A DNA stretch of 49,945 nucleotides, from positions 1 to 49,945 of the forward strand of contig JASJQH010006893.1 in assembly GCA_040143965.1 (NCBI GenBank), in the 5' to 3' direction. Below, piece by piece: positions 1 through 49,945 of the stretch. Both the position numbers and the translations under genes were made by a program. The stretch is from Basidiobolus ranarum (Eukaryota). Each line of letters begins with the position of its first letter. Positions within the stretch are counted from its first letter, which is position 1. The notes under the pieces were generated by a model. The model did no database searches, had not been told where the DNA came from, and saw nothing but the letters and a program-made list of their open reading frames with translations.

Positions 1-230
1 AATTTCAACACTCTCCCTCAACTAAATAGTCATATAAACTAATCCTAATAAAGGTCTAAATTTCTCAAATTTCTGTCTAGCTAATGGTTTGGTTAATATA
101 TCAGTAATCATGTCTTCTGTAGAACAATAAGTTAAGTCAATAAACTTATTTTCTACAGTCTCTCTAATGAAGTGATGCTTAATATCTATATGTTTGCTTC
201 TTTTATGAAACCAGGGATTTTTACAAACAC
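1..230 (-). mobile_element. Ty1/copia LTR-retrotransposon 3' end: RNase H C-terminus, polypurine tract and first bases of the 3' LTR
   Basis: Minus-strand translation of 228..22 gives CKNPWFHKRSKHIDIKHHFIRETVENKFIDLTYCSTEDMITDILTKPLARQKFEKFRPLLGLVYMTI*, matching the copia RNase H motifs KHIDIxxHFIRE and ADILTKPL. It is followed by the PPT TGAGGGAGAG (20..11) and the LTR start TGTTG at 10..6. Copia similarity ends near 230. Confidence 0.9.
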
Positions 231-239
231 AAAATCAAT

Positions 240-460
240 TTATCAAATTCCTGTAGCCAAAATTGCAACATACAGGTATCTGAATGTTCATATAGCAGGC
301 TCATTATATGTTCCAAGGTCTCAATTTTTAACATCCAGAGTATATCTGTATATGGAACTTAGTTTAACTCAAATACCTTCCTGACTAGTTAAAATTCTAC
401 AACTGTATACCCACATTTAGTGTCAACATTTCTCACAACTGGATATCATGCAAGACCTTT
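240..460 (+). pseudogene. Possible degenerate Ty3/gypsy integrase remnant
   Basis: QIPVAKIATYRYLNVHIAGSL resembles the integrase entry motif (...HVHIDLVGPL). After a stop/frameshift, SHNWISC resembles the integrase motif F..NWISRFG. Similarity is weak and judged by eye only. Confidence 0.25.
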
Positions 461-1273
461 AATGTATATAACTCTTCAAATCATTCTAACACTTTCAAAT
501 ACTTATTTGATCCGTCTACTTTGAAGATTATATCAAACTAAATTTAAGCAACTTTTCATGTCAAAATAATCCTCTGCTGCATTTGACCTTAAATAGATGT
601 AATTATTACCGAGTCTACCTAACCATTCTTTAATCCAAGTTTAAATATAACCAAATCTTAAGGCCCAGATTTCATGGTTAAATCTACTCTTAGATCTTTG
701 ATAGGTAGATGACGATTTGAGTAACCTCTAAATCTAAATGCGTGACAATGCGTGAGAATGATGTATCGTGGGTATATCCTGGACCTGATATTCCTGAATT
801 AACCAACTCAACCTACTCGCAACCTTATATATAATTTTGTTTAAACCCACTTGGATGAATTAATCGACACACTCACACTCCGTCAGCTTAATTAACAATG
901 ATTGGGCACATGTGTTGGTCTTCTTGGCAGAAAAATGAGTTTAAATTGTGAATGGATTTTATTTATTTATTACAATTTGTTTGATAGATTCTACTAGATA
1001 TAAAGCTTGGGAACTTAATTAAACTATTAATGCAATTTTGCTATATACAGGAAAATGAACCACTTCAGACGTTTCCTTGAGGTAAGTGAGGCTCTCAATA
1101 CATCGTTTAGGTGTTGTTCAAAGGCGATGTGGTACACTAGTGATGACGTGAATATTCCTCTTCCTACCCATCACGATACTTATGGATACATGTGTACTAG
1201 AAACTGTGAAGATAATACAAAGTATAACCTACAATACCACTAAAAAAGCAGCCCACGAAATCTTCGCCATTCT

Positions 1274-2005
1274 CTACATTGGCGGGCGGATAACCGAGTT
1301 TGGGCCGTAGGAGCGTGAATCTTCAGGTGGATGGTAGAGTAAATGGCGATTGAGGTGTTCCATACGGTCGAATTTCATATTACATCCAGCAACCTGGCAA
1401 GGATATATCGTGCTAGAAGTATGCCACGGGTTATGAGAATGTGCAACAGAAGTGAAAGAGAGTTCTTCCAAACTAGGAAGTGAGGGCATCATATACCCAT
1501 GTAACCCTGGCTGGCCTGTACTGCTAATTGGTGATGGAAGATACTGTTGAGCTCGTTCATTCATGTTGAATATAGTTCGGATACTAGGTAATGATGGACT
1601 GGTGGCCTTAGGGCTATTGGAAATAGAATACATAGTTTTAGGGGTATTTGGAGTCTCTGAGACGGGTGATTCCGTTCGAACAGTAAGTGTTGAGGGGGAA
1701 GTGGAATCACGAACATTACTTTGCTTGAAACTTTTCTTGGGAGAAGCAGTTGATAAATCTGGGCTTCTCTTACGTTTAGGGACTGCATTGGGGGAATCGC
1801 TACGAACGTGTGGAGTGCTTTTAGAATGTGATAGACAAGTTTCACAGTAATCTGAATCGCAGCGCGAGAATGTATTCATGTGGTGGTTTAGTACGTGACG
1901 TTTAACAAAGTCGTAGGTTTTGAATTTACAACTGCAATTTCCGAATGGGCAAGAATACCAAGTTCTCGGAAATTGAGTTTCATGAATTCTGTCAGCAACT
2001 TGCAT
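1274..2005 (-). CDS. C2H2 zinc-finger protein with two widely separated fingers (probable transcription factor)
   Basis: YSCPFGNCSCKFKTYDFVKRHVLNHH and YPCQVAGCNMKFDRMEHLNRHLLYH flank a Ser/Pro/Thr-rich linker with an NLS-like PKRKRSP. The ORF track starts at TTG 2035; the first ATG is at 2005. Confidence 0.85.
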   Translation of the reverse strand: MQVADRIHETQFPRTWYSCPFGNCSCKFKTYDFVKRHVLNHHMNTFSRCDSDYCETCLSHSKSTPHVRSDSPNAVPKRKRSPDLSTASPKKSFKQSNVRDSTSPSTLTVRTESPVSETPNTPKTMYSISNSPKATSPSLPSIRTIFNMNERAQQYLPSPISSTGQPGLHGYMMPSLPSLEELSFTSVAHSHNPWHTSSTIYPCQVAGCNMKFDRMEHLNRHLLYHPPEDSRSYGPNSVIRPPM

Positions 2006-4420
2006 TTTCTTCAAACTAAAGGCCTTCGAGTTCAAAAGGAGTTGATATATGAACTAAAGGATAAGTACAAAATGTCTCTGATGGGACTAAAGGTGAAAAT
2101 AGTTAAGAATCAGCCAACAAGCCTTAGCTTCTTAAAGGTAGTAAAGAATTACCTGAAGTATTCGGAAATAAAAAGTATTTGTTCGTTTGTATCGTAAATA
2201 ACCGATGAACCCTCACTACTATTCGTAAGGATAAATAAAAGACAGAACAATGACTAGTATGTTGGACTCGGGAAGATCCTAAGCAATTTAGAGGCTGATG
2301 AGATATAATCTGGAGTTTATATATACTGGACACGTACCTAACCCGGGTTGAAATTTCTACCCCAGGGACGAGCTATTTAGTGACAGGATTGGACATAGCG
2401 AGTTGACTTCAGGATTTACTAGTAGGCTATCTATGAAATTCCAAGACCATGCGGTCAACTGATTTTCCAAAGCGGTGATTGGATGTAGCAGGATGTCGCA
2501 AAAAATGTATATCCTAAATGGCCAATGATAGCTAACCATAGCCCAATCATAGATTAAATTTAAGGCTTTAGGATCAGAGGTTTTTCATATTCCATTCAAG
2601 TACGAAATATCTCGGAGCTATTCTGCCTGGATGTATTCAAGTCCCTCCCAGGTGACAATCGCCAAAACCCTAATTTTGTTTTAGTGACGGGATGGGATTT
2701 CGGATACCAATACCTATCCTGATTCTGAATTGCGACAAAGAATTTGATGAAATTAGAAATGTCTAAAAAAAGGAATCGAGCAATGATTTTTCTACTTCGT
2801 GCACGTGTCTAGTCCACAAGTACCAACACTCCTAGCAAGCTCATTTCATTTTCCTGTTAAGAAGGACCATGTGTAGCAATCAATATATACATGTCACGCT
2901 ATTAATAAAAAAGCTACGTGGAAGACAAGTGGGAAGATCGGAGATTACTTCTTATTTCAAACAACCGTCACAACTAAGCTTGAAAACCGAGTTGATTCAA
3001 TAATCCCATATGTGGCCTATTCAACCGAGACATGTTTGAAATTAAGACCAGGTGATACAAGCAACTGAAACATCGATTAAAACAAGAAAGGTGTTCAGAG
3101 GTCGCGAGCAATTTGTGGGAATTGGATGGTTTTGGATTGTGCGAGCCCGGTCCCTTAGCCAGAGTTGCGAAGCTTGGAGTCTGGGAATGTGAATAAATTT
3201 GTCCATTATCGATAAAATAATCTCTCTACCGGATCACGTGAGAATTTGGTGATGGTAGATAGTTGTCATACGCTGATGCGCATTATACAGCTACACCCAA
3301 CACGCTTTTGCGCACGCGAATCGAATTGGCTCAAATAAAGGCGGACTTTTCATCGATTATGTGCCGAAGCAGTCTTTCCGAGACACTGATGTTGATATAT
3401 AGAATACTGTATCAGGCATTCAGAAACCCGCTTATCTTTCAGGTTTCTCAGGTCCTGTACAGTTACCATTTTCGATGATTTTAGTATGTCGAGGCCTGCC
3501 GGTTAAAATATGAAACATATATATTTGGCCAGAGAATAAGGGTTAGTTTTTTGATTAGCTCTCATGTAGTAAAGATTGTGGCCATGAAAACAAGTTTCTG
3601 TTCAATATTAGTATAATTGAGGTTTTGGAATCACAGATACCCTGCACCTCTAACTTTACCCACCACAATGCTAGTGAAAGGTTTATGTAAATGTTCCTCA
3701 TTGTTATGATCCTAGTAATGGAAAGTATCTCGATAACGTCGGTCAAAGCAACTGGGCTGATTTATCAAATGGGTTTGGATCCGCTAACAGGTAATGTCAA
3801 GATAGATAACGTGATGGTGTCGTAACTCTACTCTTGGCAAGGGCATACTAACGAACACTATATGGAATTCGCTTGAAAGTAGCACTAATTGTTACTATTT
3901 TGTGTCTATTGCTTTATATGTAATTGACTTGACGTATTGGAGTAGATAAAGCTTTAAACCTATTTATCCCATATTAAAGATTTGGTATCTACATGTATTT
4001 AACCGAATCAAAGCACTATGATGGACTTGATTAACTCCTTGATGGGTGTACATATGAAAGAGCCTACAAGTTGCACCTGACTATGGATAGTGCGTAGGTA
4101 TACTTGATAGACATGGTTAAATCCTTAACAACAGAGCAGGGTTGGTTTGTAGAGTATGTGGAGTGAGAAAACTGAAGATGTGGGATTGATCATGTGTATA
4201 CATTAAGAGTCAGTAGAATGTTGTACAATTGAAAGAGAAGGTATGGGATTCCAAAAACAGTTAAATAAACGAAGGGTACATTGGTAAATATTAGTGACAG
4301 AAAAACAATGAGTACTCCAATATTTGTTAAAATTCTTGGTCAGATATCAAGTTTATGCCGAGCGACATGAACGTACCATGTGCTATGACCAAACCTAAGA
4401 TAGAATATAATTACAACACC

Positions 4421-7400
4421 TTACTTCAATCCAAATCCCTCACTTTCAGTTATCGCAGTAAGTAGCTTTTCATTAAGCTTTTCTCTTGTTGAATATCGAT
4501 AAATACAAAGTTGATTGAAACAAGTATGCGCGATAGGAAACCTAATATTGCGTAAGTATAGCTATACAAATAGAAATACATATAACCATTTTGTTACCTT
4601 TCCGAATCCTCTCCTAAGCATGATATTTTGAAAGTGAGATTTGCAATACCGGTAGCCGGAATTCGGTCACTTCCTGTAATAAATACAAGAAGCTGGCGCT
4701 GTAATTCCGATGTCATCGCACCAAATATGCTCCAAAAGTTCCTACACGAGACGAACTTTAATTTCTCAGAATACCGCTGCAACATTCAGAGATGGATGTA
4801 CCTTATAGTTTCCTCTTCTTTATCAAAGCCATCATATTCAGTCACTGATTTAAGTTGCTCTAAATCTAATGCTTCCGCACTTCCACGGACCAACAGCTCG
4901 ATTTCTTCAGGCCGGAAAAGCTAAGAAGGTGTGAAGTGTTACTAGTCAATGATATGGAGTATGGAAATGGCAACAATATACTTACTGAGAGCGCATTCCC
5001 CCCACAGACATGGTAAAATCCACGCTTGAATGGTTCGAATTGCTTTGCGATTGACTGTGTCAGGATAAATTGCGAGTATTTGGTAACATATTCTATCATT
5101 CGAGAGATTTTAATACTAAAGTCTTGAACACAACATAAAACGAAATTCTAAAAACCTTGTCGATTCTCTTTGGTAACAGGGATATTTTCTCCATTAGTCA
5201 CCAATGGTATCTGGTAGACGTCTCCAAACACTTCGTATTCACCAACGAAATCACGGCAAAATACTTCCTCTAAATCATCATTATCGTAGTCTAAGAGCGC
5301 CTGCAGACCTTTGGCCAGGGCCTAGTTATAAAGAGTGTGAGTATGGGAATTTATCAAACTAGAAATAAAGAATCCTACAGGGCGAAGGGTCTTCAAGTCA
5401 TCGAAATCAACAGGAATGTTTAACAATTTCTTATAACAGGCCAGTGGAAACTGGATGTCTAAGATGGTGGAATTGTATATTGCTAAGCCAATTATCTATT
5501 ATGTACTATATGTTAGAGATCAAGGATGGGCCAGTGGAGTACTAGACACTACGATAGGAAATCCTAACTTACGACGCCAACAAGGTAATACTGATCACTT
5601 GTCTCAAAACTAGCAGGATTGAACCAGAAATAGTTCGACTCTTCGTCCCATGTAAACATCCCTTCACGACGATTGGTAAATATGTATTAAGGCGCGAATA
5701 GAACGAGTAACCATGCAAATACCATATTGAGGATTAAACAATTCCCTAACAAGGAGGAGAAACCACTCTTTGGTCAGACCGCCAGCATCGATCCCGTCTT
5801 CATTGACGAACTCAATTTTCAGTTTCTTTTTTAAATCCATTTGGTGAACAGAGAGCTATGTCGAGAGACCACACGAGAGATACGTTAATGGGTCAAGTCA
5901 CTCAACAAATCACTACTGTGAAAAGTATCAGGCTGTTACCTGATTGAGTGAGTCTTCTATAAGGAAATCACGTCGGATGTGGAGAACCAAGTAAGGAACT
6001 GTGACTCGCTTTTGAAAGAGAATTGTGATGATTGCTTCCTAAAGCATTTACTAAAGGTAAATATACAGCACATTGCATGTCACAGTAAGGGTCGTTTACC
6101 TTGACTTTGTTTTCCATTTGTCTTCTTGCATCAACTTCAAGGATTCGAGTTTTAGCACCCATACTAATCAAAAAGGGGTACTGGCAGAAAGAGAATCGTC
6201 TAGTCATGAAGAGACATGAGTCAGAGTATTAGCACATCAAGCATCATCATCATATTTACCCAGATCTTTGCTGCCATGAATCGTAATCGAGAACAAGATC
6301 AATGTAGTCAACAAGAGTATTATAGAAGTCAAAGATAGGTAACTTCTGGCTGATGTTATTGGCCGCAACTAATATAAAGAAGTTATAGTTAGTATTAATG
6401 GCCAGCACAGAGTGTAGCTTGAAAGCTCACATAATAATGCCATAACACGAGCAGCGGCTACTATTCGCCAATCGTTGTCATAGGTGATTGTAGATCTTCC
6501 TCTCGAGCGCTGTTCTTTAGTAAGGCGATAGGTGATAAAATGATTCACAAGATCCACCCGCTTGCTGATTATGTTTTTGTTGAGCCTAGTAATAATATTC
6601 CAATTAAACACGGCTAGTAACAAACACTCATCACGTGGCAATAAGTTACCTAGAGAACCAGTTGACGATGTAATGGTGTATCTCATTGCCAAGCGAAGAT
6701 ATCAATCCAAATATTCTCTTAAGCAGGTTGTGGTGATATTGAGTCTCTTGAGGAAAGTTGTGCTGCAACAGTAAAGGATTCTATGGTGCAAATAGTGTTA
6801 GGATTCTGCATAAATCAACCTTATAAATTCAAATTACCTCTAATATTATAATCAAAAATTTGACATCATCCTTGCGTCTCAATTTCCTAGCGAACTCGTA
6901 GTTGTTAGAGTCGTATCATCAATTTTAACTGCGTAAATTAATTGCTACCTTCCAGGTCTCTTCAGCAGTCTATCCGTTGCCGACATTAAAGAACGGATTA
7001 CACTCGCAGGCTATGTATTTCCAAAAACAAAATTCAGAGAGTTGTTTATCTTGACAACATAATGCAGCCTACATACCAACTCTAGGATTAGTCTATAAGC
7101 TTCACGAACATCGTCCAAGGCGATTCCACACTCTTCCAATGAAATGCTACAACCCTTCTCAGCAAGTGATTTGCGAATTAATAAGTTTCCATAATTTGTA
7201 TTGAAGAAACGTATTTTACATTGCTGAAACTAAAATTCAGGGCGTCACAAGAAGAAAAGGTGTTCTTGATGAGACGCTCAACAGAATCATAATTACTCGG
7301 TGAACCTGGCACTTTACAAGAATCAATCGCCCTCTTTAATTGAGTTAAATTCATACTTGTTCCATCACGGTGATAACCTAAGATTCCATTTATATACAAC

Positions 7401-7761
7401 AACCGTATTAGTAAGATGTAAAATTTCTTGGAGAGCGTAAACAACCTTGTGGGTAAGACGGCGTGTTCAAGTCGTTAATCATGTCACAAACTGTACAACG
7501 AAAACAAGGAACCGATACAGGAAATCTCAGCTGACTAAAAGATTAATGAGTTTACAGTCATTATCAAAAATCGGCATAGCTAGATACCTGTTACAGCACA
7601 TGCAACGACCGGATGTCTATTTAGCAAGAAGTAAAGGTTTATTTTATCTGTTGGTTTTTTAGGAGAAAACTTAACACTATCCCTACCATGGAATCTCCAG
7701 AATCACTAGATGGTGTGGGACTAGAGGCAGACCCGAATCCTCTTATATTAGGATTCTCCAT
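4421..7761 (-). CDS. HUL4: HECT E3 ubiquitin ligase, HUL4/HECTD2-like, about 17 exons
   Basis: Spliced exons give [70 protein letters not shown] and the catalytic [10 protein letters not shown]...ESEGFGLK* (TAA 4421-4423). The N-terminus has the Cys cluster [28 protein letters not shown] introns are traceable throughout; ATG at 7761. Confidence 0.88.
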
Positions 7762-8159
7762 CGGTAAAAATAAATAAGAATCCGAGATATAAACTGGCAC
7801 AAAATGCAGAAAACTTTAACAGTTTAACTATTATAAATGTTCAATGTAATTGAAATGAGCAAGAAGAAACTTGTCTCCTTTTACTTGGTACGAAATTAAG
7901 ATATTACCAACACTAATACATGTAGAAAAATTCCGACTTGGCAAAAAATCAAGTAATCGTCATACACCAATCTATCTTAAATAATGATCGGCTATATATT
8001 AGCTGACAGTGCAGATGATATAAATTATACCACTTCGTTACTCGTGACTATTGTTACATTAGTCTTGATCAACCCATGGGATCATTTCAAGCTCAAATAA
8101 TGGCCGATTGTGAGAAATATCAATAATTTAGGTCTGATGCTCTAAGCGTACTACTTTAA

Positions 8160-8624
8160 ATGTCATTTAATATACGCCTTACTCAAACCTTACGTAACAA
8201 AGCCACTAAATACCCTACTGCACTGATATATCGTATGTCTTCTAATACTGCAACTACCGCAACTCAAAAGCTAGCCCAGGCTCAAGAAGAATATGAGAGA
8301 ATAGCTGGTAAATTGGCGAAGGAAATTGGCACACATGCAACAGGAGAAGTTGTCGAGCGACTTGAAATTGACCTCGCTATTGCTCGTCAAAAGGTAAAAA
8401 GATTCCAGCTGTTAAGTGAAAAAGAGAATCCGCAACCAAAGGAAGAGAAACATGGTGCTATGAATGCCCGTAACTTTTTGGTGGCTAGTTTAAGCGGAGA
8501 AATATCGCCTGAAATGGTTAAAAATATTCACGATAAGATTCCTGACGCCAAAATAACCCCTACTTATGGCAATCTCAAAGACATTGCTCAAGGATTATCT
8601 CAAGAGCTGAAAAAGAAACCTTAA
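8160..8624 (+). CDS. Hypothetical 154-aa protein with a possible mitochondrial presequence and coiled coil
   Basis: Intronless ATG-initiated ORF, head-to-head with the HECT gene. N-terminus is rich in R/K/T/L with no acidic residues, followed by a helical/coiled-coil segment. No family recognised. Confidence 0.65.
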   Translation: MSFNIRLTQTLRNKATKYPTALIYRMSSNTATTATQKLAQAQEEYERIAGKLAKEIGTHATGEVVERLEIDLAIARQKVKRFQLLSEKENPQPKEEKHGAMNARNFLVASLSGEISPEMVKNIHDKIPDAKITPTYGNLKDIAQGLSQELKKKP

Positions 8625-9250
8625 ATTCCACTTCGGAGAAGTAAGTTTGGCTGTCAGTCATGTCAAGATGAAATTTGAATTTTCTGTTTCATTTTTCTTT
8701 GAAGTACTATAAAAGTTTTCTCTCATATATTTTATATAAATTGCACAAAGAACTTCAAACCCGAACCCCAAGTAGTTGTACCTAATTGTGTGAAAACGCT
8801 AGTTTCCTCTTTGAATACACCAATTTGATATTTCCATAGACTGAAGGATATGTATAACAATTCATAAGTTATTGATATTTAATTACTTTTAAACCAGGAT
8901 GATTTGTCAGAAATTTTATTTTGCTGCTTGTATTTACTCTCATGTTTAGTGAAATTTTTTGTCCCTAATATACATCGGAGTATCGATATTTCTGTGTCCC
9001 TTGTGTTTTATAATGTTTCGAACTCATGTGCGAAATCTGTTGGTGCGGAAGATACGGTACAGTTCATAATCATATTTCAAGAAAGTAAATTTGTATTAGT
9101 TTCTCAAACGTTAATACTACATGCGCTGCTTATTGTGATGCTAAATCTAAGTGCATTTGAGCTATTTCATATACATATAGTAGTCAATATTTATTAACGA
9201 TTCAAACTCACATAATTCCAATTTAATTTAGAATAGGGAACCTTTCAAAC

Positions 9251-10735
9251 GTGCGAACTCTATCTGTTACTAGACCGCATCCAAATAATGAGGACGCACG
9301 GGGACTTGATTTGTTTAAATTATCAGAGAAATTGAGTAGTTACTTAACCCCTCAAGATTCCATTCCAGATGATGCACAATCTGCTTGGACGGATTCTGAC
9401 ACCAAGAACAACACTGACTTGAATGTCGAAAGTTTTCAACGAAACGATGATTCGTCATCTCATGTAGAGACCTGCATCGGGAATACCAACACAGACGAAG
9501 TAAAAACCACAACTCTTATTAAGAAGTCATCTGGAAATGACAATAATAATAACACAGATTCGGAAATGAAATTTGAGATTAAGGATATTGAGCTACCTCA
9601 ATTCTGGAATGAAGCCTCTCGCAGAGTGGCACTTTATCGAGTAATTCTTAACTTGGAAAAAAAGGAAATAGCACTAAAGCCGAAAATAATACCCAAACTC
9701 GCGACTAATACAACTCAGCTCAAGAGAAGTCACAAAAAAAAGGTAATAAACGAGGCTGACAGACATAAAGTTTATTTGGAAGTAATCGAGCTAATAGACG
9801 CCGAGAAAGAATTTTTGAGTAGAGCTAGCCGAACGTTATCACCTTTTGCCCATATACAAAAGCAAGAACTTGAGGCTAACAATATAAAGCCACCGGATCG
9901 AGCAGTCATTAGAGGCCATCTAGATTCTTTAAGGGTATTCGAATTACAGGAAAGGTGCCGATCCTACGGTATTAGTATGGGGGGTAGTCGAGCAGATATT
10001 GTTGAGCGTATAGAGAATTTTATATTTGACTTTATTGGCGACAGAAAAGGAATCCCTCAAAATATCATTTCCATTGACATTGGATATCGGAATCTCGCTT
10101 ACATACACATAGACTCTTCGCTGAGAATTCTTGACTGGCGTCGGATTGATCTGAATGTCCCCGATTCATACGACCCTGTAAAATATGCTCAAGTTGTTAA
10201 TGATTTTGTAGAGACACTCTCAAACCGCGGTGTAGGAATATATATTTTAGAGCGGCAGAGTTTGCGTCACAGCCCCACTACGATGTTTGAGGGAGTTATT
10301 CGGTCTAATTTAGTGGAAGCACTGATAATCGGGTCTTTACACGGTCGAGGCTACTCTATTGCTTCTATCAATCCAGCTACTATTAGTAGCTACCTCAAGT
10401 CGGAAAAGGGATCTACATTGCTTCGAAATTCAGGAATAGTGTATACCGACCGAATCAACAAGCTGAAGCTGCTGGCCCCCTTACTCTCGGGAAAGCAGTA
10501 TAATTCGAAACGGTATACGGTGAAGAAAACCAACCATGTAGGTGTCGTAAAGCATTTGCTTAAGACCAAGCAAACAATTCAATGCCCTGACCATCTCGAA
10601 GAGATGTTTTTGACTGAGAAAAAGAAAGATGATCTGGCTGACTGTCTTATCCAGTCATTGGTGTGGTATGAATGGCAACACACAAAGGTACAGGACATTT
10701 ATGCTCAAATTCTAAATGTCAAGTCGCCGTTGTAA
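9251..10735 (+). CDS. CCE1: Mitochondrial Holliday-junction resolvase (Ydc2/Cce1 family) with SAP domain; the 5' end probably lies in a short upstream exon
   Basis: SAP motif LDSLRVFELQERCRSYGISMGGSRADIVERI; RuvC-like catalytic motifs IISIDIGYRNLAY, YILERQ and KKDDLADCLIQ. The ORF opens at GTG just after candidate acceptors (AG at 9230-31 or 9235-36), so the true ATG is uncertain. Confidence 0.88.
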   Translation: MRTLSVTRPHPNNEDARGLDLFKLSEKLSSYLTPQDSIPDDAQSAWTDSDTKNNTDLNVESFQRNDDSSSHVETCIGNTNTDEVKTTTLIKKSSGNDNNNNTDSEMKFEIKDIELPQFWNEASRRVALYRVILNLEKKEIALKPKIIPKLATNTTQLKRSHKKKVINEADRHKVYLEVIELIDAEKEFLSRASRTLSPFAHIQKQELEANNIKPPDRAVIRGHLDSLRVFELQERCRSYGISMGGSRADIVERIENFIFDFIGDRKGIPQNIISIDIGYRNLAYIHIDSSLRILDWRRIDLNVPDSYDPVKYAQVVNDFVETLSNRGVGIYILERQSLRHSPTTMFEGVIRSNLVEALIIGSLHGRGYSIASINPATISSYLKSEKGSTLLRNSGIVYTDRINKLKLLAPLLSGKQYNSKRYTVKKTNHVGVVKHLLKTKQTIQCPDHLEEMFLTEKKKDDLADCLIQSLVWYEWQHTKVQDIYAQILNVKSPL

Positions 10736-11045
10736 TATTCAAACAAGCAAACCCAAACCTCCATCATCAAAACTAATACGCCTCTTGTTACCACCCCTTC
10801 ATTCATTTCACTTTTTAGAACAGGTGTATATTCATGTTAATGTGTTTAATACAAATAAACCTACGCATCTACGGTATCTTCATTAGGTTCTAGATTGTAG
10901 TTACAAGATGACCCAATTACTATGTGGTTGGATTTGTGCAACTGATGCTGCTACATATGCAGGATAATTCTTACATGATTATCAGATTTCCATCTACAAC
11001 CACAATCACGCAATCTCAAGATGAGCAGTGGTGTGTGGTATGCGG

Positions 11046-11062
11046 TATATATATATATATAT
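11046..11062. repeat. (TA)8 microsatellite / TATA-like tract upstream of the GST start
   Basis: TATATATATATATATAT about 30 bp upstream of ATG 11091. Confidence 0.8.
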
Positions 11063-11090
11063 CCCATTGAAGCCTTTCCAAAGGTCGAAA

Positions 11091-11944
11091 ATGACTATAG
11101 CGGGTAAGTTTTAGGCATCGCTAAAAACCCCTCTCGCTTACTGACTGTTCTTTTCAGCCAAACCTATCACCCTCTACAGCAATAGTGGTTGTCCTTACGT
11201 GCAAAGAGCTCTCATTGCACTCTATGAATGCGACTTGGATCATGAAAAGGTTGAAATTCCTCTTCCTAACAAGCCTGACTGGTATTTAGAGTTAAACCCC
11301 GAAGGCAAGGTACCTGCGCTTAAATATGGGGATGACACACTGGTCGAATCATTAATAATCACCGAGTTCTTCTCCGATCTTTCTGGGGGAAAGTAAGCAT
11401 CGATTGAGCTCATGTCATCATAATTCGTGTGTATTTACATTCTACTCTAGGCTATTGCCCAAAGATCCGTTGAAGAGGGCTCAGGCACGCTATTTCATTG
11501 AATTTTTCGGTAGCAAATTTTTACCCTTGTACTACCGTATCCTAGGAAATGTTGATTCTGACGTCGCTAAAAAACTCGAGCAGGAGTTTGTTGACAACTT
11601 GAAGAAGGTAGGAAAGTTCGAAGTAATAATATTCATGAGTACAAAGCCCCCTAACTGCTCCTAAATTATAGCTCAACAAACTACTTGTAGCTCAATCTGT
11701 TGAGGGTCCATTTTACTTTGGTAAAGATTTCTCACTAGTTGAAGCGGCAATTGCACCTTTCTCGAGCCGTTTTGCTCCTATGGCTGAAATCGGTGGCATT
11801 CAAATCCCTAAAATTCCCGAACTCAGCCGTTATCATCAGTGGTGTGGTGCTATTGAGCAGAGAGATTCTTTCATTAAAAGCTCACTATCCTCTGAGGAGC
11901 TTTATAAGAGCTGTGAGGCTCTCGCCATCAAATACAGAGCATAA
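11091..11944 (+). CDS. Glutathione S-transferase, Cys-type (omega-like), 4 exons
   Basis: Spliced MTIAAKPITLYSNSGCPYVQRALIAL (CPY active site), NPEGKVPAL, ESLIITEF, LLPKDPLKRAQAR, GPFYFGKDFSLVEAAIAPF; stop TAA 11942-11944. Confidence 0.9.
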
Positions 11945-12383
11945 ACATAATCCATAATAAATTCATTTTCTCACCATTTGATTTGGAAGCACACTTTGGC
12001 TGTATTGTAACAAAATAAACGCACAAAGCGCACAATTAAACTATCGTAAACACAAATCCAGTTCCTAGTAGTTACAAATCAACGAGGATATGAAAATGAT
12101 ATACATATTGCTAGGTCAAATCGTAAGTAGGTATAACTGCGAAATAGTGAATCCTTAAAATGGTGAATCCTCTCATCAACAAATCTAATGATACATGACA
12201 TCCAATCATTCCCCACCGCTACAAAAGTGGCAAGTTGGCTCGGGTCAAACAAGTTTTTTTTCCAAATCGATAGCTGAGCATGAAGAGTGGGGATAAAGGT
12301 TTTGTCTTTGTATGATGAGCACTCCTTTCTCTCTTAGTGTGCAGACGTGGTAATTGGCGCCGGTCTATACTAATAATTTAACA

Positions 12384-13032
12384 ATGGTGGGTTTCAATTG
12401 ATTAGAGCACTTAGATAGAATTAAGGCGTATCCTTAGAGTTCATCCAAGCATCCATTACCAATTAGCATACACACTAACTTGAAGCATTTCTATTTAGTC
12501 CGCCGAAGCTTCTACTACCGCTACCAACTCTATGCGCGAGTTGCGTATCGAGAAACTTGTTCTCAACATTTGCGTTGGTGAATCTGGTGATAGACTTACC
12601 AGAGCCGCCAAGGTTTTGGAACAATTGACTGGTCAAACTCCTGTCTACTCCAAGGCTCGTTATACCGTCCGTTCTTTCAGCATTCGTCGTAACGAAAAGA
12701 TTGCTGTTCACACTACTGTCCGTGGTCCTAAGGCCGAGGAAATTTTGGAACGTGGTTTAAAGGTCAAGGAATACGAACTTAAGAAATCCAACTTCTCTTC
12801 CACCGGAAACTTCGGTTTCGGTATCCAAGAACATATCGATTTAGGTATCAAGTATGATCCTTCCATCGGTATTTATGGTATGAACTTCTTCGTTGTCTTG
12901 GGTCGTCCCGGATTCCGTGTTAGCCGCAGAAAGAGATGCCAATCCAAGGTTGGTTTCTCCCACCGTGTCACCAAGGAGGAGACCCAAAAGTGGTTCAAGC
13001 AGAAGTACGATGGTATCCTCTTGAACAAATAA
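12384..13032 (+). CDS. RPL11: 60S ribosomal protein L11 (uL5)
   Basis: [37 protein letters not shown]...[23 protein letters not shown]. Exon 1 is ATG only (12384-86), followed by intron 12387-12498. Confidence 0.98.
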
Positions 13033-13358
13033 GTTCGTTCCACCCTCTTCACACCCGATTCTCATTGTTTCAATCAGTAAAAAAATAAATGGGCATTGAA
13101 AACTTGAATATTTCTTCTTGCATTCATACATTCTCTACTGCTATTTCTTGAAAAGCTGCCTCATCAATTTACTTTCATTTGATGTGGAATTTGATGGCTG
13201 CCAAAACAAAAACAATAGTCAATTGATTAATCAGATTTCCATGTTAATATATGCAATAAACAGTCAACATTTTGAAGTATCAACAACTATAACCGTTTGA
13301 TTTCATAGCCTACACTCTTCTCTTTTCCTTTCCTGTCCTTTCTTTTAATAATATACAA

Positions 13359-14889
13359 ATGACGGTAGAGAAAATACAAAGCTCAAAGCTGTTCCGAGAC
13401 TTTTTAAAGCTTGATTTTCCAGAAACTGAAAAACTTTCGGAAGATTTTTTATTTACTAGTAGTATTCCCCGTACAGAGCTTATTGAATGGTTGTTAAACA
13501 AGTAAGTGGAGATACTTATTTACTTATATCTTCTAGTTCTTAGTCATTTAATCAAGCTGAATTTAGATTTGAACCAAAATACCCTGAGTTGATAATAGGT
13601 ATGACTGATACAAGTCCAACAGAAGGTAAGAGTTATGAGTGGTATGAAATATTTTGAGAATCTTACAAACGATTAGAGTAGCTTTAGCTCTGGTGTTGGA
13701 CACATTTGGCTTCTCAGAATATAGTCAAGCAGTTGAATTCGTAGAGGTTGGTTAGTTTATCTTCGAATCGTCATAAATTTCAACGATGAAACCAACTCTT
13801 ATCATATTTCAGGCTCGCTCTACGCCAAAAATTCAATATAGTATATTTTGCGAACTAACTAGTGCAGCTCTAAATGCCTTACCTATGAGCACTTCTTCCG
13901 TTGACAGTGAGAGGTGAGTTTGGTGAAATGATACATAACAAACTAACATTTCTTAACGTCAACTTTTAACTTCGTCCCTAGTGGCTCCACAGAACTTGAC
14001 TTGGTTATTGAAAATGGGTGCAATTTTTTGGATTTATTAGTTGACGGCGAACTGGACTCAGTGCTAGTTTCTCAACACTCAGTTTTTTCGCAAGACTCTC
14101 CATTGATGGATGTGATCAAATCGAACTCGTCACAATCGTAGGTATCTCTACTATTGCGTTAACAATGATTCTTGTTGAGCTGATCGTTTACAAAAATTAT
14201 TAGTGATGATTCCTTCGATTCTGTCGATGAACTTATAGAAGAACAGGGAAAAACATTACAAGAGCTGAAGAATCAATTGTCAAAGTTGGAAGTATGTCGT
14301 ATGCAAGTTTTACTGGAACCGCACAATCATACTCATCATTTACTTTGAAAGGACATCAAATCCGCACCATCAGAGACTTCTGGACAAGATTCTATGAAAC
14401 GCCTAGCGTCTGTTACCAAACAACTCACAGAAACGTTGAAGAAATTTGACACTGTTTATGTGAATGAAATATATCCTTGGGTCGAGGCTTTTACACAAAA
14501 TCTTCCACCAAGAAAGACAACCACAGGTTTGTTTCTAATTTCTATAGCGTTGACCAGAGTTATTTGCTAAATATTGTTTATAGATTTTGGGCCTGCACTG
14601 ATTTCTCTTGACGAAAAAACATCCGAGATGAATGAAGTAGGTCTTATTTATTATACTGGTTACTCGAAATATTCTAATTTGTGATATCACTCCCCAGCTT
14701 CTTGATAATTATAATATAATCAAGCACTCTCACGCTCAATTAGCCGAGTACTGGAGCAAACACGTAGAATCTAATGGCCGCCTACTTACACAAGATCTCA
14801 GTACCAAGAGGTTAGCTGAGATGGAGCGAATAAATACCATCTTAAGGAAAGCATTGGAAAGGAAAGGGCTTTCAACAACGACCATTTGA
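13359..14889 (+). CDS. HAUS7: HAUS7/AUG7-like augmin complex subunit, 9 exons (absent from the ORF track)
   Basis: Spliced product MTVEKIQSSKLFRDFLKLDFPETEKLSEDFLFTSSIPRTELIEWLLNK...LKKFDTVYVNEIYPWVE...DFGPALISL...LLDNYNIIKHSHAQL. These match motifs I recall from plant AUG7 (RYALLEWLF, FNTIYTKEIRPW, GFGPA, LRDSHAAL), in the same order. Eight GT-AG introns; stop TGA 14887-14889. Confidence 0.72.
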
Positions 14890-15316
14890 CAACCGACTTG
14901 TATTTCGTAACTACAATATAGTAATATAAAATATGAGCTTCGAGTCGATACACACATACATAAATATATATTTTTATTTATAAACACTGACAATGTAAAA
15001 AAACTCAAACTTTTTTGATACAAACAATCATTAAACCAAGGTCACCTTTATTACTTTGTATCCCAGGGCTTTAGATGTTGAGGATTATGGTTGGCGCTTT
15101 GTTTCAAGCCCATATGTATTATGCTAATTAGTCAACATTCATATTTAATTCAAATCAAACTAATTAGTTTGTGTCGATTTCATACTGACTAGTATATTGA
15201 TATAATAAAATGCATTTATGTTTTTGGACATCAATGATAAAGCGGTGGCATACATAAAACTCTATAGCTGGATAGTGTCATTTTATCTGGTGACTAGAAG
15301 CACTTTGACATAAAAT

Positions 15317-16221
15317 ATGAGTCAACCTGTACAAGAAGGCGCCCTTTCCCTAGCCTCGCTTTCTTTGACTCATGTCCAATTTGAGTCCTCGGATAAAGTT
15401 GCTTACTTGTTGGCATATATAACTCTAACTCCCTTAGCTATTTTAATCTCCTATGCGACTGCAATTTGCTCTCGAAGAGAGTTTGGACTGATATTCATGC
15501 TATTAGGGCAGCTTGCTTGTGAAGGTTTGAATTTCATTTTGAAAAAGACGATACAACAGGATCGCCCAACAGGTAACTTTTCTTCATAAACGACAGAATT
15601 ATTTTGATCTAACAGGAAAGATCAAAAGAATGTATATAAAGTGATACTCAAATAATCTTTAAAATAGATACCCTTGGAACTGGTTATGGTATGCCATCTA
15701 GTCATGCTCAGTTCATGTCTTTCTGGGGAGTTTATGTCTGTTTGTACATGTATCGGAAGTGAGTCTCTGGTCAACACTTAAGTTCTATGGATGGAATGCT
15801 AATTCGCAGATTCTTGGATTTATTAGAATTCACTTTGAGCATAGTTTCTGGAAATCGATTTTTTACCTAGTTGCGCTGATGATTTCTGTTACAGTTTCCT
15901 ATTCAAGGTAGGGTATTACAGAGTATTCAACATTCTTCGAGTTATGCCTTTAAAACTCCTTATTTTAGAATTCATTTGAATTATCATACGAAAGCTCAAG
16001 TAATCGTTGGAAATATTGTTGGAAGTCTATTTGCCCTAGGATGGTTTACCTTCTTCGAAATCTATCTCCGTTCAATGGGCTTCTATGACTGTTTATCTAG
16101 ATTGAAAGTCTGTCAATACGCCTACTTCAAGGATTCGTCTCATATAAACAACGTAATGAAGTTCGAATACGATAATTGTATGAGCGTCAAAGATGCTAAT
16201 AAGTCCAAGAAATCGCAGTGA
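15317..16221 (+). CDS. CAX4: Dolichyldiphosphatase (PAP2 family), 4 exons
   Basis: PAP2 motifs KKTIQQDRP, GYGMPSSHAQFM and SRIHLNYHTKAQV; N-terminal SLSLTHVQF typical of DOLPP1/CAX4; hydrophobic helices. Confidence 0.92.
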
Positions 16222-16444
16222 TTCACAGTTGAAATGGTGATAACAAATTAGGATTTATCTCATTTATTACAAGTCGTTGAGAATTTTTCCACAACATTAC
16301 TCTCAATAAAGTGAAATATTTATTCAGAAGGTCTATTCACTAAATATCAAAAGTGAGTGGATGTTTGTAAATAACTAGTTGTTCATTACTGCCAAATGGA
16401 GTAAGCCTTTGGCACCTCCTACTCGAAAGGATAGTTACAAGTGT

Positions 16445-17922
16445 CTAAGAAGAAGCAGCGGCAGAATACCAACGAATGGATTTATCTTCAGAGACCGAAG
16501 CGATTTTGTTACCCTCTTCATTCCAGGCAACACCCCAAACTTGATCAGTATGGTGATCCATAGTGTCAACACACTGTCTAGCTCCCAAATCCCAAATCTT
16601 CACTTTCTTGTCACTGGATCTGCGAATGGGAAAAATTAGAAATGGCAGAGCATGCATTAGTCGTAGGAAATAAATACCCCGAGGCAATATGAACACCGTC
16701 AGCACTAGCAGCAACACTCAATACCCAAGAGGAATGACCTGACAACGATGCGAAAATGTTTCCATGTTGACTGCGCATTGTTAAGGATAAACAATCTTCA
16801 AAAAAGAATAATTAAAAATCACAAAGTTCTCTGAAGGATACACATCGTATATATTGATTCTTTTGTCATCAGAGCCGGATATCAACATCGAGGAGTCTTG
16901 TGTGAAGGCAACGGAACGTACTGTCATCGCGTGTCCTATATTTTCCTGATCAATTTCTGCTTATAGCTACGAAAAACTAAAAACGAATATTACCAGCTAA
17001 AGAGTGAAGTAATTTCCCGGTCTCAACGTCAAAAACGTGGATACTTCCGTTTTCAGACCCACATGCAACATATTGCCCATTGGGGCTCTGGAGTGCGAGT
17101 CAAAGATTACAAACGCTGCATAGATTAAGAATGAAAGAGAATAAAACTACAAAAAGGATACATAGGCCACACACATAGCAAATTTGCCACGAGTTTCCAA
17201 AGTGGTAATCTTAGCTTCTGAATCGACAGACCAGATATTAATGTTACCCGCATGACTACCAGCAGCGATTTGGTTTCCAGAAGGCGAGAATTTTACTGTC
17301 CAAGCTTCAACTAAGACCGGCCAAGGAATTAGACATATGGTTGATATTAGGAAATAATAACTATTTCTCACCAGGACCAGCATTGATGCTTTTATACAGA
17401 CTACCGTTTTCAAGATCCCAAATTTTAATTTGATTATCAAGTGAGGTAGACACGGCGCCTAAACGAAATCTTAGTATTTGGGCTTGCTATATAGTTTATG
17501 AAGAAACGCTTACGAGTTCCAGTCACATCTACGTCAACTGAAACGACACCTAGAAGATGGCCTGGGAGTGTGTGAGTTAATTCTCCGGTATTTCCGTCCC
17601 TGAAGGAAGCTTTCAAGTTAATAACAAGGGGAATCCTCCATTGAACGATCACAGATCACTATTTACCAGCATTTTATGGTGCTATCAACAGAACCGGTCA
17701 CAATACGATTGGTATTCTTTCCCCATGCGACGGACCAGATCCCATCTTCATGAGCTATATAAAATCAAGATCAATATCGAAAATCGAAGCAACAAGTCGT
17801 CAAGATTTCGCTATTACCATCATTATTAGCAAGTGTACAAGAGTAAAGGATAGCCTGTTGAAAAAAGGATTAGTTGTGTTTCTTCAAGTACCTAAATGGA
17901 AGTTGCTATAAATGTCTACCAT
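16445..17922 (-). CDS. SKI8: WD40 protein SKI8/WDR61 (Rec14)
   Basis: Spliced [12 protein letters not shown]...[79 protein letters not shown]. Exon 1 is ATG only (17922-17920). Confidence 0.9.
16771..16841 (-). other. U12-type (minor spliceosome) GT-AG intron in SKI8
   Basis: 5' splice site GTATCCTTC; branch point TCCTTAAC (16787-16780) 9 nt before the 3' end; no polypyrimidine tract. Splicing restores the frame INIYDV|QHGN. Confidence 0.9.
17088..17161 (-). other. Second U12-type GT-AG intron in SKI8
   Basis: 5' splice site GTATCCTTT; branch-point-like TCTTTGAC (17106-17099, one mismatch to TCCTTRAC) 11 nt before the 3' end. Splicing gives MCVAY|SPNG. Confidence 0.8.
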
Positions 17923-18519
17923 TGTTTGCTGGAATAGTGTTTTTTGGATATATTATATATTCGCGACAAGCCTTTGAATATCACTTGAACATATTTTTTG
18001 TCTAATGTGCATATATAGAAATGCTATGATTCTTACCAATGAAATTAATCAACAAGCGAAAAGCAAAATAGGATTAATTTTAGTCAAGTTGGCTAAAATT
18101 AGTTTAATCATCAAGCACCTCACTAAGTATCAGCGATATTTATATATATGGATTACCCAGCCTCAAAGCCGATATTAGTTCATGTTGATTTTGAAGCTGA
18201 ATTAACGATGCTAGTAAAAGTCGTACGTTATCAGTAAACGACGATCCACCCCTTTCAATGCGTAATGATCCCAAAGCCAATCAAGTAGGACTGACGAATT
18301 TGATGATTGGTGAGCTTACCATTGAGTAATATTACTATGGTTCTCAGAAACAAGGTAAATATTTATATTTATCTGTAAAGTGAACAGATTGCCTACCCCC
18401 TCCCCAATTTACATTATCAGCGACCCATTTATGCATTGGTTCGTAAGCGCAAATAAACGTCGCTAGATAAGCAGTCAACCTCACCCTTACCTCTTTACCA
18501 CCCAACTCATTTCCCAAGT

Positions 18520-19878
18520 ATGAGAGAAATTCTTCAACTTCAAGCTGGTCAGTGCGGTAACCAAATTGGTTACAAATTCTGGGAAACTATCTCCTCTGAA
18601 CACGGTATTGACGGCTCTGGTGCTTACACTGGTGACACTGACGCTCAGCTCGAAAGAATAAATGTCTATTACAACGAAGCTGCTGCTGGAAAGTATGTTC
18701 CTCGCGCTGTTTTAGTTGACTTAGAACCAGGAACTATGGACAACATTCGTGCTTCACCTTTGGGTCAGCTCTTCCGCCCTGATAATATGGTATTCGGACA
18801 AAGTGGCGCTGGTAACAACTGGGCCAAAGGTCACTATACTGAAGGTGCTGAATTGGTTGACTCAGTTCTGGATGTAGTCCGTAAGGAAACTGAAAATTGT
18901 GACTGCCTTCAAGGCTTCCAAATCACCCACTCTCTTGGAGGAGGAACTGGTTCTGGCTTAGGAACTCTTCTTATTTCCAAAATTCGGGAAGAATATCCTG
19001 ACCGCATGATGTGTACTTTCTCTGTAGTTCCGTCGCCTAAAGTTTCCGACACTGTTGTTGAGCCCTATAATGCTACCCTCTCCGTTCATCAACTCGTTGA
19101 AAACTCTGACATGACTTTCTGTATCGATAATGAGGCTCTATATGATATTTGTTTCCGTACATTAAAGCTTTCCAACCCTACATACGGGGACTTGAATCAT
19201 CTCGTCTCCTCAGTCATGAGTGGTACTACCACATCGCTTCGTTTCCCTGGTCAGTTAAACTCTGATTTAAGAAAGACCGCTGTCAACATGGTGCCTTTCC
19301 CTCGTCTTCATTTCTTTATGGTCGGATTTGCACCATTGACTGCTCGCGGTTCCCAGGATTTCCGTGCCATGTCTGTAGCCGAACTTTCTCAACAAATGTT
19401 TGACTCCAAGAATATGATGGCTGCCTCTGATCCCCGTCATGGACGTTATCTTACTTGTGCTGCCATGTTCCGTGGTCGCGTGTCGATGAAGGAAGTGGAT
19501 GAACAAATGGTCAACGTTCAATTGAAGAATTCCAGCTATTTTGTTGAATGGATACCCAACAACATTAAGACTTCTCTTTGTGATATCCCACCTACTAATC
19601 TAAAAATGGCGGTCACCTTCCTTGGAAATTCCACCGCTATTCAAGAGTTATTCAAACGTGTGAATGAGCAATTCACTGCTATGTTCCGCCGTAAAGCTTT
19701 CCTACATTGGTACACTGGTGAGGGTATGGATGAGATGGAGTTTACTGAAGCCGAGTCTAACATGAATGATTTGGTTTCTGAATATCAACAATACCAAGAT
19801 GCCACTGTGGAAGATGAACTCGAATATGAAGAGGAGGGCACTATGGAGGAAGAGTATGTTGCTGAGGAAGAATACTAG
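18520..19878 (+). CDS. TUB2: Beta-tubulin (intronless, divergent)
   Basis: MREI start, GGGTGSG motif, [35 protein letters not shown] and an acidic C-terminal tail. Confidence 0.99.
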
Positions 19879-21038
19879 TACTTGCAACTACACTTACATA
19901 GCTAGGATATTTAATACCATCTGGTAGTTAGCGTTCAGTGTAGTTTTTATTTCTTTGCAATATTTCACTTATTAGTAACCGTGGTATGCGAAAATGAGTA
20001 CAGCCTCGTGTATTTATATATAATCATATTAAATGACAATGCGCTAAGTACTTAAACAATATTGTCAGACTTTGATTGCTAATATGCCAGTCGCTTCACA
20101 TATCACTAGTACCATCGCGAGTTAGCAGTCGCTGGCAAATCGTAGATTGATTGTCACTGCTTCCAAAGCTGTGGGAAAATCAGTGCACACACGTGAAAGA
20201 ACTAGCTCGATATTTAAATCCCAGATTGATCATTGAGACACTAATGTCATCCATGAGCACAATAGGCATCTTAATCTTGACTTTCACTAAGGCACATGAT
20301 CACTCAATCTACAGGTCATCTCGTGACCGTGAAATCACGGGGTAAGCTCTCACTTATCTGATCTTTTGAGGAGTTTCATTACTCACGGCAATGCGGTAAT
20401 GCGACTAGAATCAAATGCTGAGTGCCAACGCTGTCCCACTGATGTTTCTGTAACAGTGTTACTATTATGGGGTGGACGATGTGAGTGAATGATGAATACA
20501 TATTGCATAGACCAGCTACGTAATAGCCATACAGGTATAAATATTATTATGCATCTTTATTAGACGGCAAAGGGGTGAGATTCTTTCGCAAACAGACAGA
20601 GGTGCCGCCATCAACTGTGCAGAATAGCTCTAGTGTTATAAAGGAGTGACAAGGGCTGTATGACCTAGGTGCTCCCGTGATTTGACCAAATTTATGGCTT
20701 TTAGAAGAATCTCTTTACATTATTCCACCAAAATGTGACCGTTATGAAATTCTGGGGATTTAATGGCGTTCTCCCATTGAGTTAATATTTGAATTGGGAC
20801 CAATAGGTTCAATCGCTTTTATAAAAGATGAATGAATCACCGTCCCCTAAATTAATTCTTTCAAACCCTAACACCGCTATTCCTTCACGGAAATCAGTTT
20901 CGCTGTTCCTTAGCTCCTCTTGCACCTTCTCAATATAACTATCTCACTTCTTGTAGTTGTACATTAGTATTCAATCCTAAATTTCTCTCATCTGTTACTA
21001 CGAAAAACTCCATTTTTACGTTTAGCTTTAATTCAAAC

Positions 21039-23377
21039 ATGTTGAGTCGTGCATCCTGCGTTCATCCTGTTGTGTCAAGCTCTGCTAGAAGAGGCACTCT
21101 ACAACTATCCAATAGAAGAAGTAATTTAAACTTTTCTACCAACCTTCAGCGCTATTCTACCAACAATTGGAAAGGTATTTATATTGTTGACTTTCTTTCG
21201 TCAATCCTTTCAAATAACTAACATACCTTTTATTCCACTCTATAAGGGAGGCTCAATTTTTCCAAAAATACAGAAAATAATGCTAAAGAGGGCATTGAGA
21301 GTTTGGCTCCCAACACTCAATTGTCCCCAAAAGCAATAGTTAAAGATGCCCCAAACACAGAAATCCAGAGCCAATCCAAATTCTCTACTAAAATTAAGCG
21401 TGCCTTAAGTAAGTACTCAATATTTTGTATAGATTATGTTTCGAAAGTTTTCTAATGGCTTCTGTTAGATGCTGCCAAAATTGCCCAGGCTAAAAAACAG
21501 GCACCTGTTGTATATTTAGAGAAACCATATTTTCGACATCTTCTTTCCTCCTCCTCCTCTTCTGGTTCTTCTGGTAATACCTCTGGTGGAACACCACCCT
21601 TTAACTTTGTTCAAAACGAAACGTATTCTCAGTTTGAAACTGCGGGCTCAGGGCATGAAAATAATCCAGAAAATAGTGGTTCAAACGATCATATTTGGAG
21701 TGCAGTTTTAACAAGTCCAAAATCGGTATGTTATACGATCTCTATTGATGCTTATAGACCGGCATCTCAAGTGCAAAATTGAAATTATAGATAACAAAAC
21801 ACTTAGACGAGTATGTTATTGGACAAGAAAGAGCCAAGAAGATACTTTCAGTAGCGGTATTTAATCACTACAGCCGTGTAAGAGCCAATATACAGCAGCA
21901 AATGCAACAAAGGCCAAACGTTGGAGTTGAGGAGGAGCCAGGTAACTCCGGCATGTTACTAAATCAATATTGCTACGTCGATACTAAAGCCATTACCGCC
22001 TATAGCACGCCCTGCACCGGTCTCTTCTAATTATTCTAGTAACAGTCAATCTTGGGTTAACCCTAGCACCAATAATTCAGAATCTACTACATCCAGCAGT
22101 GATCCAGGACCCAAAGTACCTGAAATGAGAAATCTGCCCATCTTCGACAAGAGCAACGTTTTACTTCTGGGACCTACAGGCTCTGGTCAGGATTTTACTT
22201 TGATGGTGTACTCTTGCTTAAAACCATTAACAATCAAATAACATTATATTACATAGGCAAGACTCTACTGGCACGCACATTGGCCAAAATCCTTAAAGTT
22301 CCATTTTCTATGTCTGATGCCACTCCTTTTACGCAAGCTGGCTACGTAGGTGAGGATGTTGAACTAGTAATACAACGCCTATTACAGGTAAATATATATT
22401 ATATTTTCAATGTGTTCTATTGATGATATATGACTAACTTCGCTCCGTTGAACTAGAACTGCGATTTTGATGTGAAAAAAGCTGAACAAGGAATAGTCTT
22501 CATTGATGAGATTGACAAAATTGCCAAAAAAGCCGACACAATGTCCATGTCTAAGGATGTTTCAGGAGAAGGCGTTCAACAAGCTCTATTGCGTATGCTT
22601 GAGGGAACAGTGGTAAACGTAACAGACAAAACAGGGGCAGCTTCGTCTAGCCATAAAAACCGGTTTGGTCCTGGAGGACCTGGATCAGGAGGTAAAGGCG
22701 ATGTATATGCTGTAGATACTAGTAATATTCTATTTATCTTGAGTGGTGCCTTTATTGGGCTTGACAAGATTGTAATAGACCGCGTGGCCAAAGGATCGAT
22801 TGGATTTGGAGCCGTCATCCATGGGTCTGATAGCTCATCTCTTCCCACATTGCCCGGATATATGATGGCTAGCACGGCAAAGCAACAAATCTTAGATTTG
22901 ATAGATCCAGTAGACTTAATCAAATTTGGTTTGATTCCCGAATTTGTTGGAAGACTCCCGGTAGTCGCTAGCGTTGCGCAACTTGATGAAGCTGCCTTGG
23001 TGCGTGTTCTAACAGAACCCAGAAACTCACTTGTCAAGCAATATGAATCATTGTTCGAATTGAACAAAGTCAACCTGAAGTTTTCCAACTCCGCGCTGCA
23101 TGAAATTGCTAAACAAGCCATTGAGAAGCAAACTGGTGCTCGAGGACTGCGTCGTATAATGGAGAACCTATTACTCGATCCTATGTACGATGCACCGAAT
23201 TCATCTATCAAAAACGTTCTTGTTGATAGTGACTCGGTGTTACAAAAACGGAACCCACTCTACTTCTCTCGCGGACAAGACAATGATTTGGAGAGAGCAC
23301 TTGAAGAAGATGATAATACATTCACCACAAATTTGGCTGCCAAAGAAGAAGGAAAACAGGGAATTGCATTCTCATAA
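21039..23377 (+). CDS. CLPX: Mitochondrial ClpX AAA+ chaperone (MCX1/CLPX), 7 exons
   Basis: Presequence-like N-terminus; [23 protein letters not shown]; Walker [16 protein letters not shown]; pore loop [11 protein letters not shown]; Walker [26 protein letters not shown] loop; TGARGLR. Confidence 0.95.
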
Positions 23378-23684
23378 TCATGAAGTGAATGCCCAGCCAC
23401 TCAGCCACTCTATTCACAATAACTCTTAATATACCTGTCTTTCGTCTTCCCCCATATTTTAGTAAATAGTTCATCTTTTCCTAAACCATGTTCTTAACCG
23501 CGCGTTCAATACATCGCTGTTTCACTTTGAATTTTCTGTACAATAAAAATCCATCCACCGTAGATTGTCGACGTATGTTCTTGTTTCATTGCGGAAGTAC
23601 AAACACTCCACCCCCCAGTGACTTGATCTTAGTCATTACACACTTCCTTAAATATTTCAATTTGTAATTGATAAAATAGAATGG

Positions 23685-24056
23685 CCAATAAAAAGAGACT
23701 CACGTGTGAACAATCACTAATTGGCTGATAACATCAGGAATGGAAGAATTACCCGCGAAGCCAATTTCACGGGATTTGAAAGGATTTTTATATCATAGAA
23801 GAGCTGATTACGAAATATAGAATCCACCAATCGGAACATCATGCACCCCACTAGACAGAACCAAGTATTTTCTGTGACAAATAACTAAGCGTCTAATTTG
23901 TGGACACTTCAGGAACTATCTACCAGACATCTGGCACTTAAACGAGTAAATAGATCGTATAATTCTAATTCTAGAAAGAATTACTAATATCATGTGTAGA
24001 TGGAAAATATCCCAATAGAAATAATCTTGAATCGATTCTTCCATGGATCTATAAAT
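23685..24056 (+). promoter_or_regulatory. RIB1 promoter with five CCAAT boxes and a TATA element
   Basis: CCAAT/ATTGG at 23685, 23720, 23761, 23827 and 24012; TATAAAT at 24050-24056, about 100 bp upstream of the ATG. Confidence 0.45.
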
Positions 24057-24156
24057 CACCACCAACTGTGGTTCTTTTCATTATTTATTTTAGCAGCTCA
24101 GTTGGATTATCTTGTATTTGTTTCTTTAGACTACTTGGCAATATTTCAATACAACC

Positions 24157-25140
24157 ATGACTTTCGATTCTATTGACGACTCCAGTTCCTCTGTAATGTC
24201 CACCCCTACCTTATCTACACCACCGGAGTTTTCTAGTGACCCTTTCCCCTCCATTTACTTCTCCAAAGAATTCCCTCTGACCGCTTACTCCACCAAAACC
24301 AGTATTGTCTCACAAGAAAAGTCACTGCGTGTTGAATGTCAAGCTAGAACTCGTATTCCCACTCCATATGGCGAATTCTTCCTGCACTTGTACAAAAATA
24401 ATCACGATTCTAAAGAACACTTGGCCATTGTGTTTGGCGACGATATAAGAAGTACTACTCTAGACGCAGTTCAAGAGGGAGAAACCGAAACCGATAGAAT
24501 TATTCGTGGTGCTTATCATGGTCGTCTAAACCCTAATAAGACCAACCAAGTATATCGGGAAACAAGTTCAACTTCTCCCCTACCACCTCTTGTTCGTATT
24601 CATTCCGAATGTTTCACCGGTGAAACAGTTCATTCTGTTCGTTGTGACTGTGGTGACCAACTCGAGCAGGCTATGCGTCTCATGCATGATGAGGGACGTG
24701 GTGTGGTCGTTTATCTTCGTCAAGAAGGACGTGGTATAGGTTTATTGGAAAAAATCAAAGCATATAATCTTCAGGATTTGGGATATGATACCGTTTCTGC
24801 CAATGTTGCCCTTTCTCATCCACCAGACCTTCGTACATACGATGTTGCTTGTGAAATTCTTAAAGACTTGAATATACCGACCATCAGATTACTTACTAAC
24901 AATCCGGATAAAATTGAACAACTCGAAGAGGGCGGACTCAAGGTAACCGAAAGAGTACCCATGATCCCTAAAGAATGGTCTGTTCAGTGTGAAACACAAA
25001 TTGCACAAAAACGAAAGAACGATGATGGCTACACAGAAGTTGATACTTATCTGAAAACCAAAGTTGAACGGATGAGACATTTGATCGATATCCCCACCAT
25101 TCCTAACGTTGTCACTGACCCATTGTCAAAGAAAGATTAA
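24157..25140 (+). CDS. RIB1: GTP cyclohydrolase II (riboflavin biosynthesis)
   Basis: VRIHSECFTGE, SVRCDCGDQL (Zn ligands), YLRQEGRGIGL, AYNLQDLGYDTV, RLLTNNPDK. Confidence 0.97.
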   Translation: MTFDSIDDSSSSVMSTPTLSTPPEFSSDPFPSIYFSKEFPLTAYSTKTSIVSQEKSLRVECQARTRIPTPYGEFFLHLYKNNHDSKEHLAIVFGDDIRSTTLDAVQEGETETDRIIRGAYHGRLNPNKTNQVYRETSSTSPLPPLVRIHSECFTGETVHSVRCDCGDQLEQAMRLMHDEGRGVVVYLRQEGRGIGLLEKIKAYNLQDLGYDTVSANVALSHPPDLRTYDVACEILKDLNIPTIRLLTNNPDKIEQLEEGGLKVTERVPMIPKEWSVQCETQIAQKRKNDDGYTEVDTYLKTKVERMRHLIDIPTIPNVVTDPLSKKD

Positions 25141-25521
25141 CCCTTGATACTTAAATCTATGTTGAGTACAGTGAATCGAGCATTGTTCGCTATAGATACG
25201 GTCCACTGTACAATTGCATTCGAACACCTTTCTCTGCTCCCTCTTGTAAAGCCTTACTTATATTATTGTAATATGTTGATTCATAAATCCAAGTGAAATT
25301 AATGATTAAAAGGGTTATTTATTCTCCCAAATGTGAATGATGTTTGTGTGGTTGAGGTGAAAGAAATGAGGATAAAATAGGAAGAAAATGCCAACAGTGT
25401 ACAATTTAGTGAGAAATAATAATTGCTAAGAAAGATGGTTGTTGTCTAGGAGAGAGAAAGGAAGGAAACACGAATCATCGGGATTCTTTCCTGCCTCCTT
25501 TTTCAATAAATCTACCGAGAT

Positions 25522-26009
25522 TTATTTCACCTTAACTTCTAGAAAATCTTTAGCTTCATTAATTTTACTAGCAAGATAGGGAGAACCACCTCTATCAGGA
25601 TGGTTAAGCAACATAATTCTACGGTGCGCATCCTTAAGTTTGCTTTTGTTTAAACCAGACTCACTAAAGGAAGGTCAGATCATGTTAAGAATTATTCTTC
25701 AGTGAAAAAATGTCAGGATAAGCTTACCGAAGGCCAAGAATTAAAGCAGCTTCACGACGATTCATCTTGGGATCGAAACCACCCTTGTAGTGACGAGAAG
25801 GGGCAGTAAATGTGGGTAAAGTAATCTTGGGGATCTTGATGGCACCCGACTCGAATGCCTTAATTGTAATACGAGCAGTTGTGGCAGCAGCGGCAACGCC
25901 AAGTCCGATAAAGAAAGGAGTAGTCTGCAATAAGAAATTACAATGATACTTTAGTTCTCTCACCTCTGATGATACTTCGTCGAAGATTATGTGAGCAATA
26001 ACTTACCAT
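25522..26009 (-). CDS. PAM18: Mitochondrial import motor J-protein PAM18/TIM14, 3 exons
   Basis: [20 protein letters not shown]...[31 protein letters not shown]. Exon 1 is ATG only (26009-26007); stop TAA 25524-25522. Confidence 0.96.
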
Positions 26010-26344
26010 GTTGGAACGAGAAGCAATTAAACTGCTGGTAACAGTGGCAACAAAGTCAAATTTCTCACTGTCGAGTTGGTAGTCATAAATATATTATTCT
26101 TCGACCAAATCTCAAATCAATTCGTAGAATTTTCTACGACCAGTAAGATTGTTTCAGTGATTTTCTCATCATTGCAGGTATCCACCAGAGTATTGCGCAT
26201 CAGCCGCAATATCTACCCCATAGATATCACCGGATTACTTGATCTGACAAATAATCCACTAGATTATCAAAGAGTGGTTTATTTGATTGCATAGGTTTAA
26301 TCAAATCTCTAGAGACTGGGAAAAAAAAGCGACTCAAAGGGAAA

Positions 26345-26383
26345 GAAAAAATTTTTGGATAAAAAAAGAAAAAGAAAAAAAAA
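26345..26383 (+). promoter_or_regulatory. RRPE-like element and poly(dA) tract in the PAM18/RLP24 divergent promoter
   Basis: GAAAAAATTTTT (26345-26356) resembles the yeast RRPE AAAWTTTT of ribosome-biogenesis genes; A-rich tract at 26361-26383. Confidence 0.35.
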
Positions 26384-26570
26384 GCACGAAACAAAAGTGA
26401 ACATTGTTAGCAACCTTTTATCCTTTGCTTTAGCGTAGTAAAGACAAAGTTACACTTCCTCAAATATTGAATTTTTCTCTTTCTGTTTTATTTATATACA
26501 GTTGTTTTATAATACCAATAAGAAAATTTCAAGTTAAATACTCTATCCTTGTATCATTTAAAGTACCAAT

Positions 26571-27186
26571 ATGCGTTTAGAGAAGTGTTATTTCTGTTCC
26601 TCCACTTGCTATCCCGGCCACGGTAGCATGTTCGTTCGTAACGACAGTAAGGTATATATTAATCGCAGTTTACTTTTTGCCTACTTCCATTCAAAAGGCT
26701 GTTGCTGCTTAAAGCAATGCACCAAGAGCTATGAGATTTTCAACTATAAGTGAACCCTTTATTGACTTATTTCTCGTTGATTTTCAGATGTTCCGTTTCT
26801 GTCGTTCCAAGTGCCATAAGAACTTCAAAATGAAGAGAAACCCTAGAAAGGTTCGCTGGACTAAGGCTTTCCGTAAGTCAGCTGGTAAAGAAATGACCAT
26901 CGACTCTACTTTCGAATTCGAGAAACGCCGTAATGTACCAGTTAAATATGACCGTGATTTGATGGCCACTACTATTAAGGCAATGAAGCGGGTTCAAGAT
27001 ATCCGTGCCCGTCGTGAGCGTACTTTCTTCAAGAACCGTATGTCTGGAAACAAGGAGAGAGAAAAGGCCGAGAATATCAAAGAAATCCAGCGCAGTATTC
27101 ATCTCGTATCTACACCTGCTCTCAAGAGCAAACTCCAACTGGACAAAATCCTCGAGAGCAACAAGCAGATGGATGTCGACGCTTAA
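26571..27186 (+). CDS. RLP24: Ribosome biogenesis protein RLP24 (RSL24D1), 2 exons
   Basis: [63 protein letters not shown]...[10 protein letters not shown]. Confidence 0.97.
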
Positions 27187-27685
27187 TAAGTCTATTACTG
27201 TCTACTGAATTAATTAGTTTCTTTCTATCATCCTATTATTCCACTCGAATCGCTCTTTCTTCCTCTTTTAGTTCCACACACCACCCTTTCATCCAACAAC
27301 CTTTCTCTTCTTTACCGATACCTATGGCTTCTCGGTGATAATATATTCCTTTATTTTCTTTAGATTGTACTCTTTACATTCATCGTTTTGTGCATAAAAA
27401 TATCCTAAATCTTTCAATGAAGGTACCTAGAATACAGAGGCCAATATAGTTATCAATATTCTGCATGGAGTATACTATTCATCCATTAATCTTGTGGTAA
27501 TAATGATGTTGGAACTGTTATCTTGCGAAGAGATGATTTAATAAACCGATGGAGTGATGCCAGAAAAGATCGGGATTCATGGAAAGTGCACAAAAGAATG
27601 AATATCAAAAGCATGATGTTTAATCATTGTATAAGCAATGAAGTAGAAGATAAAAAGTTACGGTGTTGTGGTAATGAAGATGCGC

Positions 27686-29479
27686 TTAATGTTGAGACCA
27701 TTCAATGGATTTGATGTCAATTCCTTCTTGAACCATTTCCCAGAGTGGACTCATATCACGAAGTTTGTGTACGTGATTCTTGACACACTCAACAACATAA
27801 TCAACTTCAGCTTCAGTTGTAAAGCGGCCAATACCAAATCGAATACTACTGTGAGCCATATCGTCATCAGCGCCGAGAGCACGCAATACGTATGATGGTT
27901 CCAATGAAGCAGATGTACAGGCACTACCAGATGAAAGGGCAATCTCCTTCAAAGCCATAAGTAGAGACTCTCCTTCAACATAAGCAAAAGAAAGGTTAAC
28001 ACAGCCAGGATAATTGTGTTCAGGGTCTCCATTCCTAACAACATTAGGTACACCAGATGTAATTCCGTTGATCAATCTGTCGGATAGCATTTTGATTCTT
28101 TTGGTATCGTACTAGAAAGAAAATGTTCATTAGCTAAAATTCAACTTGAATGGTAATAGACAAAATAATATTCTCAGAACCCCTGCACAACCGTCATAGC
28201 ATTATAGAGTAGATTTTTCGTAAAAACTAACATTATATATGCTCAGTTATGTTATACTCCTTAAAGAAGATTCATCACCGAATATTTCCCCATAAAATGA
28301 ATATATACTAACAGCCATATCTTCTTGAGCAATTCTACAAGCCTCACCTAGGCCGACAACCAAAGGTGTAGGAACAGTACCACTTCTAAGACCTCTTTCT
28401 TGCCCACCACCGGATTGAATAGGCTCCAATCTAACTCTGGGTCTTCTACGAACGTAAAGAGCACCAATACCTTTAGGACCATACACCTTGTGACCAGAGA
28501 TAGACATCAAGTCTATGTTCATGTCGTTGACACTAAGAGGGATCTTGCCCACAGCTTGAGCAGCGTCAGTGTGGAAGAAGATTTTCTTTTCGCGACAGAT
28601 CTTTCCAATCTCGGCAACAGGTTGGATAACACCAATTTCATTGTTTACAGTCATGACGGAGACGATGGAGGTGTCAGGTCTGATGGCAGCTTTCAAATCA
28701 TCAAGGTTAATGATACCGTTGGTCTGAACTGGTAAGTATGTAACATCGAATCCTTCCGATTGGAGAACACGGCAGGAATCAAGGACACATTTATGTTCCT
28801 ACATCAGAGTGATACCATTAGAAATCGAGATATAATAACAAGGTTCTAAATAAAAAATATTTACAGTTTGAGTAGTAATAATATGATTCTTCTTTCCTTT
28901 ATAGAATCTAGCAACTCCCTTAATACTGATATTGTTGGATTCGGTGGCACCAGAGGTGAAGATAATTTCCTTAGAATCGGCACCAATTAAATCGGCAATT
29001 TGCTGTTGAGATAATATATGATTAAAGAGGATTCAATTATACAAAAAGTAAGAAGTAATTGTAACCTTTCTGGCTACTTCAACAGCATCTTCAGACTCCC
29101 AACCATATTTATGTGTTCTAGAGTGAGGGTTACCATATTGAGCAGTCAAAAAAGGAAGCATAGCATCAAGAACACGAGGATCAGTTGGACTTGTGGCTTG
29201 CATATCCAAATAGATTGGACGACCATTACTAGAGGACAATACTTTTTCTTTAAAATTTTCGGCTACTACACCAGATTGTTAGTTCAACTAAAAAGAGTCA
29301 GACAAAATATTAGCATACATACCAGGAGTGGCTTCTGGAGTATTTTCAGCCACATTTGTAGGGCGGGTAGCAGACACAAAAGTTCTCTTAGCTAGTGTGA
29401 TTGATGCAGCCACACGGGCATTTGAGCTGGCTTGTCGAAAAGCAAGATTTAAAGGTACACGAGAGAGTTGTCTTAACAT
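27686..29479 (-). CDS. NFS1: Mitochondrial cysteine desulfurase, 5 exons
   Basis: Presequence [69 protein letters not shown] (PLP Lys); [17 protein letters not shown] (catalytic Cys); C-terminal IEWSQH. Confidence 0.98.
28167..28286 (-). ncRNA. Intronic box C/D snoRNA, predicted guide for 2'-O-methylation of U6 snRNA (human C62 equivalent)
   Basis: Lies in the unusually long 201-nt last NFS1 intron (28112-28312), sense to the host gene. 7-bp terminal stem AATATTC/GAATATT; box C GTGATGA (28278-28272); D' CTGA (28246-28243); box D CTGA (28177-28174). The guide TTGTGCAGGGGTT next to box D is complementary to U6 GGCCCCUGCACAA. Confidence 0.85.
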
Positions 29480-30196
29480 ATTCAAGTCGTTGGCAATCTT
29501 GTAGTAGAAGGTCAAGAACAAGGAACAATAAGAATTTTTAAAAGAATATCAGTAAAAAAGGGATGAGTTTCTGACGAAAAAGCGGAATTGATTGTGTAAT
29601 CAGATGTTAAAAATGGTGAATCAGTTGAATAGAATCAACTACAGAAAAGGGATCCAAATGAAATCAGAGATTATCTTTGGTGGTGAAAAACATCGAGTTT
29701 TGACCATTTCTACTGCGGTTGAATGAGGTCATCCCAAAAGAAAGTTGCTTAACTAATGTAGTTGGAGTGGTATCTAAGCAACACATATGCAAAGTGGAAT
29801 AGCTTAATTTAGCAGTCAAACGGTAGATGCTTTTGTACAACTACAATGGGGTAGGCAGATCAAATGGTGGTTGATTTTTAAGCCTCCGCTTTTATAAGCC
29901 AACCCACGGACTTTGGAATTCTACGATAGAAATTGGTAACGATATGTTGGTCTAGAGTCAGATAATATGGATGTTTTCGTGATCATTAGTTCAGGTGGTA
30001 GTAGCATGGGCATTGATATTGAACACTGTTAAAAAACCTGGTTGCCACAGGTTACGTAAACCAATCAAGCCTCAATGATTGTTTCAATCAAACAGGTATG
30101 TGCCACTGCGTGTGCATCATTCGAGACAAAACTTCCCAACGTTTGCTTTTTCCCTTCATAACCACGGGCATATTCGCTTGCTAACATCACTCTAAA

Positions 30197-31779
30197 ATGG
30201 CACCTGTTGAGCAAAAACCGATTTCAAACTATGCTGACGATTTGGAGGAGTTAGGAGAGGATATTCTACGCTCAAACCGTAAAGAGATTCTAAACCGGAC
30301 ACGTCTGCTGGAAAATGACATAAAGGTAGCTTATATTGATACTGAGTTGGCTTATATTTTTCTTGTAGTAATCCTTTGATATTTAAGGTTATGAAAAGCG
30401 AGCAGATGCGTCTACAGCATGAGCAAACCGCTACAGTAGAGCGTATCAAAGAGAATAAAGAAAAGATAAAGATGAACAAGCAACTACCGTACCTCGTTGG
30501 AAATGTGGTTGAGGTAATTGTCAAATTCATATATACCAAAGTTTCTCATCAACATATTTACAAGAACGTATAGATTATGAGTATGAACCCGGATGATGAG
30601 CTTGAGGATGGTCACAACGTTGATTTAGATTCTCAACGTGAAGGAAAATGTGCCGTGGTTAAAACGTCTACTCGTCAAACTATTTTCTTACCTTTGATCG
30701 GCTTAGTGGATAGCGACCAGTTAAAGCCCGGTGATCTAATCGGGATGAATAAAGATAGCTATCTGGTGTTGGATACCCTTCCTGCAGAGTTAGTTTACCT
30801 TTCAATTCGCAAACCTAATGTTCATGCATTAATGTTACGTTTAGGTATGATTCTCGTGTCAAAGCAATGGAGGTTGATGAAAAGCCCACAGAAGATTATA
30901 CAGATATTGGAGGATTGGATAAACAGATTGAAGAGCTTGTTGAAGCTATCGTACTGCCCATGACTCATGCGGAGAGATTCAAAAATCTTGGAATCAAACC
31001 ACCCAAAGGTTCTTCATTTACCACTTCATTAATAGACGTTGCGAACGTGAACTTAACAATAAATCTTAGGTGCTCTTATGTATGGACCTCCAGGTACTGG
31101 AAAGACTTTACTTGCTAGAGCGTGTGCCGCCCAAACCAATTCAACCTACCTAAAGCTTGCAGGTCCACAGCTTGTACAGGTAAGCATCGTCGAAAGTGTA
31201 GCACAAAGGATATATAGCTTACATTTTGTTTAGATGTTCATTGGTGATGGTGCCAAGCTTGTCCGTGACGCATTTGATCTAGCCAAAGAAAAGGCTCCAG
31301 CTATCATTTTCATTGATGAATTGGATGCTATAGGTACTAAGCGTTTTGACAGTGAAAAGAGTGGTGATCGTGAAGTACAAAGAACCATGTTAGAGTTACT
31401 CAACCAATTGGACGGATTTAGTAGCGATGAGAGAATCAAAGTCATTGCTGCTACGAATCGAATCGATATTCTTGATCCTGCTTTATTACGTTCAGGCCGT
31501 CTAGATCGTAAAATTGAATTCCCCCTTCCTACGGAGGAGGCGCGCGCTCGGATTCTACAGATTCATTCCCGAAAAATGACCGTTTCTCCGGACATTAACT
31601 TTGAAGAACTTGCTCGGTGCTGCGACGAATTCAATGGTGCTCAATGTAAGGCAGTTTGTGTGGAGGCTGGTATGCTTGCACTTCGCAGAGGCGCTTCGGC
31701 CTTAAGTCATGAAGACTTTATGGATGGAATTCAGGAAGTTGTTGCCAAGAAAAAGACTTCTCTGAAATACTTCGCCTAA
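30197..31779 (+). CDS. RPT5: 26S proteasome AAA-ATPase subunit RPT5 (PSMC3), 6 exons
   Basis: [92 protein letters not shown]; HbYX tail KYFA. Confidence 0.98.
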
Positions 31780-32395
31780 ATTTGATTATTCGCATATCTT
31801 TATTTTTCCACCTTAATCGTTTCTTTTTTTTTCCGCTGTAAAGCCCATTACATATTTTATACCCATTGAGTTTGTGAATTTTGTAATGTCAAATGCATGT
31901 TATTCCCTTTTGATGAATTGAAAGATCTTCTAAAAGAAAATAAAATTCTCGTTACGAGTGTTCCGTCATACAACTTAATAGTGCCCTATGGGAATCAGTT
32001 GGCCAAATTAAAGTACAACTTTTATAGAGAGTTCTAAAAATCACTCTACGCCTGTACCAGTTCCAGGTGGCTACTATAGAAACCATTGTTTAACCCTAAT
32101 GGGAGAATGGCAAGGAGTATTCAAAAGTGGCTTAGCTTACACATACCGATCGAGGTCCATTTTTGTATGTAAACTTGATGAGGTATAGCTTCAACAAAGT
32201 TTAAACATGTTCATGACAGATAGCGTTTTAAAAAAGAATCCAGCTAGTTAGTCGACATTGTTGTAATGCATGATTGTTTCGCTAATTTTGGACATCTGCG
32301 CATCATATAAGTTCGAAATGTTATGATTAAATTAAATAATATTTCTAGTTTATTTGTAATAAATAAAGATTAGGTCATAAAGTCTAATGTAGAGC

Positions 32396-32641
32396 CTAGC
32401 AGATAACGCAGCCGTAATATCTTATCCCACGTTTGTTCTTGGATGTCGATACGCTGTCGTTGAGATGCAAATCATCGTCATCTTCGTGCCTATCCACATT
32501 CCCAGAATCATGTATTCTTTCCGTCGTGTTATTTGTCACTACCAAAGCTACTGTTTGGGGTTCCAAAGGATACGCGTGTGTGGCAGATAAAAGAGCAGAA
32601 GCTATGCTTAAACATGTCAACGCTTCATTTGTAACCTTCAT
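32396..32641 (-). CDS. Small secreted prepro-peptide (81 aa): signal peptide, acidic pro-region, KR site, then GIRYYGCVIC
   Basis: Signal-like MKVTNEALTCLSIASALLSATHA|YP; N-glycosylation sequons NNT, NTT and NDS; acidic HEDDDD; dibasic KR at residues 70-71; terminal CVIC. TATA-like CATAAAAAG about 65 bp upstream and AATAAA about 45 bp downstream on the same strand. Confidence 0.7.
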   Translation of the reverse strand: MKVTNEALTCLSIASALLSATHAYPLEPQTVALVVTNNTTERIHDSGNVDRHEDDDDLHLNDSVSTSKNKRGIRYYGCVIC

Positions 32642-33122
32642 TCTCTAGTTGTTGTGGAGGTGGGATGTATTAGGGTTTGTACAGAAAACAGAGAGGCAAT
32701 GAGCTCTTTTATGTGATACTTGATAGAGAGATCTAACAACTTTAAGCTTGTATTTACTCCTGTCCCCTTCTCCGGGATTTTTAATAAAAAGATGGCCTAA
32801 TTAATCCAAGTTGTTTGTTCTGAATCATGATCGGTTTGCCAATTTAGCCACATCATTTACAATGGGACTCGATTCATTCAACAGGCTTTGTACATTGTTG
32901 CTTAATATTTCTCTCATTTCCTTTTCTGTAGCTAACAATGCTTCGACCAACTTATCAAATCGCGATGGATATCTTTGACATATGATTGCATGTAATCTGC
33001 TTACATCTCAACCAAAAGTATTGAATGCTTTGAAATCCTCACTTAGCTTGACATGGATAGTTTTAGAATGTGGGATTGAATTTCTGTTTATGGGTCTATA
33101 ACAATAAATACGAACTAATTAT

Positions 33123-34751
33123 TTAGGCTATTGTAGAAGGCTTCCTATTGACAGCTAACATATGCAATAATATTCCAGTAGCCACGCTTACATTCAAGGA
33201 ATCTAAAAATGGAGCGATGGTGGGGTTGGTAGAGGGGATTGAAACGTGAATTTGACAACTTTCGCTAACAAGACTTCGAAGACCAAATCCTTCATTTCCC
33301 ATTACCAGTATTCTAGGACTGTTGATTTCTGACATAGCAACAGGATCTATAGCTTGGCGACCATCGGAAGATTTTTCAGCAGAGGCGCCGATGACAGTCC
33401 AGCCATTCTCTTGAGATTCCTTGAAACATTTGTGTTAACTTATAGAACCGATGGAAGAACAAGGAAAAGGTAATGCTTACCCGCAAAAATCGCATCATAT
33501 TTTTCACGCTGTAAACGTCCATAACCTCTAACGCACCAGAGCTCGCTTTGGAGACTACTGGAGACAAAGGGGCACTTTTTGAATGTCATATGAACGAGGT
33601 AAGTCGAATGGTATATAATGAATACTCTCAAAGACTCTTACCTATTTCTTGCACAAAATACAACCCCGTCTATACCGAAGTAATATGCAGATCTACGTGA
33701 CGATATGTCTTAGATACGCAATTGACTCTGAAGCAAGCTACTACCTTCACTTACCTTAGAATTGCTCCAAGATTCTGGGGATCAACCACTTGATCTAGAG
33801 CAAGCCAAATAGGGGATTGCTCGCTTTTAAAGTGATATTCACCGGAGCCAGATACAGCGTAATATCTACAATATCAAATCTTTACAATTAAAAGGTGCTC
33901 CATCCTGTGTATAGCATTGCAACTTACGTCTCATCATCAACTTTACTTAATCGGTTAATCGTAATAGGTTCTAAGCGGTCAGTTTTGAGAATCACTCCCT
34001 AATGAAGATGCCACTTTAGTAAATCGATATTATAGACTTTTTCTCTAGCAGGTGATAAATACCTGATGTGGTCTATTTCCAGTGAACTCGTTGAGTTCTC
34101 TTCTATCCATCTTTTGAATAGGCAATTGTAGTTCTTCAGCTAACCCTAAGATGGTGTCTAGTTTATCACTTGAGGCGAGTTTAATGTTAGGAACGTTATG
34201 ACTCTTTGAATTGCGTTGAATACATACCTGTCTTCTTTTTTGGTCGTTTCCGTTTCACCTCGGTAAAACAAGCGGTATGGTACACGTCGTTTACTTTCAA
34301 GGGCTGGTAATACTACCGAGTAACCATATAATAAATCACAGTTCCGGTTATTGGGTTCGCCATTTCTAATAAATATACCACCAAGTTAATAACCTTAAGC
34401 TAATCCAAACAAACACCAAACGCTCTCTCGAAGAAAATGCTCAATATAGGAACTTATTTGAATGCGCAACTTGACTTACTTTAAACGCTTCATAAGTCTT
34501 GGCTCCTCAATCGCATCCCACACCTTTATATTTTTTGTGGCATTGAAGATATCCCCAAGGTCGAATTCAGACTCATTCTTGGTTTCTTGACTGGGAGAAG
34601 GAGATTTGGACTTTTTTCCAAATTGTTTCTTCCAATTCGATTTTGACGAAGCATGTCTTGATACTAAAAAGAATGGAATACCTCGGGTTTCTTTTAAAAT
34701 ACTACCTACCCAAGGAGTAGTAAGACTGTATAGTGATTTTCTGAGAAACAT
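33123..34751 (-). CDS. MRM1: Mitochondrial rRNA 2'-O-methyltransferase (SpoU/TrmH family)
   Basis: Spliced RPHQGVIL, WLALDQVVDPQNLGAILRSAYYFG, SPVVSKASSGALE, LVMGNEGFGL, DSLNVSVATGILL; presequence-like N-terminus from ATG 34751. Confidence 0.93.
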
Positions 34752-35135
34752 AATCAAAGTGTAATATATTTACTCGTTCATTGAAAACTTCCTAATTAAC
34801 TCAAAAAATTTCTTGATCCATGTGGGGAATTGGAAAATTTCCTACTCTCACTTTCAATGACAAATTTCAAGTGCATGCAGAATTTTAAGAAGAAAATGAC
34901 CAAGCAAGGAGATTTACAGAAATATTGGAATTCAAAATAGTTTGTGGAGCACAAAGAAGAGTATTTAAAGAGGAATGAATATATGATATCTATCTGATTT
35001 GCCTATATAAACACTCATTACTAGTGGCGGTATATTGATAATCAATCTAGGAGGTCGGTAATCCATACAAAAGTGAACTACCAAACAATGTATGGAAGAG
35101 CTAGGTAAACAAAGACAGCGTTCCAGCAACAGAAT

Positions 35136-36845
35136 CTAATGAACGGATGCAGTTAACATATCACCATCCTCAATCTCTGTTTCTTGAATCATATCATCAG
35201 GAACCAATGCTTCATCATCAAATAAGATACGGACTGTACTATTAGAAGGCAGCTGCTTCAATTTGATATATTGTTGGATGATAGCTCTGACGGTGGTGGT
35301 CTATGAATCAATAAAGCTCAGAGAAGAATACACAACTAGAAACAGATAAATATATAAAATACCGGTTTGACTTTCAATTTCTCTACTGAGCCATCCTTAG
35401 AACGTATCTTGACATGGATAGCCTCTTCTAAATCAGTTTGCTCGGTGCCATCCGAACAAACAGATTCTGACTGCGTATTTGAGGCCTCAACAATTTCACT
35501 ATCAAGCTGGCTTCGCTCCAGAATCTTTTTTTCTTGAAGATGGTCGTAAAGTTCTCGTGTGCATGCCTCTAGAATATGAGTAAATAGGTAAAGATACAAA
35601 GAATCGTCGTAAAGATCTTTTCTAATCATACCAATCTCTCCCGATCCATATATTCCTAAACTCAAAGGAGTGGCACGAGGAAAAACACGAACACCTTCGT
35701 AAGTCATCACTAACGAATCCTGCGCTATATTTTTGGTCTTACTGAATATGGTCATCATTCTTTCAAAGGTATCGTTCTGCAGTATTGGATGTATCTCAGG
35801 TTAGTTACGTGAACAAGAGACTGAAAGAGACATGGGGAAACACATACACATCTCATGACAAACTTGACCGGTGCATGAGCCCTTGCATTTTTTTTCATGT
35901 TCTGTGGAGTTACTGTCCTAGTGTCAACCAATGTCCTTACAATAACTTCCACCTTTGCATTATATACATCCTTCTTTGTAACTTGACCACGCTGTTGAGC
36001 TCGCTGAGCTACAGATATAAGTTCAGGATCCAACTCTGTGTCGAATGACTCAGTGGATAAAGGCCCATCGACCTCTGTTTTAGGTATCTCTTTCAAAAAT
36101 AGTAAATCGTCGTCGTTTGTGTTCCTGAAGTTCGATGATTGTTATTATTTGACTTAATTACGGAGATGACTGTTTCAATAGCAGAGAAGTGCTTGAAAAA
36201 TCTCACCTTCGTTTTGAGGCCGGTTTGACAATTTCAGGTGGTGGAGTTAGAGATAGTTCGCGCTCAAATTCCTCAATAGCATTACTATATATGTGTGCAT
36301 GTCATAAGCAATTAGGTAAACAAAAACGACCTGAATATGCCTCATACCCTCGTTTCTTCACTTCTGTAACATTGTCAAGAAAGGTCACTTCGTCGTCAGA
36401 ATCGGTGACAACCAGTAGATTTCGTCTAACCTTTAACTCAGTAGTTTCAAATTGTTGCTCCTTTACCGAGATTTTGGTAGTGTGACTTTTTAATTGACCG
36501 AATTCCTCCATCTCCTCCTTCTCCACCTCTTCTTCTAACACTATACTAGAAGAATCTGAAACTCGTTAGGCTTATTCTCCATTGATAATAAACGCAATTG
36601 TTCAGTACACACAAAGACTTACTTCGAAAAGTGAAAGCACGACAAAAGAAATCATCGTCAGTAGGTTTTACTTCGTTCGATGTCTGCTCTTCTTGAGTTC
36701 CTTGTGGACTGAGCTGCGAAGACGAAGTAGATTCACTGGTCAAATTACTGTTTCCTCGACTGACTACAGGTTTAATAAAACGTCTGGGCTTGGGCTGTGG
36801 ACGTCGAGGCTTAACTGGAGTATGATCAGAATCAGAATCACTCAT
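35136..36845 (-). CDS. Rad60/Esc2/NIP45 (RENi) family protein with tandem SUMO-like domains
   Basis: Low-complexity acidic N-terminus (MSDSDSD, DDDFF, SIM-like LLVVTDSDDEV). SLD1 VMTYEGVRVFPRATPLSLGI; SLD2 IHVKIRSKDG...VRILFDDEALVPDDMIQETEIEDGDMLTASVH* (TAG 35138-35136). Confidence 0.82.
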
Positions 36846-37314
36846 GTTATATTATAATGTTACAACAACCTAAACTAATAACGGTACTGTGTTTGTATTC
36901 TATGAAAGCAGATACAAGTGAAAGTCATTGTCAAAACCAGTCTAGATCAAGCAGAAAAAAGTAAACTAAAGATTTAATCATTGTGATTCTTTGTTTGTTT
37001 ATAGCCGTCTTCAAAATCATCTTTCATGGTGACACAAATTATAGCTATGAAAGACTATCAAATAGACATATAACAACAGGTCTGACGAAAAAAAATTCCA
37101 TCAATCAGATCCAGCCAAGGCATGAAATTCAGAGAAATGAACCATCGCCTACGTAAACAAATTATAGTATTAATCGGAGAAAATCCAATTGATGCTAGGG
37201 ATTTGGGATTTGGTAAATTCATTACCCTTGTCTCATTGATTTTTAACTATCTTACTTTGTCCCTAATAAGCTAACGTTTACAACTCTGTTCTCACTCCGA
37301 GAGTTTTGTATATC

Positions 37315-38143
37315 ATGTTACTACGAATTTTCTCTTTCTTTGCGTTGCTGTGTGGTATCACCCAAGCATTGAAGTTTGACCTTCAAGCTTACCCAACAAG
37401 TTATAACGTTAAAAAATGTATCTCTCAATGGGTCCCTAGAGATACACTAGTAATGGTCACAATTAAGGCTGGCCAAGGTTATAATCAACGTATAGATGTT
37501 GAGGTATGAAGCATCCAACTTATCACTACCAAAAACTCAATAGGAACTAACTTTTATTATGTTATAGATTTCCGATGACAGTCCTGCCAGTAACATATAC
37601 CTCAACAAAGGAGATATCACTGAAAAGAAAGTCGCCTTGACTACCCAGGCCCACGCTGATGTCAAAGTCTGCTTCACCAATACTTTGGCTGAAGGTTAAT
37701 CTTCCATACATATACTTATTCAGTAGCTTAAATCTTACAAGTACATCTTCTAGGTTTCCAAGTTGATTCTCAATACAAACGTACCATCGAATTCCACTTT
37801 GATGTCGGAGCTGAAGCCGTCGATTATTCTGCTGTCGCTAAGGCTGAGAAATTGAAGCCAATGGAGGTTGAACTATACAAACTTGAGAAACTCTTAACTG
37901 AGGTTGTTGAAGAGATGGAATACCTTCGTCATCGTGAAGCACGTAGACGTGATACTAATGGTGAATTAAGATACTTTTGATATGCATACAAACGAACTCC
38001 ACATTAACAATTTCTTATTTCTAGAATCTACCAACGAACGTGTAAAGTGGTTCTCCATCTTCTCAATGGTCGTTTTAGTTAGTCTTGGTATTTGGCAAAT
38101 CTTCTACCTTAAGAGGTTCTTCCAAACCAAGAAGCTTATTTAA
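37315..38143 (+). CDS. ERV25: p24 delta family cargo receptor ERV25/TMED10, 4 exons
   Basis: Signal peptide, GOLD domain ([14 protein letters not shown]), [31 protein letters not shown] helix, tail [12 protein letters not shown]. Confidence 0.96.
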
Positions 38144-38623
38144 ATCAATGAGAAATCATTATGATGCAAAAGGAACTATATGTTTGTTCACTTTTTATTG
38201 AATCGAGTCGCTTCTTTTAAACTATAATACGTATCTTTGCTTCGTCTCTATATTGTTCTCTCTTCTTGCTTGATTCGTTCGTTAGAACATCAACTCATTT
38301 GAACATATTCAAGCCCTCCCCTATTCTCTTCAAATAAAAAGAGATCCACTGATTTCCTATATAACAGGTTGTTTAGTTTAAACCCATACAACAATATCAA
38401 TCTATTTTCAAACTATTTTATATGAAAACCCTTTTATAAGCTTTTTATATCTAAAGCAGAAGTGATTTGAGATGGTTAAAATGAGTAAGGAAGGGTAGAA
38501 ATTGGAATGTAAAGAAGGAAGAAACGATGTATGCAGGCTTCAAGATATATCAGCATTTTAATGAAGAATGGTCTAAAGAAAATAAAACGACGAAATGGAA
38601 AGTGTCATTTAGATGAATATGAT

Positions 38624-39274
38624 TTAATTCTTTGGAGATTTAGCGGCCTTCTTAGGTTGTTCCTTCATCATACCAGCTACCAATTTTTCAGCCAAGAGTT
38701 TAACTCTTTCACCATCAGGAAGATCCTGTTCACGAATGTTAACCTTAAGTTTCTTTCCGTGACCTACTTGATGGAAGTCCCAGACGGAGGCTTTCAAACC
38801 AACACCAGCAGGGGCGTTTTCTTGGAGGTAAGAAAGGAACTTACGTACAACTTGAGGATGGCTGTCTTTGATTTGAAGTAACCGTTTGTGTGTTTTACGC
38901 TCGAATACTTCCTGTCTTTTCTTATGAATGAAAGGAGATTTGGGAACACACCAGCGTTCAGTACGAGTGGGTAAAAACACTGGACCGGAGCAAGGCATAT
39001 TTAAAGCAGCGGCGGTTCTTTGAGCGAAGTCAACATAAAAGTCCATGATGGAAGGCTCGTATGTACGGAATTGTAAGTTACAAACTACAATACCATGAGT
39101 GGGAGGAATCTTCAAAGGTTCATAATAAACATCGTCCAATTCAATAGGAGCCTCCTTTTCGTTGGAGGTAGTGCCGACGGGAGTTGAGTAGTTACGAAGG
39201 TAGGTTGTCATTCTTGGTGTTGCCAAAAGCACACTCTTTTGACGAAAACCTGTGGCGCAAAGTGAACGTAACAT
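38624..39274 (-). CDS. RSM10: Mitochondrial ribosomal protein uS10m
   Basis: GPVFLPTRTERWCVPKSPFIHKKRQEVFERKTHKRLLQI; mitochondrial presequence. Confidence 0.95.
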   Translation of the reverse strand: MLRSLCATGFRQKSVLLATPRMTTYLRNYSTPVGTTSNEKEAPIELDDVYYEPLKIPPTHGIVVCNLQFRTYEPSIMDFYVDFAQRTAAALNMPCSGPVFLPTRTERWCVPKSPFIHKKRQEVFERKTHKRLLQIKDSHPQVVRKFLSYLQENAPAGVGLKASVWDFHQVGHGKKLKVNIREQDLPDGERVKLLAEKLVAGMMKEQPKKAAKSPKN

Positions 39275-39789
39275 ATCTTACTTATTGAGGACTTCTAACT
39301 CAAATTTCTTTAGTTTGAAACCAGGGATTTACAAAGAAAATTAGTTCTTTGCTTGTGAGAAAGAGAAAATAGTATTATATAATTATTCTCAACTTACGAA
39401 ATTATTTATTACCCTCAAAGGTATGTGAGTGCTAGTCTAACAAACAGGTCAAAAACTTTCCTTGAAGCTCAACAAAAATCTAAATTTTTTCATCATTCCC
39501 TACCCCGCCATGCACAAAGCGAATGATTCTTAGTATATTCCCCAACAGATATATTACCTAATTTCAACCATAGAAATATCATATTTGTGTGATGTGGATA
39601 ATTTCCCTCAAATTGGATATTATAATTGATTTGATTGAGAATTCACTCGACGTTTATTTACAATTCAGTTAGCGCGACTCGGATTTATCTCTCATGAATT
39701 GCCTATAGATAATCAAATATCAAGATAAACATACGTATTTAAGAGTGGCCCTTTCTTGTTGTCAAGTTGTGTAATGCAAATGGGTTGAT

Positions 39790-42331
39790 TCAATTTTGAC
39801 TGTTTAATGCATCCTCTAGCACGGTAACAAATTCATTCAAAGAGTTTGTGAATTCAGTAATTCTTTCTGGATGAATCATATCATCAGGTTTCCATTGAGC
39901 AGTCTCCCCCGGTCCCAGGAATCGGTTATCAATGAATTTATCAGACCATGGCTCATATTTCAGCTAGTTAACGGCAAGTCAATATTTTGACAGTAGAGTT
40001 ACTAATGGTTACTTAAGGGAACTGACCTTTACTCCAAAGCTAGTTCTGTTGGGGTTAATGGGTAGGACAACTTCTATGCCGAAGCCATCTGCGCCATCAT
40101 ATGTCCAAAGCTCTTCCCTCCAAATTTCTACAATGAAGTCGTGCCAACTATACGACCATTCGGTGATTCTAGATACAGTTAATAAATTGATTTCAGCTGT
40201 ATTTGTAAATACAAATCTATCTTTCTCGCTACATAAATATCGTAATGTAAGTTACTACAGTCAATGAGATTTCAATGGTTAACATCCAACCTTAATCGAA
40301 TTCTACCAACAAACTTCCCTACAGCACTATCGTGATCAGGAAAAAGTGATTTTTTGGTGAAAAATTTTAATTGCCAACTGAAGTCACTAAAGGGTAATAT
40401 TAGTATTGTTCATGAATAGAACGAAAGAATTGCGATTGTCTGGAACTTACTTTTCCGGGAAAATCCAATTAACCGTCAAAACATCCTTCTCTTCCACATC
40501 GATTTCCCATATACTGACACTTTTAACTGTACTGAAGTTAAGTGACATGGTGAAGTCTTGTGGAATGTTGCTCCTAGCGTTGCTGGTGTTCCTTGCACGA
40601 ACACGATACGAAGTTTTTGGTGATGTGGTAAATTCAAGTCCTTCCCGTGAAAGATATTCTAACAGCGGAGTGACACCGCTTTTATGGTAGAACAAACTGT
40701 AAAAGAATTAGTATAAGAAGTGTCACAACACATATTTGGAGGGTTTGTTTTACTCTGGTGCGAAAAGTGATGATAGCCTCTCACTAGGCATTACTGCATC
40801 ATAAAGCTTGATAACTTTCCATTTCTCTTTGTTTGGATAGGAGTCGAAGCAAACTTGTCCAAAGCTTTTGAGAGTAGTTAGCAATTATAGATCCGACGGA
40901 GTGTATTTTCTATGATATGAGGAGTCTTACCGAATAATCATTTCAATTTCACCATCAAATATGCATAGCTGAGTCAAGGCATTGTATAGTGATTCTTGGA
41001 ATGTTACAAGGTTTCGTACAGCAATGCTAACGGTACATATTAGAGAATAAGCATATCTTTACGAGTAAAGAGGTGCACATACTTGCGATAGTCTTCTTCT
41101 TCAGAGGTTTCTACATAACCTGGCATGATGTGATGTGTCACTGCTCGGAATACTCTTACTTCCATATTATGGCTCCATTCGATCGGACGAATGATATCGG
41201 GTTCTTCGAGTTTAATTCTAATCAAATTTTGAGGTGCTTGCAACAAATGAATTGTCCGTGGAGTGATTACTTGTGTCTAGTAATATGGATACTAGTTATA
41301 AATCATTCCAAAATCAACTAGATAACTGAAGTACTATGTACCTTTTGTACAAACAGGTTTTTGACTCTAGTGGTGGCCATATCCACACTATCTTCAGTAT
41401 CTCCAGCAATGCGCAAGATCTGGAGAGTAAATTAATTCTTTAGCATGTATCATTCTAGACCAAGTAGATTAGAAGTGACTATACGTTATCATTAAATCCA
41501 AACCATATATGACAATTAGTATCTTGACGTATCTTTTTCAAAAACTCCTCGTTTTTTCCAAATATTCTCTCCACATTGAAAGGTTCTGTTGGTAGAACAA
41601 ATATACCATTGTACTGCTTGTTTGTTGTGGGGATCTTATTTAATCGGCCTTCTTTTTCTCGTCGTTCCTGTTTACGTTGTTGTTTCCTCTCTTGAGAAGG
41701 AGTAAAGGGTTTATCGGGTTTACCCCAAATACTCTTTTTATCTTGTTTCTTCTTCTGTCGCATTTTTTTACGTAGCTAGACTCAACAACGCCATGTTAAT
41801 ATTTGGTTGAGAGGGTAGAAATATTGTGAAGTCTTTACCTCAAGTATATGTTCACCATGACTGTTCCAAGCCTTTTTGGATTCAGTGATACTAGCGGGAG
41901 TTCCCCACATTTCTATTTGCTAAGCCCCCCTTTAATAAACATATTTTTACGAAAAAGAGTTGACTGGAAAAGGTTTACTTTGAAATCATCGTTATAGATC
42001 ATGTATGCACCAGTGACATTTCTAATCTTATTAATGATATATTTCTTTTCGCCTAAAAATTCTTGTGGTGATATATCTACTGGAATCTATGCACCATACC
42101 ACCAAAAATAGTTTCAATTAGGGAGAGGTTAGTAAATGATGGAAGTAACTTTAATATTATAAGAATATTCACCAGCCAGACTCCATCAGGTTCAGTTCTT
42201 TGTCCAGAAGTAGTACTTGATTTGTTTTCCCAAAAAGGGGTCTCAGCTGGTTTAGTGGAGGTACTGGGTGCAGAGAATAAGTCACTCTTCCAGTCTTCCT
42301 CAACGATATCCTCAAAGACATTCATTTGCAT
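39790..42331 (-). CDS. Uncharacterised protein with two degenerate KH-like domains and a beta-rich C-terminal domain, about 12 exons
   Basis: Spliced IPVDISPQEFLGEKKYIINKIRNVTGAYM...IEMWG and VLPTEPFNVERIFGKNEEFLKKIRQDTNCHIWF...LRIAGDTEDSVDMATTRVKNL (type I KH patterns lacking an intact GxxG). Then DGEIEMIIRFGQVCF...WSDKFIDNRFLGPGETAQWKP; stop TGA 39792-39790. Confidence 0.75.
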
Positions 42332-43100
42332 ATGGACATTATTATACTAGTTGGATATACAACCAATATAAGGTAAAGACACTACGAAAGAATCAATTTC
42401 CAAAAATCCTAATATTTACCGATCGTAAGTTTGATTTATCTGAGTTAATCTATTGAATCACTCCTCCAGTAGAACGATTTTTAGAGTATATATTATCGTG
42501 TTAATGTGAAATTTCATCTGTTTTGCTAGAGTGTTATCAAGAAGTATATCAACCTGTGGCTTAACCTGTTTCAATATTCTTTTAAACCACTATAATTATT
42601 CTTGGTTTAATTCATGATTAAGCTCATAGTTGAGATCCATGATTTTGAGATCTAGTGAGGTACTTTGTCGAGTATTTTCCCAACGTTCGTCTAAAGCTCT
42701 CTCCTACAGAGCCTTATCGGTAGATGGCCGACTAGATAGGTGCGAAGAGGATGAGGCTCGTCGTACCGGACTGTAGAATAAGAGAGTACTGTGTTGAATA
42801 AAAGTAACCTTGGATATCGCTCTTGGGGTTGAGTATTTATAGTAGAGTTTATTACTGCCAAGTGCTGAAGGGTATTTTAATCCAGTAAAATATGTCACTC
42901 AATTCGAATGCATATATAGATAAAAAAATAACATGAAATATTAAAATGACAGTGATAATACCCTCCCCACTCCGGTATATCTTAGTATCAATGCTTTAGA
43001 GAGTGGGGGAACAAGCAAGCGAGTAAGAGGAAACTCCTGTACGATGAAAGATGAATAAACGGATATGGGAGTCATTCAAATACTATGCAACATTTGAAGC

Positions 43101-46100
43101 TTATCGATGAACACTTTCTCCTACGTCGTTGACCCAGATGCAACTCCATCCTTTTGGGGTGAATTCTTCGCCAGAATCCCAGCGACGCCACGCTTCCAAA
43201 TATCCTTTTTCTAGGTTTCGTACCCATCGAGGTGTATCAAATAATGGTGAATTATCTCGCTTTAAGAACAAATCACGACGAAGGTCCATCAAGATACCAC
43301 GTCCGATACGATAAAAAGATGATTGTAATTGTTGCTGGGTAATCCCCCGCAAAAATTCGAACATCTGATGAGGCTGTTGTAGTTGTGACTCATTATCTAC
43401 AACGTATTCATAACTAAGATCTTGAGCGTACTTCACTGCAATATCTTCGTATTCCAATTCAGAAGAAACTACCATTTTATCACCATGCCCAGTAGCATAA
43501 GCTATACTAGCAGCGACACGGGAGCAAAGCTTGTGACGATGACGAGGGAATGTGAGAATAGGTGTACCAGACCATAAAATATCACATCCAGTTGTATGTC
43601 CATTACATTCAGGAGTGTCTAGAAACAAATCAGCCACGCGTCCACGATGAATGTGAACACTTTTAGGGGCGACGTCGGTAAAGATGACGCGTGATGCTAC
43701 TTCTTTACCAGCATACTCCTCAGCAGTTCGAAGTAAATGAGTCTCACCTGCGGCAGGGAATCTCAATAACCAGAGGATAGAATTCGGAACACGAGACAAA
43801 ATTCTAAGCCACACTTTGAAAATTGATGGATCGATTTTGTATAATTGGTTGAAATTAGCAAAGATAACCATATTATCGTGTAAATGCGGGAATACTTCAC
43901 GTCGCATTATCCACCGCTTCTTTTGCTCCTGTCTCCACAGTGACTCTGAACAGGTAACGGCTAAGGAACTCGTAGATTTTGCATCTCCATCCTCATCTCT
44001 AAATCCTTGCCTATGGTCGTTAACGAAATATGAATGTGGCATATAAATCATCTTTTCGGTATAAACCCATTCTTCACTAATCTCTTCAGGATCCATATCT
44101 CCGATGGAAATTCCCTCAAGCTCATCAATATCATTGCAGTCGGACTCTTTTGATGGATCAACCTGCTCATTCGCTTCGTTATGCATCCTCCAGCGCTCAC
44201 AAGCTACCAATTCTGGAGGACAAACAATGGGATCCGAGATTAAATAATCGCACCATCCAGCTCCTAAACTTCCGGCAAATCCCATGTATGCCATGAGAAT
44301 CGGTGCAGGTCTAGCGGCAAATACCTCATTACGAGCTCCCTTTGTATAACCATTCAGGTTAATCAAGATATGAATACCATCTTGAACGATACGTTCGGTA
44401 ATAGCTTGTGTAGACCAAGTAGAAACATTCAGAAATACTTGCGCTTCTTGCTCAATTTTAGCACGATAGGGTGATTGATCATCGGGGGTAGTAGCATAGC
44501 AGTAGACCATAAATTTGCTGTGATCATGAAGACCAAATACTGACTGCATTAAATGGGATAATGGGTGGTTGTTAAAATCGGAAGATACGTATCCTATCTT
44601 GATTAATGGTGAAGGAGGAGCAGGAGGTGGATAAACTGTAGCCGGTAACCAAGGGTAATTTAGCACACTGTGCGAGATTCGGATTGCATTACGATGAGAG
44701 ATTAAACGAATTTGACGAGGAGATAACGGATACGTAAAAGTGTGGAACGGAAGAACTGTTGGGGCTGAAGGAGCACTCATTGGAGGGAGAGTTGGTCTTT
44801 GATACCTGTTGACTGCTTCATTGGCGCTGACCTTATAGCCACATTTATACTGATCAACATACCAGCGTCTTTGAACGATTCTCATACAACGCTCAACGAT
44901 TCGAACTAACCAGCTTCCCTCATTACGATGTGCTGCCTCATTGTCATTTTTTCCAATAGAAAGTTGGCCTTCAATAGTACTCATCGAGAAAATCCAATCT
45001 GCAATTTTAGATCTAAGTGTATCGGTAAGGCATCTAACTCCAAACGCATTAGAGATCATGTCGACAACAGTATCTTGAAAAGCGTTATTACGAAGGACTA
45101 CTTCACGACCCCATTCAAGACCTTCAGTTAATTGCTTATCCACAATCCGACTAACCTTATCCATCATCCAACCAGATGGATCGGAGAATCCTTTCTTTTG
45201 AGAGCGGACAAGAATACCTCCAGCTCCCTTTTCTAACTCAACTACACAATTTGCAGGTCCTCCACGGCCTCTCCAATCACATACACCGCCTAAAGCATTC
45301 ACTAATCCACATATAGCTTCACCAAAGTCAGGATTAACTTCAACAGCACGCATATACCATTGAACACTATCCTGCACCCTGCCCATATCTTTAATAGCAT
45401 TTCCCAGATTGGCAAGAGCGATATCAAATCGGGGATTGCACTCCACAGCCTTTTCGTACATACGTACGGCATCTGGTAAGCGGCCCATATCCTTCAGCAA
45501 AGATCCAAGGTTTGTGTACAAATGAGGGTGTTGAGAATCTAGTGAAAGGCCATATGTATAGTACTGATACGCTAATGCAGGTCCATTCAAAGGCGTAGGG
45601 CAATTGGATGTAGGAGCTAACACTCCAACAGTACTAAGTAATATTCCAAGATTGTTGCATGTTGAAGGCGAGGGATATAGAGAGAGAGAAAGATAGTAAA
45701 GAGGGAGTAACATTTGTAAAGGCGCAGAACTGCTTTTGTCCTGGTACAATTTGGCTAGTGTAAGCAAGATGTTGGAACATGTTTGATTGATTTGCTGCCT
45801 GCTTGTGGTAGACGGTACATAGCTTGGTGTTTTCTGCTCGTGAACATTGGTAAGTCCAGGAAGAATTCCATCGGATTTAGCAAAGATGGAATTACACAGT
45901 TGAACAGCTTGTTCAGGAGCTAACAACAGCATAGGGAGCGTAGCAAGGTTCCCTTTCTCGATAGTTGATATCCCTGTAGTTTGAGCAATAGAAGCAACTA
46001 CCTCAACTAAGGTACAACCTCCGAATACGATTTCCAATGCGCGTTCGTATTCCTTTTTGGCACCACAACAATCACCCATAGCATAAAGCAAATTACCCTT

Positions 46101-48233
46101 AGTATAAAGTAAGTTTTGCACGCGAGGTGTGTGAATAATCGCGATGCCCAAATTTTTTGGGGATAAAGGAGCGCTCTGATCGACTTTGGAGAATACATGA
46201 GACTCCACAAAGTTGCAGACCTCCATTGCCTCTTTGTAACGAGATTGCTTGCTAGTTCCAACCTGAGGATTTTTGGCATGTTGATTACATAAGACGCCAA
46301 GAAGATTCTCTATAGCATCCCAGTAACCTGGGCGAAGTTTAATGGCGCGCCACCACCAATTCTCCGCTTCAGAACAACGGCCTGTACTTCTAAGAGTAGT
46401 TCCGATGTTACTCATGGCTTCAACATAATTAGGATCGATTTCAAGGATTTTAGAGTTATAGTAGAGCGATTTGGCGATATCATCACGAGAGAAATAGACA
46501 CAAGCGAGCAGTAGGAGAACCGGAAGATGTTTTGGGTGTAATTCATGAAGACAATGAAGCATTGGAAGCAAATTACTATCTTTTGGTGCTGACGAGTAAA
46601 GGTTATGTGCATGCGCAAGAATTTGATCCCGTATTTCCTTTGATCTAGCATCTACAACAGATATCCTCGTGCCAGGAACAACGTGTGGACCATGACTAGT
46701 AAGTGGATCATAAAAGGGGAGCTTTGTGTTGAAAATTCCGGAAAAATGAGAGCTAGTATTACACAATGTGCTAGAAGTTGAATCGTTACACCTTCCATTA
46801 CAATGATTTGATACAAAATGGTTTTCGTTCGGAGTGGCAGAGTTTACATTGTACAACCCCACAACATTTGGCTGTTTACATGGCAGATACCGAATTTGAC
46901 TAGGTTCAATGGAATTTAGCTCGCTTCTACTATAGTTTTGGTTGCGAACCTTGCCATTAGAACGACGATCGTCGTATTGGTTAGAGGTGTTTGGATAGTA
47001 CGTAGTGGATTGCAAAAAAAGATCGTTTTGGCGGGGGAAAGTTTGATGACTTCGAACATTCGTTGGATGCGAGTATCCAAATGCAGAATCACCGGCGAGA
47101 TAGCTCGAATTGTATGAGTGGCCACCATTTTGATCATGGAGATGATAAATGTTGGGGTTTGGCTGATGCGTTGGTAAATGATTCCCATTGAAATTTGCAT
47201 AGGCTGGATCTTGCTGATAGTACAAAAGAATGGTAGGGGAAGGCGGCGGAAGCATCATATGCTGAAATGATGGTTGATAGTCACCACGCGGTATCCCAGA
47301 ATGTTGAAAGTCTGGGTCGTTCGCAAGATTACTTTGAGCAGTACCAAATAACGTGCTAGTGTCGATCCAAGGATCTACAAGATTAGCGGCAGTAGCCATA
47401 AAATGCCCATAATTTTCCTGATTATAGCTAGGAATATACGAGGGTAACATCTGAGTGGGAAGTTGCTTATTAAATGAGGGCCCATACGTATGACTTTCGC
47501 GAGATAATTTGTTACTACGAATTTGCTTGTTCTTGCCAATCGACTGGTCATTTATGTTCGAATTTCTACGAAAGAGTTGCGGATCTATGCGTGTGTGATT
47601 AGGAAATGAGTCAGAGTTTTGAACATGGCGAGATGATTGCTTTGCATGATAAGGTTCTTGATCTGAAGCGAAGAATGGTTTTTTAGGGGGTGGTGGCGGA
47701 GAAATACACTCGAAATCTACCAAGGTACTCGTAGGCTTGTTAGAATAAGGATCTTTACGATCTTTCCAAGTTTGTTGTGGAGCGTTTTGGTTCACTGGAT
47801 ACGACCGAGTAGATTGGCTGTTTATAGATAGACCTGTACTTATAGAGTGTCTGTTGTTGAATGAAGGTGCTGGGAAAGGCATGTTCGTGTTGTTTGAAGA
47901 TAATCTGTCACGCGTGGTGTTCATATGCAAAGTGTTGTTTGAATGATGACTGGGATAGCTTTGAATAAGGTCTGCATGAGTCTTTAGATGGCGAAAAGGT
48001 TGTGCATTTACTTCTCCAAATTTCGGTACTTCTATAGTACTTGTTGAACCACTAAATGGGAAACTCATGTGCCGTCCACCGAAATTCCGACGAGTGGTAG
48101 GACCTGCACTATAGAGGCAGTTCAAATATTGGAGTTCGCTTTCGTTGTAATCTGAAGGTGGGACTTTTTGGATTGCGTAGTGTGGTTGATCATTCGAGAA
48201 GAAATTAGCGAAATCGTTTTGTTGAATCAACAT
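43101..48233 (-). CDS. OGT: O-GlcNAc transferase (GT41, OGT/SEC type) with TPRs and a long disordered N-terminus
   Basis: TPRs ([38 protein letters not shown]); catalytic [72 protein letters not shown]. Single 1710-aa ORF. Confidence 0.96.
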   Translation of the reverse strand: [1710 protein letters not shown]

Positions 48234-49509
48234 GTTATAAGTACGTATTTGGTGATAAGTACTCTACACTATTGGAAGTAAGGCTATGTTCAATCAAGTT
48301 CGTCTAGTAGCAAGGTCGTTAAATGTAGGATAAGTATAGTAACTTAGATTATCCAGCAACCCTGACGTGAAATCGAGCGATAATGTAAAGAAAACAAGTT
48401 GGATATATACAACTATAAAAACAAGGGAAAGAACTTCAAAAAATAAACGAGTCAAAGAACAAAAAGAATGGCAGTGACTATCTGTACAATGAAATTAGTC
48501 CAGGTTGAGAAAATAGTACAAAACGTCTATAGATATAAAATCTAAGCAAGCGCCTGTAATGTTGGACTCTTTAGTAAGTTGCAAGAGAGGAAAGCATAAA
48601 AAATGAAAGTCTACCTCACAGCTTGTAAATATTGACTTCTTGATACCCACCAGACCAATTATAGCAACAAGAACTGGTATCTTACTAACGATATCCTTAT
48701 ACGTGCTCCAGATTTCCTGGTTGCAGCGGCAGGCTTGGGTCAATATATATCCTTCAGTATGTCTTTTCAGCTCTCGAAGATAATTTATATAGCGCTGAAT
48801 AGAATAGATATATACGTAATATATTTGAATTTGAGCTTATTATATAAGAATAGTCTTAATGAAATCAATAGATACACTAATCGATGATATAAAAAACTAC
48901 AGTGGGTATACGAATATATATATATTAATTATTGATAGTAGAGTAAATTATATTCTAAAGCTATAACACATACTACTAGAAGATTACATGTAGCCTTTAT
49001 TTGCTATTGGAAAGTTGCATGCCCGCTAATACCGTTATAACTACTGCTACCACAACTACAACCATTACCTCAGCTCAGTTAGTTGCAATGACAAGGAATC
49101 TGCAGAGAATCCGCGAGTATTCGGAGTCCATCCAAGTCCATTAATCAGATTATATCTCACCAAATATAGATATGATTCGTTGAATAATAGAAACAAATCA
49201 GTAGCCTGTGATGATGTAAGCCAGGACCCGATGATGGCACCAAACCAAGCATATTACGCCTTTATTGAAGATGAATGGGGCTAGGACTACATTCTACTCT
49301 GATTTTGGAATTAGGAACTGTCAATACTAGGTTTGAAAGTTTTAGTGGTCTTAAGAAAGATCATCTGTATTCAGGTAGACTATAAGTAGGCAATAGGTTT
49401 AGCCTTACGTTAGCACCTAGCTTTAGGATGAGCACACAAGTATGTATAATGAAGACAAAGTATACATCACAAAGAAGAGCCATACATAATAAAGACAGTC
49501 GTCAAAGTG

Positions 49510-49568
49510 TAGGGTGGCTATGCATTAGGGTATGAATTAGGATGGCTATGCATTAGGGTGGCATATGC
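49510..49568 (+). repeat. Degenerate ~16-bp tandem repeat (TAGGGTGGCTATGCAT), about 4 copies
   Basis: tagggtggctatgcat / tagggtatgaat / taggatggctatgcat / tagggtggcatatgc. Confidence 0.8.
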
Positions 49569-49787
49569 TGGTTCACGCTCTATTAATGCCACATTCTGTT
49601 TTACTGCTTTGATACAAATCGATGCAAATGGATATTCCCTTGTCCGACTTTAATTATTCAGGAATATATATTTCTCCATTTTAAATTAATCCTTATTCGT
49701 GAATTTGAAACTCATATGTATACTTGGTTCCAGTCACATACATATTCCAATCGAGATTCTCAAGCAAGTCCTGCAGAGGTCTATTCC

Positions 49788-49852
49788 CACAGCATTTCTG
49801 TCTGTGTTGATTTAGCTTGCACAGCATTTCTGCCTCTGTGTTGATTTAGCTT
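49788..49852 (+). repeat. Tandem duplication of about 32 bp
   Basis: cacagcatttctgtctgtgttgatttagctt (49788-49818) is repeated at 49820-49852 with a 2-nt (cc) insertion. Confidence 0.9.
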
Positions 49853-49945
49853 ATATACTTGTTAGACAATGTATGGGGGATGAACGGTTATTTAAATCCT
49901 TACAATACAAGAATTATTGAAATCATCCACAGGTTGGTCATTGTT

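Follow-up and report, generated by a model that had tools for sequence, protein, structure and literature searches.

Two introns with U12-type signals in a SKI8/WDR61 gene of Basidiobolus

The SKI8/WDR61 gene

The window, by which we mean the whole stretch of 49,945 nt that was analysed, carries on its minus strand the coding part of a SKI8/WDR61 gene (SKIC8, Rec14), which was modelled from reading frame and homology. When two introns of probable U12 type and seven ordinary introns are removed, the model gives a CDS of 906 nt and a WD40 protein of 301 aa. The parts of the gene that are referred to below are, in the direction of reading:

16445..17922, minus strand: SKI8/WDR61 coding part, 10 exons and 9 introns
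17855..17919, minus strand: intron 1, U2-type, GTAGAC..CAG, 65 nt, immediately 3' of the ATG
17755..17817, minus strand: intron 2, U2-type, GTAATA..TAG, 63 nt
17600..17666, minus strand: intron 3, U2-type, GTAAAT..CAG, 67 nt
17459..17513, minus strand: intron 4, U2-type, GTAAGC..TAG, 55 nt
17311..17371, minus strand: intron 5, U2-type, GTGAGA..TAG, 61 nt
17162..17310, minus strand: exon 6, 149 nt, 5' of intron 6
17088..17161, minus strand: intron 6, probable U12-type (GT-AG subclass), 74 nt, phase 0, between Y150 and S151 (..CVAY/SPNG..)
16994..17087, minus strand: exon 7, 94 nt, between intron 6 and U2-type intron 7
16936..16993, minus strand: intron 7, U2-type, GTAATA..TAG, 58 nt
16842..16935, minus strand: exon 8, 94 nt, 5' of intron 8
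16771..16841, minus strand: intron 8, probable U12-type (GT-AG subclass), 71 nt, phase 2, inside V213 (..IYDV/QHGN..)
16678..16770, minus strand: exon 9, 93 nt, 3' of intron 8
16620..16677, minus strand: intron 9, U2-type, GTATTT..CAG, 58 nt, with CTAAT 16 nt from its end
16445..16619, minus strand: exon 10, 175 nt including the stop codon, WD40 repeat (PF00400)

The seven U2-type introns are 55-67 nt long, their donors are varied, and the last exon base before them is G in six cases of seven. The least certain part of the model is exon 1, which consists of the ATG only, together with the boundary of intron 1; this boundary is backed by the N-terminal alignment and by the same layout of an ATG followed by an intron in the RPL11 gene.

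The assignment to SKI8/WDR61, proposed in a preliminary description of this DNA, was borne out by full-length alignment to WDR61/Rec14 proteins and by a profile match to human SKIC8. Among the 272 proteins compared, the spliced model was 59.5% identical to the WDR61 of Entomortierella (P0213; residues 1-300 aligned to 1-303); the next matches were an unnamed protein (P0222, 59.5%) and the WDR61 of Haplosporangium (P0224, 57.9%), and the Umbelopsis protein annotated as 'Ski complex subunit Rec14' (P0230) had 53.9%. The nearest named relatives are thus SKI8 orthologs. A profile made of the exons aligned with homologs matched human WDR61/SKIC8 in a single stretch over the whole length (residues 2-295 against 5-303, E 5e-123), better than other WD40 families, as is expected of SKI8, a seven-bladed WD40 protein of about 300 aa. 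A single entry scored better in this search, a 577-residue repeat protein which was matched in five stretches. Exon 6, translated by itself, gave a single uninterrupted match (E 3.3e-16) to residues 108-156 of the human protein, and the exons tile colinearly over six homologs, an alignment in which MAFFT put one short exon on the wrong WD repeat. Structure entries of the human protein are PDB 6gmh chain W and 3ow8. WDR61/SKIC8 is a WD40 subunit common to the SKI and PAF1 complexes, and by orthology the product of this gene probably acts in the SKI complex (and in the PAF1 complex).

The protein searches returned no annotated or transcript-derived SKI8 protein of Basidiobolus (for the last exon the best SKI8-like match had 69% identity), nor was there a close relative of the window's SKI8 among the 120 matches listed in the profile search. 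Because no matching public protein was found in these searches, annotators should be aware that this SKI8 gene may need U12-aware gene calling.

Signals and boundaries of introns 6 and 8

The preliminary description had placed two U12-type introns at 16771-16841 and 17088-17161. These coordinates proved to be exact, with the gene lying on the minus strand. The signals found in the two introns are:

17154..17161, minus strand: donor of intron 6, GTATCCTT, followed by TTT; the exon ends in ..TAT, without AG at -2/-1
17099..17106, minus strand: branch-point motif of intron 6, TCTTTGAC, 7/8 to TCCTTRAC, with the branch A (17100) 12 nt away from the 3' end of the intron
16834..16841, minus strand: donor of intron 8, GTATCCTT; the exon ends in ..TGT, without AG at -2/-1
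16780..16787, minus strand: branch-point motif of intron 8, TCCTTAAC, 8/8 to TCCTTRAC, with the branch A (16781) 10 nt away from the 3' end of the intron

The consensus of the U12-type 5' splice site is RTATCCTT at positions +1 to +8, and the donors of both introns agree with it in all eight positions. Both also carry the TCCTTRAC motif, and its branch A lies where it is expected in such introns, some 10-20 nt ahead of the 3' splice site. The junctions read tat/GTATCCTTTT at the 5' and ...AATCTTTGACTCGCACTCCAG/agc at the 3' side of intron 6, and tgt/GTATCCTTCA and ...TTATCCTTAACAATGCGCAG/tca at the two sides of intron 8. The exons preceding the introns end in AT and GT, respectively, so that the base at exon -1 is T before both, as against G before most of the U2-type introns. 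Other properties were less telling. U12-type introns are expected to have no polypyrimidine tract downstream of the branch point. The pyrimidine content between -17 and -3 is 0.73 and 0.60 in the two introns, which falls inside the span of 0.33-0.80 seen in the U2-type introns of the gene; the spacing between branch motif and AG is just 9-11 nt in introns 6 and 8. YTRAY motifs occur 10-18 nt from the ends of the U2-type SKI8 introns too, and within this gene the two intron types are not told apart by how far the branch point lies from the acceptor.

Donor, branch motif and exon ends all agree with the earlier classification of introns 6 and 8, and we regard it as very probable that they are genuine U12-type introns of the GT-AG subclass. 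They would then be excised at the junctions given above, and their excision would depend on the minor spliceosome.

It must be considered that introns 6 and 8 might merely resemble U12-type introns ('minor-like' or hybrid introns) and be removed by the major spliceosome, donors being loosely defined in this fungus. The U2-type donors of SKI8 are very variable beyond GT, for which reason U1 pairing seems relaxed, and the TTAAC and TTGAC parts of the branch motifs are also compatible with YTRAY, the loose branch consensus of U2-type introns, which is present at similar distances elsewhere in the gene. Relaxed donors do not, however, account for the complete GTATCCTT octamer in two of nine introns: ATCCTT at +3 to +8 would be met about 0.001 times per GT intron (a rough estimate from base composition), and twice in nine introns with a probability of about 4 in 100,000. 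Nor is the similarity of the branch motifs limited to the part shared with YTRAY, as the extended TCCTT/TCTTT part is present in both introns and missing from the U2-type introns. An AG at the exon end was described as a mark of 'minor-like' as opposed to true minor introns in Olthof et al. 2024 (PMC11347168), and by this criterion the absence of AG at -2/-1 before introns 6 and 8 speaks for true minor introns. Moreover, the genus is one for which a minor spliceosome and hundreds of such introns have been published (PMC10639083, PMC11347168). We think it improbable, with only a slim chance left, that the two introns are of this U12-resembling kind.

That the two stretches are introns at all is supported by the reading frame. 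Unspliced, both run into stop codons in the frame of the gene (three-frame translation), and the open 906-nt CDS results from removal at precisely these boundaries; an alternative GT two bases upstream of the intron 8 donor leads to a stop codon. The boundaries of the two introns are the only ones that keep the frame open. The junction of intron 6 is gap-free in all 15 aligned homologs and that of intron 8 in 12 of the 15, the exceptions being two Neocallimastigomycota-like proteins, which have two extra residues directly after the junction, and one chytrid model, which lacks 16 residues preceding it. Six transcript-like metagenome contigs (L001, L006, L008, L010, L011 and L016) align in a single block over both junctions with 48-54% identity.

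Counting motifs gave a less clear picture. The window contains 13 copies of RTATCCTT where 4.72 are expected, and none of 100 shuffles reached 13. For GTATCCTT there are four copies as against 1.80 expected, and 13 of 100 shuffles reached four. There are 18 sites of the form [AG]TATCCT[TC] on the two strands of the window; two of these have a branch motif in place (at most one mismatch, 9-21 nt before AG or AC, within 150 nt of the donor-like site), and these two are introns 6 and 8. At one further site, 8851 on the minus strand, a branch motif with one mismatch was seen at a distance of 278 nt. In 1500 random windows generated by a first-order Markov model the mean number of donor and branch pairs was 0.434, and two or more pairs were present in 6.6%. 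As a bare count, the motif pair alone is therefore weakly significant. It exceeds chance because, in two of the nine introns of a single gene, both pairs coincide with the only exon boundaries that are in frame, and because introns at these positions are present in SKI8 orthologs of other eukaryotes as well (see below).

The remaining donor-like sites did not qualify. The GTATCCTT at 12428 (plus strand) lies inside the first intron of RPL11, which is U2-type and has the donor GTGGGT directly after the ATG. The ATATCCTT sites were rejected as U12 donors: they either lack a branch motif or fall within an open reading frame or on the strand opposite to one. The earlier remark that no other traced intron has the donor of introns 6 and 8 holds among the introns traced, the copy at 12428 being internal to the RPL11 intron.

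The chance level of about 7% for the bare motif pair, the lack of an identical public protein in the protein searches and the uncertainty of exon 1 could be taken to mean that the gene model is wrong, i.e. that the stretches are not introns or that this is a decaying gene copy, and that the motifs are chance matches. This is hard to reconcile with the in-frame stops met when either stretch is read through, with the full-length, gap-free SKI8 obtained when both are spliced out, or with orthologs which have introns at the identical sites. We consider a wrong model very improbable, even less likely than removal of U12-resembling introns by the major spliceosome.

The mechanism of minor splicing and the roles of U11, U12, U6atac and U4atac in it are established. 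In the case of SKI8, the U11 snRNP and later U6atac would pair with the rigid GTATCCTT donor, and U12 would pair with TCCTTAAC or TCTTTGAC in such a way that the branch adenosine bulges out, 10-12 nt before the 3' AG; TCTTTGAC has T in place of C, and a G-U pair with U12 could form there. The U4atac/U6atac.U5 tri-snRNP would then complete the excision of introns 6 and 8, and the other seven introns of the gene would be removed by the major spliceosome. That the two minor introns exert rate-limiting control of SKI8 is speculation.

Minor splicing in Basidiobolus

The genus is indicated by a neighbouring gene. At 18520-19878, 1.6 kb from SKI8, lies an intronless beta-tubulin gene, whose product shares 92% identity with a B. 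ranarum protein and 93% with B. meristosporus proteins; Mortierellaceae, the next named group, come to 86%. According to Larue and Roy 2023 (PMC10639083), B. meristosporus has 249 predicted minor introns, which make up 0.554% of all its introns, the highest minor-intron density in fungi; the number given by Olthof et al. 2024 (PMC11347168) is 237. Table S7 of the latter paper, with the order of its columns inferred, lists for this species two U11 and one U6atac genes of high confidence and one putative match each for U12 and U4atac.

The introns described here resemble the catalogued minor introns of B. meristosporus: they belong to the same genus as judged by tubulin similarity, have the GTATCCTT donor and the TCCTTRAC motif near the 3' end, and are short fungal introns in old housekeeping genes. 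Within the 49,945-nt window we found none of the minor snRNAs or minor-spliceosome proteins, and an Rfam scan of the window at the gathering score gave no match. By analogy with the published species, a working minor spliceosome is to be expected in this genus.

U12-type introns are thus a known and expected kind of intron for Basidiobolus, and the case of SKI8, although correct, is fairly ordinary, because the genus was already known to be rich in them. What it contributes is a further gene, carrying two minor introns, for a fungal genus published as unusually rich. In a full-text literature search none of the listed papers pointed to minor introns in WDR61; the databases introns.info and MIDB, which lie outside such a search, may list them.

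Conservation of the intron positions and origin of the two introns

Orthologous introns were looked for by scanning metagenomes with the SKI8 alignment, which confirmed 426 out of 589 stretches; 80 loci were retained. No Basidiobolus locus was among the 80, the best having 69% identity over the last exon (L076, a Mortierellaceae-like contig). The site of intron 6 (after ..AY, phase 0) will be called position A and that of intron 8 (phase 2, in the V/A/I codon after ..YD) position B. The 5' splice sites of contigs with an intron at the same codon and in the same phase were as follows:

Position A, L076: GTAAGA
Position A, L005: GTAAGT
Position A, L002: GTAAGT
Position A, L003: GTGCGT
Position A, L017: GTACGT
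Position A, L012 and L015: V-C-G in frame, i.e. GTNTGY
Position B, L076: GTATGT
Position B, L012/L015: GTACGT
Position B, L017: GTACGT
Position B, L004: 3' end alone visible, pyrimidine-rich, U2-like

At position A the intron is present in seven contigs, representing six lineages (L012 and L015 are near-identical), and all donors are U2-type, as are the four donors that could be read at position B. L076, which is at least 92% identical per exon to Mortierellaceae, has nearly all of its exon layout in common with the window's SKI8. The animal-like contigs are L004, with 75% identity to named animal SKIC8, L002, with 61%, and L005, with 53-55%. The contigs L003, L012/L015 and L017 are unplaced. 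An intron is absent at one or both positions from L007/L009, L013, L014, L018, L019, L021 and L023, and at position B from L002, L003 and L005.

The presence of introns at the same codon and in the same phase in orthologs indicates that introns 6 and 8 occupy real intron sites. Because such introns are found in animal-like, Mortierellaceae-like and protist contigs, both positions are, as judged from these alignments, ancient and common to fungi, animals and other eukaryotes. The orthologous introns differ from those of the window in their U2-type donors, none having RTATCCT, and, where visible, have pyrimidine-rich 3' ends. Scanning the 80 loci for an RTATCCTY donor followed by the branch motif revealed no U12-type intron in a SKI8 ortholog: of 29 donor-like sites four had a downstream branch motif, and none was at a SKI8 exon boundary. 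The suggestion of the preliminary description that these are ancient retained positions thus stands as far as the age of the positions is concerned, but retention of the minor type finds no counterpart in the orthologous donors, all of which are U2-type where readable. The comparison with animal WDR61, which it had also put forward and which was made here via the animal-like contigs, had the same outcome, with shared intron sites and, where readable, U2-type donors.

Two histories can lead to this distribution. The introns may be ancient minor introns which were kept in Basidiobolus and converted to major introns elsewhere, and it is towards this that we lean. Alternatively, ancient U2-type introns at positions A and B may have switched to the U12 type in the Basidiobolus lineage; the introns would be removed in the same way but would have another past. 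That at least one of the two became minor-type secondarily, from an ancient U2-type intron, is in our view a serious possibility, if the less likely one, and what then remains falls to a mixed history of the two introns. If secondary conversion did take place, major-to-minor switching would help to explain why Basidiobolus is the fungus richest in minor introns despite a reconstructed ancestor of its phylum that was poor in them. Since both positions are old and every readable ortholog is major-type, SKI8 offers a compact test case, with two introns, for the disputed question whether minor introns solely decay to major introns or also arise from them.

Conversion from the U2 type would account directly for the readable orthologous donors (seven at A, four at B), including those of animal-like contigs (L002 and L005 at position A). 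Animals keep the minor spliceosome. As to the human gene, the supplement of Olthof et al. 2024 (PMC11347168), in which human minor introns are tabulated with their orthologs, contains neither 'WDR61' nor 'SKIC8' nor an Ensembl identifier for human WDR61. Phase 0, to which intron 6 belongs, is typical of major introns and tends to be avoided by minor ones (PMC10639083, PMC11347168). The Zoopagomycota ancestor was low in minor introns, as compared with the dense Basidiobolus, in the reconstruction of Larue and Roy (PMC10639083), and Olthof et al. 2024 (PMC11347168) inferred a major origin for 15-20% of human minor introns. These points have to be set against the general view, stated by Larue and Roy (PMC10639083), that switching is almost exclusively a passage from minor to major, since there is more information in the minor signals; two gains of the minor type in one gene would be remarkable. 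In addition, most of the sampled contigs are uninformative, because lineages without a minor spliceosome must show a U2-type intron or no intron, and the taxa of the contigs were assigned by similarity alone. Retention of ancient minor introns in Basidiobolus is the history that we favour.

One of the orthologous introns may still bear a trace of its earlier type. At position B, the Mortierellaceae-like contig L076 has GTATGTCCTT at the 5' end of the intron and CATTTGAC 10-11 nt before the AG. The donor looks like a former GTATCCTT in which the addition of two bases has produced a good fungal U2 donor. Such a remnant points to an ancestral minor intron at this position.

RTATCCTT sites and a start codon followed by an intron

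The U12-type 5' splice site consensus RTATCCTT is over-represented in the whole window (13 sites observed vs. 4.72 expected, a count of 13 being reached in 0 of 100 shuffles), and only 2 of these sites are intron donors. At all nine ATATCCTT sites in the whole window the branch motif was absent. The occurrence of GTATCCTT at 12428 was considered as a donor and rejected, because it is internal to a U2-type intron of the RPL11/uL5 gene:

12385-13023 (+), RPL11/uL5 gene, with its start codon ATG at 12385-12387
12388-12499 (+), first intron of RPL11/uL5, U2-type, 112 nt, GTGGGT...TTTAG, immediately 3' of the ATG

The SKI8 model (ATG 17922-17920, intron 17919-17855) is compatible with the same arrangement, an intron directly after the ATG.

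Introns of SKI8 homologues at the U12-type positions

In a Mortierellaceae-like metagenome contig (L076) the intron orthologous to intron 8 of the window (L076:3726-3826) starts with GTATGTCCTT and carries CATTTGAC 10-11 nt upstream of its AG. The donor looks like a U12-type donor made U2-type GTATGT through two added bases, and it is possible that this intron is a fossil of minor-to-major conversion.

At the site of intron 6 an animal-like contig (L005) has a 54-nt in-frame U2-type intron (622-675, GTAAGT...TTTCAG). The public protein model P0010 (344 aa) translates through this unspliced intron, and thus contains 18 spurious residues (VSHSQN...ILFQ).

Other genes in the window

No minor-spliceosome protein genes were seen among the following four plus-strand frames:

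9227-10732 (+), Ydc2/Cce1-type mitochondrial resolvase with SAP domain
18520-19878 (+), beta-tubulin, intronless
22457-23374 (+), ClpB/Hsp104-like AAA ATPase, fragment
24130-25137 (+), GTP cyclohydrolase II

A further open frame lies on the minus strand:

43104-48263 (-), 1720 aa stop to stop, intronless in that stretch

This very long frame codes for TPR repeats and also contains a domain of glycosyltransferase family 41 (E 3.8e-118); by these predicted domains it is an O-GlcNAc transferase-like gene.

What the first reader, a model, noticed from the sequence alone, without database searches (positions are those of the whole stretch)
28167..28286. Hidden box C/D snoRNA in an NFS1 intron that would guide 2'-O-methylation of U6 snRNA
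Seen: this intron is 201 nt against about 55-75 nt for most others. It holds a perfect 7-bp terminal stem enclosing box C (GTGATGA), D' (CTGA), a C'-like ATGACGG and box D (CTGA). The 13 nt before box D (UUGUGCAGGGGUU) pair with the U6 internal stem-loop sequence GGCCCCUGCACAA (11 Watson-Crick pairs plus 2 G-U, using the fission-yeast-type U6 sequence from memory). Established: the D+5 rule. It points to the third C of CCCC, which is human U6 C62, methylated under SNORD94. Inference: a fungal SNORD94-equivalent hosted in an Fe-S/tRNA-thiolation gene, a host-guide pairing I do not know to be described. AATCTTCT at the end of box C is also complementary to U6 AGAAGAUU and may be an accessory pairing; it is short and could be chance.
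Basis: partly seen in the sequence, partly recalled or inferred. Interest (0 to 1): 0.8.

Follow-up and report, generated by a model that had tools for sequence, protein, structure and literature searches.

The report
Conserved fungal U6-guide snoRNA in NFS1 intron
The long intron of the Basidiobolus ranarum NFS1 gene holds a genuine-looking small guide RNA, also found in the same intron in distant mushroom-forming fungi, that is built to direct sugar methylation of the catalytic core of the splicing RNA U6, a job for which no fungal guide has been described.

Summary
On the minus strand, the 201-nt intron 28312..28112 of the Basidiobolus ranarum NFS1 gene contains a 120-nt box C/D snoRNA (28286..28167). 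It has a 7-bp terminal stem, GUGAUGA, an internal hairpin flanked by D' and a C'-like box, a 13-nt guide and CUGA.

The decisive new evidence is comparative. Of 80 metagenomic NFS1 loci, 16 have an intron at the same codon, and all 16 carry a C/D-like RNA there. Eleven of the 16 (10 distinct sequences, one 97% identical in its exon to Piloderma croceum, Basidiomycota) keep the invariant guide GUGCAGGGGU, one free base, then CUGA, while the rest of the RNA diverges. A covariance model built without the window finds the window's element as its top hit.

The guide is complementary to the U6 internal stem-loop as printed in published U6 oligos. The D+5 rule points to the third C of CCCC, the site guided in humans by SNORD94.

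Not shown: the host's U6 sequence, the RNA itself, or the methyl group. The proposed accessory pairing is not conserved.

No Rfam family matches. A 2023 fission-yeast study could not find guides for these cytidines. This is a new member of a known kind, of moderate-to-high interest.

The parts
28313..29479 (-). NFS1 (mitochondrial cysteine desulfurase) exons 1-4 with three short introns (186 nt in all), ending ...AQEDMA
   Evidence: tblastn of P0002 against the window, residues 1-327. P0002 is 100% identical over the query exon and is named cysteine desulfurase [Basidiobolus ranarum], on a contig of 49945 bases.
28112..28312 (-). Host intron, 201 nt: 5' splice site GTTAGT (28312-28307), branch-like CTAAT (28133-28129), 3' splice site TAG (28114-28112)
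   Evidence: The intron position is shared by 16 of 80 metagenomic NFS1 loci.
27686..28111 (-). NFS1 last exon (YDTKRIK...WSQH plus stop)
   Evidence: residues 328-468, 100% identity.
28167..28286 (-). Box C/D snoRNA, 120 nt, terminal stem to terminal stem
   Evidence: The covariance model R1, built from 10 metagenomic homologues only, aligns end to end to 28288-28164 at 17.2 bits, E 0.046, the top hit of the window.
28280..28286 (-). 5' arm of terminal stem, AAUAUUC
   Evidence: It is paired in both the MFE and the centroid structure.
28272..28278 (-). Box C, GUGAUGA
   Evidence: It aligns to the invariant GATG of the homologues.
28263..28271 (-). AUCUUCUUU, complementary to the AGAGAAGAU of printed U6. 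Possible accessory pairing; not conserved.
   Evidence: No 6-mer of AATCTTCT occurs in 0 of 10 homologues.
28243..28246 (-). Box D' CUGA. The model instead aligns AGGA at 28261-28258 to the degenerate NNGA D' of the homologues.
28198..28242 (-). Internal hairpin between D' and C' (GCAUAUAUA...UAUAAUGC)
   Evidence: in both MFE and centroid. The matching helix in the homologues has changes on both sides at 6 of its 8 pairs.
28191..28197 (-). Box C'-like, AUGACGG
   Evidence: The homologues have RTGAY at the same place.
28178..28190 (-). D guide UUGUGCAGGGGUU. The G at 28182 is the fifth base upstream of box D.
   Evidence: The core GTGCAGGGGT is invariant in 10 of 10 homologues. It is complementary to GGCCCCTGCACAA of printed U6 oligos.
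28174..28177 (-). Box D, CUGA
   Evidence: Invariant in the homologues.
28167..28173 (-). 3' arm of terminal stem, GAAUAUU

Best explanation
The intron encodes a box C/D snoRNA. After splicing of the NFS1 pre-mRNA it would be trimmed to about 120 nt and packaged with the fibrillarin (Nop1) snoRNP proteins.

Its D guide would pair with the 5' strand and loop of the U6 snRNA internal stem-loop (GGCCCCUGCACAA). That places the third C of the CCCC run five base pairs from box D, for 2'-O-methylation. This C is the human C62 position, or S. pombe C56 by the six-base offset.

The RNA belongs to an old fungal family that sits in this same NFS1 intron in Basidiomycota and other fungi.

Shown here: the boxes, the stems, the guide, its conservation and its syntenic position.

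Inferred: that the RNA accumulates, that the host's U6 has the printed sequence, and that the C is methylated.
For: (1) Canonical anatomy with a perfect 7-bp terminal stem. It is the only such element in 49,945 bases on either strand, against a randomised mean of 0.03.

(2) It lies in a 201-nt intron. The gene's other three introns average 62 nt.

(3) Of 80 NFS1 loci fetched from metagenomes, 16 have an intron after the same codon.
- In 11 of the 16 (10 distinct, as L008 and L010 are the same), the pattern GCAGGGG-NN-CTGA occurs once, on the coding strand, 100-130 nt into that intron. It occurs nowhere else in the 80 loci on either strand.
- Thirteen fixed bases would be expected about 0.01 times in that much DNA (my estimate).

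(4) In the alignment of the 10 homologues, mean column identity is 58%. Box C GATG, the C' GA, GTGCAGGGGT and CTGA are invariant.

(5) Model R1, built without the window, picks 28288-28164(-) as the best hit of the window: 17.2 bits, E 0.046, against 10.2 bits for the next hit.

(6) The internal D'/C' helix is backed by compensatory changes.
- 82.7% of cells are paired, against 31-45% when the partners are slid.
- 0 of 500 shuffles reach the observed covariation score.

(7) Breadth: the exon of L014 is 97% identical to Piloderma croceum (Basidiomycota). The window is Basidiobolomycota.

(8) The target strings stand in printed U6 oligos: an Aedes U6 probe, a U6Rev primer and a U6 T7 template.

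(9) Passages of Porat et al. 2023 (PMC10484740) say S. pombe U6 carries 2'-O-methyls at C55, C56 and C57. SNORD94 guides human U6 C62 (passages of PMC6894857).
Against: - The host U6 gene was never seen.
- There is no expression or methylation data.
- No Rfam family matches.
- The whole element folds no better than shuffles: z = -0.66, and 55 of 200 shuffles fold as well. This is usual for C/D RNAs.
- The model E-values are modest and roughly calibrated: 0.046 and 0.13.
- In 7 of 10 homologues the base 5' of GUGC is C or A. Pairing with a U6 of the printed type would then be only 10-11 bp.
- Terminal stems of the homologues are short, 0-5 ungapped pairs.
- Five of the 16 intron-bearing loci differ. 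L001-L004 have a C/D RNA with other guides. L012 has only GCAGGGGTT before a variant box D, ATGA.
- I had no rRNA sequence to exclude a second target with the same 10-mer.
Confidence: 0.77

Rival explanations
1. It is a real C/D snoRNA, but the conserved D guide serves another RNA that contains the complement of GUGCAGGGGU, such as an rRNA site. The match to U6 would be secondary or unused.
For: In L001-L004 and L012 the same intronic RNA carries a D' guide that (from recall) fits the 5' region of 18S, so the family does have rRNA business. Canzler et al. 2018 (section read) stress that fungal guides often have several predicted targets.
Against: The 10-mer matches the U6 stem-loop exactly as printed. 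U6 cytidines at this place are known to be methylated in S. pombe and human. B. ranarum extends the complementarity to 13 positions with U6-type flanks.
Confidence: 0.1
2. The RNA pairs with U6 but acts mainly as a chaperone or assembly factor. It would hold the stem-loop open, for example for U4/U6 annealing, and catalysis would be dispensable or absent.
For: The guide covers the 5' strand and loop of the stem-loop. The family has a conserved segment after box C (GCAC/GCGC, 10 of 10) that can pair with the guide's own 5' half, an unusual layout. Porat et al. describe a non-canonical U6 snoRNA, sno530, and protein helpers.
Against: Boxes C and D and the exact D+5 spacing are invariant in 10 of 10 homologues and in the window, as expected if methylation matters. 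The corresponding cytidines are methylated in the two species studied.
Confidence: 0.08
3. Chance arrangement of short motifs in an AT-rich intron, producing no functional RNA.
For: The boxes are short. Fold energy is not unusual. No Rfam hit.
Against: It is the only such arrangement in the window, with a randomised mean of 0.03. The same guide and boxes stand in the same intron in 11 of 16 other loci from distant fungi. The independent model hits it.
Confidence: 0.01

Closest known systems
Human SNORD94 (U94), box C/D guide for U6 Cm62
   Same: Same class of RNA, same target RNA and, by the D+5 rule, the same cytidine of the CCCC run. Passages of PMC6894857 give SNORD94 as the guide for U6 C62. 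That C62 is the third C is my recalled numbering.
   Different: No detectable sequence or structure similarity: no Rfam hit for SNORD94 or any other family at E up to 10. The host gene differs; the human host gene is recalled as not being NFS1, and no tool checked this. The relation may be convergence on a constrained target rather than common descent.
S. pombe U6 guides snoZ30 (mgU6-47, A41) and sno530 (A64); N. crassa CD11 (U6-Am47)
   Same: Fungal box C/D RNAs that guide U6 2'-O-methylation (passages of PMC10484740; Table 1 of PMC2780460).
   Different: They guide other positions. For C55, C56 and C57 the authors state they could find no candidate snoRNA. N. crassa Table 1 lists no U6-Cm target (0 occurrences). 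No snRNA-targeting C/D RNA was found in the A. fumigatus screen.
N. crassa CD4 (81 nt, intronic, 18S-Cm49 by the D' guide, no homologue then known in yeasts, plant or human)
   Same: Loci L001-L004 carry, in the same NFS1 intron, a C/D RNA of about 80 nt. Its D' guide ACATGCATGGCTTT-CTGA would, from recall of the 18S 5' region, direct exactly such a site (Table 1 of PMC2780460). L012 combines that D' guide with a short anti-U6 D guide. The two may therefore be one family that began as a double guide.
   Different: The B. ranarum RNA has no such D' guide. Model R1 does not detect L001-L004 or L012 at E up to 1. Whether N. crassa CD4 lies in nfs1 was not checked.
Fungal snoRNA families of Canzler, Stadler and Schor 2018 (The fungal snoRNAome)
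   Same: A kingdom-wide catalogue of C/D families with predicted snRNA targets.
   Different: The main text mentions only U6 alignment position 62 (S. cerevisiae U6-45, snR53 family) and U6-85 (an H/ACA family). Neither Basidiobolus nor NFS1 is mentioned.

Membership tests
Eukaryotic box C/D snoRNA | Box C (RUGAUGA) near the 5' end and box D (CUGA) near the 3' end, brought together by a terminal stem | tested here: met
   GUGAUGA at 28278-28272, CUGA at 28177-28174, and a 7-bp perfect stem.
Eukaryotic box C/D snoRNA | Internal C'/D' pair | tested here: met
   CUGA at 28246-28243 and AUGACGG at 28197-28191 flank a 45-nt hairpin. The homologues have NNGA and RUGAY around a covarying helix.
Eukaryotic box C/D snoRNA | At least 10 nt of guide directly upstream of box D, complementary to a stable RNA, with the target at the fifth pair | tested here: inconclusive
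   There are 13 of 13 pairs (2 of them G-U) to U6 strings printed. The host's own U6 was not available.
Eukaryotic box C/D snoRNA | Accumulates as a discrete RNA bound by fibrillarin, Nop56, Nop58 and Snu13 | not testable with these tools
NFS1-intron anti-U6 family (defined here: A1, R1) | Sits in the phase-0 intron after the codon matching P0002 residue 327 | tested here: met
NFS1-intron anti-U6 family (defined here: A1, R1) | Invariant GUGCAGGGGU, one free base, then CUGA, preceded by RUGAY | tested here: met
   The window has AUGACGG-UU-GUGCAGGGGU-U-CUGA. This core is present in 10 of 10 homologues.
NFS1-intron anti-U6 family (defined here: A1, R1) | Significant score to a covariance model built without the candidate | tested here: met
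   17.2 bits, E 0.046 (rough), full-length, best of the window. E is 0.13 when 143 kb are searched.
SNORD94 (Rfam) | Match to the Rfam covariance model at its gathering score | tested here: not met
   No Rfam match at gathering in the window. Only SNORD121A (19.2 bits, gathering score 44, offset from the element) and bxd_6 appear at E up to 10. The homologue L014 gives nothing relevant either.
SNORD94 (Rfam) | Guides 2'-O-methylation of the U6 cytidine equivalent to human C62 | not testable with these tools
   Predicted by the D+5 rule. Methylation was not measured.
N. crassa CD4-type (18S-Cm49 guide) | D' guide complementary to the 18S 5' region | tested here: not met
   The window's spacer AUCUUCUUUAAGGAGUAUAACAUAA shares nothing with the ACATGCATGGC guides of L001-L004 and L012.

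The most novel reading that the evidence does not exclude
The NFS1-intron RNA is the missing fungal guide for methylation of the C-run in the U6 internal stem-loop.

- It is an ancient gene-in-intron partnership that predates the split of Basidiobolomycota and Dikarya.
- It began as a double guide (18S C49 plus U6), and different lineages kept one half or the other.
- It carries a conserved self-masking helix: the segment after box C pairs with the guide's own 5' half. The guide would therefore have to be opened by a LARP7/Pof8-Bmc1-type U6 snRNP chaperone before it can act.
Probability: 0.3. Interest if true: 0.75.

Novelty: new member of a known kind. Interest (0 to 1): 0.62.

Why it matters
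U6 is the catalytic RNA of the spliceosome, and its internal stem-loop binds the catalytic metal ions.

In human and fission yeast the cytidines of this loop stem are ribose-methylated. In fungi, however, only guides for A41/A47 and A64 are described. The 2023 fission-yeast study stated that it could find no snoRNA for C55-C57.

A conserved, canonical C/D RNA aimed at exactly this run therefore does three things:
- It gives a concrete candidate and a search model (R1) for the rest of the kingdom.
- It makes the role of these methyl groups testable by deleting an intronic element.
- It shows that a snoRNA can stay in one intron of a mitochondrial Fe-S enzyme gene across phyla. That is an unusual host compared with the translation-related genes that usually host snoRNAs.

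Tried and rejected
- **Rfam.** The whole window at gathering score gave 0 matches. The region at E up to 10 gave nothing relevant. Fourteen homologous loci gave 0. The L014 and L001 introns at E up to 10 gave nothing relevant.
- **Host U6.** It is not in the window. No genome is held. Records behind the metagenome loci are not held. A scan of prokaryote genome contigs with a published 20-nt U6 primer site found 0.
- **Close Basidiobolus relatives in the protein collections.** No exon-sized fragment above 86% identity turned up, so the orthologous intron of B. meristosporus could not be seen.
- **Accessory pairing.** Rejected as a family feature (0 of 10).
- **Second-best model hit, 6211-6260(-).** It is an ordinary 58-nt intron.
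- **Earlier findings of the scan.** Nothing relevant.
- **Literature on an NFS1-hosted or C-run U6 guide in fungi.** Searches found none. Searches for printed fungal U6 strings found only animal and Giardia-study oligos.
- **Exon coordinates.** The intron sizes came instead.
Full report
**What is in the window**

The window is a whole 49,945-base contig of Basidiobolus ranarum.
- The largest NFS1 exon is 100% identical to the protein named cysteine desulfurase [Basidiobolus ranarum], recorded on a contig of that very length. B. meristosporus proteins follow at 94% and 90%.
- The lineage is Basidiobolomycota.
- NFS1 runs on the minus strand. Residues 1-327 of the annotated protein P0002 span 29479-28313, which is 1167 nt for 981 coding nt, so three introns total 186 nt. 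Residues 328-468 span 28111-27689 at 100% identity.
- The gap between them, 28312..28112, is a 201-nt GT...AG intron in phase 0 between ...EDMA and YDTK....

**Anatomy**

Read on the minus strand, in order:
- AAUAUUC (28286-28280), then one G
- box C GUGAUGA (28278-28272)
- a 25-nt spacer
- CUGA (28246-28243)
- a 45-nt hairpin (28242-28198)
- AUGACGG (28197-28191)
- the 13-nt UUGUGCAGGGGUU (28190-28178)
- box D CUGA (28177-28174)
- GAAUAUU (28173-28167)

The two ends form seven perfect pairs, which are present in both the MFE and the centroid folds. The overall fold energy is not unusual: z = -0.66, and 55 of 200 shuffles fold as well. This is normal for C/D RNAs, which are defined by boxes rather than by stable helices.

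A plain scan of the whole window, both strands, looked for RTGATGA...CTGA 50-140 nt apart closed by at least 6 perfect pairs. It returns only this element. One hundred first-order Markov randomisations gave a mean of 0.03, and 3 of 100 had a hit.

The 3' end lies 55 nt from the 3' splice site and 37 nt from the branch-like CTAAT.

**The decisive evidence is comparative**

*First lead: read-through proteins.* Prokaryote-style gene calls on fungal contigs run from the same NFS1 exon into the intron.
- Several such proteins end ...EEME-V..., showing an intron at the same codon.
- They then read xDES or SVTNR. On back-translation these fit a box C followed by AUC.

- tblastn of P0002, with direct reading, shows 16 loci with an intron after the residue-327 codon: L001-L004, L008, L010-L016, L020, L022, L024 and L025.
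- The other 64 show no break there. Many look bacterial or spliced.
- All 16 introns hold a C/D-like RNA.
- In 11 of the 16 (L008 and L010 are identical, giving 10 distinct sequences) the pattern GCAGGGG-NN-CTGA occurs exactly once, on the coding strand, 100-130 nt into the intron. It occurs nowhere else in the 80 loci on either strand.
- Thirteen fixed bases would be expected about 0.01 times in that much sequence (my estimate).

**The family**

Alignment A1 of the 10 distinct homologues has 58% mean column identity. The invariant parts are the GATG of box C, a GC.C block just after it, the GA of C', the ten bases GTGCAGGGGT and CTGA. So the guide is the best-conserved part of an otherwise drifting RNA, as expected if it must match an invariant target.

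RNAalifold predicts two helices. Counted on the MAFFT alignment:
- 82.7% of cells pair, against 31-45% when partners are slid by 1-3 columns.
- The covariation score is 0.327, against 0.10-0.13 for slid partners.
- 0 of 500 shuffles reach the observed score.

The internal D'/C' helix carries changes on both sides at 6 of its 8 pairs. One column pair, for example, reads GC four times, CG four times and AU once.

A covariance model built from these 10 sequences alone (R1) was run without filters over the window.
- It aligns end to end to 28288-28164(-) at 17.2 bits, E 0.046. The calibration is rough.
- The next hit scores 10.2 bits and is an ordinary 58-nt intron.
- Over 143 kb of window plus loci the same hit has E 0.13, while the training sequences score 80-108 bits.

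Same gene, same intron, same guide and a model hit together leave little room for chance.

**Taxonomic breadth**

- The exon of L014 is 97% identical to the NFS1 of Piloderma croceum F 1598. All of its named best hits are Agaricomycetes.
- A rough comparison with 42 named reference proteins puts L011, L013-L016, L020, L022, L024 and L025 nearest Agaricomycetes.
- It puts L001-L004 and L008/L010 nearest the one ascomycete reference, Xylaria. For L008 the margin is small (81% against 78% for a chytrid), so I leave L008 unplaced.

The family is therefore shared at least by Basidiobolomycota and Basidiomycota.

**The target**

I could not read the host's U6. It is not in the window. The records behind the loci are not held. 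A published U6 primer site is absent from the prokaryote genome collection.

- an Aedes U6 northern probe (PMC8456997, passage)
- a U6 reverse primer (PMC1950533, passage)
- a U6 T7 template that contains ...AGAGAAGATTAGCATGGCCCCTGCACAAGGATGAC... (PMC4072582, passage)

Against GGCCCCUGCACAA the B. ranarum guide makes 11 Watson-Crick and 2 G-U pairs. The fifth base upstream of box D (G at 28182) faces the third C.

SNORD94 guides human U6 C62 (PMC6894857, passages). That C62 is the third C is my recalled numbering. By the six-base offset implied by human A47 = S. pombe A41 (a reference title seen), this C would be S. pombe C56.

In the homologues the invariant core gives 10 pairs (9 Watson-Crick plus one G-U).
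- Three of the 10 add the U that pairs one position further, as in B. ranarum.
- Six have C there and one has A.

That fungal U6 generally carries this stem-loop sequence is established knowledge that I recall. No tool confirmed it for any fungus here.

**What is known**

- Passages of Porat et al. 2023 (PMC10484740) say that snoZ30 was the sole annotated U6 guide in fission yeast (A41), and that the authors identified sno530 for A64.
- Table 1 of Liu et al. 2009 (PMC2780460) lists only U6-Am47 (CD11) for U6 in N. crassa.
- The A. fumigatus screen found no C/D RNA aimed at U1, U5 or U6 (PMC2377427).
- The main text of Canzler et al. 2018 (PMC5824354; one section read, otherwise passages) names only two other U6 positions.
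- Full-text searches for an NFS1-hosted snoRNA or a basidiomycete U6 guide found nothing.
- The supplementary tables of these papers were closed and could list the family under a number.
- No Rfam family matches the window's element or its homologues.

I therefore file it as a new member of a known kind. It works like SNORD94, but membership in that Rfam family was tested and not met, and common descent is open.

**The accessory pairing**

AUCUUCUUU (28271-28263) is complementary to AGAGAAGAU of the printed U6 (8 Watson-Crick plus one G-U pair). Model R1 aligns AGGA just after it to the degenerate D' of the homologues.

If that were a working D', the fifth position would face the second G of ACAGAGA. 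I know of no modification there.

None of the 10 homologues holds even a 6-mer of AATCTTCT. An 8-mer match between a 25-nt spacer and an RNA of about 100 nt is expected a few times in a hundred (my estimate). I treat it as chance or a Basidiobolus-specific extra.

**Side observations on the family**

- L001-L004 (three distinct sequences) carry, in the same intron, a C/D RNA of about 80 nt with canonical boxes. Its D' guide is ACATGCATGGCTTT, and its D guide is different.
- From recall, that D' guide fits the 5' region of 18S. It would give exactly the site that N. crassa CD4 is listed for: 18S-Cm49, D', 13/0, 81 nt, intronic, with no homologue then known.
- L012 has that D' guide together with GCAGGGGTT in front of a variant box D, ATGA. 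Its box C reads ATGATTA. The G-to-T change in box C and the C-to-A change in box D would keep the one Watson-Crick pair between the two boxes.
- This suggests an ancestral double guide of which lineages kept different halves.
- The GCAC/GCGC block after box C, present in 10 of 10 homologues, can pair with the guide's own 5' half. The flanking pair reads GC four times, AU twice and UA once, and is broken three times.
- In B. ranarum the MFE fold pairs GUAUAAC with GUUGUGC in the same sense, but the centroid does not.

Whether this self-masking matters is open.

**Verdict**

My estimates:
- a real C/D snoRNA: about 0.95
- guides methylation of the third C of the U6 stem-loop run: about 0.77

The finding is of moderate-to-high interest because it supplies a candidate, and a family-wide search model, for a gap stated in the recent fission-yeast literature. 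It also documents an old snoRNA-host partnership with a mitochondrial Fe-S gene.

Noticed in passing
L001:4487-4571, L003 and L004 (same intron of NFS1): The same NFS1 intron in ascomycete-like contigs holds a C/D RNA of about 80 nt. Its D' guide, ACATGCATGGCTTT-CTGA, fits (from recall of 18S) the site listed for N. crassa CD4, 18S-Cm49. Its D guide is not anti-U6 (for example ...CAGCGTCTTCT-CTGA) and has no target I could name.
   Followed up: partly
L012:1900-2010: This RNA combines the 18S-type D' guide with a short anti-U6 D guide (GCAGGGGTT). Its box C reads ATGATTA and its box D reads ATGA, a pair of changes that would preserve the Watson-Crick pair between the boxes. It is a possible intermediate, or the ancestral double-guide form.
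   Followed up: partly
Alignment A1 columns 22-28 with 118-124 (L008-L025); window 28257-28251 with 28191-28185: A conserved block after box C (GCAC/GCGC, 10 of 10) is complementary to the 5' half of the anti-U6 guide, with one covarying flanking pair. The guide may be self-masked. In the window a similar pairing appears only in the MFE fold.
   Followed up: partly
Proteins P0147, P0217, P0238-P0253 (large protein collection): Prokaryote-style gene calls on fungal contigs translate the first 20-30 codons of this intron. The snoRNA's box C therefore appears in 'proteins' as xDES or SVTNR. Such read-through tails can be used to spot intronic snoRNAs, but they are also false protein sequence in the collections.
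   Followed up: partly
Protein P0001 (655 aa, NCBI, unnamed): The top hit of two searches, with a higher score than the self-hit, contains the N-terminal two-thirds of NFS1 twice in tandem. It is probably a tandem duplication or a gene-model artefact in some other organism.
   Followed up: no
Proteins P0003 and P0004: Basidiobolus meristosporus has two NFS1 proteins, 94% and 90% identical to the window's exon. Whether both genes keep the intron and the snoRNA could not be seen.
   Followed up: no
window 6201-6258 (-): The second-best hit of model R1 (10.2 bits) is an ordinary short GT...TAG intron that happens to contain GATGATGATGA and CTGA. It is not a snoRNA.
   Followed up: yes
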